From Malacoraja senta (taxonomy: Eukaryota): DNA of 64,000 nt. A program made the position numbers and the translations under genes. This document shows positions 1 through 64,000 of this stretch, piece after piece. The notes beneath the pieces were generated by a model. That model searched no databases and had not been told where the DNA came from. It saw only the letters and a program-made list of their open reading frames with translations. Positions within the stretch are counted from its first letter, which is position 1. Each line of letters opens with the position of its first letter. Location: contig CM075982.1 in assembly GCA_038087875.1 (NCBI GenBank), forward strand, positions 12,400,001 to 12,464,000. Reading direction: 5' to 3'.

Positions 1-1360
1 TGAGAGGAAATTTGATCTACAAACTCTTGACTGATTTACATGGGATAAATGGAGAAAAAATATTCCCATTAGTGGAGGGATCAAGGACCAAAAGATATGG
101 ATTTCAAAGTTCCAAGACATGAGGAACTTGTTTTTATAACATAACAAGAAATTAATTGAAAACAAGGTGGATGCAGATTCCTCTGTGGCTTTCAAAAGGC
201 AATTGATAAATACTTGAAGTAAAAGAAATTGCCAGGTTATATGGAGGAAAAAGGGGATTGGGTCGGTTTTAATTGCTCTTAAATAAAACAGCGCAGACTC
301 AATGGGCTAAATAATCTCCCATATTGTAATGATTAACCAAGCACAGCCTGCCACTGGCTACCCCACACGATCATACCTTTCTGCCTGTGTGACGGACTTG
401 TTTAACACAATCTTTGAGAATGTTCTGTCCCACAAGCAGAAAAGACAAGTAGCAGTGGTGATCTAACAGTCACAATGAGGGGGCTCTGGGAGCCTCCAGC
501 ATTAACATAACATTTCATGGCATGAGGTCCAATGCAGCCAAGTAAGCCTCCTGCTGGTAACCATCTTAACATCTCCCATCTTGCTATCCTGATCAATCAA
601 TACTCCACTCCGTAGAACATCTCTTGGCAGCAAAGGCCACCTAGTAAACTCAGAGTTGGGGACTTAAAGTATCCATTGATGGACATGGGTCAATAGAGTC
701 ACCACTAGCTAAAACATAAAAATGTTGCAAACACTGGCAGCACCTGTGGAAGAAGGAACGATTAACATTTTGGATTCAGGACCTTTCTTCAGAATTGGGA
801 GAGAAAGAAATACAAGTTTGGTTTTTCTTACTCTACTTAAAAACTAAAGTGCATTTCTCTCTTTTCTAGGGTGTTCAACCTGAAATGTTTCCAGTATTTT
901 CAGTTTTTGTCTGATTGTTTATGGATTAGCACTTTGCCTGCGCCTGGGTGATAATTAGGGTAGGACCTACAATTTTTGAGCTGGGTAGGAGAAAGACAGA
1001 ATCTAGATTTGCATCCATATTTCTGTCCATGCTCCATGGTTTAGATTTGAGCTTCCAGATGAGGGCTGAGTAAGAAAATCAATATGACAATCTATACATT
1101 TGCCATCAGCATTCACTGATTTACAATAACTACCTGTAGCTGGGGAACAACAACACAACGTGAGTCTTGAGAAAACATGCGTTAAGAGAAAAAATCAGTT
1201 CACAAATGTGGTTCAAAGTTCCAACAACAATAATTTATAGGTCTTGGATATCACTGTGTTTATTAACATATTTGAATGATATACAGACAAAGAGATACTG
1301 AGGGAGATCACTGTGTTCCTGGACTAGCAACGCAGAGACCCAGATTAATGAGCTGCCTAA

Positions 1361-1698
1361 TGGGCCTGTCCCATTTATGCGACTTTTTCGGCGACTACCG
1401 GTGACAATAGGTCGTTGCAGGTTGGAGAAAATTTTCAACATGTTGAAAATTCAGCGGCGACCAGAAAGACGCTATGACTCTTTGGGCGACTGAGGAGACT
1501 ACTCACGACCGTACAGGCGACACCCTGGCGACATGTCGTGGGGTGAAGCCTGTTTGGTCGTGAGTAGTCGCCCAAAGAGTCGTACCTTGTTCTGGTCGCC
1601 GCTGGATTTTCAACATGTTGAAAATTTTCAGTGACCTGTAACGACCTATGACGGGTGCCGGCAGTCACCGAAAAAGTCGAGTAAGTGGGACAGGCCCA
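1361..1698. mobile_element. PIF/Harbinger-type MITE, near-palindromic
   Basis: Terminal inverted repeats (TIRs) tgggcctgtccca / tgggacaggccca; TAA target duplication at 1358-1360 and 1699-1701; the internal halves are inverted copies. Confidence 0.8.
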
Positions 1699-2472
1699 TA
1701 AATCTCACTATGGCGGTTGCAGAACTCAATCTCGATTAATAAATTAAACTTGGAGTAAAAAAAGCTAGCATCAATAATGGCAACCTAAAAGCTCATGTCA
1801 TAAAACCCCATTTTGTTCACTAAGGTCTTTCAGGGAAGGACATCTGGCCAACTTGTCCATCCCAGACTATACGTGACTCCAGACCCACTAATGTCATCTG
1901 AGTTTTAACTGTCACATAGTTCCGGGGACCAGGGAAACATGGGCTCGTTAGTGATGTGCAAATTGATTGAAGCAAAAGGTATATTTACCAGGGGGTAAAA
2001 CAATTGGCGGCTTTGGTCTGATTATAAATTCTTTCCTGTCGTACGCAGCAAGGCTGCATCCCAGCCATACCCTAACAGCAGTGTGTAGAAAGCAACTCTG
2101 CTGCCAGAAAGCATAACCGTACAATAAGCAGTGCTTACAGTGCTCTTAACTCAGGTGCCATGTTTTGACCTGGAGTTAGCCCATAAATTGAATTTATTAG
2201 CTTCACACTGATGATCCCGAGCTTTTATTGGCAGAGGGGTCTTGCTCAGACATCTGCCGGTTTGCATCGCCCAGTTATACTCGGTAGTACTGTAAATATC
2301 TGGTACTGTATTAGGACCTGATCGAACTCTGGGCCTCAGATCTTCCACAGACTTGGGGCAGAGCTCATGGAGATCTATTCTGCAGAGCATAGTGTGTGTG
2401 TGTGTAAGTTTGGGGCCCTCTCTTGTTCAGCTACAGGATCGAAGTGTATAATGAGGTTGTTTTTCTTTCTAG

Positions 2473-2976
2473 GAAATCACTGATACATTTTTGGCTGGTC
2501 AGGTGTCGCTGGAGAGCTACCTGCAGAAGTACCACAGGACGCGAAAGCTTTGCCATGTGAGAAAAACACAAGTGGAGAAGCTGCAAGAGGTGATAAGAAA
2601 GGACAAGCAGAGTCAGCGGCAGGGGTTGCCACAGAGGCCAGAACAGCGAGTGGCCTTGCACCATGCCCCTGCCAACCTGAGAAATGGACAAGTGGGTCAC
2701 GTGCTGCACCAGCGTCAGGGCTTCAGGCCTGCAATCGTCGTAACCCCGGAGACCAGCAGTCCCTTCCTTGCACCATCACCACTTCCTCAGAGCAGGAACC
2801 TGCCTCCGCTCAGCTTACGTGAGCACCAAGCTGCATCCCCGCAGCCTAACACTCCGTTTGCACCCCTGGCACTTCGCTCAGGCCTGCGCTTGCTGGGCCA
2901 GCTTCCAATATGGACTCCTCGGCCATTTAAGATCCAGCGGGAGTACCCGGTGCAGAAGCAGCCACCCTACCGATAG
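2473..2976 (+). CDS. VPS37D: VPS37D (ESCRT-I subunit), last coding exon
   Basis: Polypyrimidine acceptor ttttctttctAG at 2472. EITDTFLAGQVSLESYLQKYHRTRKLCHVRKTQVEKLQEVIR matches the end of the VPS37 Mod(r) domain, followed by a Pro-rich tail and TAG. Tail-to-tail with DNAJC30 as in human. Confidence 0.8.
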   Translation, partial: EITDTFLAGQVSLESYLQKYHRTRKLCHVRKTQVEKLQEVIRKDKQSQRQGLPQRPEQRVALHHAPANLRNGQVGHVLHQRQGFRPAIVVTPETSSPFLAPSPLPQSRNLPPLSLREHQAASPQPNTPFAPLALRSGLRLLGQLPIWTPRPFKIQREYPVQKQPPYR

Positions 2977-3105
2977 GAGCAGGCACGGGCCTTCCAAATC
3001 TAGCTCTGTGCAAACCACTGCAGGTGGGGAACAACAGAAGAACGCATTGTGGACAAAACTGCACCCAAAATATCTCGTCGGGAAAGGAAGGAGAGAAGAG
3101 AGTGA

Positions 3106-3243
3106 AGGTAGACACAAAATGCTGTCTCGACCCGAAACGTCACCCATTCCTTCTCTCCAGAGTTGCTGCCTATCCCGCTGAGTTACTCCAACATTTTGTG
3201 TCTACCTTCGATTTAAACCAGCATCTGCAGTTCTTTCCTACAC
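3106..3243 (+). mobile_element. short Penelope-derived terminal repeat fragment in the VPS37D 3' region
   Basis: cgacccgaaacgtcacccattcc...ctgcagttc motif; 10-bp flanking direct repeat aagagagtga (3096-3105, 3244-3253). Confidence 0.7.
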
Positions 3244-6141
3244 AAGAGAGTGAGTGATTTATGTGGAAGACTGTCTTTGAAGGAGGGTCAAGACGGGATC
3301 TCGGATAGCTCCTGAGCATGTTTGTAAAACAAAAGGTGGAAATCCTGTGCGATACTGAGCAAGAGTTGTCAAAAGGATTGGCACCATCTGACTAAACGAC
3401 TGTCTCTTCATGACTAGTTAATTCTAGGATTTGCCATGAAGAAATATTTCAAACTCCCATTTTACAACAATGGATTTTTCTACTTTTATTTTCCGAGGAT
3501 TATTCTCTACGAATGTATCGACTTTCCATGAGAACCACACTAACTGGCCTGGAATGTACGTCATGAATGCGTGTGCAAGACTTGATGAATGTTTCTATTA
3601 TATATTTCCTGATGCAGCCAGTGAAATGAGTAGCTCTAAAATGAAGGTCTGTCTGATTTTAACCTACTTTGCACAGAGGTATGAATGTCTAAAGATGACT
3701 ACACCATAGAAATTGGGCTCCCTCCCTTAGATCCAATTGGATCAATTTTGTTGCAGCTCAGTTCTGAATGGGACTGGAACTGCTCCGGGTTACAGCTGGT
3801 GAGTTTGTGTGGACTCTCAAATGGTATCCTAAATGAAACAACACAAATATTGTCAGAAAACAAAATCAAGCCCAACTTTTTCATGCAATCTCTGGCAATC
3901 GATTAGATGATGGGGAATTCCTCCTGAGTGCATCACAATGGGTGGTTTCTTATCTTTGAACTGACCAACCTAGTACGAGGGCGGCTCTCTGTGTTTGGGA
4001 GTAAGTGGCTATCAGTAAATGTTCATTTTGTACCTGGTGCTGCGAAGGTAAATAGGTGACATAAATGCCTCCAATGTACATTCTGCATTTACACTCATCT
4101 CATGTACAAACACAACAAAATCCATCTGACCTTGCATGATTTGCCATAATTCTTCTTAAAGACCCTGCTCTTCCATCTGTTTTGGCAATTTCTGGTTCAT
4201 TGTCAATTTCTGGTTCATTGTCAAACAGAAAAGTTGAAAACCTGCAGCTTTTAAGTATCACTTAGTTGTCCAACAAACAAAACTGAAAATTAGTGTTATT
4301 TCCTGATCTACAATGATCCATAATCTAATCGAGGAAGTATTCACCAAATGTAAATGTTACTCTTGGTTTCAAAACCTTCTATAAAAAATAGAAATCAAGT
4401 CACTGACATGAAATTTGGAAGCATTTACAATTCCACTTGTGAATGACTTCAACCAATTACAAGAGACAACCCTGACCTGCTTTGGCATATTTACATTAGT
4501 ACTGGGAAGGAGATGGGCCAAATTAGTAGTCAGATCTCACACTGGTGCTTCACACACCAAATTGCTTTGAAAAATGCCACACAAGGTCTACTAGTTCATC
4601 CAAATCTAAATAAAATTAAGCCACTCATTAAGTTTACAGCCAGTTTCAGACCTGTTTTGCTTCTGTATGGAATTAATAACTTGAACAATTACATTTATGT
4701 GGCTACTCTGCAGCTCTGTACCAGCTAGTGTAGGTTTAAAGTGTATGGGTATCATGGTTCCTCCTGGTTTGGTGATGTACTCCCAAGTTATTCTCACTGG
4801 TTGCAGCAGTTATATACATTTCATAGACAAGATCTGTATATGATATCTTTACTCTTTAGTAAAGGGCTGCAGGGTTCCAGGAAACAGGATTTCAATATAT
4901 TAAATAACCTCATCCTTGAGTACGAAAGGGCACAGAGGCTAAAGGAGCAGCCAGCTTGAATTTAGAACTACTAAGTCACGATCCATTAATCCTCTGGAAT
5001 TCTTTGAGGAAGGAATTATCGAACTGAACTGAAATGGAAATATAATAGATTTAGAATGTTAGTTGTTTGGTGATGTGAGACTGTTCGTTGTAGATACGCA
5101 GCATGGAACAAATAGGATATGAGCTTTGGAATAAAATGGTAAGAAATGGAAGATGCTGGGTTTTTGAATGGAGAAGCTTCTCTGGAAATAGTCGTATATA
5201 CACGATGGTGTACAATGGATGCAATTTGATTGCAGTATTCTTCCTATAGGTTTCTGACACTTGCAGCTGACATCAAGTTAACAAGTATCAGGGAGATAAA
5301 TAGCCTTCAGAAAGATTGGGAGCACTTCGAACAGATGGACCAATTGTTTTCAGTCAAATGGGTAGTTTGCTATTTAATTATTTTGTCTCCCATTTTTGAA
5401 CATCCCCAGTTACCAAATCTTACACTGACTATTATATTCATTGGATAGCGCATTTTCTTGCAATCTTTATTCATTACTTCTCAGACTCTTTGAGTGTGAA
5501 CTGGTTCTTACTGCCCTCAAATCCTATTTCTATGTTTGGCAGGTGGATTTCAATACAGATTTACCACTGACGACCTGTGGACCAATACTGAAAAAAAGCT
5601 AAGCAATAAAATGTTAAGATCAGAGTAACATGTGTTACACAGCAGCAAAGCTGGAATTCAGATTACATTTGTGGGAATCCACAAAGAAATCTTAGTTTAA
5701 AAAAAAGACAGACACAAGAGACTGCAGTTGCTGGAATCTTCAGTAAAGAGGAAATTGCCGGAGTAACTTATTAGTCCAGCAGCATCAATGGAGGGAAAGA
5801 GGCAGACTACATTTTGGAATGAAACTAAATCTTATCTGTCCATTTACATCCACAGATGCTGCGTGACGTTACTCCAGCAGTTTGCTTTTTACTTTTGAAA
5901 AAAAAAAACAATTTTCCCTTAAAACTTGGATACAATGCTTTTCTTTGTGCAGTCATCTGACAGCACTGCCAATTAACTCTCTGTGCACCCCTCATATGCT
6001 CAAAAGAAAAAAGTTCCAGCTTATCCAACTTCAACCCTGCAAGTTAGGTAACATCCTGGTGAATCTCTTCTGCACCCTTTCCAACTTGATGACATCCTTC
6101 CAGCTTCCTGCATCATGTTGTCCCAACTTTTGTACTTGATA

Positions 6142-7320
6142 TCGCAGTGGATTCTCTCCTCCGCCGAGCGGAGTTGGACCTTACCCTTAATAACTTTTCG
6201 TTTGACTCCTCCCGTTTCCTCCAAACACAAGGCGTAGCTATGGGCACGGGAATGGGCCCCAGCTATGCCAGCCTCTTTGTGGGTTACGTCGAACAATCCT
6301 TGTTCGAGACGTACCAGGGCCCCATCCCCGACCTCTACCTCCGCTACATCGACGATTGCATTGGTGCTACCTCCTGCACCCACACACAACTCACTAACTT
6401 CATCAACTTCGCCACTAACTTCCATCCGGCACTCAAATACACCTGGACCACTTCCGACACTTGCCTACCATTTCTTGACCTCACTATCTAGACTACACTT
6501 CTTCCCACCCTGCTTCCTGTAAGGACTCCATCCCCTACTCCCAATTCCTCCGTCTATGCCGCATCTGCTCCCAGGTTGAGGTGTTCCACACCAGGGCATC
6601 GGAAATGTCCTCATTCTTCAGGGAACGGGGTTCCCCTCCCTTACCATAGATGAGGCTCTCACCAGGGTCTCTTCGATACCCCGCAACACTGCTCTCTCTC
6701 CCCATCCCCCCACTCGGAACAAGGGCAGAGTCCCCCTAGTCCTCACCTTCCACCCCCTAGTCCTCACCTTCCACCCCACTCCCTGGTCAATTCTTCCCTT
6801 CCCACCCGCACCACCCCCTCCCCGGGCACTTTCCCTTGCAACGGCAAGAGATGCTACACGTGTCGCTTTACCTCCCCCCTCGACTCCATTCAAGGACCCA
6901 AGCAGTCGTTCCAGGTGCGACAGAGGTTCACCTGCACTCCTCCAACCTCATCTATTGCATCCGCTGCTCTAGGTGTCAGCTGATCTACATCGGTGAGACC
7001 AAGCGCAGCACTTCAACTCCCATCCTTTCTGTACTGGGCCTCCTCCATTGCCAGAGTGAGCACCACCGGAAATTGGAGGAGCAGCACCTCATATTCCGCT
7101 TGGGCAGTCTGCACCCCAGTGGCCTGAACATTCTCCAATTTCCGGTAGCCCTTGCTGTCTCCTCCCCTTCTCAGCTCTCCCTCAGCCCTCTGGCTCCTCC
7201 TCTTCCTTTCTTCTCCCCCCCCCCCCCCCACCCTGCATCAGTCTGAAGAAGGGTTTCGGCCCGAAACGTTGCCTATTTCCTTCGCTCCATAGATGCTGCC
7301 GAACCCGCTGAGTTTCTCCA
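6142..7320 (+). mobile_element. Penelope-like retroelement (RT plus GIY-YIG fragments, 3' terminal repeat)
   Basis: FLQTQGVAMGTGMGPSYA...YLRYIDD (RT); NLIYCIRCSRCQLIYIGETKR (GIY-YIG); frameshifted; 16-bp duplication at 6126-6141 and 7335-7350. Confidence 0.9.
7243..7270 (+). ncRNA. minimal type I hammerhead ribozyme motif in the Penelope terminal repeat
   Basis: CUGAAGA-A-GGGU(UUCG)GCCC-GAAAC-GUU; helix I is weak. Confidence 0.6.
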
Positions 7321-8289
7321 AAGGGTATCAAGCTACTTTTGTACTTGATACCCTTCCCTATGAAAGCTAGCATGCCAAATGGCTTCTTCACCACACTATC
7401 CACTTGATTCCCTGCTCTCAGGGAACCAAAATGATTGATATTATGTTGTAAACTTAGATATCTTTCTTCATTGTCCAATGTACCACTAATTTTGGTGTCA
7501 CAAATTTACGAACAATGTTAACTACATGTCATCCAAATTGTTAATGTCAATAACAAACAGCAGTATACCCAGCACCGAAACCGCTGCAGCACTCCACTAG
7601 TTACATGCCTCCAATCAGAAAAACAACCTTTCACTACAAGCCTTTGACTTCTTCTAAGCCTATTTTGAATCCAATTGTCTAGCTCACCTTGGATCACCAT
7701 GTGGGGCCTTCTCAAAGTTGTCCATCCAGACAACGTCCACAGCCCTGTCCTCATTGATCCTCTTGGTGACCTCTTCAAAATTCCATGCTGAATATTCTTA
7801 GTGATTCTGAGTCTATTCAAATGCTGGTAAATATTGTCTCTAAGAATCCCCTTCAACAACTTTCCCACCATTGACATCATGTTTGCCGCCTGTAGTTCCT
7901 TGGCTTGTCCTTACTGCCCTTCTTAAATAATGGAACACCATTAGTCACCCTGCAGTCTTCAGGAACTCCCCTGTGGCGAATGATAATGCAAATATTTCTG
8001 CAAGGACCTCCACTATCTCCTCCTTAGCTTCCCACAGGAACTGAGGGTGTACCTGGTCAGATCCTGGGGATTTATCCACCTTAATGCCCATTAAAACCAC
8101 CAATACCTCCTCTTTGGTCATTCGTATCTGAACTAAGACATCATAACTATTGTGCCTCAATTCCTGAGCTTCTAAGATCTTCTCCTCAATAAAAACGGAC
8201 GAGAAGTATTTATTTAATATCTCCTCCATCTCTTGTAACTCTACACAAAGACACCCCTGTAATCTTTAAGGGGACCTATTCTTTCCCAA

Positions 8290-10450
8290 GCCACCTTTTT
8301 GAAATACCTGTAGAATCCCTTTGAAGAAGCCATTTGGCATGCAGCTTCTCGAGATTGAGGACGGCTTGTTTTCTTGCTTTGCAACTTCTGAAGAGGCTAA
8401 AGTGAGATCCAGAAGTTGTGCCACGGTGGGGAAGGAGGTGCTTGATAAAGTCAATGGGTTGATATTTTGGGACATCGAGCGCTCTGCCCATCATTTTTGC
8501 TGAGGTTCTATGTGCTCGCGATGGAGGAAATCCAAGATTGGTGGTGGGAGCCCAGATGCTCCTTCGCCATTTCAGGTGGTCATTGGTCAAGGATTTCTAT
8601 GAGATGGCGGAGATGGTACATTTGTTCAAGGAAGCTTTGAGAACTGCCTTTAAGTATTTTTCCCTGTCCTTCCAGCAATCTCTTGCTGTAATAGATCTTT
8701 GATATGCTATTTAAGAAAGCTGCTTATATAGCCCCACATTCAGAGCTGGCTGAGCATTATTGGAGGAAGCTGGAGATGTTGGCCTGGAAGAGGACACTGA
8801 CATTATTTATTCCGCCAATGGATTTGAATGATTTTTGCACAAAGACATTGATAGTATCTCCCCAGTGCTTTAAGGTATTATCGTAGGTAAACCATGTTTG
8901 TGAAGCATACCAGAGCATGGGAATCACTGCTGACTCATAGATCATCACCGTTGCGCCAAGTTTGAGATCTTGAGCTTTGATCGCTCTTTTCCTCAGAAAC
9001 CCAAAGGCTCTGCTGGTGCAGTAGAAAGAGAAGTGAACATTTTCATAAAGGCTTCTCTTTGCAGAGCGGGATTTCTGAGATTTGGGAAAGAGCCACCTTT
9101 TCCAAGGTTTCTTCATGGACCCATATTGTCAGGGGGTAGTGTTGTGAGAGGATGTCAAGTACAATGTCGATACTCTGGATTGTTTTAATGGATTGAACCT
9201 TGGCCTCTCAATGTATATCAGCAAGAATTGTCAGTGCATTGCAGCTCACTCGTTGTGATTGAGGTTGGAATGACCTTGGCTCTGGAATGAAGGTGACATT
9301 GGTTGAATGGTTCCCCAATATATGATCATACAAAAATGAGTAGGGGTTTGGAGCAATAACAAAGTCTTGACCCCGGTCTTCGAATGACCTGTTGCTTAGA
9401 ATTATCGCTTGCTTGCTGTCATTTAGCAGATGAAGAATGGAAATTATATATTTTGAGGGCAGATGATTTTGAAAGGGATAATCCACAGTCTTGCAGTTGA
9501 TGATCATTTGATATGCTGTAAACTATGAACTGAGATCCGAGATGTGGTATTGCACTGGAGAAGTCTTTCTCAGTCAGCATGGACAAATGGCCAAAGAGCC
9601 TCATTCGAAGCCATTAATTTCTATAATTCCATCAGTTCTTTTGAACCTGTGCCAGCTCTCTGTAACCTTGATGATCTTAACATAATTTCCATTCCTCTGG
9701 GCAATGTGTAAACATACATACCCAAGTATCATTGCAAGGGTTGCTATGGTAATTGTAACTGCTTAAATCTGTGTGAGTAGTTAGAGTAGCTTGCTATTAA
9801 CATGGAAGTGATTTCTCTGAAATTCAAGTCACATTCTTGCTTACCATGGTTCCAGATAGCAACAGTGACTCAAAAGTAATTTATTGGTTGTGAAAAGTAA
9901 TATTATTACTCTCCATAGCCTTGGAATGTCCTTGGGTAAAAGTCACCAAATGTATGTTCTATTTCTTGCTCTTCAAAAGGTTTGCACGGTTCTTCATGAT
10001 CCAGCGATGACACAATTCTTTGCTTTATTCTCCATTTCTGTGGTCGATTCCTTTTGCACACAACTACCAAATGGGGCCTTTCATTCCAGTTTGGCCCAAC
10101 ATCTCATATCACCAATCCCACTATTGTAAGGGCCGTTGCCACTTTCTCATGTTACCTTGTCCAACACATTTCTTTACACTTGTCCATGCTTTGGAAGGCC
10201 AGTGCCTCACTTACAGGACACCACTGGAACAATTTCCAGGAGCTCCTCCTGTCCCATGCCCTTGATGCACTCTTGTCCCACCTTTTTGCAACCTTACCTG
10301 ATCCAAGCTTCTCAAAACTCTTCCATACCCAAGTTGTGTGGTTCATTTTTACTTCAACCTCTTTGTCATTATTGTTCAGCTCTCCATGCAGGCAAATAAA
10401 CTTCCGAGGCAGATTTCAGAGTGAGAAGCTGTGAAAGAAATGGGATTTTG
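8290..10450 (-). mobile_element. decayed RTE-clade LINE
   Basis: RAFGFLRKR...MIYESAVIPMLWYASQTW resembles the RTE ORF2 C-terminal region; many stops and frameshifts; boundaries approximate. Confidence 0.6.
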
Positions 10451-11619
10451 ATATTCCGCGTAAGCACTGTGAAGAGAAAAGGGCATCTTGTGCAGGGGTC
10501 TAAGTGGGGATATTGCAGGGTCACTGGCAGTGGGCGCCATCACATCAGAAGCACCAGTATTGGGGTGATTTTGTTTTCTAAGAATGATGATGAAGAACAT
10601 CATGTACAGCACACCATTTTGTACATCGTGATTTCAATAAAAAATCTTTTTGCTAACAGAAATTCAGCCGCCATGTTTTAATTGTTAGGAATCTGAATGC
10701 CTTTTCTCACTGCATTAAAATGATGAATTTTAGCCTGAAGATTGGAATTTTTATTTGTCTAAAAAGGTTAGATTGCTAAAGACGGCATATCAGTTATTGA
10801 TTCTATTCATAACACTTGATATAACAGAATTATTACATCACCCACAATTTTAGTTAAGACCCCTATTAAAAAAGTTTAAATAAATAGGGTAAATCCTCTG
10901 TGAAAAGAGCAAAGGAATGATACAGGAATGTGTGTTATGTTCAGGCAAAATGTGCTAAAACATCAATTGGCTCTGTTTCACTAATTAGTAAGAATAAGAG
11001 GTTCCAAGAAATTCTCATTCTCATCCACACTGGAGCTTATTAGATAATTGTAAAAGACGAGGCTGAATGTTTGCAACCAAGAGCTGCAGACTTGATCCAC
11101 ATCAGTCCCCTGCTGAAGTCTCCACCATTACTCTTCTGACCAATTCTGTACCAATTTAGAAGCACTGATTACAGCAAAGGCCAAGGCCCCCAATGGCATT
11201 GCTGATGTAATACTGATGACTTGTTCCACAAGTGGCTCTCCCCCAATGGCACATGCATGTTGGGACATGAATGTCAGCTCGTCAAGGAGAGCTGGAAAAC
11301 TGCTCATGTATCTGCAGCAAAACACCTGTCCCAAAGGTGTTTCAGTCTTCCAATAATTTCTATCATGTTTCAGATTTTAAAGCAAATTAGTGCTATAACC
11401 ATAAGATGGTTTATCCACCTTCCAAATCAGGTAAGTGTTCATAGGTGCAGATTGTACATTCTTACTGTCAATGCTTGAACTGATTTGAATGGGATATATG
11501 TTTAAGGAGCTAAATATTGTACAAGTGTTGCAATCTACATCAGATGGGTGTGTTGATGACACTGGCTGCTGGGAGTTCTTGACTGCTGAGCAGTTGACTT
11601 CCTGAGACTCACCCCTTCA

Positions 11620-11929
11620 GCACAGTGGCACAGCAGTAAAGTTGCTGCCTTACAGCGCCAGAGACCTGGGCTCGATCCTGACTACAGGTGCTGTCTGTAC
11701 GATGTTTGTACATTGTCCCTGTGACCGTGTGGGTTTCCTCCGGGTGCTCCGGTTTCTGCCCATATCCAAAAGACGTACAGGTTTGTAGGTTAATTGGCTC
11801 CGGTAAAACTGTAAATTGTGCCCAGTGTGTAGGATAATGTTCGTATATGGGGTGACGTTATGGTCGGCATGGACTCAGTGGACTGAAGGGTCTGTTTCCG
11901 CGATGTATCTCTGAACTAAACTAAACTAA
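11620..11929 (+). mobile_element. tRNA-derived V-SINE (HE1-like)
   Basis: A/B-box-like head, V-domain gggtttcctccgggtgctccggtttc, (taaac)n tail. Confidence 0.85.
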
Positions 11930-12029
11930 GCTATATCAGCAATCAAATAAATATTAATGTTCATGGATCTGAAGCTAGAGCAACCATAGATTTAAGCCAA
12001 AGTACTTAAAAATGTTGAGATGTATTAGC

Positions 12030-12345
12030 GATGTTTCCACTAGTGGGAAAGTCTAGGACCAGAGGCCATTGCCTCAGAATAAAATGACGTACCTTTAGAA
12101 AGGAAATGAGGAGGAACTTCTTTAGTCAGATGGTGGTGAATCTGTGGAATTCATTACCACAGGTGGCTTTGGAGGCCGTCATTGGGTATTTTTAAAGCAG
12201 AGATTGACAGATTCTTAATTAGTAAGGGTGTCAAAGGTTATGGAGAGAAGGCAGCAAAATGGGGGTGAGAGGGACAAATAGATCAGCCATGATGGCAGAT
12301 TAGATTAAATGGGCCGAATGGCCTAATTCTGTTCCTATGATGTAT
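12030..12345 (+). mobile_element. CR1 LINE 3' end
   Basis: gtggtgaatctgtggaattc...gggccgaatggcctaattct, shared with the other CR1 copies. Confidence 0.8.
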
Positions 12346-13258
12346 GCACATGAACATGAAATTATTTACTGTAGTAAGACAAGAGAAGACAATGCTTTAT
12401 ATATCGCCTCTGCTGTAATAATGCAATTTTCAAATTGGTGCTTATATTAAAATAACTTAGAGGGGAATGTGGTAGGAATGCCACCTATCACTTTGAGTCT
12501 GCAGTGAAGGGAATGTGATTTAGCTGGTGCGGAGTTCAATATGGGGATATAATTGAATGACCACATATTTATTCCGTTTATTGAAAAGTCAAGTAATACT
12601 GAATGCTGAATTATAAAGGTTACAACAGGGTCAGAACTCACACAGTTCATAAACCTCCCACTGGATCGCCCACAATGATTGACCGCCAAGCGTTCCATCT
12701 TGTTCTGCAATTTCAGCCTGTTTGCTGTTGCCTGCATTCTCTTTACCTTTCCTATTGTTCCCAGGTGTAGGGTTGCTCCCATCATCTCTTCACTCAACAC
12801 CTAAAGTTCTAGTTCTGGTTTTGGCAGAGCTCTGCACTGAACAGAGAAGCAGGGTATTTAAAAATTCATGATGATATATTGCTGAATAAATAGTAATGAC
12901 TTGTAGAGTGTGAGTGTGTGAGATGGGAAGGTAATTTGTAACGAGAGAACTAGAGGTACTTGTATTGTAACTAAACATTCCAGATTAAGTTTCAGGTCTG
13001 AAAGGAGTGGCCTTATCATTTGGGTTCCTCTTAAAAACAACATGTTTCTTTAAAATATTACTAAATAAAGGCACTGGTTTATGCCATTCGGATGATCCAG
13101 AATCTGCTTAGTATGGTGGGAGTTGGATGTTACAAATGACCTCAGTAGTATTGGATGGTGATGAAGACATGTGACTTTCAGATCATTCCAGAACATTTAT
13201 CAGTCTTTTCATTGCTACCCATCGATTTCCATTCAATATCAAGAGACACAATATCAGA

Positions 13259-13587
13259 GGCACGGTGGCACAGCGGTAGAGTTGCTGCCTTACAGCACCT
13301 TACTGTGCCAGAGACCCAGGTTCGAACCCGGCTATGGGTGCTGTCTGTACGGAGTTTGTATGTTCTCCCCATGTGACCTGCGTGGTTATTCTCCAAGATC
13401 TTCGGTTTCCTCCCACACTCCAAGGATATATAGGTTTATACGTTAATTGCTTGGTATAAATGTAAATTGTCCCTAGAGTGTGTAGGATTGTGTTAATGTG
13501 CGGGGATCGCTGGTTGGTGCAGACTCAGTGGGCCGAAGGGCCTGTTTCTGTGCTGTATCTCTAAACTAAACTAAACTAAACCAAACT
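13259..13587 (+). mobile_element. tRNA-derived V-SINE (HE1-like)
   Basis: tggcacagcggtag A-box, ggttcgaaccc B-box, V-domain, (taaac)n tail. Confidence 0.85.
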
Positions 13588-14040
13588 ACTATCTAAAAAC
13601 TCAAGATTGCTGTTGAGAGATCAGATCACTATTCAGGGATTATGGATCATTATCGGGAAGTACGACTCTAGATCACTATCCAGAGATAGTGAATCATGAA
13701 AATTAAGAAAACTACAGACACAATATATCTGAAATTAAAACAGAAGATGCTGGAAGACTAAGCACATCAAGCAACATTCAGCGGAAAGAGAAAGTTAACA
13801 TTTCAGATTGAAAACCATTTACCAGAACTGCGAATAAGAGAAAACAAGTTTGTTTCGGCAGCATTGGATGTGGGGGACAGAGGGTAGAACAAAGAGAATT
13901 TTGGTGATTGGGTGAAATGAAAAAGCTATTAAGGAGTAGATAATCTCCTTTGCCTATGCAATGTTTTGCTAATCTTATGAAGTCTAGGTAATGTTGTATA
14001 GTCAGTCTTGGTGACTCAAGATCACAGTATGGTCAGTCTT

Positions 14041-14400
14041 AAGGGACGATTTTTTCGGCGACTGTCAAGCTGCGACAATCTGCGTCTGCTGACGCCACCA
14101 TTTCCAGGACCTCAACAGCGTCCACCCACAACACAATACAGCAAGATATGACAGGCTGCGTCACTGTCTACGACATCTGAGGACAACAGATTGATGCATA
14201 ACAATGCATGATGACGTATGATGACGCAGGCAAAATGAATTAACCGAGATCATGACCTTGCGTCACCATGTGTCACCGGGCGGTGTCGCGGAAAGATTTT
14301 GAACATTCCAAAATCCAGCGGCGGCAAGGAGACATCGCGTCATGTCGCAACAACGTTTTTTCATGGTGTCGCCGAAAATGTTGCCCAAGTGGGACTTTAG
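14041..14400. mobile_element. degenerate Harbinger-like MITE related to 1361-1698
   Basis: ttttcggcgac ... gtcgccgaaaa subterminal inverted motifs and an aagtgggac end. Confidence 0.5.
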
Positions 14401-15637
14401 TGACTCAAAATGACTATCCAGATCCATCAGATTATTATCTGAAGACACATCAATGCCTAGCAACACCAGTTTACCTTTCAGGAACTGCAGATATCTGTTC
14501 CGGGGCACCAGTTCATTATCCAGAGGCACAAGATTACTATACAGAAACACTAGATCATTACTCACATTGCTCTCCAAGTGCATCAGTTTGCAGAATTTAA
14601 GAGCTCCTCAGATCATTGACCAAAGACTAATCCCCATTCACTAATCCCCATTCCTGATACTGACCAAGGATGCTGGACCAGTTTCTAATCAGTACCTGGA
14701 GTTTCCAAATTACGATTTAGGAAAGCTATTAGGAACTCCTGAGATAGAATTTGTTAAAAAGGCCAGAAAAAACAGAAGCAGAATCAGTGGGTTATGTTCA
14801 AATCACAGAATGTTGCTTGTGGATTTCTACACAGATTAGCTTTGAGCCTTCAGTTTTTCACAATCCATGTATTTTGTTTTAGATTAAAGATAACCTGCAC
14901 GGAATGCAATTAGCTGATGATACGCAAGAGAGGAAAGTGAGTTGTGAGGAAGACAAACTCCTCCTTGCAGGTTAAGGTAATGGATAGGGTGAAGTATAAT
15001 GTGGGGAAATGTGGGCAACCTCTTTTCCTCTCCACTAATTAGTTCAGGCCTCAACTTCTTGATATCATGGAGCCCGAACCTTCCAATCCTGTTCGACATC
15101 CAAACCAAACTCCTTGCCCTGGTCCTGATCCTGAAAAGCAACCCCTCCCTTGCTATGCTCAATCTTCATTGCCGACCCACTCCCACTGATCCTTATTGCT
15201 GATGACCATCTCTGACTGGCGACCCTGCCTCACACCTAATCCTATTAATTTGGTCCAGGATGGTAAATTTTCTTTAGTGTTCCCGAAAATACAGCAGTGG
15301 TTCAATACTAAACATTAAAGTGTGCAATGCAAGGCTCATGATTAGATTTTTTGTTGGCATGCCTGTCTTGCCTAGTAGAGTACAATTTCTAGGCTATGAG
15401 TTTCTAAGATGATGCTGGTTGACTATTTCTTCTAGCTGGAGAGCCTTGCATTGGAAACAAAGGTAGGCTTGAACTAGGCTGCAGAAGAAAGATCATTGAT
15501 CAGGGCTTCGTACTTCTCCAGAGATCTCTACTCTGGAGAGCTGCAATTGCCCAGACATTGTATGTTCAGCAATTGTGGGTGATACCATTTGGAACCAGGA
15601 GATTTGAGGATTCAGTTTAAAATAATTTATTTAGGCT

Positions 15638-15780
15638 TCCTCTTCTTCTTGCGTATGGTGTGCACAGCCTAAAGTTGTAAGACAACTTGTTCTGTTTGAT
15701 CTTCTGTTTATGCACGCCAGGTTGATTGCATTCGTCGAAACAGGGTGGACCGCGTGAAGGTTGCAATCACCCACCCCATC
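15638..15780 (-). mobile_element. short non-autonomous retroposon with a ribozyme head and RTE-like 3' tail
   Basis: 9-bp TSD atttaggct (15629-15637, 15781-15789); tail tacaactttaggctgtgcacRccatacgcaagaaga shared with 24046-24081. Confidence 0.8.
15723..15777 (-). ncRNA. minimal HDV/CPEB3-like self-cleaving ribozyme
   Basis: P1 GGGGUGG/CCACCCU with G1-U wobble, P2 UGAUUGCA/UGCAAUCA, P3 ACC/GGU, L3 UUCACGC, GU-UUCGA in place of P4, J4/2 CGAA. Confidence 0.85.
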
Positions 15781-18700
15781 ATTTAGGCTGAGTGGCTGCA
15801 TTTCTTGCCTAGCAAGGGGGAAGCACTGAATTAATTGGAAAGAAAGGAGAAATGTTCTGCAATTGATGTTAACCTGGGAAGAATAAACTAATGGGGAATG
15901 TTCATAATGCAGAAAGAAGGCAATGTTAATGTTACTACGACTCTCTGCCCTGGCAGTGAAACATTAAGGCAGTGGTGTTTCAGTATTGAAACTGAAGTAG
16001 CTGCAGTAACAGGGAATTACTCACTGCCTGCTCCATGGGCAGTTTCATATCCATGTGATATTCTGAACTCTTGTTTTGAGGTGTGGCTGGAGCAGATTTA
16101 GTCAGTCAAGCTCTTGAGGTTTGCAAGGCACAGTTTCTGGCAGTGCCACGTGTTCAGGTTGGTTGCTCAACTTGCAAAAATACCAGAGAAACTGAAACTT
16201 GACACAATCAAAGATTTCCTTTTCAAAAATATCTCGAGTAGGACATGATTCACCAAACTTACAAGCACGAAGATACATTTACATTGATGTGAAACTGAAT
16301 TCATGTTTCACACAACTTCATAACCTTCAAATAATCAGTATCTATCTGATAGTTGGACAGAGATCAGAGAATGAAGTACATATTGGAAATCCACCACTCA
16401 TTAATATATGGTTTCTGTGCATCTCACATAGAATTAAGTGGTTTATTGAGTACAAGGAAGCTCATTGATAGAGTTTGTGATACTAAAGCATAAAAGAGCA
16501 GTTGTAGCATTTGTTTATGAGGAAGGCTTTTACTAATTCAGGGAGAGAGATGGCATCATTCAGCGATGAAGGGGAAGGGGTCAATAATGAGGGGAGAACA
16601 GCATCACCCACTGACAGAGGAGAATTTGTCCCTCATTGATGGTTGGGAAATGCATCATTTGCTGTTAACAGTAGAAACTGACTGGCATTTCTTCAATGTG
16701 CACCATGCAGTGATCATGTGCTTAACCCTAGGTTGGGCACTCCCTGATGAGGAGCCTTCCTGACTGGGCTCTGTCTCCTGACTCTCTTTGGAACAAGGAG
16801 CAGGAATCAATGGAAGTAAAGAACACATTCATCAGGACCAATTCCACATTTTACTCAACGGGATTGGCCACCAGATTGAGGCCTAGCCACTCTTCATCAG
16901 GGCTTTTGTATCAATCATATTTGTAACTGCATTGGGATACAGACAATATTGTCGAAATTTGTCCTCCCTCCGGGTGGTCTAACAACCTCCAGTTATTGCT
17001 GAGTTTTAGCTTGCACCATAACTGTGTAAATTTAGTATACTGCAGCTGAAGATATGATCATTGGCATTAGAAGTGAAATGTAAAATTCATTCTTTACCAC
17101 GGAGTATTTGGTGTGAAGGGGGAATTCCACACAGACAGGAAGGTGACCTTTACAAAGCGTGGAGGCCAAGGAGAAAATGATAAGCTGATTATAAATGATA
17201 ACTTGATTATGCTTATCGTCAAGATGTTGGTAAGTGAAACTCTCCAGGTAGATGTACTGGTAACTGAGTCCATCTCCACAGAGAGACAGAGTTTAATGAA
17301 TGAATCTGTACTAGCATGTAACCACAGGGAGTGTGGCTTTTGTTAAGCAGAGCAGGGTAAACTATTTTAGCAATGCATACCATAGCCACATACTCTTTTG
17401 ATCTGAGGGATTGTAATAACGTGGTTCACTTTAGTCTTCATAAATAGGATAGAACTACCAGAAAAAAAAAGTGTATATTCAATGAGAATTTTTAAACATT
17501 TCTGGATGTCAATAATTTTACTCGATAAACCAAGTGAACATTAATTTCCCTGTTTCTGTTACGATTCCTCCTTCCCTTCCTGAAGGAATTAAATCCTTTC
17601 TCATATTCAGCTCTACAGTTATTGACCTCCTTCCAGAGGCCAACAGTATTTTCTGATATATACTCACTGTGAGGGTACATAGATTTCTCAATTATTCACC
17701 CCATCAGAAAGATTTGCATTCATCTGGGAGATTTTATTACAGAAATCCCAGTAACATTTTTAAAACGTTATTTTTTTAAATATAGGGAGTACTGCTGTTA
17801 ATTTTTGGAAAATGTTTAACAAAGAACATGATAATGAACAGATAATTAGTTGATGATTTAAGCATAACAGACAGGCAGCAGCTAGGGTAAAAAGAGCTCT
17901 TCAAAACACTAACATCCTCTCAGGAGGGGAGATGGGAGCATATATTAAAGTCTCATTCAATATATCGGGCATGAAGGGCAGACATTCCTAAGAGGGATTA
18001 TTGGATAGTGATCATCAGCGGAAATGCTGGCTGCATTTTCATCCTTAATTCACCAGCACCAAGGCCAATCGCAACAAAAAGCACATAATAAAATATTAGT
18101 CAATAGTGTAGACAAAGTGGTACAGCAGTGATAGTAAAATGGGTTAAACATAATCAAATGGGGTGGTAGAAAGTGGGGGAAACCTACATTGAAATACGCT
18201 GGCCACTTTTGTTCTCTGTTTATAGACTGTTTGAATTAGGATTTGGGAATTGCAAAGTGGGTATTTAGTGATCACATTCAAGTAAACTGTCAACAGTGAA
18301 GAGAATATAAGTAGATTGGTTGGTCTTTTGATATGCAAAGACAGATGGAAATGTTTATTTAATATTATACATATTAAAATAAATAACAGACAGCATCAAC
18401 TACTTAATGGGAATATGTTAAAGACATCTTAAAGACAGATGAACAGTGAATCCACATGTTAAAAATACATAATTCTTTGTAAATTATTGTAGTTGTGAGT
18501 GCCCTTGTTCAGAGAAAATGAGAGGATATTTCCACCAGATAATACAGCATGACACTGAAGGTAAGAAATTACAATCAGATAGAGAATTGTGATACCATGA
18601 TTGTTTTCACTGGAGTAGAAAAGGAAGTTTGTGATTATTTAGAACCTTTTTTCTTAAATTATATGGTTTAGATAAGGGGAACATATGCTGGAAAGGAAAA

Positions 18701-20479
18701 TAATATTTCATTTGTCGGTCAGTTGGTATATACCATAGAATGGTATATGGACACACTGATCTGTTTTGTAGTCAATGCCTACTATGTTCTGTTGTGCTGA
18801 AGCAAAGCAAGAATTTCATTGTCCTATCAGGGACACATGACAATAAACTCACTTGAACTTGAACTGGTGATGAAAACCCAAATGGGAGAGGAGCTGATGT
18901 TGGTGAAGTGTATCTTTCACCACAGGGAGAGATCATTACGTTAGATTTCAAGGGTGATGTATATCATTAATAGAATTATAATGTGAAAAGAATTCGGACA
19001 CTGGGTTCTGGGGATGGGGGTGTGAGCGGGATGGGAGGCGGGAGGGAGGGGGGGGGGGGGGAGATACGTTCTGTTATAATCATGTCAGTACATGTTCATA
19101 AATGAATGTTTACATTTTGTCTCATTGCAATATTTTTATTATTGTGTTTGTGTCTACATTTATTAATTTAATTCCAAACTGATGTTACAAAGGACATTCA
19201 AAGCTTATATTCAAGGCCGTTGAGTCCTTTCCTAGACTTGAAGAGATATCCGGCTCCCTGGCTTTTGTCTGAGGCAGCCGAATAATTTGCAGGAGGTCTG
19301 TATGCGCATGAGGAAAAGACACCGACTGTGCTTGTCACCACAATTAGCTCAACCAGTTGCCTGCTGTCCTCTGTTGCCAAAGGCTGCAAAACATGTTGTT
19401 TTTAGGCAAGTAAATTGGTTGCAATTTCCTTTCCTTTACTTTGGGATATTGGCATTGGTTTATTATTGCTGGGTGTTTGTTGGGTGTTGTGATATTTGTT
19501 ACCAGGTGAGAGCTAACAGTTACTCCTCCTTGATGAAAGTGAAATGACAGAAGCAGCTGAGGTGGGGAAGGGAGGGAGGGGGGGGTAGTGGTGGGGGTCC
19601 CACTTGATGCTAATCCCTCTAATCAATTGGACGTGGGCTCGATGTGAAAGTACTGGGTGAGTGGAAATATGGGGGATGATTTGGCTTTGGGAAGACGATA
19701 TCTGGCAGGGATTGCCTTACAGTTACAGCCACAGCTCTGCAACATTGGGAGTGACTCTTCAAGCTGCTATAAGTATTCTCTCTGTAAGTAAAATCAGGCA
19801 GAACAAATACCAGCCTGGCGTAAAAAGCTCAAATAAAGTGAAACGAACGCACTGAGAAGTCTGTATAACCAAAAGAAAATTAAGGAGGGACATTTTATCT
19901 AATGCCCTCACTGAAGTGAGGGAAGCAAATTGGTACACAATATTTTGAAGGGTTTCAAGATTAGTTTCTTGTTTTTTCCCCATCATGTATCTATTCTTAC
20001 TTATGTGAAGTTAGGGCAATGACAGCAATAGGGGTTTGTATGATGTGAGCATACATGGTCAAAGATTGGGAGTATGACATGGTTGGAGCTGTGCAGCACA
20101 ATGAGCCCAACCCTCACTGACGGGCATCCGTTCCCGCTGAATGAGGGGAGCTGAAGGAAAGGGGAAGGACACGGCGGGAATAATGGGGAGAGTCAGCTAT
20201 GCTTGGTTGGCAAACTATAGTATAAGATAGACAGGGATTAAGAAATACCATTATGTTATATTAATACATCGTAATTACAGATAGTTAATAAGATGGAAGA
20301 GGCATTTAGTATGATCAACTCAAGTCAGTGCTGGTCAAATTATTGAGCCCAACATGAAAACAGAAACGCTGGAAAGCAGGTAAGGTAGCATCTTTCAAAA
20401 GTGAAATGTTTCAGGTCTAGGATCTTTCATCCAAATCCTTTCAGATTTCAGCATCTGCATTATTTTTATGTCTCAGTAT

Positions 20480-20970
20480 TCAGTATTTCTTTAATATCAT
20501 TTCACTGAGTACTCGCATACACAGAGGAAACGAAAAAACGTTGCTCAATCGGTTTCCATTCAGTGTAAAAAACAAAAGGATAATACATAGAGCTTTAAAA
20601 ACAAATTTAAATTACCATTCTTAAAAAGAAAGTAGGCCTAAAAATTAACAATATAATAAAAACAGTCATTCTGATCGACAGTGGCTTCACAGTGGCTTTA
20701 CTTTGACAGGTGCCTAACTGTCAAAGTATGGGCGCGGTTGGATGTGTGGATGAGCGATGTTTTGGGAGGGGACAAAGTCCGTTAATCAGTCTTATTGCCT
20801 GTGGGAAGAAGCTGAGGAGCATCCTGCTGGTTTTGCAGCTGATGCTCCTGTACCTCTTCCCAGATGGCAGAATGGAAAAGATGTGATGTGATGGGTGGTA
20901 GGGGTCCTGGATGATGGAGATGGCTCTACTGATGCTCCTCTTCTTGTATATCTCCAGCAGGAAAGGGAGT
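20480..20970 (-). mobile_element. Rex1/Babar-type LINE 3' end
   Basis: SIIQDPYHPSHHIFSILPSGKRYRS...SFFPQAIRLIN. Confidence 0.7.
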
Positions 20971-21361
20971 CTGTTTAGCTTATTGTAGTTCACTCACTTT
21001 TAAATTTGTTGGCCCTGGCAACATCTAACTATCCCTTTCACTCTTTGCAGCACGATATGGAGGGTCCCCATCTGGACTTCCTGGGTTCAGAATTTTTTAA
21101 GAAACTGAGTGGTTTCTCACTTTCTTTTACAGTTCAATAACTCCAGCTGAAAATTGCAGTTATGGATGGCAGGAGAGATTGGCTTTGGAAATGATGCCTG
21201 ACGTGGTCACATGGCACCCTTTTAACCCTCAAAGGAAGAATGAGCACATCATCGAGGTTATAGATGAATGCCAACATTTAGGAAATATTTGAGATAGAGG
21301 GAGTACCTTCATCAGTTCCAGCATCTGCATTTTCTTGTGATTCGCCAAAAACCATGTTGAG

Positions 21362-21375
21362 GTGCCACCTGCTGG
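21362..21375 (-). promoter_or_regulatory. CTCF core consensus match
   Basis: CCAGCAGGTGGCAC is a 14/14 match to CCASYAGRKGGCRS; motif only. Confidence 0.45.
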
Positions 21376-21780
21376 CTATTAATGAAACAACAGATACAAA
21401 GACTATACGCACAGAAGTGATGATCTCTGTTTTTTGCTCATGATTCCAGCATCTGCAGTTCCGTGCGTTTACTGGAGGATCTCAGTGGGCTGATGTGCCC
21501 AATGCTGAATACTGCAAGGACATTGTGATCATAAAATTGCAGTGCCAAACTGGTGCACCTACTTAAATCCTTGGAATTCCCAACAAAATAATAGCATGCC
21601 ACCCCTCAACCCCCGATCCTCAACTGATTCTATAACCACCCCTGACAATCCCTAGAAACAAGTAACTGCAGATACTGGAGTAACTCAATGGGTCAGGCAG
21701 CATACTTACAGAGATCGATTGGAACATTCTTCCACCCATATATCTCCTTCTGGATTTACATTTCTCTTCTCTTCTTTCCT

Positions 21781-22000
21781 TATGTGGAATTCTGTATCTC
21801 AGAGGGCGGTGGAGGCCGGATCTCTGGATGCTTTCAAGAGATTTCTAGATAGGGCTCTTAAAAATAGCAGAGTCAGGGAATATGGGGAGAAGGCAGGAAC
21901 GGGGTACTGATTGGGGATGATCAGCCATGATCACATTGAATGGCGGTGCTGGCTCGAAGGGCCGAATGGCCTACTCCTGCACCTATTGTCTATTATCTGT
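21781..22000 (+). mobile_element. CR1 LINE 3' end
   Basis: WNSVSQRAVEAGSLDAFKRFLD...GEKAGTGY-stop, followed by the conserved 3' UTR and (tattgtc) tail. Confidence 0.85.
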
Positions 22001-23963
22001 TGAGTACTGTGTGTATTCTGTGTTTACAAACCTGTTGTGCTGCTGCAAGAATTGTATTGTTCCGTTCCGAATTAAACACTTGACAATCTCCTGACACCCT
22101 TTTGTCTCCTTATAATCTCTAACTTTTGTCACATACTCCACACATCTGCCAATCACCTCCCTTCTCCTCCATCCATCTATCACTTGACTAGGTTTGTCTC
22201 ACCCCCAACCACTCTTTTCCCTACTCCAGTCAGAAGAAGGATCCCAACCCAAAATGTTGTCAGTCCATTCCCTCCACAGATGCTGCCTGACCCACTGAGT
22301 TTCTCCAGCGATTTGTAATTTGCTCAGTGAAGGGTTTCATGAGCTTGTGGATTTGCAATTTATAGAGTGGCTGTCAATAATGAATCTAGGACAGGAATAT
22401 ACAAAAGGGCAAATCTGGGACTGCAGAGATATTGGAGAATTGTATGACTAGAGAAGAACATGGTAATACAGGGAAGATCACAGATAACTTGAAACAAAGC
22501 ATTAAGGATTTTAAATTTTTTTACAACTGAAACCAAATTGGGTCCACTGACAGTGGGTTTGCTTGACACTATCATCTTTCCGCAGCAAGATGAGCCTTAT
22601 GGCATAATATCCCTGTAGTACGATCAACTTCATAGCATTATAACCGAACTGCATGACCAGCCACTTGGTATCATGTTCCAGCAATGTGACATGCCTCTTA
22701 TATCCTGCCCCCAACATGTTCATCCTCCTTGCTTCATATCCCAGAAATGTGATGAGCTTCATGCCATTATATCATAGCAGTGTGACTGATCTCACAGTAT
22801 TACAACTACCCGTGTGTCCAATGCGGCATCTTGATCAGCACGGATGAGTTAGTCCGAAGGGCATTTCCACGTTGTATGACTCTATTCCAAGCTCATGCTA
22901 TGAAAACCTGGTGGTGAGAATAACCTCATGACATTGTCACCTCATACCCCAGAAACGCTACCACATAAATTTGAACCATCAGCATGTTAAACAAATAAAA
23001 TTTATTTTATATTTTGATATCTTCAAGTAATTCTAATCAGGAATGTACAGGTGCACATAAAATAAATAGAAAATAATAACCAAAGCTTTTAAACTTTCAT
23101 ATTCTTGCCAAAAATTAAATAGCACAGTATCCTGTATAATTTATTATAATGTAGATTGTTAAGGTCCAATTAATGCCATTGTATGAATAATATTCTAGAA
23201 AAGAAATTCAGTTCTGTTCCTCTTTTTCAGCTATGTATCATAGTGATATAGTGTCACCAAGCATATCTTAATGCCTACACATTTGGATGCCTACTTGTTT
23301 ATGTGACAGAACACATTTTAAATGGTTATAAAAGCCTAGAGGTAATTTTCTGAGGACCATAACTTACAGCAATAAAGCTAAGTAGTGCCTCTCACATAAC
23401 GGATTATGTTTGTCATAAAATTTACTATAAACTATTTCTCACTGGAAAATAATGCAATTTTAGTACATATGCAGTAATTTGGTGCATAGAAATGTAAATT
23501 CTACATTCTTCTGTGGATTAACACCATCCATTTCCAACATGTGCTTTGTAAGAAAAGTTGCAAGCAATCCCCATAAGAATGTCCTTCACCTTGGATCTTA
23601 CACAGCTGTGCAAATTACCTACACTTCTGGGGAAAGAATATATATATTTTTATTAATTTCGGAAGACTTAACAATGTAAACCAGAAAGATGAAAACATAG
23701 AGTTAAAGATTATACAGAAACGGAAAATCCATGCTTCCGTTATTCTGACATGAATCCTGACTCTGATTTATAATTTATCCACTAATCAGGTAACAACCTT
23801 CTGGAAAATGAAATTTTCTAACCTGTGGCCTCCAAAATAAAAGCACACAAACCAGCAAAAAATATACAACTTATATTTCAAGGCAACTTTATGTAGCAAA
23901 AAACTCCCGGTACTTAACAAGAATCTCTTTGAACAAAATATGACATTCAGTCATAAGGAATTG

Positions 23964-24081
23964 CTCACTGAGGCTTTTCCCTGCTGGTATCAAAGCCATC
24001 CACCCAGCAACTGATACTGTCCTGGACTGGATGTCTACCCTTGACCTACAACTTTAGGCTGTGCACGCCATACGCAAGAAG
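23964..24081 (+). mobile_element. 5'-truncated RTE-like LINE 3' end
   Basis: Reads SLRLFPAGIKAIHPATDTVLDWMSTLDLQL-stop, then a gaagaga-type tail; 11-bp TSD ataaggaattg (23953-23963, 24082-24092). Confidence 0.65.
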
Positions 24082-26175
24082 ATAAGGAATTGTTACAACA
24101 TAAAAAGGATTGCTCAGTTGTTTAGTGCATGAAAAGAAGAAAGATATAGAAACAGTTTAAGGTGTGAATTCTTGGCTTTAAGGATTATATTAGCTCAAGA
24201 TGCAGCCATCAACCATAGACAAATTAGAGAGTGATCCAGTGCCCGGATTTAGGAGAATGCAAGTATTATAAAGTGGAACAGATTACAATGGCTGGGAGGT
24301 GTTAGCTATTTTGAAAAAGATAAAAATGTAAAACTTACCTTAGATCCAATGAAGTTAAGGTGAAAAACGAAAAGTTTTCAACCTTGTACCTTTCCTGTGT
24401 CAAACTTGATTGCTTTATGGCCTGTCTGCAAGATTTTGTAATGTTGCCCTTTATGTATCGAAAATTGGAATGGAAAGTGAACAAGTTACGCTTAACTCAA
24501 AAGGAACCCCTCTAGAAAACTGCATTTGCTTTTGGCCCATGAAGTATGTTAGTTTTGCATACCATAAATTGGATAAAATCCGATTGATGAATCTGGGAAC
24601 ACTATTTGCATTACATGGGCCAAATTGAATGTAAGATGATTTAGTTCAGGAACTGGAGGAGCAGTTGAAATTAATTTGCCAATTGACAAGCAGAAAAAAT
24701 ACCTCTTGGAATAAAATCAGGCAGGGGAAAATAAATTAGTTTCAATACAACCTCCCCACCGTAATTAGACACTATTGTCTCTTAATGCAATCTGTTTGTT
24801 TCACCATTGGTGCCCATTGAAATTGACAAGCAATAGCTTCTATTGACAGCGTGTTCAATGATACCCCAATAAACAATGTGACCATATAGCTTTAAGTATT
24901 TTTTAGCTTGCGGTAACAAAAATAAACAAAGCTATTAAAAAGACCTTTGTTTTTGAAAATCTTGCAGGGAAAAAACTTTGTTATTGCAAGTATAAACTTC
25001 TCTAGCACCTAACCCCCTTTTCCCCCATTGACACAATTTTCACTAATGTAATTTTCTATAACACAAGATTTCTTAGACGCACAATTGCCGCGTTATAGCA
25101 GTACTTGTTGAAAGAAATATAAATCATGGAAAATGTTTACTTGGTTTGTACTTGGGATTCTATTATGAGAAATTATTTCATTAAAATGATGGCAGAACGA
25201 TTTAAGCTGTGCTTCAAAGAGCACAAAAATTTGATAAATAAAATACCGGGAAAATGTTTCTTCAGGTGCTGAGTTCAGAAAAGAGGATACTACTTTAAAA
25301 ATGAAACTTGGCCAGTTAGGAATATTAGGAAAGCAGATGGGATGGTTAATTCTTGTTCCCAGTAAGATTGGGCTTACTGAGACCACAGAAATTCTCCAAA
25401 ATTAAGGTTGTGTTGTCAAGGTAATAAGGTTTACAGAACAAATGTAGGCAATTATATCTCCAGCACAAAGCAGTCATGATTTACTGAATGTTAGAACAGC
25501 ATCAAAATAGTAAATGGCTCATCCGATTGAAGCCATTTAGTAATGATCACATCATTAACTATACTTTTTACCTGTTTTTATTCCTTCAGCGATGTACATC
25601 TCCTAACATTGAAGTTTCAAATGTGACTGCACCAAGAAATATGTAACCCACCAATTAATGTTTAATGGACAACCTGCACATCGATAATATCTTTAATGTA
25701 GGAAAAGTTTCTAGGGTGTTCAAATAAAATTTGATACCAAATAACACTTTTGGCAGGCAACTAAAAGGTTGTCAGTGAGCTAGGTTTTAAAGATCAAGAG
25801 GTAGAGGAGATTTGAGGCAATCTCAGAGCTTAGAGCCCAGAGAACCTAAAGGCAACGGTACCAAAGTGGGGATGTACATGGCTAGGTAAAGTGATGTGTG
25901 TAAAATTAAGTGTAGTCAGGCATAAGTGCAAGACTGAAAGTTTTTGATAAAAGAATTAGATATTTTCAACCAGGGGATTTAAAGGGTAAAAGCTCACTGA
26001 AACTGCAACTACCTCTGTAAGGTTGTTAGAAGTAATCTGACTCCTGAGACAAGTGAAAAGAGAGTAGTATAGAAGTAATAAAATAATGAATCGCGATACA
26101 TTGACATTGTAGTTACTGTATAAAATACATGCTAAGCCTTTCCCTTTCAGCAACCAGCTCATGAAAAATAACTGT

Positions 26176-26494
26176 GTAAAAAGGAACTGCAGATGCTGAT
26201 TTACACTGAAAATAGACACAAAGTAACTCAGCGGGTCAGGCAGCATCTCTGGAGAAAAGGATTAGGTGCCATTTCGGGTCGTGACCCATCTTCAGACTGA
26301 GAGTCAGGGGAGAGGGAAACTAGAGATATGAAGAGATATGAAATATGAACCTCTTCAAATCTCTTGTTTTCCTCTCCCCTAACTCGGTCTGAAGAAGGGT
26401 CGCAACCCGAAACGTCACCTATTCCTTTTCTAGCATGCAGAGATGCTGCCTGACCCGCTGAGTTATTCCAGCATTTTATGTCTATCTTCGATGT
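26176..26494. mobile_element. Penelope-derived inverted terminal-repeat element with a hammerhead motif (26389-26416, +)
   Basis: Head-to-head arms; CUGAAGA-A-GGGU(CGCA)ACCC-GAAAC-GUC; 11-bp TSD aaaataactgt (26165-26175, 26495-26505). Confidence 0.8.
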
Positions 26495-26931
26495 AAAATA
26501 ACTGTTGCTTTCAAAGTCTATTTTCTGCTGCATCGCAAGCATGGTTATTTTTTTATATATGCAAATGAAATATGAATATAAAAAACTAGCAATATTAAAA
26601 GAAACAAGAAAAAATGTTTATAAAGCAAAAGTTGCTAGTTATACACAGGTCAGCCTGAGTATGTAAAGAATAAAAGCAACATTTCAGAACAATTCCTTGC
26701 TACTTTACAGATATTACCTGGCCTACTCTATATGCCAGTTTATTTTCATATTTCCAGCATTTGCATTGTTTTATCCCCCCAAAAGTTCACATGATTGCAG
26801 CAGTAAAATACCTTGCAGTAATTATAAGAACTCAGTAACCACTGCAGCCATGGGTGGATTTATGAGTTGCAGCTAATATGACAGCACCTGCAATCTTGAA
26901 TTTAAAATTCCTACAGGAACTTAACATTCAT

Positions 26932-28284
26932 TTATTTGCTTCTGAAACTGAACAAGATCACAAATCCTGTAATAGCCATAAGAGTCACTGTCATCTCCAT
27001 TAGCTTTTGAAGATTCCATCTTTTTTCCAAGTTTTCCCTATTTTTGCGATGCTGCTTCCTTCTCAAGCGAAGTAACTGCTCCATCTCCAGTTGTTTTCCA
27101 TAATGAGCCTTGTAGAACTCATCGAAATTGAACTTTGATTTCCCATCATTTAACGTATCTTCTGAACTTTCAGCCTGTGGTTGTTTTACTGTTGAGACTC
27201 GGAGTTTGTTTGAACGTTTTTTACCAACATGCAAATCTGCAGGAGTCAGAATTCCTCGATCGTACTTTTTCCTTAGGCTCACACAGCCCAACACTGAATA
27301 TGCTTCATTGATTTGAGTAAACCTCAATGCTGCCACCTCACTGCCTGCATTTCTATCTGGATGGTAAATGAATGATTGCTTGTAGTAAGCAGACTTGATC
27401 TGACTATGTGTAGCATTTGGAGACACTTTCAAAATATCATAGTATATTGTGCTGTTCCCTCGTGGAAGAGGGACAGCATTATTTTCACCAAAATAACTCT
27501 TATCATTCTTATAGTAGCCATACATTCTGCATTGCTGTAATGATTTGATGCCAGAATAACGAAGATGAAGATGTTGCCTACCGTCCAGAAGAAACGCACA
27601 AGTGTTTGAGCTGAATAACTGCTGAAACATCTGGATCGAAAGACCACTACGGCATTTGTCATTCACCCCCTGAAAAGTCAAAGCATGACAGGACCAACCA
27701 TTTGCACAGTTGGCAAGTCTTTTAGTTGTGCGAGTATGACTGAAACTGAGGGTATCAACCAAAGGCCCGCAGTCAGCAGTCATGAGAAATTCCGTTCTTC
27801 CACCCATTTCACTTGGCTTCAATGAAGGGCATTCTTTGCTTAGTATCCCAGCTGGGCAAACCGTCGCAGATTTTAGCCGTGTTGGGTAGAAGGGCAACAC
27901 AGCGAGGATTTCGGAGAGGAATTCCACTGCGCGGCCCCCAGCCTTTGCCGGTCCCCACCTGGCACTGTTTCTGACAGATAACAGTGGCAGCCACGGCTCC
28001 AACTTTGCGGCCATCGCCCTTCTCTGGACACACTGCCCCAGAGCAAGAGGGCAAGATGAAGGCGCGCCCCCAACACAGCGCGCACCCGGCGGTGCTCGCC
28101 GGCCGTTGGTTCCCGAACGGCCAAATGACCTTTGCCGAACAATTGCTGCCGTGGATCCCGGGTTATTCCCCGGACCCCGGCTGCACCTCAGGCTGCTGCT
28201 GCCAACGATAACTTTCTTTGTCCAGTCCCCCATGTCCCGGCCACAGTACAGCATCACACTCTGGCCGGCACACACCAGCGCCAT
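26932..28284 (-). CDS. DNAJC30: DNAJC30, mitochondrial J-domain protein, single exon (true start may be Met91 at 28014 or later)
   Basis: J domain YYDILKVSPNATHSQIKSAYYKQSFIYHPDRNAG...LRKKYDRG, FNFDEFYKAHYGKQL motif, C-terminal hydrophobic helix; intronless; next to VPS37D. Confidence 0.9.
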   Translation of the reverse strand: MALVCAGQSVMLYCGRDMGDWTKKVIVGSSSLRCSRGPGNNPGSTAAIVRQRSFGRSGTNGRRAPPGARCVGGAPSSCPLALGQCVQRRAMAAKLEPWLPLLSVRNSARWGPAKAGGRAVEFLSEILAVLPFYPTRLKSATVCPAGILSKECPSLKPSEMGGRTEFLMTADCGPLVDTLSFSHTRTTKRLANCANGWSCHALTFQGVNDKCRSGLSIQMFQQLFSSNTCAFLLDGRQHLHLRYSGIKSLQQCRMYGYYKNDKSYFGENNAVPLPRGNSTIYYDILKVSPNATHSQIKSAYYKQSFIYHPDRNAGSEVAALRFTQINEAYSVLGCVSLRKKYDRGILTPADLHVGKKRSNKLRVSTVKQPQAESSEDTLNDGKSKFNFDEFYKAHYGKQLEMEQLLRLRRKQHRKNRENLEKRWNLQKLMEMTVTLMAITGFVILFSFRSK

Positions 28285-28430
28285 CTTGCCCGGCCCACAT
28301 CAGCGGGGCGGGAACCTCATCCCGACTGATAACCGCCTGAATCTATCGCCCATCGAAGACAGCGCCTCATGAACACGTATGTACAGTGCTGACAAATGCG
28401 CCTGAAAATCTTCACTCAGTTCCGCCCACA
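28275..28430 (-). promoter_or_regulatory. DNAJC30 CpG-rich promoter/start region
   Basis: AAGATGGCG (YY1-type) over the first ATG, GC boxes ggggcggg and ccgccc, CpG-rich from about 27900. Confidence 0.55.
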
Positions 28431-28477
28431 TTATTCCGATTGACAGCTCAACCGACCAAGAAACAATTGTCAAACTG

Positions 28478-29120
28478 CAGTTAGGCACCAAAATGCTGGA
28501 GTAACTCAGCGGGTCAGGCAGCAGGAGAGGTCAGGCAGCATCTCTGGAGAAAAGGAATAGGTGACGTTTCTTCAGATTGAGTTCTCCGACTAGTTCACTG
28601 TCTTTCTGATTAATTTTACTGATTGTATGCCTCCTTGTCACCTTCCCTCAGCTAACAATGAACCATTCTACATCTCCTTAGCATCGTCTGCTTTGATCTG
28701 CCGTTTTCACACCTTTCCCGTTCAGCTCTCTAGTTTCCCTTTCCCCTGACTCAGTCTGAAGAAGGGTCTCGACCTGACACGTCACCCATTCCTTCTCTCT
28801 GGAGATGCTGCCTGTCCCGCTGAGTTACTTCAGCATTTTGTGTCTATCTTTGGTATAAACCAGCAACTGCAGTTCCTTCCTAAACAATTGTCAAACTGTA
28901 GAAACTGGAGTAACTCAGCGGGTCAGGCAGCATCTCTGGAGAAAAAGAATAGGCAATGTTTGTGGTCAAGACCCTTCTTCAGACTGAGAGACAGGGGAAA
29001 GGGAAACGAGAGATATAGACGGTGATATAGAGAGATATAAAACCAATGAATGAAAGATAGGCAAAAAAGTAACGATGATCAAGGAAACAGTCCATTGTTG
29101 GCTGTGGGCTGGATGTTAAC
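28478..29120. mobile_element. Penelope-derived terminal repeat cluster
   Basis: Same repeat family in both orientations; 17-bp direct repeat aaacaattgtcaaactg (28461-28477, 28882-28898). Confidence 0.75.
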
Positions 29121-29460
29121 GAGTTAACGCATGCCCAGCAATATCTGCCAGTTTCCAGGGAAATAATCGCAACACCGCATTCCTCTTATTTATTTGTATT
29201 TCTGCAAAATATTATTTCTCACACAGCCATCAGCTCTCCTTTGTTTGTTTCTGGCATTGACATACACCAAGGGATAATTCACAGTTGCCAATTAACTTAG
29301 TACCACATCTTTGGGATGTCATGCCAACTCCACATAAAAAACACCCAAAAGCAGCAAACTTGGATTTCTGGAGCTGTTAAGCAGCAGACATATCTGCTGT
29401 ACCACTGGACCTTCAGTCCCATCAAGGATATTCTTATCGTCCCACATCGACCTCGTCGAC

Positions 29461-29971
29461 AAGGAAGGACATTCTTGCTATTGAGGGAGTGCAGCGTAGG
29501 TTCACAAGGTTAATTCCCGGGATGGCGGGACTGTCATATGCTGAGAGAATGGAGCGGCTGGGCTTGTATACTCTGGAATTTAGGATGAGAGGGGATCTTA
29601 TTGAAACATATAAGATTATTAAGGGTTTGGACACGCTAGAGGCAGGAAACATGTTCCCGATGTTGGGGGAGTCCAGGGGCCACAGTAAGAATAAGGGGTA
29701 AGGCATTTAGAACGGAGATGAGGAAACACGTTTTCACACAGAGAGTTGTGAGTCTGTGGAATTCTCTGCCTCAGAGGTGGAGGCCGGTTCTCTGGATCTC
29801 TCTCTTTCAAGAGAGAGCTTGATTGGGCTCATAAAGATAGCGGAGTCAGGGGATATGGGGAGAAGGCAGGAATGGAGTACTGACTGTGGATGATCAGCCA
29901 TGATCACATTGAATGGCGGCGCTGGCTCGAAGGGCCGAATGGCCTACTTCTGCACCTATTGTCTATTGTCT
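29461..29971 (+). mobile_element. CR1 LINE 3' end
   Basis: VQRRFTRLIPGMAGLSYAERMERLGLYTLEFR plus the CR1 3' UTR. Confidence 0.9.
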
Positions 29972-30022
29972 CCAGTCAGAACCCAGAGTCTGGATTGAAA
30001 GCAAGTCATCTTCGATCCTGGG

Positions 30023-30218
30023 GATAGACACAAAAAGCTAGAGTAACTCAGCGGGACAGGCAGCATCTCTGGAGAGAAGGAATGGGTCTGAAGAAGTGTC
30101 TCGACCCGAAACGTCACCCATTCCTTCTCTCCAGAGATGCTGCCTATCCTGCTGAGTTACTCCATTTTTTTGTGTCTATCCTCGGCTTAAACCGCCATCT
30201 GCAGTTTCTTCTTACACA
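30023..30218 (+). mobile_element. Penelope-derived fold-back element enclosing a hammerhead core (30088-30115)
   Basis: ~65-bp inverted arms (30023-30087 and 30116-30180) directly flank CTGAAGA...GAAACGTC. Confidence 0.8.
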
Positions 30219-30669
30219 TTCGGTCCCGGGGGAATCACATGTGAACTTTCTCAAACTTATTTGGCAAACTTTTCAGGTTATAAAGATGGAAAATAGACAT
30301 GATGATTGATTTTGCAATATGAAATGTATTAACATCCCGTATTAAAACATGCGAAATAAAAGCATATTTCGGGCGGTATCTATCATGATAAACATGTTAA
30401 AATATTTGGCCAATTGTATTGTTTACCATTTACTTGATAGATTTTTTTAAATGTGGCTAATCACGTTTTATTAAGTATATTAACAATATTAGCATGATGC
30501 TAAGAATTGCAAGAAGTTTCCGACCAACTTTTCCTAATCTCTCCACTATCTGGTTCCCACCTATTTCCATGTTTGTGCGAAGCTTGTGTAAGCCATGTAT
30601 TAGCAAGCAGTTGTTGCATAAGTATAAACTCGGTGCAAATCAATCAGGCATTTCTTGTAATATGTCAAT

Positions 30670-31200
<531 letters not shown>

Positions 31201-31319
31201 TCTCCCGCTTGCTAAACACTTTAACTCCCCCTTCAATTCCCATACTCGCCTTTCTGTCCTGGGCCTCCTAAAACTGTCAGGCTGAGGCCCAATGTAAATT
31301 GAAGGAGCAGCACCTCATA

Positions 31320-31935
31320 GAAACATAGAAAATAGGTGCAGGAGTAGGCCATTCGGCCCTTCGAGCCTGCACCGCCATTCAATATGATCATGGCTGATCA
31401 TCCAACTCAGTATCCTGTACCTGCTTTCTCGCCATACCCCCTGATCCCTTTAGCCACAAGGGCCACATCTAACTCCCTCTTAAATATAGCCAATGAACTG
31501 GCCTCAACTACCTTCTGTGGCAGAGAATTCCAGAGATTCACCACTCTCTGTGTGAAAAATGTTTTCCTCATCTCGGTCCTAAAAGATTTCCCCCTTATCC
31601 TTAAACTGTGACCCGCTGTTCTGGACTTCCCCAACATCGGGAACAATCTTCCTGCATCTAGCCTGTCCAACCCCTTAAGAATTTTGTACGTTTCTATAAG
31701 ATCCCCCCTCAATCTTCTAAATTCTAGCGAGTACAAACCGAGTCTATCCAGTCTTTCTTCATATGAAAGTCCTGACATCCCAGGAATCAGTCTGGTGAAC
31801 CTTCTCTGTACTCCCTCTATGGCAAGAATGTCGTTCCTCAGATTAGGAGACCAAAACTGTACGCAATACTCCAGGTGTGGTCTCACCAAGACCCTGTACA
31901 ACTGCAGTAGAATCTCCCTGCTCCTATACTCAAAT
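31320..31935 (-). mobile_element. young CR1 LINE 3' fragment
   Basis: Open 164-aa ORF LVRPHLEYCVQFWSP...GYGEKAGTGY; flanking cctcata repeat (31313-31319, 31936-31942). Confidence 0.92.
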
Positions 31936-32095
31936 CCTCATATTTCGTTTGGGCAGCTTACAATTTCAAGTAGCCATTGCTTTCCCTCTCTCTCCCTCCC
32001 TCTCCCATCCTTGTTCTCCGACTTGATTCACTGACCACCTGATTACATTTTTACTGATTGTATACCTCGTTTGCATCATCCCCTCAGCTAACAAT

Positions 32096-32842
32096 CAGAT
32101 TCAGAATCACAATTTATTCGCCAAGTATGTTTTACAACATACGAGGAATTTCATTGGCCAGGTCAGTCATACAATTAAAAGCAACAAATCACTCAAAAAC
32201 ACATTTTAACATGAACATCCACCTACACATTCCTCACTGTGATGGAAGGCGAAATAAAGTTCAAGTCCTTCCTTGTGTTCTTCCTCGGTCGGGAGCCTCG
32301 AGCCCTCCGTTGACGGGATGGTCTTGACTCCCGTAGCTGGCGGCGTTCAGGCCCTCTGCATCGACGCGTTCAGCTCCTGCATCGGGGGAATGTCAGCTTT
32401 CCCGTGCCGGGCGATCGAACCTCGCGTAGGGGCTGGTCGAGACTTCCGCAGCGTTGGAGCTCCTGACTAGTCTCTCCCGAGACCGCGAGACCTTGATGGT
32501 AAGTCCACTGTGGTCGCGGTGGGAGAGATCCCAGGCAAGGGATCAGCTCCGATGTTAAGTCCGCGCCCGTGGTGGGGCTCACGACAGTCCGAGGCGGCTC
32601 CCAGCTCCAGCGATGGTAGGCTGCAGAGCCCGGAGAATGTGATCCGAAAATTTATAACATCTCCGGGAAGGTAAGAACTTGAAAAAAGTTTCCCCCGATT
32701 TCCCCCCCCCCCCCCTCCCCCCCACATAAAACAAACCAAAGAACATTAAAACCATCTTTTAACAAACTAAAAAATAACAAATAGAAAGAAAAAACGAACA
32801 GACTGTCGGCGGGGCTGCCATCTCCCCAGCGCCCCTGGTGGT
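32096..32842 (-). mobile_element. GC-rich non-autonomous retroposon (family shared with 59690-60290)
   Basis: gattcaga-type tail plus tttatt; shared motif cctcactgtgatggaaggcga; caat flanks. Confidence 0.55.
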
Positions 32843-32905
32843 CAATGAACCATTCTACATTTCCTTGACCATCCTCTGCTTTGCTTGGTCATTTTCACAC
32901 CTTAC

Positions 32906-33568
32906 CAGGCACGGTAATCACTATCAAAACAAGGGGGAGGGGACACAATTTCTCGGCGGCCACACGCGCATGTGCACACACGCACACGCGAGGCTTCGGC
33001 CATGGGCCTTGTGGACGGTAACATCGGAAGCTGACCTGGTTGGTGACCGACTCCAAACTCCAGCAACAGCAGCTTTGTCTGCCCCGAATCGTGGGGCTTC
33101 AATCATCCCGTTCGCGGGGGCTTCAACATCGGGAGCCTCGATCGCCTCGACGCAGCAATCTGACCGTGGGGCGGAGGAAGATCCCGCGGCCAGCCGCGCC
33201 GGGCGATAAAAAGCCCCGCGAACGGGCCGATTCAAGCTCCGCTCTATGATCTTTGCTCCACCAGGACGTCTCATTCTCCAATCACCGCGCTCTATCCTCA
33301 GTCCCACCCCCCCTACTTCCGCCTCTGACCGACACCTCCCTCCTCCAATCATCGCGCTAAATCATTATGGGCCCCCCCCAGTGCCTGCTGACCGATGTCT
33401 CTCTCGTCCAATCGGCGCCCACGATCCCGCGGAAAGCGGAGATTTTTAATAGCTTTTTTTTACAGTTTTAAAATATGGATTACAAAACGGGGGGGGGGGA
33501 TCATCCCCCACCTCTCAAAACATGGGGGGGACATGTCTCCCCCTTGGCCCCCTGGATTTCCGCCCCTG
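32906..33568. mobile_element. hAT-type MITE, copy 1
   Basis: CAGG...CCTG termini; degenerate 8-bp TSD caccttac/ccccttgc. Confidence 0.7.
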
Positions 33569-33747
33569 CCCCTTGCATTTCTCTAGTCTCCTTCTCCCCT
33601 GACTCTCTGTCTGAAGAATGATCTTGACCCGAAAAGTCACCCGTTCCTTCTCTCCAGAGATGCTGCCTGTCCCGCTGAGTTACTCCAACATTTTGTGTCT
33701 ATCTACGGTTTAATTGATCTGGCAAGAGCCCCCCCCACCTCCCCCCC

Positions 33748-33748
33748 C

Positions 33749-33776
<28 letters not shown>
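33748..33776. repeat. (CA)n microsatellite
   Basis: Directly visible. Confidence 0.9.
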
Positions 33777-33779
<3 letters not shown>

Positions 33780-34171
33780 TGGCAGAGTTCTGATGCTTGT
33801 GTCAAGTGGAGTCGAACGCACTGTAGTCTCAGTTGTGGTCAGGGTGGAGCTGTCCCTGCACTCCCGCTCGAAATGCTGATCAGTCTCTTTCATACTGTTG
33901 GCATCTGTGTAACGCTTGTATTCTGTACAGCCATCATCCTGCAGGAATGTACTTCCTGACCATTGCATAAGAAGAGAGGGTGGTTTAGCTTCTCAAGCCT
34001 GTCCCACCCATACCTCCGGTCAACACATATGCCTTTTCCCTAATAAATAATATTTGACTGCAAATACTGGAAATCGAAAAGTAAAGCAGTACATCATGGA
34101 AACTCTCAGCAGGTAAACCAATGCTTCTAGAATTTCCTGTTTTTACCATTTTCCCCAAATATGTGTGAAAC

Positions 34172-34890
34172 CAGGGGCGGAAAAACCCAGGGGGGCCAGA
34201 GGGGACACGTCCCCCCCCTCCCATGTTTTGAGAGTTGGGGGACATCCCCCCCCAAGTTTTTGTGATCCGTATTTTTAAATCTCCGCTTTCCACGAGACAG
34301 TGGGGGTGGGACTGATGATCGAGGGCGCCGATTGGACAAGAGAGACGTCGGTCAGCAGGCAATGGGGGCGGGACATGATGATTCAGCGCGATGATTGGAG
34401 GAGGGAGGAGTGGGGGGGTGGGACTGAGGAGAGAGTGCGGCGATTGGAGGAGGAAGACGTGGCACAGACTTGCGCCTCATCCGCAGGCAGGATCGATCCC
34501 TGCCGGCTCTCCGGCGCTGTCCCGTCCCCACCCGAGTGCCCCCCACGGGTGGCCAGAGAGGTCGGGAGTCAGACGCGAGCTGTGCCCCCTGGCCCACAGC
34601 CAGCGCAGAGAAACAGCCCTAAACCCAGCTCAACTCTGCCTGTCCCGCCAGGTGATCCTGCCTGGACTTGCGGGAAATATGGCCAGCGCGGAGAAGCAGT
34701 GCTGGTGTCCCGTCAGTCCAGCCAGGGCGTTAGTTAACCCGGTGAGACAGGCAGAGTTGAGCTGCAATTAGCGCTGGATTGAGCCTCCGAAGCCTCGCGC
34801 GCCTGTGTGTGAGTGTGCGCATGCGCGCGCGGCTGCCAAAAAATTGTGTCCCCCGTCCCCTCCATGTTTTGATAGCGATTTCCGCTCTTG
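34172..34890. mobile_element. hAT-type MITE, copy 2 (inverted relative to copy 1)
   Basis: caggggcggaaa / tttccgctcttg TIRs; perfect 8-bp TSD tgtgaaac (34164-34171, 34891-34898). Confidence 0.85.
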
Positions 34891-35553
34891 TGTGAAACCT
34901 TTGTTTTTCAGAATCTATCCGTCTTGGAATTAAAATTAATAATAATCATTTGCTGTTTGCAAAAGTTCATTTTAACTTGACTTGCCCTCTTCATTTCTTC
35001 CAAATACATTCTCGAATGGTCAGCATTAATTGGTAGACTGTGTTTTAGGATTTAACCTTTTCAACCAGGTGTAATTTTACTGTCGATCAATGCTATCAAT
35101 TTCCTTTAATGTCTTAAATTTAAATCAAATTTAACTTTCCAGGCAAACCAATCCTAGTTTTTGCAATATCTTGGTATGATTTAATGGAGTCCATGCAATT
35201 TACCAAACCCCAAAAAAATGGTTTCTGATTTGACAGTAGTTTGGAATGTTGCAGTTAGTATCTGCATTGTTCTTGCCTTTCCCTTGAAGATCTGTGATGA
35301 TAACATCTGTTTCTGTGATCTCAATAGCTATTATTTTATTTGCTTTAATCTTGGTAAATTACTGTCCTTTTTATCTTTATCAGGTTGATCAATACTTTTT
35401 ATCTATGCTAAATATTGAAGCCAAGTTAATATTCCACTTGATTGAGCAATTTTTTTCGTAATTTGCAATTTCACTGTTATCTATTTTAGATTAACCTGTT
35501 GTACTCTAGGGCACCCTTTTTCACCTAAAACAGTGAAAATGCATTTTCATCAT

Positions 35554-35665
35554 TCTGAAGAATTTCATCAGTCTGAAGAAGGGTTTCGGCCCAAAACGTT
35601 GCCTATTTCCTTCGCTCCATAGATGCTGCTGCACCCGCTGAGTTTCTCCAGCACTTTTGTCCACC
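35554..35665 (+). mobile_element. 112-bp Penelope terminal-repeat insertion with a mutated hammerhead core
   Basis: 15-bp TSD atgcattttcatcat (35539-35553, 35666-35680). Confidence 0.8.
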
Positions 35666-36694
35666 ATGCATTTTCATCATCTCCATTTAGCTTTACTATT
35701 ATTTGTCGTTAGCATATCAACACTGTTCATTATAGGCTGTTACCCAAAAGTAAATCATAGTACCAATGACCCTGATTCAAGGCACAGATATTTACTTTCT
35801 TGCTTTTTTTTACCTGAACCCTCTCCTCCAGCATGCCCCATTTCACTATGAAACTTGTATGGCCACACAAAGTACTCTAGAATAACAATAACATTTATAT
35901 TTTTTGGGTATGGAAGAGAGGCCCCATAGCACACTTTTGCAACTGAGGCAATAGAAATACTCAAGGAAATGTGTGTGCATGTTGCATATCTGGTGTATGT
36001 TGCTGAGATGTTGAGGTAGATTATTACATTTCGGAGGGTTATATGATGTGGTGTTTCTTTGAGAAGAAGTGTCCTGACAATAAAGAAACCACCCCTTAGT
36101 AGCTTTTTATTATAATCTTGTTTTGTAGGTTATTTTAAGAACCACTCATCCAATATATTTCTATATTCATTCGTCTTACAGTTGTGTTTTACAATTTTTT
36201 AACAAAGCAAATACAGAATACAAATCTATGCCTGTTCCCCTTGTTAGGTATTTGACTCCTGATATGGACATCTGATTGACTTCCTGACTGCATTGCCTCG
36301 GCGCACAGTTGAAGTTCTTGGGATGCTTACAAGGTCTTTGGTAGCTGTGAGACATGATGGCATCATAGGGTAGAGAATTATAAATTCAAGAGCACCTGAT
36401 CTCGACTTGTGTTGTTGAGAAGGTTGCGAAACACTTGCAGCGCTAATTTCTCTCCCACTTTAACTGCTGAGATGTCTGTGCCAACGTTGTCAGCATTTCT
36501 TGAGATGTGTTATTCTTGCTTAATCTATGTGGTATCCAGAAAGTGGGCTGTGAGATTATATTGATGGTGACTGCACTCTGTGTTATAGATCATACAACAT
36601 GGAAACAGGCCCTTTAGCCCACCGTCCATGCCAAGCATAAAGCACCTGTTTACCATAAATCCTACGCCAATCCCAGTTTTGTTCTCCACACGTT

Positions 36695-37555
36695 TTTTTT
36701 AATTTCCGAAAATAAACTAGTCAGAATAAAAAATATATACAAAACAAGAACTGTGTAAAAATTCTTCTGACATTCTCAGCCTCTATACATACGTTCATTT
36801 GCATTGTATTTGGTAGTGTTTACAGAACTATCATTGCACTGGGCACCCTTGCCACACATGTGGCCTCATGGGGTGATATCCCTTCCCTCGTTTGAGGGGT
36901 GCTTCCACCACACCCTGCCCTCCAATGTGCAGTAGCTGAAGGATCCCAGACTGTGGTCTTCCCCCACAGAGCCGTGGCGTTGCCTGCACCAAGGTTTAGT
37001 GCATCCCTCAGCATATACTCCTGCAGTCTGGAATGGGCCAGTCGGCACCATTCCCTGTCGGACATCTCACTCTGCTGTGAGATCAACAAGTTTTGGGCAG
37101 ACCTAAGAGCATCTTTCACTGAGTTGATGACCTTTCAGCAGCCCTTGATATCCATCTATGAAGGTGGCCCTGGGAACAGTCCCTAATTTAGACTGTTACG
37201 GAGCTTTTCGGAATAAACCATGACAAGGACCCTTGCATTTTTCTCCAGACTCCCTTTACAAATCCACACCCTGCGGAGAGGTGGGCAACCGTCTCCTCTA
37301 CGTAGCAGCCATCCCGAGGGCAACTTGCGATGGTAGTAAGATTCCATCGCAAGAAGGATCTGACTTGAAAGGCCCCATTCACCGCCAGCCAAGTGAGGTC
37401 TTGCTGCTTGTTGGTGAGTTCTGGTGATGAGACATTTCGCCAGACAGGCTGGGCAGTCTGCTTAGGGAACCATGCCACAGGATCCATCAAGTCCTTTTCC
37501 TGCAGTGTCTGCAGAATGTTCTGTGGTGACCACTACCTGATAGACTATTTTCAAC
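36695..37555 (-). mobile_element. Tx1/L1-clade LINE 3' fragment
   Basis: WRNVSSPELTNKQQDLTWLAV...SCPRDGCYVEETVAHLSAGC zinc-knuckle region; poly-A end. Confidence 0.7.
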
Positions 37556-38231
37556 AATTTCCTTGAGGATCTATCATCAACATGCTCGGAAAAGTTTGCG
37601 GTGGTCAATTAAGCTACCAATCTGCATGTCCTTTGGGACGTGGAAGGAAACGAGCATCTGAGGGATATTCAAATATGTTTTTTCAAATTTTATAGTGATT
37701 TTGAATTTTGGGTGGATTATTTTGGATGGTAGTAGACTTGCAGCGCACGTGGGATTGACCAAGCTTGGGGACAAATATTTATTTTTCTTTGTATCAGATC
37801 GATCATGTTTGATTTTGCAAATAGTAAGTTGGTATAACAGCTTTTTCAATTGTGTTATGTTTGTATTTGGCCCCTTGGTAAAGCAACAGTGTCTAACTCC
37901 TGTGAATAAGTAATGAACTGAGGTTTACAGGAGCGAGAAATTTACAAGCACTGCTAATTGCTGATCTTCCTTCGGTCACTGATTGATATCGGTAACAAAT
38001 GGCTGGGGATTTTTAAAAAAATGTTTTACATAGCCATTTAATATTTTTTATTACATGTGGCAAATTCTATCATTTTGTTTTGGAAATTTATGTTGGGAAT
38101 TCTGATTTCTTGATGTTATTTTGTATTTATTGTCGCCTAGGTTGGCATTTTTGCTATTTTGGATTTTTTTCTATGTGGTTTGGAACTTATTGAAATCCAG
38201 TATGTATATAAATTGATCACATATACTATAA

Positions 38232-38360
<129 letters not shown>

Positions 38361-38399
38361 TAGTCATTCATTTAATTGTTGTAAAAATTAAAATATCAA

Positions 38400-38885
38400 G
38401 AGTGTTTAATTGTCATATGTCCAGAAACATAATAATAACAGCACAACATTGTACTCTGTAAACACCATAATAAACATCAAAAAAGTTCAGTATGTAAAAA
38501 CAAAAACAATAATAGTGCAAAGATAAGAACAATGTCTCCAAGTCTATGTGGTTGGGAGCTTAGTTGGAGATTGTTGTGTTTAATAGCCTGATGGATGTTG
38601 GGAAGAAGCTGCTCCTGAACCTGAACTTACAGTTTTCTGGCCCCTATACTTTATTCCCAATGGCCGGAGTGAAATGAGAGCGTGGCCAGGGTGGTGTGGG
38701 TCTCTGATGATGAGACTTGTGTCTTTTTGAGACAGCGACTCCTGTAGATCCCTTCAATGGTGGGGAAGTCAATACCTGTGATGGACTGAGCAGCCATTGT
38801 TCAATATTTTTTGCAATTCTTCGTTCCTGGGCGTTTGAGTTGTTGAACCAGACCATGATCCAACCAGTCAATATGCTCTCTGTAT
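38400..38885 (-). mobile_element. Rex1/Babar-type LINE 3' end
   Basis: Similar to 20480-20970 (gggaagaagctg...cctg). Confidence 0.6.
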
Positions 38886-40446
38886 TAAGGCCATGTAATA
38901 AACTGGTTTGGACATATCAATTCATTTCCTGCCAGGTTAATTCCACAACAATATTCCTCATACTTTTCTAAAAGTGCCTAGGGGCATCCTTCAGTAAAAT
39001 CATTGGAAACTTGGCATGAGAGTACCTCTGTTCTCCGACATGGCCTTTAGTTTTTATTCAATTTCCTTGTGCTCTTGTAACTGATATATTTGCTCTACAG
39101 GAATTAAGAAACACTTATCACTATCCTTGACTCCTATTTTTCCATTTCTCTTTTCAAAAGGATGTACGAGCTCCCCGAATGACTCAGTTGGTAAGTGCAC
39201 TGGTTAATGTTCATCAGTATTGTAAATTTGTCTGTCTGTTTGAATTGATATCAGCTTAGATTGCTGAATAGAGTATCTTTGTACGTGTCAATAGAAGCGA
39301 TCACTTGCCAATTTGAATGGGCACCTGCAGTTAAAGTAGCTGCCGTGTTCTTGATGAACAGTGGTGTCTGATTACTGTACGGAGGCTACATAGACTTTTT
39401 TTCCCCCAAGAGCGCTTTTTCTCCATTTCAGTTTCCAAAGTAAATTTTAAGTAGATCTCTACTTCCTGCGATATAACCAAGAAGCCCAAGTAATACAAAT
39501 TGTGTTCCCTAATTCATTTAATCAAATTTCGCTTTGTGGAAATGGGCTGTATCCACTTGATGTTTAGATTATTTCGTTTATCTGCTTCGTTAATTAGTCC
39601 AAGTTACCACCAGATTAAAAAAAAATACTGATAAGAAACAACACTGCATCTGCGACCATCCCTGTGTCAGCTGTGCATCCTTCCAATCTCTTCGATACTT
39701 GTCTTCCACTGCAAGTTCCACTTGTTTCATTCGGCCACTGGTGATTGTGTCTTCCACCATCCATATCTTGAGATCCTGGAATTCCTTCTCAGGTTCTTGT
39801 TTTTTTTAAAGTTTATACAACCATATTTTAGAAACATGTCCTGGTTTTATATCTCTGTTGAACTTGAAACAATTATTGCTTACAAAGTTTTTGTTGTGTG
39901 ATTTGGAAGTTTTTTTTTCTGTATAAAGCCTATACGAATGCAAACTAGAGGAGAAAGTGGTTGTAATTGCTTGAATTTCTTACAAGCTTTTATCGGGAAG
40001 GAATTCTAAAATTTATCTCAACTGTTCCTTTTGTTGAGCTAGTCCAGACACCATTTTTTTGTGCAATTTTCTCTGTCTGTGTTGCATTTCAACTGAAACA
40101 GAATTGTATTCTCACCTCAAAATTCATTCATATTTGAAGTTAGTTGATAGCACATTAGCAAACAATTCTGGGAACTGATGGTATGTAAAAGCTTTGGCGC
40201 GGTGGGATTGTGGGTGAGGGAGTGCATCAAGACAATGTAAGTATCTTAGTTGGAATCATTTTTATCAATCTTCAAAGCACCTTATTTTCATTGAATGCAG
40301 GTTAAAAATACCAAAAATCATTTGTTGCAAACCTTCCGAGTGAAATGATTGTGATGGGTTTCAATGGGGGGGAAAAGATGAGAGGAATAATAAAGTGCTT
40401 TGCTCGTGTTTCTTTTTCCTTGTTGCATCCTTTCCATTTCATTTAG

Positions 40447-40561
40447 GAGAAATCAAAATCAAAGGGCAATCTTGAATCAAAAGGGACAAAGGGAGATAAA
40501 GGCTTCCCGTTGCAGCCTATATCTGACAACAGTTCCTCTCCTATTCTTCTGGAGCTAAATG
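40447..40561 (+). CDS. BCL7B: BCL7B coding exon 3
   Basis: EKSKSKGNLESKGTKGDKGFPLQPISDNSSSPILLELN; tttAG / GTGAGT; phase 0 to 1. Confidence 0.85.
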
Positions 40562-41040
40562 GTGAGTGCATTTCAATCTTTTTTTTATGGTGCTCTAAGG
40601 ATTATATGGAGGTAATTTGCTCTACTTGAGGAATGCTAATATTTGAGAAATTGGATTTGTTGTCAGTTGAAGTAAAAAGATTATTTTTAAAATAATAATT
40701 TGTGCTAAATCATTTTTGACAGCTTTGTATTGACTTGTGTAGTGTGATGCTAGACCTAGTGTAGATATTGGGTATCTTCACCTGAAAGAAACTATTATAT
40801 CAGTTAAGAATGTTCATGCTAGTTCCCCCCCACCATATAGTAGCTCAAAAATGTATATTATTAGATGTCCTTTATTGTCATATGAGATTTGAGCTTTTAA
40901 TCAGTCTTTGGGTGCTAATGCCAATTGGTGAAGAATTGTGAAACCGTGTAACCTGTGAAGCTATTTCATGTGCTTTCTACATTGGGGCATTCCCTTGATG
41001 TTCTTCCTACATATATAGTAGCTGCAAAATGCTGGAGTAA

Positions 41041-41357
41041 AGGGGCTGTCCCACGGTACGAGCTAATTCAAGAGCTCTCCCGAGTAAAAAAAAATAATCA
41101 AACTCATGGTAAGCACGTAGAATGTACGGAGCGGGTACGTCGGAGCTCGGGACATCTCTTAGCGGCTGGTAACGCTAACGGCAGGTACTCGGGAAACGGG
41201 GTAAGCTCGGGAAGACTCGTGAAGTTTTTCAACATGTTGAAAAATGTCCACGAGAGCCCCGAGTACCTACGAGCGGCTATTACCGTAATTCTCCGAGTTC
41301 GAATCAGGGGAAACTCGGGAGAACTCTTGAATTAGCTCGTACAGTTGGACAGCCCCA
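41041..41357. mobile_element. Harbinger-type MITE nested in a Penelope-derived repeat
   Basis: ggggctgtcc / ggacagcccc TIRs; TAA TSD (41038-41040, 41358-41360); host element flanked by 18-bp repeat acatatatagtagctgca. Confidence 0.8.
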
Positions 41358-42568
41358 TAACTCAGCAGGACAGGCAGCATCTCTGGGGAGAAGGAATGGG
41401 TGACGATTTGGGTTGAGACCCTTCTTCAGCCTGTCCCGCTGAGATACTCCAGCATTATGTGTCTACCCACAATTTAAACCAGCATCTGCAGTTCTTTCCC
41501 ACACATATATAGTAGCTGCAGTGTTACAGGCCTTGTTAAATATAGCGGAATGCAATACACAGGATGCTCTGGTCTCAGTTACTTGAACTTCTTGAGAGTC
41601 CACTCTCTTGGAAAGCAAGGCCATGCCATTGCAGTGAAAGTTCGAAGCATGAATAACTCTTGCATTGGTAGCATGTTTGCTGCCTGTTTATGGATCAACG
41701 TGATCGAGAAGCTTGGAATTAATAGACAATTTGAATAAATAACCAGAAATGTAGGATGAGTGTCTCTGAACCGGCAGGTGCAATGACCTTTGTATTAATT
41801 TCTAATTAAATTATCTGTTTTTTGCAACATTTTGGGACTCAGTAAATCAGTGGAATGACACTGACCTTGGATTGAACCAAAAGGTTTTTTTGTGCCTAAC
41901 TAGATAGTATAAGTGACGTCAAGGCAAACTGCTGTATTTGGTCATGTAGAAGAAACTTTCTTGAGTGCTACAACAGACCAGATTCATCTGCACCATCCTC
42001 ATTTCCATGACCATCCCCTCCCAATTAGGAAAAAATTAACTTTGAGTGTCAAATAATGTTGTCTGCGTCGCATTAACTTCTGGGCTGCTTACACAGGCGA
42101 TCCATGTTTACGAATGTATCTCTAAATTTTAATCCTCTTAGTGGAGAAGATGAGGCTTCTCCCTTGGTACCAATCAATAAGAACAGAATTCAACAGAGCA
42201 AGGCAGGTGCTATTCGACAGAGCAAGGCAGGGTTTTCCCAATGTCCTGAGATTTCTGTTTTCTGGCTATTGAAGGATATAGTTTGATTGAGAGGAAATAG
42301 AATTTGTGTCCCCTCTAAATCCCTACAAAGTTAAATTGTTGGTATTTGCTCTCTAAATCTGTGCTGAATGGTCATTGAAATCAGTAGAGCAGCTTGGGCC
42401 CATATCCAAGCAGATATTAGTGCTCTGTGGAGTAGGGTGAGAAACTAGAGAATGATATTGAAGTATTTGTTGTTGAAGCTAATCGGGAAACATTGTATTG
42501 TTGGATTGTTTTACTGCCTATGATCATTTCCATTTGATTTTAAATGTCTTTCCTTCCTAATTTTTCAG

Positions 42569-42739
42569 ATGAGACTAGTAATCAGAGTTCCCTGTCGGAT
42601 GCTTACCAGGTAAAAGTGGACAGCAGTACAAACTCGAGCCCAAGCCCAGAGCAAAGTGAGCCTGTCAGCCCAACACTTCTGTCTGATTTTAAAGCAGATG
42701 ACTCTCAGCCTCCCATGCTTGGGCAGGAAATAATGGAAG
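42569..42739 (+). CDS. BCL7B: BCL7B coding exon 4
   Basis: DETSNQSSLSDAYQVKVDSSTNSSPSPEQSEPVSP...DDSQPPMLGQEIME; phase 1-1. Confidence 0.93.
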
Positions 42740-43843
42740 GTATGAAGAGCATTAGGAACTATTGTTCTTGTTAATTATAATAAGGATGAACTATCAAACT
42801 ATTAATTTGGCATTTAGAATGATGAGACACTTTAGAACAGTTGTTTGAGTACTAAATTGTGAAGTGCATATATTTGGATAGTCCTCTGTTCTAGTAACCC
42901 TTGGGTGTAAATAGAGCATAAAGTTCTCCTGGTGTTCTGATCAATATTGTTCTCTCAGCTGACAAAGGAGTAAATGGGATGTTACTGTTCTTCGTGGCAT
43001 CTTGCTGTGTGAAAAGAGGCTGCCACAGTTGCCTGATGACTATATTGCCTAATCAATTGTGTGATGTAGTTTAAAGACTGTGCAACCACAAACTGTCGAT
43101 CTTGTTGTGGAAGGACTGGGTTAGATACTAATAAGATGTATGAACAAGAATGGGGCTCAGTGCAGGTTTAAAAGTACCTTGCCAGAAACAAATGTGTGGG
43201 TCACTTATCTCCAGGGGTGACCATTTAATCCTGAAAACCATGTAGCTCAGATGAGTTTATTTTTATCTTTATAAAATGTCTGCATCAATCGTTACCCTCA
43301 AAAATGAAATGAATCCCATTGAGAGTAACACTAGGAATTGTACTTCACTACCAGTGTATGAACAAAGAAATACAACATTGTGGAGCTCAGTCTTGATTAT
43401 TCTCGGGCAGACATCACAAGGGAAGCAATGAATTGGTCTGGCCAAATACACACGTTATTGACATGTCCCCGATTCCTCTGCATAGAGTTGAGATGCACAT
43501 GGTTTTGGATTGTGCATTCTGCAGACCAGATTTTGAACAGATTGTGGAATGTGCATTTTGCATGTAAAAGTAGAACTCATTGGAATTGGCATCCTCTGTC
43601 AAAACAAGGATACAGTAATTCTCCTCCAGGCAAGCATAGTTTTTATTCATTAAAATGTTTTCCATTTATTGATGAAATATTTGTAAAAAAAGCTACAAAG
43701 GCAATTTGCAGTTCTAATTTGTGTTGTTTTTGCTCAAGTTGCACTGTTCCCTTGCTCCTGTTAATGGCTCTACTATTTTATTTTCATTCAGCAAGTGGAC
43801 AGTGTGGGTTAAAACAGTTATAATTCTTAATTCTCTCTCACAG

Positions 43844-43924
43844 AACCTTCCCTTCCCTTCCTCAGAAGTAGGAGATGATCCCCCAATGCTCACAAAAGAA
43901 GAACTGGTTCCATTGCAGCCTCAG
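43844..43924 (+). CDS. BCL7B: BCL7B coding exon 5 (contains a +1 indel as assembled)
   Basis: EPSL/PSSEVGDDPPMLTKEELVPLQPQ; cAG / GTAAGC; 81 nt where 80 is needed. Confidence 0.85.
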
Positions 43925-44307
43925 GTAAGCTAAGAATACACTGTGTGCATGGGTACAACGTGTAGGGAAGGCTCAGCTTGATGCATTTTAAAGTGAATAT
44001 TCATTTGCATTGAGTATCTTTTAATTTTGCAGAAAGGCTAAATCATAGTTATGTTTATAATACAAAGTTGTTAATATCATACAGCTGAAGATGAGGTTCA
44101 TCTTCAGGAACTTCCGGATTATGGAAAGGCAGTACACCCGAGGCAGTTTATGGATGGTGTTATTTCCATTTGTGTTTTGATCTGAATTATGATTTTTAAT
44201 ATCATACTAGACCAAGTGCAGACCCGCTGGGGTCTCTCCCCAACGCGCGTTTGCGGGGGGGGGGGCTGCGGCGTTACACTCAACACTAACCACCCCCCAA
44301 ACACACA

Positions 44308-44836
44308 GGCGGGGGAGGGGGAGGTGGGGGGAAGTGGAGAGAGAGGAAGGGGGGAGAGGGGTAGGGGGGTGGTGGAAGAGGGAGAGAGGGGTAGGGGAAG
44401 GGGGTGGGGAGAGGGAGGGAGGGGGAGAGAGAGGGGTGGGGGAGGGAGAGAGGTGGGGGAGGGAGAGGGGTGGGGGAAGTGGTGGAAGAGGGACAGAGGG
44501 GTAGGGGGAGAGAGAAGTGGAAGAGTGGGGAGGGAGGTGGAGAGGGGTAGGGGGAGTGGTGGAAGAGGGGACAGAGGGGTAGGGGGGAAGGAGGGGTGCG
44601 GGGAGAGAGGGAACGGGGGGTGGGGGAGAGAGAGGGATGGGGGTGGGAGGTAGGGGGGTGGAGAGGGAGATGGAGGAGGGGGAGGAGAGAGCGGTGTTGG
44701 GGAGGGGAGGAGAGAGGGGTAAGGGGAGAGAGATGTGGGGAGGGGGGAGTGAGGGGAAGAGGGAGATGGGGTAGGGAGAGAGGGTAAGAGTGTGGAAGGG
44801 AGGGGGAAGAGGGGGGGGGGAAGGGGGTGGGGGGAG
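44308..44836 (+). repeat. ~530-bp G-rich polypurine low-complexity tract
   Basis: Almost exclusively G/A with many G3-G5 runs. Confidence 0.9.
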
Positions 44837-44903
44837 AGATAATGTATATACGATTTTCCAAACCCTTTTTGATTTTTTTCCTTCAACCTATTTTTGGCAA
44901 TAG

Positions 44904-45002
44904 GTTGTGGAAGAGGAGGGATGATGAATATTCTGGTGCACCACCACTGAAGAGGTTTGCACAGGACAGAATGCTGTGACTCAGCCGGCAACTGAGAGCT
45001 AA
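44904..45002 (+). CDS. BCL7B: BCL7B last coding exon (compensating +1/-1 indels as assembled)
   Basis: Reconstructs to VVEEEDDEYSGAPPLKRFCTGQNAVTQPATES-stop, similar to the human BCL7B C-terminus. Confidence 0.82.
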
Positions 45003-48000
45003 CCCAGAATCAAAGCAGGCTTTCCCATGGTACCTCTCTGACTTACCATCACTGACTGACTTAAAAGAATGTGATATTTATTTTCTTACTTTTAATGAAT
45101 TGTGATGCATCTGATTTGGGTGTTTGAATTTAAAATGTTTCTGTATTGCAGGATGATGTCCCTTTTGTTATGCAAACAGGAATGGCTGTGGTCTGTGGCT
45201 CCATTGGGCCTTCCTAGTTGAAGACACTTTTATATTGATAGTGTCAAAAGTAGCACTAATCTAAAGGAAGTGTCCTGCTCACCTCTTAACTGGGTCTAGC
45301 ACCAGCCTTTTTCTGGGACAAGAGTACCCATTGGAAGAAATAATGGGCCTCTGTATTGACCCTCAACAGGGACTCACTGCAAAGTGGTACAGTACAAAAA
45401 GATGATTGAAGATCCCAGTCTCTGCTCTTCTGGAGTCCTCAGCATCAATATGAAAGTGCCTTGACACTGAAGTGCCTCTATATCTTCACCCAATGTTTAA
45501 GTGAGCTGACTGAAGAGGGATTTGTGTGCTGTCAATTCTTGATTTTATACATAAATATGCAGTCTTCATCCTCGTTTTATCCATGATATAAAGTTAGACT
45601 CTCATCTGTATTCAATGAAGTAAAATTGAGTGCAATTTCTAAAACAAAAGGGTATTGAAATTGTATATAAACTTTTTTGAAAATTTATATTCTCATGATT
45701 TTACTGAATTTGCTTATGATGCAAAAAGCATTAGATCAAGCTGGTATGGGTACCTTTTGATGTATTAGTTTCCATGACATTGAATCAATTTTAAGTACCA
45801 TTAACCCAGACTTGCATTTTTCTTTGGGGAGAGGCAACAGATGATTTTAGAAATTTATTTTCTTGAAAAGAGAAATTGATCTCCTATATGATCGGGTCAA
45901 TGTTTATGTCGCTACATATGCTGTGGTGCATGAGATAATGTATGGCATACTAACGAGAGTTATAACTTTTGCATATGGATCGCTCATGTGGATTAATTAA
46001 TGAAATTAATTCCCCTGCATATTTGACCAGCTGTTAGTACTGATTTGCCTACGCTTGCACAGCAAGGTTGACTCAGTAAGGAGTTGCTACATTAAAGAAG
46101 GATTAGAATCTTTAATCACCCACCAACCTTTCCTATCAATACTGATCACATCCTTCAAATCAATTTGTCAGCTGTCATCTGCAGCTGATTTTTAAAACAA
46201 GCTGGTTCCTGATTGAAACAAAATTAGATTCAATCCTTGTTAGGTTTTATAGCAGGCAATACTGCTACATTAACAAGTTTAGAAAAAAAACATGAACAAA
46301 CTAGCAGATGTGTGGAGATTTCGGAGACATAGCCATGGTTCCAGTGGATTCTACTGCTAAGCATATCACAGCATTTTGTATTTTTATTTTGAAGATGTCA
46401 CTGTTTACCATCAGTCATTAGTTGGGTTGTTGCCAATACACAAGTATTTTGCAGAAGCACATTAGGCTCACAATGTAGAATGATAACTTCCGTGTATGTA
46501 CCGAGAGGAATATTTGCATCCATGATCTATCATTGACCCCTCAAGAGGTCAGTGTCTGAAATTGAGAAAGTTGGTAAAATAGAACTTCAGACTATATTCA
46601 ATCCTATATGGTTTTCCCTCTATGTTTTTTTCTATACAGCTTACTCATTGATTCTTTTAACACCAGAGTGCGAGAATTTTTTTTCCATAAAAAACAAAAA
46701 ATGGCCAACAATATTCAATAGGTGTCGGCACCATCTGTGGAGAAAGATACTGAGATACTGAAAGATACATTTTGGATTAATGTCCATCCCTGATGAATGC
46801 CAATTTTTATACCATTATCATGATTCATAGCTCGCCACCTTCCTAATGGAGGCAGCTTCTTTGCATGGTGCTCTTGCCAAACTTTGCTCTTTTCTGACCT
46901 TGGGAAATTACATAAAAATAAATGTCCTCATGGGAATTTCCAAAACTTGTGCACCTAAACCTTGACGTGGTGCATGCCGATCACACAGTTAGCAGTGTTT
47001 GGTTGTTTATTTTTATTCTGGAATGTTGTTGTACTCATTTTTAATTATTTGTTTTGCATCAACTTTCAGTCAACCCCATTTGCAAACATCCTTGCATCGT
47101 TCCAACTTGGATATAATTTGTCATCTTTGAGAAAAGTGAATTATTTCCATTTCTTCTGCTGCTAAATTAAACATGAGTGAGATTATCATTTTATTTTTGG
47201 TTAGTCATTGAAAGTTTTAGTAACTCCCTAAGTATCCAGATGTCATCTATTTTATCTTTTATATTGCTTTAGTACCTGCTGTATTTTACTTCACAGTTGC
47301 TTCGCTTTGGTGATAAAGTTTCACCTGCCTTTGCATCTTATTCCTAACTTCCCTATTTAAAAAAAAAAACGTTATGTCCTCTATTTGGTAGTGTGCTTGA
47401 TTGGTCCCTTTCACATTCTTATCTTTTATACAAGTATTAAATATTTTGTGTGAAATGAAAAATATGGATCTTTTAATGTTTTTTTCGTGATTGTCCCATT
47501 GGAATCTCAATATTACTTGCTACTCTAAGTAGCAATATCTTTTAACCAATAGGTCATCTTTCAGAATCTATGAAGATGAAAGATTTCCTAATTACAAATA
47601 TAGACACTCATTTTTCATGGAAGTGAAGACAGGACAATGTGAAAAATGTTCATATTTTGTATTTGCTGATAAATGCATAGATATATTTTTGAATACAATG
47701 ATAAAATAGACTAATCAATTTGTATGTTGAGTATATTTCTTTAGTTTGCTTCAGAATGCATGGAAAGTTGCGCAAAGGAGCAGAAACCAGGACAGTGTTC
47801 CAGAGCATTCAGATTTTGTTCATAAAAATGTTTGAAGGGGCAACAATTGATATTGCGTAGGGCATAATGGGTCATTCCTTGTTTGGTGACGCAAACCTCA
47901 CAATTTGTAACTCAACAATTTAGTTTGAGTAATCTCAGATACCACCTAAAAATAAATGAGGAATTCTACATGTGTGTATGAATAGCCATGATCATTATTC

Positions 48001-48603
48001 AAGCAGAGGAACATTGCTTAAAAGTCTTTTACATGTACATAGCCATGAATTAATTCAGATTCTCCAGATTCTTCAATTGTTTAAATAGTTTTCAAACAAA
48101 AAAACATAACATTCTTCAATAGCTTTTTCTGCAAATTGTATTTCTGATGTTTTGTACCTCCTAGGTTTCACCACACAATGAATTCATTTTAATAAGTTTG
48201 CACACTTTGTGACATTCCAAAGAAATATGATTTGAATGACATGTATTAACTCTTGGGTGGATCATGGTATGTAAACTACACTAGTACCATAGAACACAAT
48301 GCACATGTGAGACACATTAGATTCTATTGCAACAGCCCAAAATCTAAAACAATAGGTTTGCACTTGTTGGTTTAAGGTAATATTTTACATTGTTTTTTTG
48401 TTCCTTAAAAATTTTGAAAAGGGTGGCACCATTCTTGGCGATCAATACAGGCACATATGCAGATTTTAAAAAGTATTATTGTATTGAAGCCGTTTGCATT
48501 GTTCGAGAAAGCAACGCATGAAAGTTCAATTCTAATATTTACATGGGCACACAGAATGAGTTTTGCTCCTCTTTTACTGCCTTTATTGTGTAAATGATTG
48601 TAA

Positions 48604-48791
48604 AATAAAAATATTGTCAGAAGCAATATAACATGAATCACTGGTATGTGCTTATTTGATGAAATGTCATTTGAAAATGCAAAACCGTAATTTCAAAAAG
48701 TACTTCATACCTCAGAGGTTATGTGTTGCCTTTCAAATTGTAAAACTCAAATTATTGGGGGATTGTTATTCAAAATGCTTGTGAAAATAAA
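48604..48791 (+). terminator. candidate BCL7B polyadenylation signals
   Basis: AATAAA at 48604-48609 and 48786-48791, at the end of a stretch with no recognisable repeats; motif only. Confidence 0.4.
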
Positions 48792-49886
48792 GTGTTGAAA
48801 TGAATTAAAAGAAACAACGTTTTATATATTTTATAGCCATATATTTTATGTTGGCTTTTTTCATCATATGGAAAATTACAACAGTGACTTTTTTTAAATT
48901 TAAATTACAAGTGATTTTTTATTTTTTCATGATTTCAATTATTTAATCTAATAATTAAGGTAAAGTTGTGAAACTGGTTACAGCTGATTACAAAACAGAA
49001 AAATAGAGAATTTATGTTCTACACAGATAGGTAATTATCAATTGTAATAGTTTGGTCAAGTGATAGGAGCAGAATTAGGCCATTCGGTCTATCAAGTCTA
49101 CTCCGTTATTCAATCATGGCTGCTCCATTTCTCCCTCTTAACCTCATTCTCCTGCCTTATTCCCTTAACCCTTGACACCCATACTAATCAAAAACATATC
49201 TATCTGCCTTAAAAATATCCATTGACGGCCTCCATAGCCTTCTGCGGCAAAGAATTCTAGATTCACCATTTAAAAAATAATCTTCCTCATTGTGTTTATT
49301 CACTTGTCACCTACCCAGAACCATCTGTAGTCATGCCAGTGAGCCATTCTTGGTGATAAGCTTTAAGTCATCCATCCCAAACTAATTCTGTGCCCTTTAT
49401 AATTCTTTATATTTCATCACAATGCTGCTTAATCTGGACGAGCACCAACTCATCAGCTAGTTGAAGACAGAAAGAGGTGTTCTTGCTTGTGTTTAGTTTG
49501 ATATCATAGGCTCCATAGGGCTGGGTTTCAATTTTGAGTCAACCACATTGCTCTGTGAGCAGTCACAATATATAAACCATGCAAGGAACAATGTGGTAGC
49601 TTTCTTGCTACTGATCATCGTGGTAACATTTGTCTCCACTTCAAGCAATGCTCTAATGAGAAAGTCAGTTGTAGATTTTGCATGTTCTCATTGGTATTAT
49701 CAGTCACCCTCAAAACCATGTGCCGAAGCAAATTTTCCTTGATCCGTGAACTTCCAAGGATTTGAGAAAGAAAAGTTAGTATATTTAGTGTATTTAAGGC
49801 TTTCCACAAATGAAGACCAGTGTTTGATATGGAATCTACTTAGTTTCATTTTTTTTAAATGGTTTGGGTGCTCATATTTTGTGATC

Positions 49887-50130
49887 CATAGAAACATAGA
49901 AAATAGGTGCAGGAGCCAGCACCGCCATTCAATATGATCATGGCTGATCGTCCCCTATCAATAACCCGTGCCTGCCTTCTCCCCATATCCCTTGACTCCA
50001 CTAGCCCCTAGAGCTCCATCCAACTCTCTATCTAACTATCTCTTAAATCCCATCCAGTGACTTGGACCACCACTGCCCTCTGTGGTAGGGAATTCCATAA
50101 ATTCACAACTCTGGGTGAAAACGTTTTTTC
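49887..50130 (-). mobile_element. CR1 LINE 3' end
   Basis: catagaaacatagaaaataggtgcagg tail as at 31320. Confidence 0.8.
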
Positions 50131-50336
50131 TCTTTTGCAAAATATTTTTAATGTGAATGAGACTAAGCCAACCCAGTGCCTCCTTGACACTGTGTTTTTC
50201 AAAAATACTTTCGAATTTTTGATCAATATAATGCAGAAATCTTCGTCATTATTTTCCATCAAAAGTCATATTATTCGGTTTAGTTCAGCAGCCATCAGTT
50301 GTCATTCACAATCTTAAAGCAAAAAAGTTCTTCGTT

Positions 50337-50536
50337 NNNNNNNNNNNNNNNNNNNNNNNNNNNNNNNNNNNNNNNNNNNNNNNNNNNNNNNNNNNNNNNN
50401 NNNNNNNNNNNNNNNNNNNNNNNNNNNNNNNNNNNNNNNNNNNNNNNNNNNNNNNNNNNNNNNNNNNNNNNNNNNNNNNNNNNNNNNNNNNNNNNNNNNN
50501 NNNNNNNNNNNNNNNNNNNNNNNNNNNNNNNNNNNN
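50337..50536. other. assembly gap (200 N)
   Basis: Run of N. Confidence 1.
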
Positions 50537-53163
50537 GAATAGATTTTGCCCTCTTTTTATGACACTCCTAAAACTCAGTAAAAATAACCTGGATTTGCGA
50601 GTTTAAGGACTGCAGCCAACTTGGGTGGGTTGTGCTGCCCAGGTTTCATCTCCCTTTCTTCACACCCAGGCAGATGTTGCTATCTGATGACTCTGCATGC
50701 CTGCAGTTGCTAGGGGTCAAAATGAGCCACAGGAGGTAAGAAGCTAAACTATTTTTTTATTATTATTTTTATACTTATTTTTTTAAACAAATAACATTGT
50801 CATTTCAATGTTGGTCAATATTTAAACTTAGTTAAAAAATTAAGTTAACTATAAACTCTCAAACTCTTTGGAGCAAATAAATAAACAAAAAATGTAGACA
50901 AAGTAACACCTTCGCTGTCACTCTCTGTGGTGTATATTTCAGGCGTTCTTGTTCCCCAGCATAATGCTGGAAATCCTAGCAAGGCTGGCGTGCAATGGGC
51001 ATAAGAACTTAGCAGAGCAAACTCAGATTCAGCCTCCTAAATGTTTCCGTAAGTCCAAAGTTTCCACATTTGATGTGTTATTATGTATGTTCACTCGGTT
51101 TGAAAGCACACAATTCATGGGAAACCACCAGCCACATCATTCATTCATTGTTGACCTAAACATCATTTGTCATTTCTGTGTATTTTATTGTTGCATTTTA
51201 TTAAATCTCCTATAGCCCTTCAGATTGTCAGAGCATTTCCTAATTTCTAATGTGATTCAATGGGTGGTGATAGTATTAACCTGCTTTTGAGTATCCTCCT
51301 CAGTGGAATTTTTGACTTGCTGTCTTTTTAGGCTGCTGGGTTTAACTGGCTATTCTTGAATTACAATACAATACAATACGGTTGTTGATGATGCTTATGA
51401 TATTTAAGCATATATAATGCCAAACTTTGGTGTTAATGCTACAGCCAACTGTTCAAAAATGTTTTAATGGATGGTGGGGAGCATTTCAAACAACTTCTAG
51501 ATGTGTGATTTCAGAACATCACAAGTTTGAGTTTGTCACCAGTTCCAGTAAATCTCCTGAAACCCAAAGGGCTTTGCTATTTTGCAAACATTCACATTCT
51601 AGGTTTAACTTCAAATTTGGATTTGACCAGTTCCAGTTGTTGTCAGTATAATGGGTGCCACTCTTCTGGACACACTTTAATTCTTGTTACAGCATCACCC
51701 CACTTGCCTACATTCCTTAATTTTTTTGTCATTTCTGCACTGTGTTATTTTGTAAGTTCACCTGAACAACCTGTTCTGAACAGCCAAGTTGCACTGTCAC
51801 AGACTTGCTTAAAAACTGCTGTATCTTTATTTTTCCGGTTCTGATAAAAGGTAATTGAATGAAAATGTTTATTACTCACTCCCAGATAGTCCAGGATATG
51901 AATATTTAATTTCAGATTTTCAACATTTACTATATTTAACTTTTGTGTTTGTCTTGTTTCTACCTTTGTGGGTCCATATAAACTGGAACACTTTTTTTGA
52001 TTTAATGAGAAGTGAAAGTGACTGGTTAACTTCTAATCTCAAGAGAAGTTTGGATCTTTCATATCCTGTACAATCTTGCCAAGTGATTTGATATCTAAGC
52101 AGGAAGTAGGAGCAAGGTTAGTTGAGTTATTGGTTATTGTACAGATTAGACAAATGTGATGAAAGTGGGATATTTTGCTGTGCCAGTACAATTACTGTTT
52201 AAATTCTGCATTTTGGTGATGGTGAAATCTTTATCTGTAGGCCAACTTGCAATTGTCCTGGTAATCTGGTTTATACAACAAGGGAACTTCTATTTTATAT
52301 GCCTGGCGGTTGTGAAATAATTGTATTGATTATATTAATGATATAAAAATTGTACATCTGAATGTTTTAATGACAGTAAATTTCAAACCATAAGATGTAT
52401 TTCTTTAGATGTGGTCCTCAGAGTTCTTTGATGCACATTTTGGGAGGCCACAACCAAAAAACTTGATTGTTCATGGCTAAGAACCATTTAAGATGATGTT
52501 AAGAAACTGGTGAGATTTGTAGTGTACAACTGTCTCAGAATGCACCTATTGTTAATAGTTCAAATCTCTGTGCTGTGTTGGAGGCAACTAATTCATAGAA
52601 TAATTTGGTGTATGTGATCAAGGTTCGTAGTTCGGCCCTAAAATCACATCAGTAGAGAACAGCTTTAAGTGGGATATTGCCGCAGTGTAAATAAATATGA
52701 ACAGGAATTTATGTAGGGGGTAATTTCAAATTTTGTCGCTTACAAAATGTTAACCAAAATGCGACCTTTGTTTTTCCCTCTTTCTCTCATTGCTGGATTT
52801 TTTTGATACCCACCTTGCTGCCAAACCAAAATAAATAATAATTGTTGAAAATTATGTATTGCGTGGTGGGAAAAATTTGGTTATGCACAACTGTACATCA
52901 GCATAATTAAATAGTCTGCAGATACCTATGCGCTGATCATGCACAGGATTAGCTGAGGTTCGAAGATGCTTGAAGTGATTGTTTCTTGATTGGAGTCGGT
53001 ACATTAAAAAATGTAGAAAGAATTGGGAAGATCAAAGGGGAAAAAAGGGGAAAAGCGTGAATTAAATGGTTTGGTGATGTTACGTAAGGAACAGATTTTC
53101 AGTGAGAAAGTGATGTTTATCAAGCCTAAATTTACCACTTAATTTTCCTGAGCTCTTAATCAG

Positions 53164-53280
53164 AGAATATGAAAGTCGTCTGTCTAGATACGCTGAGCGA
53201 ATCTGGACGTGTAAAAGCACAGGCAGCAATCAGCTCACTCACAAGGAGGCCTGGGAGGAGGAGCAAGAAGTAACTGAATT
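53164..53280 (+). CDS. BAZ1B: BAZ1B (WSTF) exon 2, WAC domain
   Basis: EYESRLSRYAERIWTCKSTGSNQLTHKEAWEEEQEVTE(L); cAG / GTAAGT. Confidence 0.95.
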
Positions 53281-54128
53281 GTAAGTATATCGGAGATGCT
53301 TTTACACAAAATACTATTAATATGTTGACAGAAATTTGACTCCACCTGTTGCTGCAGTGAGATCTGTTAATCATGGTTACATTAAATAGTGGTTTATTAA
53401 CTGGTAACATCCTTCTAAGAATTGTATATGTTTCATAGAAATAATGATAAATGGTAGGCAGGAGTCTATTTTAAATTGGATCAGCGGTCTAAATTGTCTT
53501 ATGGTTTCCTACATTACCACCATGACTGCACAGGTAAAACGGTAGTTTCTAGATGTGAAGTAACTCTGAATATCCTGAGGTCATGAAACCCATGTAATAC
53601 TATTTATGTCGATTATGTGCACCTAATTCATCTATTAGGTGTATTATGGCTAAATCCTAATGTGACAGTGATCCTGTAAAATCAACATTTGGCAATTAGG
53701 AGATAAAATTATTGATGATTGAGCATAAGTTTTGACAGCTATTTTGACACGGTGTTGTATGGTACAACTTTTATCATCCTGTCTCCAGTGCCAGACAGGA
53801 TAGATGGTTGAAAAACAGAAATTTACCTCTCCTGAACATTCTACTATCATCTGTCATCTTTGTCATTGAAGGGTGAAAGGAAACTGCAGTACAGTATTAC
53901 TAAGTTTACCTGGAAAAGGTGCTAATTTACAATCCCTTTCACTTAACTTTAGAGTGGTGTCTAATTTTAAGCAGTTTATCCTCTGAAAAGAAGAGATATG
54001 GACTCATGTTGTACCTTGGTAATCCCAAATTCTGCAATTCTTTACTTTGTTTTACCTGCACTTTTCATGGGTTTTTTAAAACTCAAGTTTGGTGTCAGTA
54101 ATTTTCAGTTCACCTTATTCCATCTGTT

Positions 54129-54602
54129 TAAGAAAGAACTGCAGATGCTGGAAAAATCGAAGGTAGACAAAAATGCTGGAGAAACTCAGCGGGTGAGGTA
54201 GCATCTATGGAGCGAAGGAATAGGTGGCGTTTCGGGTCGAGACCCTTCTTCAGACATGTGGGGGGGAGGGGGCGGGAATAAGAAAGGAAGAGGCGGAGAC
54301 AGTAGGCTGTGAGAGAGCTGGGGAGGGGAAGGAGGGAGAAAGCAAGGACTACCTGAAATTGGAGGTCAAAGTTCATACCGCTGGGGTGTAAACTACCCAA
54401 CCGAAATATGAGGTGCTGCTCCTCCAATTTTCTCCCCCCTTCCCAGCTCTCCCACAGTCCACTGTCTCCACCTCTTCCTTTCTTTTTCCCCCCTGCCCCC
54501 TCCCCCCTCCCCCCCCCCCCCCACATCAGTCTGAAGAAGGGTCTCGACCCGGAACGTCGCCTATTACTTCGCTCCATAGATGCTGCCTCACCCACTGAGT
54601 TT
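54129..54602. mobile_element. Penelope-derived inverted-repeat element
   Basis: RKLEEQHLIFRLGSLHPSG remnant; two mutated hammerhead cores; 15-bp TSD cttattccatctgtt (54114-54128, 54603-54617). Confidence 0.85.
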
Positions 54603-56060
54603 CTTATTCCATCTGTTAATTGGTTAGAACCAACTGAATACAAATCATAACATCGTAACAACATAGAAGATAACCCTGCAGATCATTTGAGCCGACATCC
54701 ATAGCTGCAAGAGCTTTGCTTTAAGGCCCTCTCCCCTATCCTATTCATGTAAACTTGATCCAATTCCAATTGGAAGCCACAATTGACTCTGCATCCACTG
54801 CCCAGCCAAGCAATTAATGCTATTAAATGGTTGCATTTATCCATGTTCCACTTTCTAAAATAGAATGCTATCTACCTCCTCAAAATAACCCCTAGCCAGT
54901 CTGTGGGAATGTTGTTATGTTGCTAGATTAACTGCAATATGAGTCTATCCTTTAATGTATTCTTTGCACTAAGATAGAATTGGCTTCTTGACGTTTCTTA
55001 CCATGGGCTGATTTTAAACCAAAAGTTCACAAGGAGGGATCAAAGGCAAAACAATACAATTACTTTTATGAGTAGAAGAAAATCTGGCTGAGGTACTGGA
55101 GCTGTGTCCCTAGATTGCCAACTTGAAAGCAGTGAGGGAAGTAGGAAGTTGTTAATTCTGAAAAGTTACTACCTTTTTAATCATCAGATACTCTTGCAGT
55201 TCAGAAAAGTATGAATTCTTGCGATCATGGAGAGTAACTAGTTAAGGTGAATAACAATTAATTTAGAAAGGAGAACAATTGACCACATTGTTATTGTCAG
55301 TTTAGGAAAGAGTGATGACTGCTTTGGCGAAATGGGATGCAAGTTTTTTCAGATTAAAAAAATAAATAAATAGGGTACAATATAATAAACAAAATAGAAA
55401 ATTACATTTGCTACTTTGTCCTAGTAGTGTATAGAGTTTGTACTTTGGGAGCTATAACCAAAGAAGCTTTGGTGAACTTCTGTGATACATTTTATAAATG
55501 TTTTTTTGTCCAGGCCATAGTGTGCTGCTTAGGGAAAGAGAAGTCACTTTAGATGGTTTGACATTGAAGCTAAATAGTCAGGAGTTGCAGATATTTAAGC
55601 AAGGTGAGGCTATTCTGTCACACCGGCATGCTGGAAAGGCTTGGTATGCGAGTCATTTGGTGTAGTATTCCCAGCTTCTGATCTAATTTTGTGGCTGCAG
55701 TATTTGTGTGGCTGGTCTATTTCAAATTCTTGTTAAGTAAACTACCTCGTCCTTGCTCTCAAACTCAGCATATTAAAAGTGGAAAATTTGATAATGTCTT
55801 TGAGTTTTAAGGGTTGGGAAATGATTAGAATCTCTTGTTGAAGATGGTTAATGCTTGGTAATTGGGTGATGAGCGTGTTTGCAAGCACTTCGGTTGTACA
55901 GTTTGCATTGACATTGTTTTCCATTATTTGACAATTATTTCTTGCACATGTTGAACTCTGGAATTAATCCATTCCCCAATCTGCTCAAATTTCTCAAATG
56001 TATTACCTATATTCACAGTCAAAATTTCACAATTCGTTTACCAATGGTCTTTTAACTCTC

Positions 56061-56367
56061 TTAGTTTCGTTTAGAGATATAGCGCGGAAACAGGCCCTAC
56101 GGCCAACCGATTCCGCACCAACCAGTGGTCCCCACACATTAACATTATCCTACACACACTAGGGACAATTTACGCATACACCAAGCCAATTAACCTACAT
56201 ACCTGAAAGTCTTTGAAGTGTGGGAGGAAACTGAAGATCTCGGAGAAAATCCACGTGGTGACGGGGAGATGGTACAAACTCTGTATAGACAGCACCCGTA
56301 GTCGGGATCGAACCCGGGTCTCTGGCGCTGTAAGGCAGCAACTCTACCGCTGCGTCACCATGGCCGC
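56061..56367 (-). mobile_element. tRNA-derived V-SINE (HE1-like)
   Basis: Reverse-complement copy of the 13259-13587 family. Confidence 0.85.
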
Positions 56368-56433
56368 CTTAATTTGCTCTTGCCTATTATGTTTAATAGT
56401 GGCTTTTTGCCGTGTTCTGCTTTGTTACTATAG

Positions 56434-56578
56434 GCTAAAGGAGGAGTATCCAGTATGGTTTGAAAAACCTGTGTTGGAACTGGTTCATCATAGTACGCTG
56501 TCCTTGGACAAACTAGTTGACAAAACCTGGATGGAAATTATGACAAAATTTGCTATGGGGGAGCAGTGTGAATTTCAG
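56434..56578 (+). CDS. BAZ1B: BAZ1B exon 3
   Basis: LKEEYPVWFEKPVLELVHHSTLSLDKLVDKTWMEIMTKFAMGEQCEFQ. Confidence 0.95.
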
Positions 56579-57148
56579 GTTAGTTTTGGAAAACATTTTA
56601 GAAATGTGAAAAGTTTTCCCTGAATGACTTGACGTGTTGCATTTGGATAGTTTAGATTCAATAATCCTAGCGCTTGATATTTGTGCTTCTAGCATTCTAA
56701 TTGGTTTCTGTGCATAACTGGGCATTGGGTGTAACGGAGATACTTCTACATGGGAACTCATGTAGAACAGCTTCTTGGATCTAAAGCTGTATATTGCTAG
56801 ACATCTTTATTTTGGGTAGTTATGGATTTCACAAATCACTATTAAAAAAATTGAGATACTGAATAAGATTTGCTCCCATGGAATTTATGGGCCAGTGGGG
56901 GAGTAAATAAATCCAATATGTTTATTTTCAACTCTAATTTATTGATGCAACCTGCAAATCCAGATAACATGGCACAGTGTTGTGGAATATTGGAATGTAA
57001 AATATCCCCCCCCCCCCCCCAGTGGTACACAGGAGTCACCTGTGGCTCTGGTCTCAGTAGCAATCTTTTCTTTTATGCATAGATGGTATTAATACAGTTT
57101 AAAATTGAAAAGTTACCAAAGCTAAATAACTGACCTCTTGCCTTCTAG

Positions 57149-57350
57149 GTTGGGGAAAGCAAAATCCTTCCAGTGGTGGTGGTAAAGATACATCCTCTGG
57201 AGTTGAAACAGGAGTTGTCTTCTGAGAAGAAAACTGAAGGATCCTGCAATTCACCTTCCAGTGACAAAGAGAACTCCAGTCAAGTGGCACAAGATAACCT
57301 TCGTACAGAAGTTTGCGTCAAAGTTGAGAGCAAGAGGGACAACAATATCA
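57149..57350 (+). CDS. BAZ1B: BAZ1B exon 4
   Basis: VGESKILPVVVVKIHPLE...CNSPSSDKENSSQVAQD. Confidence 0.95.
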
Positions 57351-58941
57351 GTATGTGCTGCATAATTCTACGGTGTATGGCACAGGGACAGGCACACAGA
57401 ATTGATGTGAATAATCAGTCTAGCTTTCTGTATTAATGTGGGAATTTCTAGGACATGATTCTGTCTTTAACGTTGTTTCTTAAATTAACACTTTAAACAT
57501 GCTCCATTTTACGAATGATTCGATTCTACATACGTTCAAGCTGTAAAATTTACTCACAACCTGTAATTTTTCTAATGACAGCTCAATCTTTGTACCTTAT
57601 CCTTTCCCCATGCAATGAATATTCTGTTTCAGTTTTTCAAAGCCATAATTTCTCTCTTTTCTTTGCATACAAACATAAGCTGTCATAACGTAATACAAAA
57701 CTCAAAATGCTGGTGGAATTTAATGGGTCAGCATAAGTGGGTGAGAACGGAAATAGGACATTTCAGGTTGGCACCCTTCAATCAGTCTGAAGAAGGATCC
57801 CAACTTGAAATGTCGTCTGTCCATTCCCTCCACAGATACTACATGCCCCATTTAATTTGTCCACCGCTTAGTGTTTTGCTTAAGATTCTAGCATCAACTG
57901 TCACCGTAACTGTCAACTTAATATTTGGTCATAACAACCTTTATTGTTCTAATCCCAAATCAAACTATGACAAATTTTCAAATAGATGCTGGGAAACCTC
58001 TTGTGTCAGGCCATTCAATGACTGAGTAGGATCATTGCAGATCTTGAAAATAGGAAATATGTAAAGTATCTACTATCATGGTCTCTCCATTTTAATAAAT
58101 ATAAATATGGAGTATAAGAGGAGAACTGGTGCTGAATTGCTATGTTGTTAATTGATCGCTCGTTAGATTAAATGTCCAATTTGGGTTACTTGTGGGAATT
58201 ATGTCATGAAGAGGACACAGAAGATATTACTGCATCTACACAAGAGATGTTTAGTTTAGAATGCTCTGGCAGGACATGGGAGGGGGAGTAAAATATATTT
58301 AAGAAAGGATTTGTAATAGGATTAGATCAAAGTGAAACAGTAGAATGGTAGAGAATGGTATATGAAAAAGTAATGAGATTTGCAGAAGGAAGGTTTATTG
58401 TTTTAATTGTAAAACCCAAGGCTTGGGAAAACCGCTGAACAGGGAGGTGGGCAAAAGTAAACTCAGATGTTCAAGGACCTTTGCTATTGTAATGGTATTT
58501 AGTCAATATTATGAGTTAGTGGCCTCAACATTTAACGAGTTTCCTCCCAGAAATAGATTTTTTTAATTTCCCAAAGTCTACCAAATCCATTGAATGATTA
58601 AAAAATAGGTTGTAAGAAGGAATGGTGTTGAGCTTCTTTTAGGCACTTCATGGTGAACTATTAAGGTTTGGTGCTTCTGCTTGATGACATATTTGGTTTG
58701 TTGGTCAGTGGAACAGTTCTATTAGAGCTCTTGGCAGCTGACTGAGCATAGAGAAGAGTTATTATTCCATGTTTATCAACATGGTAGAATTTTACAGATA
58801 AGACTGCAATGTCTTTAATGCTTTTGGAGTGGATTTTCTCATTCTGTGTGAATTGGCTTATTGCATATAGTAATTGAAGTGTCAGTCTCCTTGTTGCATT
58901 AAGATAGCAGAATTCTAAAATAAATGTGTTTTGCTCATCAG

Positions 58942-59063
58942 GTGACAGAGCTCGCCGATCACCACGGAAATTACCTACAAGCCTCAAGAAGGAAGAGAGG
59001 AAATGGGTTCACCCAAAATTTCTGCCTTATAAATATGATGCAAAACTGCTGGAAGAGGACAAA
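58942..59063 (+). CDS. BAZ1B: BAZ1B exon 5
   Basis: DRARRSPRKLPTSLKKEERKWVHPKFLPYKYDAKLLEEDK. Confidence 0.95.
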
Positions 59064-59689
59064 GTAAGAAATAAAACAAACTTTTTAATAGGATTTGTTA
59101 GTCTGATCATTCTGTTTTATAAAAGTAAATGTAGTTATTAAAGATGGTCTCAGAAGATAAAATAGAACTGAGCAAGTAAGTAATCACTGAGCGTAATGCA
59201 TAAGGCATCTTAGAAATGTGGGGTAAGCTTGCCAATGTCGGGATTATTCATATTAGTGAATGGAATGAATTCCATTCTGACTCCTTGTAGCAACATTGAG
59301 CATTTCCTTATCAACTGCAGCAGTTTAAAAACAGCCAAATTACGTGTCTCAAAATTGGATTCTTAGCCTACATTATAAAGGCTGCATTTTTTTGTCTCAG
59401 CAAATGGTACGCTATTCAGGAACTTTTCAATAAGAAATACACATGAACTGTTAATTTATGCCTAAACTTTATTTTAAACTGTGAACACATTCTTGTCTCA
59501 TAGTTAAAAAAAAAAAATTAATGAAGATTTTAAGGTTTACTGATGTCAAAATATGACTAAGACTGTACATAATTGAAGGAGAGGGAAGAAACATAACTGT
59601 TTCAAGAAGATATAGATGGCATATGTTGTTGCCAACAGGGACATGAGCATCAATCTGGATAATTTCTGAAAGTACCAATGGCAAATAGA

Positions 59690-60290
59690 CATCAATAGTT
59701 CAATAGTCCTTCATTGTCACGTGTACCCTGAGGTACAGAGAAATTTGATTTTACCATACAGTCATACCCAAAAAAGCCAACAAGATACAAAATTACATAA
59801 AAATTAAACATAAACAGCCACCACAACGGCGTTTGAGAGGCACACAGCAAAAGCGGGGACCCATAGCCATCAGTCCAATGGACAGGCCACCCACACGCTC
59901 TTCACCGTGATGTGACCAGAGTTGCACAGACCACTTGTCGCTCTCTCTGCAGTCCCTGTCCGCCCGAACAGTCGGAAAGCCGTCCGCACTCGCACTAAAC
60001 TCCAGAACGATCCCGTGGCGCGACGTCCCCGCAAACACCGAGACCACCGCACTCACGGTAATCCCTCCGAGTCCCCGCCAGCGCAGGCAGCATCCATTTT
60101 GCTTTTGCTGACATCGCACTCCTCACCGTGATGGAAGGCGAATAACTTTTACCTTCTTCCTCCTTTTCTCCCGCGGTCGGAGCGATCGGAATATCCGCAG
60201 TTGGGGCGATCGAAGCTCTTGCAGCTGGAGCTCTCGAAGCCGATCCCTAACAAAGGGACCACCAGTTCCACGGGGGAGGGGGGGGGGGGA
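59690..60290 (-). mobile_element. non-autonomous retroposon (family of 32096-32842) with an internal CpG-rich insert
   Basis: Shared cctcaccgtgatggaaggcga motif; caatagtt-type tail. Confidence 0.5.
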
Positions 60291-60538
60291 GAACCTGTAG
60301 AATGTGATGTTATTGTGTTCCTGCTGCCCTTTACTCATTGATGGTAGTGATCACAGACTAGGGAAGTCCAGTCAGTTTAGCCTAGGTAATGACAAGCTAA
60401 ATATGAAATAAAGAATGTCTATTTGAATGTTCATTAGGTATCTTTTCTATTTTAAAATTAAATATGCAATTTTTACTCATGGATTATCTTGGATAAAGGT
60501 CAGTGGTTTGTTGCATTTCCCAGTTGACCATCATTGAG

Positions 60539-61577
60539 TAGCAATGTTACAAAATCTTGAGATTTAAAAAATAAAGTCTGCAATTTATCCCATCAGATAA
60601 AGCATAAAAAGAAGTTTAATTTGACACCTAATTCACTTTCATATCTTCAGTATTAAAGAAGTTATGGCCATCTTCATACTCGGAAATTAGCATCTTGTTC
60701 CATATTGCTTTTCCATTGACTTAACACAAAAGCTGTGATCGAGGACAGTCAAAAGCCCATAACTTTCTTAAAAATTAAGATAACTGAAAGAAATTTTCAG
60801 TTATTATAGATTGAAGCATTCTGAAACAAATATGAAACAATCTTACTTAGAAGACATGAAAGTAAAGCATATAATTAGTTAGTTACCTAATTGTAGCTAA
60901 TTACAAAATTCAATTACTAGATCTAAACATCTATCAATTTCTTAAGAATAGATTAACATTTTTAAATAGCCTAAGTGTCCAAATAACATTCACACAATAA
61001 TTCACAATATAACATAATTTTTAAATCTCATTTTCATGAATTTACAGGCCAAATGGAAGGAATTGAATGTTTAATACCTGTAAATTAATGGGGATTTAAT
61101 TCATCTTGTGTGAGAATTTCTGGAACGCGATCTTTTGGAACGTTCATTTGCGGTGAATTTAACCCCGTATTGGCATGAAAAATTCTGCCGTTAATTCGGG
61201 GAATAAAATCACCGTGTCGCATGAAAAAATGTGGATTAAAGGCTTCTTAAGAAGCACTTTTATACATTTAAAGAAAGCACTTTCGTTTACCTGTACCGTG
61301 TGTGAAATCCGTCCCCGTTATCGGCGTTGACGCTTCAGGAGCTGATTTTAAAATAACTCTAGCGCTGACATTGACGATTTAATAAAAATAAAAAACACAC
61401 AAAACGGCGGTAGGAACGATTCATCAGCCAGCGCTTGTACTCCAACAAAATATTAACTAGGACAAGGAAGGAGAAACCCGCGTTTTAACCCCGCCCCCCC
61501 TTAAAGGCGCCAAAATTGCGCACACGGCCAGTGGCAGAATTACAGCGCGGCTGAAGGTAAGTTTTCTAACATACCTA
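60539..61577. mobile_element. unclassified non-autonomous TIR element
   Basis: Imperfect TIRs tagcaatgttacaaaa / ttttctaacataccta (13/16); 7-bp direct repeat cattgag (60532-60538, 61578-61584). Confidence 0.65.
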
Positions 61578-62669
61578 CATTGAGATGAGAACTGGGCACT
61601 GAGCTTAGAAGTTGCCATGATTGGTACTCATCACTTTTTTTAATTTGAGAGTCAGTGGATTGCTTTCATGAGTAAGATATTGGTCAGCTGTTATATTCTC
61701 CAGCTTATCCCAAGATCTTGAGATTCTGTGTCCCACGTGTTTTGACTGAGATGTTTGCTTAGACCCAAGACTCAAAATTCCTCATCTATATAATCTGACT
61801 GGGGTTAGTTTACATCCCCAAATAATTTGAATTTGTCCAAAATGATGAATGATTCTGTCAATTCTAGCAAAGATCTATTCACTCTACTCATCTTTCTGGT
61901 GCTCACAATTTGGAAATAGCAATGTTTAAAATAATGTCCATGTATGTTTCTAGCGGGTTGTGTGTCTCTAGTATTTATTTACTTAATTGTTGGAGTTCAG
62001 GTTTTGGGCCCCAAACACTGGAAATCCTTCTCCAAACCGCTTACAATTCCCCATACATTTCTCCCACACATCTAAATTTCCCTTAAAAGATTTTGCCAAA
62101 CATGTGGTTATCTATTCTAATGCTTGATGTTAAACTTTATTTGATGTTTTTATGAAGTGCCTCGGGTTATTATTACATTAATGATGCCATATAAATGCAA
62201 AACAATGCTGTCTTAAATAGTGCAACTTAATGCTTAAAATAAACGGTTGAATCTAATAATGCTGAAATGCTTTGGTAGCTGAATAAAGCCACATTCTTCA
62301 TGCTTTACAAATGTGGGAGGAAAAATTGGTCATTGGCACTCCGATACATGGCAATGGAACTAAATATATTGGAATGAATAGAGACAGTGTGCTTGCCCAG
62401 CTTTGATGACCAACAGGTGCAATTCTGCACTTTGCATTCTATAAATCCTCTTGGGTAGACTTGCACGTTTTAATGGGCAAATCCTCTTGGGTAGACTTTC
62501 ACTCTGAGCGAGGGCTATATGTATATATGTCTGTAGTTTGTTTGTTTATACTATTCTTATAACAAATGTAAAGCACTTTGGCCAACGAGAGTTGTTTTTT
62601 AAATGTGCTATATAAATAAATGTGACTTGACTTGACTTAATAAATCAAATGTTCTCTTTGGCACTCTAG

Positions 62670-62867
62670 ATAATAAGTAATGTTCCAACTGAAAGTCTCA
62701 TCCGCTCGGAGCGTCCACCAAACAAGGAAATCTTGCGATATTTCATCAGGCATAACTCGATGCGAATGGGGATGGGTGAAAATGCACCCTGGGTGGTCGA
62801 AGACAAGCTTGTGGATAAATATTCTCTGCCCAGTAAATTCAGTGACTTCCTGCTCTCTCCATACAAG
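62670..62867 (+). CDS. BAZ1B: BAZ1B exon 6 (gene continues beyond the window)
   Basis: IISNVPTESLIRSERPPNKEILRYFIRHNSMRMGMGENAPWVVEDKLVDKYSLPSKFSDFLLSPYK. Confidence 0.95.
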
Positions 62868-64000
62868 GTAACAACTTTTTATTTCTCAGAAACTAAAATG
62901 GGCGATTTTTTTATTGCTTGGAATGCTTGTCTATCACAAAAAAATGTTGTTTTTGTTGTGCAATTATTTTTGTTCATTCCTGATTCAGATGCAACAGGCA
63001 GATCGAACTAAAGTATGGCTCCTTGTTCTTTCTCAACAAAATACTTGAGCACAGCATTTTTCATATCTAATCTTAATTGAGATTTAATGTCCACTTTGTG
63101 TCTGAATTGTTTTAAGACCTTTCTCCCATCAAAGAAATCAGGTCAGAAAGTTAGCATGTGGGAAGTGTAAGTGAGGGGAGTATATGACTAAAATGTTGCC
63201 TCAAATTTGGTGTGATCATATGGGGTCCTTGTTCTTTAATATGCATAGTTCACCCCCCCCCCCCCCCCTTGCTGTCAAAGATGGATCTCTCATCTGTGTC
63301 TCCTCTGGGTTGTAGTTCTGCTATCAGCATCTGTACTTCCTTATAAGCAGCAATACCTGGGATATTCAATACCTGGGATGAGGCTTTTGCGAAGCATTGA
63401 GTAGAATTGATGGATTTTATAAAAATGAAGTGATTTTGCAAGAACACTGGAAAACAGCAGAATAGGTCCTTTAAACTTGCCCTGCCATTCAATATAATCT
63501 ATGCTTGCCTCAAATTCTCTCGTGCCAGTTTCCCAAAACACTCAGTTCCTTGATTCTTGAAATATTGATGTATCTCCACCCTAAATATATGAATGATCCA
63601 CCACCTTTGGGCAGAGAGTTCACAACCTTCTGATTGATGACATTTCAACGCATCTCAGCTTAAACGTGTATTTTTTAAATATTTAACTTGAAATGTGAGT
63701 CTTGGGAGCTTAAACGGTATATACTTTAAGAATGTTACCTCTAAAGGCCAAATCTAGAACCAAAGATCAGAGTATCAGCCTCAATTAAAACTGAAATCAG
63801 GAAGAGGTTACTTTGATGGAGGTGTGAATCTTTGGAATGCTGTATCTGAGAGAGCTATAGTTGCAGTTTTTTCTAAGTTGTCACACCTAAGGTAGGTAAT
63901 ATATTGAATATATTGAAGGGATTTTGCAGGAAAGTGGGGCTAGAGCACAGATTAATCTTGATGTATGCTGGAATCACCAAGATTTATTGTTTAGGTTCTC

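What the first reader, a model, noticed from the sequence alone, without database searches (positions are those of the whole stretch)
15638..15780. A SINE-like element headed by a 55-nt minimal HDV/CPEB3-type ribozyme
Seen: the minus strand reads GGGGUGG-G-UGAUUGCA-ACC-UUCACGC-GGU-CCACCCU-GUUUCGA-CGAA-UGCAAUCA (15777 to 15723). Every element of the nested double pseudoknot is present: a 7-bp P1 with the G1-U wobble, a perfect 8-bp P2, a 3-bp P3, and an L3 one base away from the CPEB3 loop as I recall it (UUCACGU). It also has a CPEB3-like single-pair P1.1 and the catalytic C (15734) in CGAA. P4 is reduced to roughly a UUCG loop. The predicted cleavage site (15778/15777) is within 3 nt of the 9-bp TSD, so the element begins essentially at G1, and there are no tRNA A/B boxes. 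Established: HDV-like ribozymes process the 5' ends of RTE and R2 retrotransposons. Inference: this is a promoterless ~140-nt retroposon that cuts itself out of host transcripts and borrows RTE machinery. I do not know of a description of such an element in cartilaginous fishes.
Basis: partly seen in the sequence, partly recalled or inferred. Interest (0 to 1): 0.92.

Follow-up and report, generated by a model that had tools for sequence, protein, structure and literature searches.

The report
Ribozyme-headed mini retroposon, very abundant
A 140-base mobile element, present in tens of thousands of copies in this fish genome and its relatives, starts at the first base of a sequence that fits a minimal hepatitis-delta-type self-cutting RNA and ends in the tail of a LINE. 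It probably trims its own 5' end out of host transcripts, but cutting has not been shown.

Summary
The minus strand 15777-15723 spells a complete HDV/CPEB3-type nested double pseudoknot with almost no P4.

- **Rfam:** on 15700-15800, the only two hits among 4227 families are HDV ribozyme models. Both score below their thresholds. Both place cleavage at 15778/15777.
- **Family:** reads from five coded organisms show a huge repeat family. Each run gives thousands of contigs, and summed depth is about 10^4-10^5 times the flanks. The edges are sharp. The 5' edge falls at G1 or one base upstream.
- **Majority sequence:** it is more canonical than this copy. L3 is UUCACGU, and its nested minimum-energy fold is exactly P1+P3.
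- **LINE tail:** 38 nt of the tail are identical to the 3' end of a 5'-truncated LINE fragment at 23964-24081.
- **No Pol III head:** no tRNA or other Pol III head was found.

Not shown:
- Self-cleavage. PolyA RNA-seq shows no pile-up of ends at G1 and no shortage of reads crossing the site.
- Compensatory covariation. Individual copies could not be obtained.
- The RTE identity of the partner LINE.

The closest known relatives are R2 SIDEs and NARTc/RIME. I file it as a new variant of a known kind. This scan has already noted the same family at least 11 times elsewhere in this genome.

The parts
15781..15789 (.). Upstream copy of the 9-nt direct repeat (ATTTAGGCT on +), the putative target-site duplication
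   Evidence: the repeat finder. Repeats of this length occur by chance at this scale.
15778..15780 (-). Three extra bases (GAU on the element strand) between the repeat and G1. The predicted scissile bond lies between 15778 and 15777.
   Evidence: The Rfam HDV alignment starts 2 nt before G1. Family loose ends fall at 15777/15778.
15723..15777 (-). Minimal HDV-like ribozyme fold, 55 nt. P1 15771-77 with 15742-48. J1/2 15770. P2 15762-69 with 15723-30. P3 15759-61 with 15749-51. L3 15752-58. P1.1 C22 (15756) with G37 (15741). Vestigial P4/UUCG 15735-41. J4/2 CGAA 15731-34.
15734..15734 (-). Predicted catalytic cytosine (C44, first base of J4/2). It is kept in about 90% of RNA-sampled copies although it sits in a CpG.
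   Evidence: 15734 G>A in 52 of 537 reads.
15682..15722 (-). Element-specific body, including an indel-rich variable stretch around 15702-15711. Its 5' part (i 59-69) pairs with the tail (i 112-122) in an 11-bp long-range stem in the majority sequence.
   Evidence: MFE -23.6 kcal/mol, z -2.9.
15644..15681 (-). LINE-derived 3' tail. In the family majority it is 38/38 identical to 24045-24082.
   Evidence: blastn (48 nt, 90% for this copy). Majority-corrected comparison.
15638..15650 (-). (AAG/GAA)n-like terminal microsatellite. Its length varies among copies.
   Evidence: Loose ends at 15636/15641/15642 end in CTTCTT on +.
15629..15637 (.). Downstream copy of the 9-nt direct repeat
23964..24081 (+). 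5'-truncated copy of the partner LINE (3' end only), flanked by an 11-nt direct repeat ATAAGGAATTG (23953-63 / 24082-92). One open frame runs to a TAG at 24055-57, inside the tail shared with the short element.
   Evidence: Loose ends at 15679 in X15 read into the same LINE sequence.

Best explanation
This is one old copy of a very abundant non-autonomous non-LTR retroposon, 140 nt from G1 to the tail. It has three modules:
- a 55-nt minimal (P4-less) HDV/CPEB3-type self-cleaving ribozyme as its first 55 nt;
- a structured body;
- about 40 nt of the 3' end of a LINE, ending in a (GAA)n-like microsatellite.

Proposed mechanism:
1. Source copies are transcribed as part of longer transcripts.
2. 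The ribozyme cleaves immediately 5' of G1 and so defines the RNA's 5' end.
3. The partner LINE's reverse transcriptase recognises the shared 3' tail and copies the RNA into new sites by target-primed reverse transcription.

Shown: the fold-compatible sequence, the family-wide 5' edge at G1, the shared LINE tail, the lack of a Pol III head, and abundance in several species.

Inferred: catalysis, co-transcription as the source of template RNA, and which LINE clade supplies the enzyme.
For: **Sequence and specificity**
- The sequence reads as claimed.
- It is the only site in the window that meets topology plus the L3 and J4/2 signatures. There were 0 such sites in 60 simulated windows.
- Of 4227 Rfam families, only two HDV ribozyme models hit 15700-15800. 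Their P1, P3, L3 and J4/2 assignments are the same, and P4 is replaced by 5 nt.

**Family evidence**
- 4,500-9,000 contigs per run match 15638-15778. Summed depth is 0.3-3.5 million against 35-50 in the flanks.
- The best-supported loose ends are at 15777/15778 and at 15636/41/42.
- This is seen in organisms A-D and F.
- The same insertion sits at the orthologous site in B, C and D (table 8).

**Majority sequence**
- It has L3 UUCACGU and J4/2 CGAA. The bases U20, C22, A23, G25 and the C-G-A-A linker carry the same numbers as the CPEB3 residues named in PMC4836649.
- Its nested MFE is exactly P1+P3.

**Common family variants in the ribozyme avoid breaking helices**
- Position 8 is G/A and lies in J1/2.
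- Position 32 is A/G and stays paired with U5.
- Position 31 is C>U and gives G6.U.
- Position 45 is G/U, the second base of J4/2.

**Other support**
- The tail is 38/38 identical to the LINE fragment at 24045-24082.
- There is no tRNA and no other Rfam family.
- P4-less HDV-like ribozymes are active in vitro (Riccitelli 2014 as cited, and the theta ribozymes of bioRxiv 10.1101/2023.06.13.544163).
- Ribozyme plus LINE-tail non-autonomous elements are proven for R2 SIDEs (PMC3414825).
Against: - **RNA-seq gives no sign of cleavage.** In polyA RNA-seq of organism D, no place shows many molecules beginning or ending. 235 reads cross the 5' junction against 209 for the 3' junction. Coverage drops at the 5' edge by the same factor on both read directions. 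The C44>U variant is not enriched on either direction.
- **Rfam scores are far below gathering thresholds** (22 bits against 50).
- **No double-sided compensatory change could be examined**, because individual copies could not be retrieved. Low variation in the helices is largely explained by their lack of CpG.
- **The 5' edge is not diagnostic.** A sharp 5' edge is also what a transcription start would give.
- **This copy has a competing fold.** It carries C26, which allows a nested fold of -14.6 against -12.1 kcal/mol.
- **Amplification is unexplained.** How a promoterless element reached about 10^4-10^5 copies is not accounted for.
Confidence: 0.7

Rival explanations
1. The head is a real HDV-like fold by descent, but in this family it no longer acts mainly as a nuclease. 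It might serve as an internal promoter (as Pr77 does in L1Tc/NARTc), or as a compact 5' structure that protects the RNA or binds the LINE protein. Under this reading the 5' end at G1 comes from transcription initiation.
For: - RNA-seq shows no cleavage signature.
- The very high copy number is easier to reach with an internal promoter.
- Pr77 of L1Tc/NARTc is both a promoter and an HDV-like ribozyme (PMC3383444).
- The R2 protein binds its ribozyme region (PMC6765202).
Against: - No Pol III A/B boxes or tRNA/5S/7SL/snRNA similarity.
- 92% of RNA reads on the element run on into unrelated flanks, so they come from co-transcripts rather than discrete element transcripts. A polyA library would miss Pol III products, however.
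- The catalytic C, the G1.U pair and CGAA/CUAA are all kept in the majority. A pure promoter or binding role would not require these.
Confidence: 0.17
2. Chance resemblance: an ordinary SINE with an uncharacterised head whose first 55 nt merely happen to fit the HDV descriptor.
For: - Bare topology hits occur about 3 times per 64 kb by chance.
- Rfam scores are below threshold.
- No activity data exist.
Against: - The full signature occurred 0 times in 60 simulated windows.
- It starts within one base of the family's 5' edge.
- The only Rfam families hit are the HDV ones, 2 of 4227.
- The family majority is closer to the canonical core than this copy is.
Confidence: 0.05
3. Not a retroposon at all: a fragment of satellite DNA, a MITE or an assembly artefact.
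For: Nothing specific beyond its short length and abundance.
Against: - The copies are dispersed, with unrelated AT-rich flanks on both sides (loose-end consensus agreement about 0.35).
- There are no terminal inverted repeats.
- It has a LINE 3' tail with a variable microsatellite end.
- The same insertion is seen in independent contigs of four organisms.
Confidence: 0.02

Closest known systems
R2 SIDEs and R2/R1 hybrid SIDEs of Drosophila (PMC3414825)
   Same: Short non-coding elements built from a 5' HDV-like ribozyme joined to the 3' end of a LINE. They are mobilised in trans and depend on co-transcription. Their 5' junctions show the variation typical of target-primed reverse transcription.
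   Different: - SIDEs are 200-530 bp, site-specific in rDNA, low in copy number, and carry a full ribozyme with P4. Their cleavage was shown in vitro.
- This element is 140 nt, dispersed genome-wide at roughly 10^4-10^5 copies, has a P4-less ribozyme, sits in a vertebrate, and its cleavage is untested.
- Whether its ribozyme comes from its own partner LINE is unknown.
NARTc / RIME / SIDER of trypanosomatids, with the Pr77/L1TcRz head (PMC3185411, PMC3383444, PMC4035085)
   Same: Dispersed, abundant non-autonomous partners of a LINE that share a 5' HDV-like ribozyme.
   Different: - Pr77 is 77 nt and doubles as a Pol II promoter.
- The hosts are protists.
- The elements are internally deleted LINEs with poly(A) tails.
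- No sequence relationship to this element was tested.
Minimal HDV-like ribozymes (drz-Mtgn-1; theta ribozymes of gut phages; bioRxiv 10.1101/2023.06.13.544163)
   Same: About 50-60 nt, with no P4 domain, the same nested double pseudoknot and a catalytic C at the start of J4/2. They are active in vitro.
   Different: That preprint found them almost only in Caudoviricetes phages, next to tRNA genes, where they process 3' trailers. This element is the head of a eukaryotic retroposon.
Mammalian CPEB3 ribozyme (PMC4836649)
   Same: Helix lengths and numbering are the same for nt 1-38. P1 is 7 bp and P3 is 3 bp. L3 is 7 nt with U20, C22, A23 and G25.
   Different: - CPEB3 is a single-copy intronic element of mammals with a 7-bp P4 hairpin.
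- The Rfam CPEB3 model gives no hit here at E up to 10.
- No descent is shown.
HDV-like ribozymes at the 5' ends of RTE, Baggins and R2 LINEs (Ruminski et al. 2011, as summarised in PMC6765202)
   Same: Promoterless non-LTR elements freed from co-transcripts by a 5' HDV-like ribozyme.
   Different: Those are autonomous LINEs, mostly of invertebrates. I could not read that paper (it is not held) or find the 5' end of the partner LINE.

Membership tests
HDV-like (delta-like) self-cleaving ribozymes | Nested double pseudoknot: P1 and P2 interleaved, with P3/P1.1 nested inside | tested here: met
   P1 7/7, P2 8/8 (7/7 in the majority), P3 3/3 and C22-G37 are all standard pairs.
HDV-like (delta-like) self-cleaving ribozymes | G1.U wobble closing P1 at the cleavage site, with the ribozyme lying wholly 3' of the cut | tested here: met
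   G1 (15777) pairs with U36 (15742). The family's 5' edge is at 15777/15778.
HDV-like (delta-like) self-cleaving ribozymes | Catalytic cytosine as the first base of J4/2, followed by N-R-A | tested here: met
   C44-G-A-A at 15734-15731. Among the RNA reads, about 10% read U at C44; at position 45 about 58% read G, 32% U and 10% A.
HDV-like (delta-like) self-cleaving ribozymes | P4 helix | tested here: not met
   Only GUUUCGA lies between P1 and J4/2. The Rfam alignment replaces 35 model positions with 5 nt. The minimal subclass lacks P4 by definition (bioRxiv 10.1101/2023.06.13.544163).
HDV-like (delta-like) self-cleaving ribozymes | Reaches Rfam's curated score for an HDV-type model | tested here: not met
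   RF00094 scores 22.1 bits against 50. RF02682 scores 13 against 44. These are nevertheless the only two families hit. The models cannot score P2 or P1.1, and they penalise the missing P4.
HDV-like (delta-like) self-cleaving ribozymes | Site-specific self-scission, abolished by C-to-U at the catalytic C | not testable with these tools
   The only proxy is polyA RNA-seq, which shows no excess of ends at G1. This is uninformative for source copies.
HDV-like (delta-like) self-cleaving ribozymes | Pairing kept through covariation among homologues | tested here: inconclusive
   Only one-sided, pair-preserving variants were seen (A32/G32 opposite U5; C31>U opposite G6). Individual copies could not be obtained.
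Classical SINE (Pol III, with a tRNA/7SL/5S-derived head) | Head derived from a Pol III gene with an internal promoter | tested here: not met
   ARAGORN finds none. No tRNA, 5S, 7SL or snRNA hit in Rfam at E up to 10 or at gathering thresholds.
Classical SINE (Pol III, with a tRNA/7SL/5S-derived head) | 3' tail shared with a partner LINE, dispersed high copy number, flanking duplications | tested here: met
   38/38 identity to 24045-24082. Thousands of contigs with unrelated flanks. A 9-nt direct repeat flanks this copy.
SIDE-type element (internally deleted LINE that keeps the LINE's own 5' ribozyme) | 5' ribozyme homologous to that of the autonomous partner | not tested
   Only 118 nt of the partner's 3' end are in the window. 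There is no RT ORF here.
RTE-clade partnership | The partner LINE encodes an RTE-type APE/RT | not testable with these tools
   The only hints are an open frame ending about 25 nt before the (GAA)-like tail, and the very short 3' UTR with (GAA)2 described for the RTE-related Rex3 (PMC6274825). These are suggestive only.
CPEB3 ribozyme family | Orthologous position in a CPEB3 intron, and a match to Rfam's CPEB3 model | tested here: not met
   It is a dispersed repeat. No CPEB3 model hit at E up to 10.

The most novel reading that the evidence does not exclude
A vertebrate lineage hosts a retroposon family of about 10^4-10^5 copies. In place of a Pol III promoter, its only 5' module is an active, P4-less HDV-like ribozyme, a class so far tied to phages. 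Its CPEB3-like core (same helix lengths, L3 and J4/2) would make it a candidate for the kind of mobile element from which the mammalian CPEB3 ribozyme was domesticated.
Probability: 0.4. Interest if true: 0.78.

Novelty: new variant of a known kind. Interest (0 to 1): 0.62.

Why it matters
If the head cleaves, this would be a very small and very successful vertebrate retroposon built from three minimal modules: a self-cutting 5' end, a stem, and a LINE recognition tail. That would show a SINE-like element can reach SINE-like copy numbers without a Pol III promoter.

It would also place minimal, P4-less HDV-like ribozymes in a eukaryotic genome with an evident function. It would supply tens of thousands of natural sequence variants for structure-function analysis. 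It would give a concrete, testable model for a retrotransposon origin of the CPEB3 ribozyme.

Practically, repeat annotation of these genomes should recognise a ribozyme-headed class, and intronic sense copies could act as transcript-cutting sites.

Tried and rejected
**Attempts to get individual copies for covariation all failed**
- Only one full copy is in the window (DNA search; blastn).
- A relaxed descriptor finds no sister family here.
- Exact-pattern scans of metagenome, prokaryote-genome and viral contigs gave 0 hits.
- A protein search with the element's open reading frame found nothing.

**Other checks that led nowhere or were negative**
- Rfam on 3.5 kb at E up to 10 missed the ribozyme. 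Only the 101-nt search with laxer filters found the HDV models.
- Plain MFE folding of the whole element is not better than shuffles (z 0.14). This is expected for a pseudoknot.
- A Pol III head is rejected.
- No RT ORF is in the window. ORFs of 120 aa or more were listed, and six were scanned against Pfam.
- The RNA-seq test for in vivo cleavage gave no signal.
- Ruminski 2011 and Webb 2009 are not held in the library, so their lists of vertebrate or SINE examples could not be checked.
- Dfam and Repbase are not available, so prior annotation as a repeat is unchecked.

Full report
**1. The observation**

One search shows the minus strand 15777-15723 exactly as quoted. I number from G1 = 15777.

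| Part | Positions | Sequence |
|---|---|---|
| P1 | 1-7 with 30-36 | GGGGUGG / CCACCCU, G1.U36 wobble |
| J1/2 | 8 | G |
| P2 | 9-16 with 48-55 | UGAUUGCA / UGCAAUCA |
| P3 | 17-19 with 27-29 | ACC / GGU |
| L3 | 20-26 | UUCACGC |
| P1.1 | C22 with G37 | |
| P4 position | 37-43 | GUUUCGA |
| J4/2 | 44-47 | CGAA |

All 18 helix pairs are standard.

The 9-nt direct repeat ATTTAGGCT is present at 15629-37 and 15781-89. One search also found three other repeats of 9 nt or more in the same 600 nt, so this repeat alone proves little.

**2. Is it more than chance?**

I wrote a descriptor requiring G1.U, a 7-bp P1, a 3-bp P3, a 7-8 nt L3, P2 of at least 6 bp, and a link of up to 80 nt.
- The bare topology is not special. 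There are 4 sites in the window against a mean of 3.35 in 60 first-order Markov windows.
- Requiring L3 = N-Y-C... and J4/2 = C-[G/U]-R-A leaves only 15777(-). No simulated window had such a site.
- A looser scan that allows one mismatch also finds only this site.

Rfam gives independent support. A search of 15700-15800 with lax filters returns just two of 4227 families, and both are HDV ribozymes.
- RF00094 scores 22.1 bits (E 0.12; gathering score 50).
- RF02682 scores 13 bits.

The scores are sub-threshold. That is expected, because these models cannot score P2 or P1.1 and they penalise the missing P4. A 3.5-kb search had missed the site.

**3. It is a repeat family, and its 5' edge is G1**

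I laid contigs of four DNA runs at 80% likeness.
- 4,506-9,031 contigs per run piled on 15638-15778.
- Summed word depth was 0.3-3.5 million, against 35-50 in the flanks. The tool warns that this is not a copy number. I read it as roughly 10^4-10^5 copies.
- Flank depth returns to single-copy level within one bin on each side.
- The best-supported loose ends are 'behind' 15777 and 15778, and 'before' 15636, 15641 and 15642. Their flank consensus is unrelated and AT-rich (agreement about 0.35).

So the family begins at G1, or one base upstream, and ends in a microsatellite of variable length.

On the species:
- Organism A is the window's own species, since its flanks match with 0 differences.
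- Organisms B, C and D differ by 2-5% in the flanks, yet carry the same insertion at the orthologous site (table 8).
- Organism F also has the family.

**4. The family majority is more canonical than this copy**

RNA reads sample copies without assembly bias.
- Position 9 is A in about 100% of reads. P2 is therefore 7 bp, and the 8th pair is private to this copy.
- Position 26 is U in 98%, so L3 is UUCACGU.
- Position 32 is G in 69% of reads, giving a U5.G pair. The window copy has A32, giving U5-A. Both keep the pair.
- Position 31 is C>U in 8%, giving G6.U.
- Position 8 is G>A in 35%. It lies in J1/2.
- Position 45 is G>U in 32% and G>A in 10%. It is the second base of J4/2.
- The CpG sites C24, C41, G42 and C44 each decay in 7-15% of reads.
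- No variant at 3% or more was listed in P2, in P3 or in the 5' strand of P1. Those helices contain almost no CpG, and 20 weaker variants were not displayed, so I do not count this as evidence of selection.

The majority sequence's nested minimum-energy fold is exactly P1+P3 (-12.4 kcal/mol). The window copy's C26 opens a competing fold (-14.6 against -12.1).

PMC4836649 names U20, C22, A23, G25, the one-G-C-plus-U-U P1.1, and the C57-G58-A59-A60 linker in the CPEB3 ribozyme. The same bases carry the same numbers here up to position 38.

**5. The rest of the element**

- A blastn search of the element against the window finds its last 48 nt at 24041-24088. After correcting to the family majority, 38/38 nt are identical to 24045-24082.
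- That site is a 118-nt LINE 3' end (23964-24081), flanked by an 11-nt direct repeat.
- Contigs that break off at 15679 continue into the same LINE sequence. The LINE is therefore itself repeated and shares only the tail.
- One frame of the LINE fragment is open down to a TAG inside the shared tail. This suggests a very short 3' UTR, as described for the RTE-related Rex3 (PMC6274825). No RT ORF is in the window, so 'RTE' remains unverified.
- The body and tail of the majority sequence fold into an 11-bp long-range stem around an inner hairpin (-23.6 kcal/mol, z -2.9).
- There is no tRNA and no other RNA family.

**6. Does it cut in vivo?**

The one usable raw-read RNA run was polyA, from organism D. 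831 of its reads lay on the element.
- No place shows many molecules beginning or ending.
- 131 + 104 reads run across the 5' edge. 63 + 84 + 62 run across the 3' edge.
- Coverage falls at the 5' edge by the same factor (0.74) on both read directions.
- C44>U is not enriched on either direction.
- 92% of the laid reads run on into unrelated flanks, so these are co-transcripts.

This argues against efficient cleavage of the bulk of the (mostly old) copies in steady-state polyA RNA. It says little about source copies.

Read depth is about 1.6 times higher on one direction. This would fit fewer sense-oriented copies in mature transcripts. I could not confirm the library's strandedness.

**7. Interpretation**

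- The probability that an unrelated SINE head fits the full HDV signature starting at its first base is negligible. I take the head to be an HDV-like ribozyme, at least by descent.
- P4-less HDV-like ribozymes cleave in vitro (Riccitelli 2014 as cited in, and the theta ribozymes of, bioRxiv 10.1101/2023.06.13.544163).
- Ribozyme plus LINE-tail parasites are proven for R2 SIDEs (PMC3414825). Dispersed analogues exist in trypanosomatids (PMC3185411, PMC3383444).
- The most likely mechanism is therefore co-transcription, self-cleavage 5' of G1, and trans-mobilisation through the shared tail (confidence 0.7).
- The main rival is that the fold now serves as a promoter or a binding or protective structure, with the 5' end set by initiation (0.17).

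**8. Novelty**

- I found no paper in the held library that describes such an element in cartilaginous fishes or in any vertebrate.
- A review states in general terms that some SINEs use HDV-like ribozymes (PMC6765202). I could not read its source, and I could not check Dfam or Repbase.
- This scan has noted the same family at least 11 times elsewhere in this genome. One follow-up reached the same reading. An untested note claims covariation between two such ribozyme families.
- I could not verify the organism. A DNAJC30-like intronless ORF in the window fits a vertebrate.

**Verdict:** a new variant of a known kind, with cleavage untested.

Noticed in passing
window 26932-28284 (-): An intronless 450-aa ORF with a DnaJ domain (Pfam 1.3e-19). 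Its best solved-structure match is the J domain of human WBSCR18 (DNAJC30), which I recall being a single-exon gene in human. It is probably the DNAJC30 orthologue.
   Followed up: partly
window 15656-15719 (-), element positions 59-69 and 112-122: In the family majority, the element-specific stretch just after the ribozyme is a perfect inverted repeat of part of the LINE-derived tail (UGGCGUGCACA / UGUGCACGCCA). Together they form an 11-bp stem around an inner hairpin (z -2.9). The common variants U59>C and G61>A would weaken its end, and no compensating change is seen.
   Followed up: partly
window 15638-15777, RNA run X22: Read depth over the element is about 1.6 times higher with the first mate on - than on +. 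Several variant frequencies also differ between directions, for example 15660 G>A at 24% against 4%. This may reflect an orientation bias of copies inside transcripts, or a few highly expressed loci.
   Followed up: no
window 15620-15637: A 4-nt ATTT unit next to or inside the downstream direct repeat is deleted in organisms B, C and D relative to the window. This is a small tandem-unit indel between species.
   Followed up: no
window 44001-46000 and 6001-8000: Strong local GC skew (+0.42 and -0.35), with overlapping ORFs on both strands at 44119-44991 that have no Pfam match. Probably simple or strand-biased repeats.
   Followed up: no
window 15702-15711: A hotspot of indels and alternative sequence among copies. 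Loose ends at 15703/15711 read ...ATTTGATCTTATTTGATTG..., which suggests subfamilies that differ in the number of a TTTGAT-like unit in the body.
   Followed up: no
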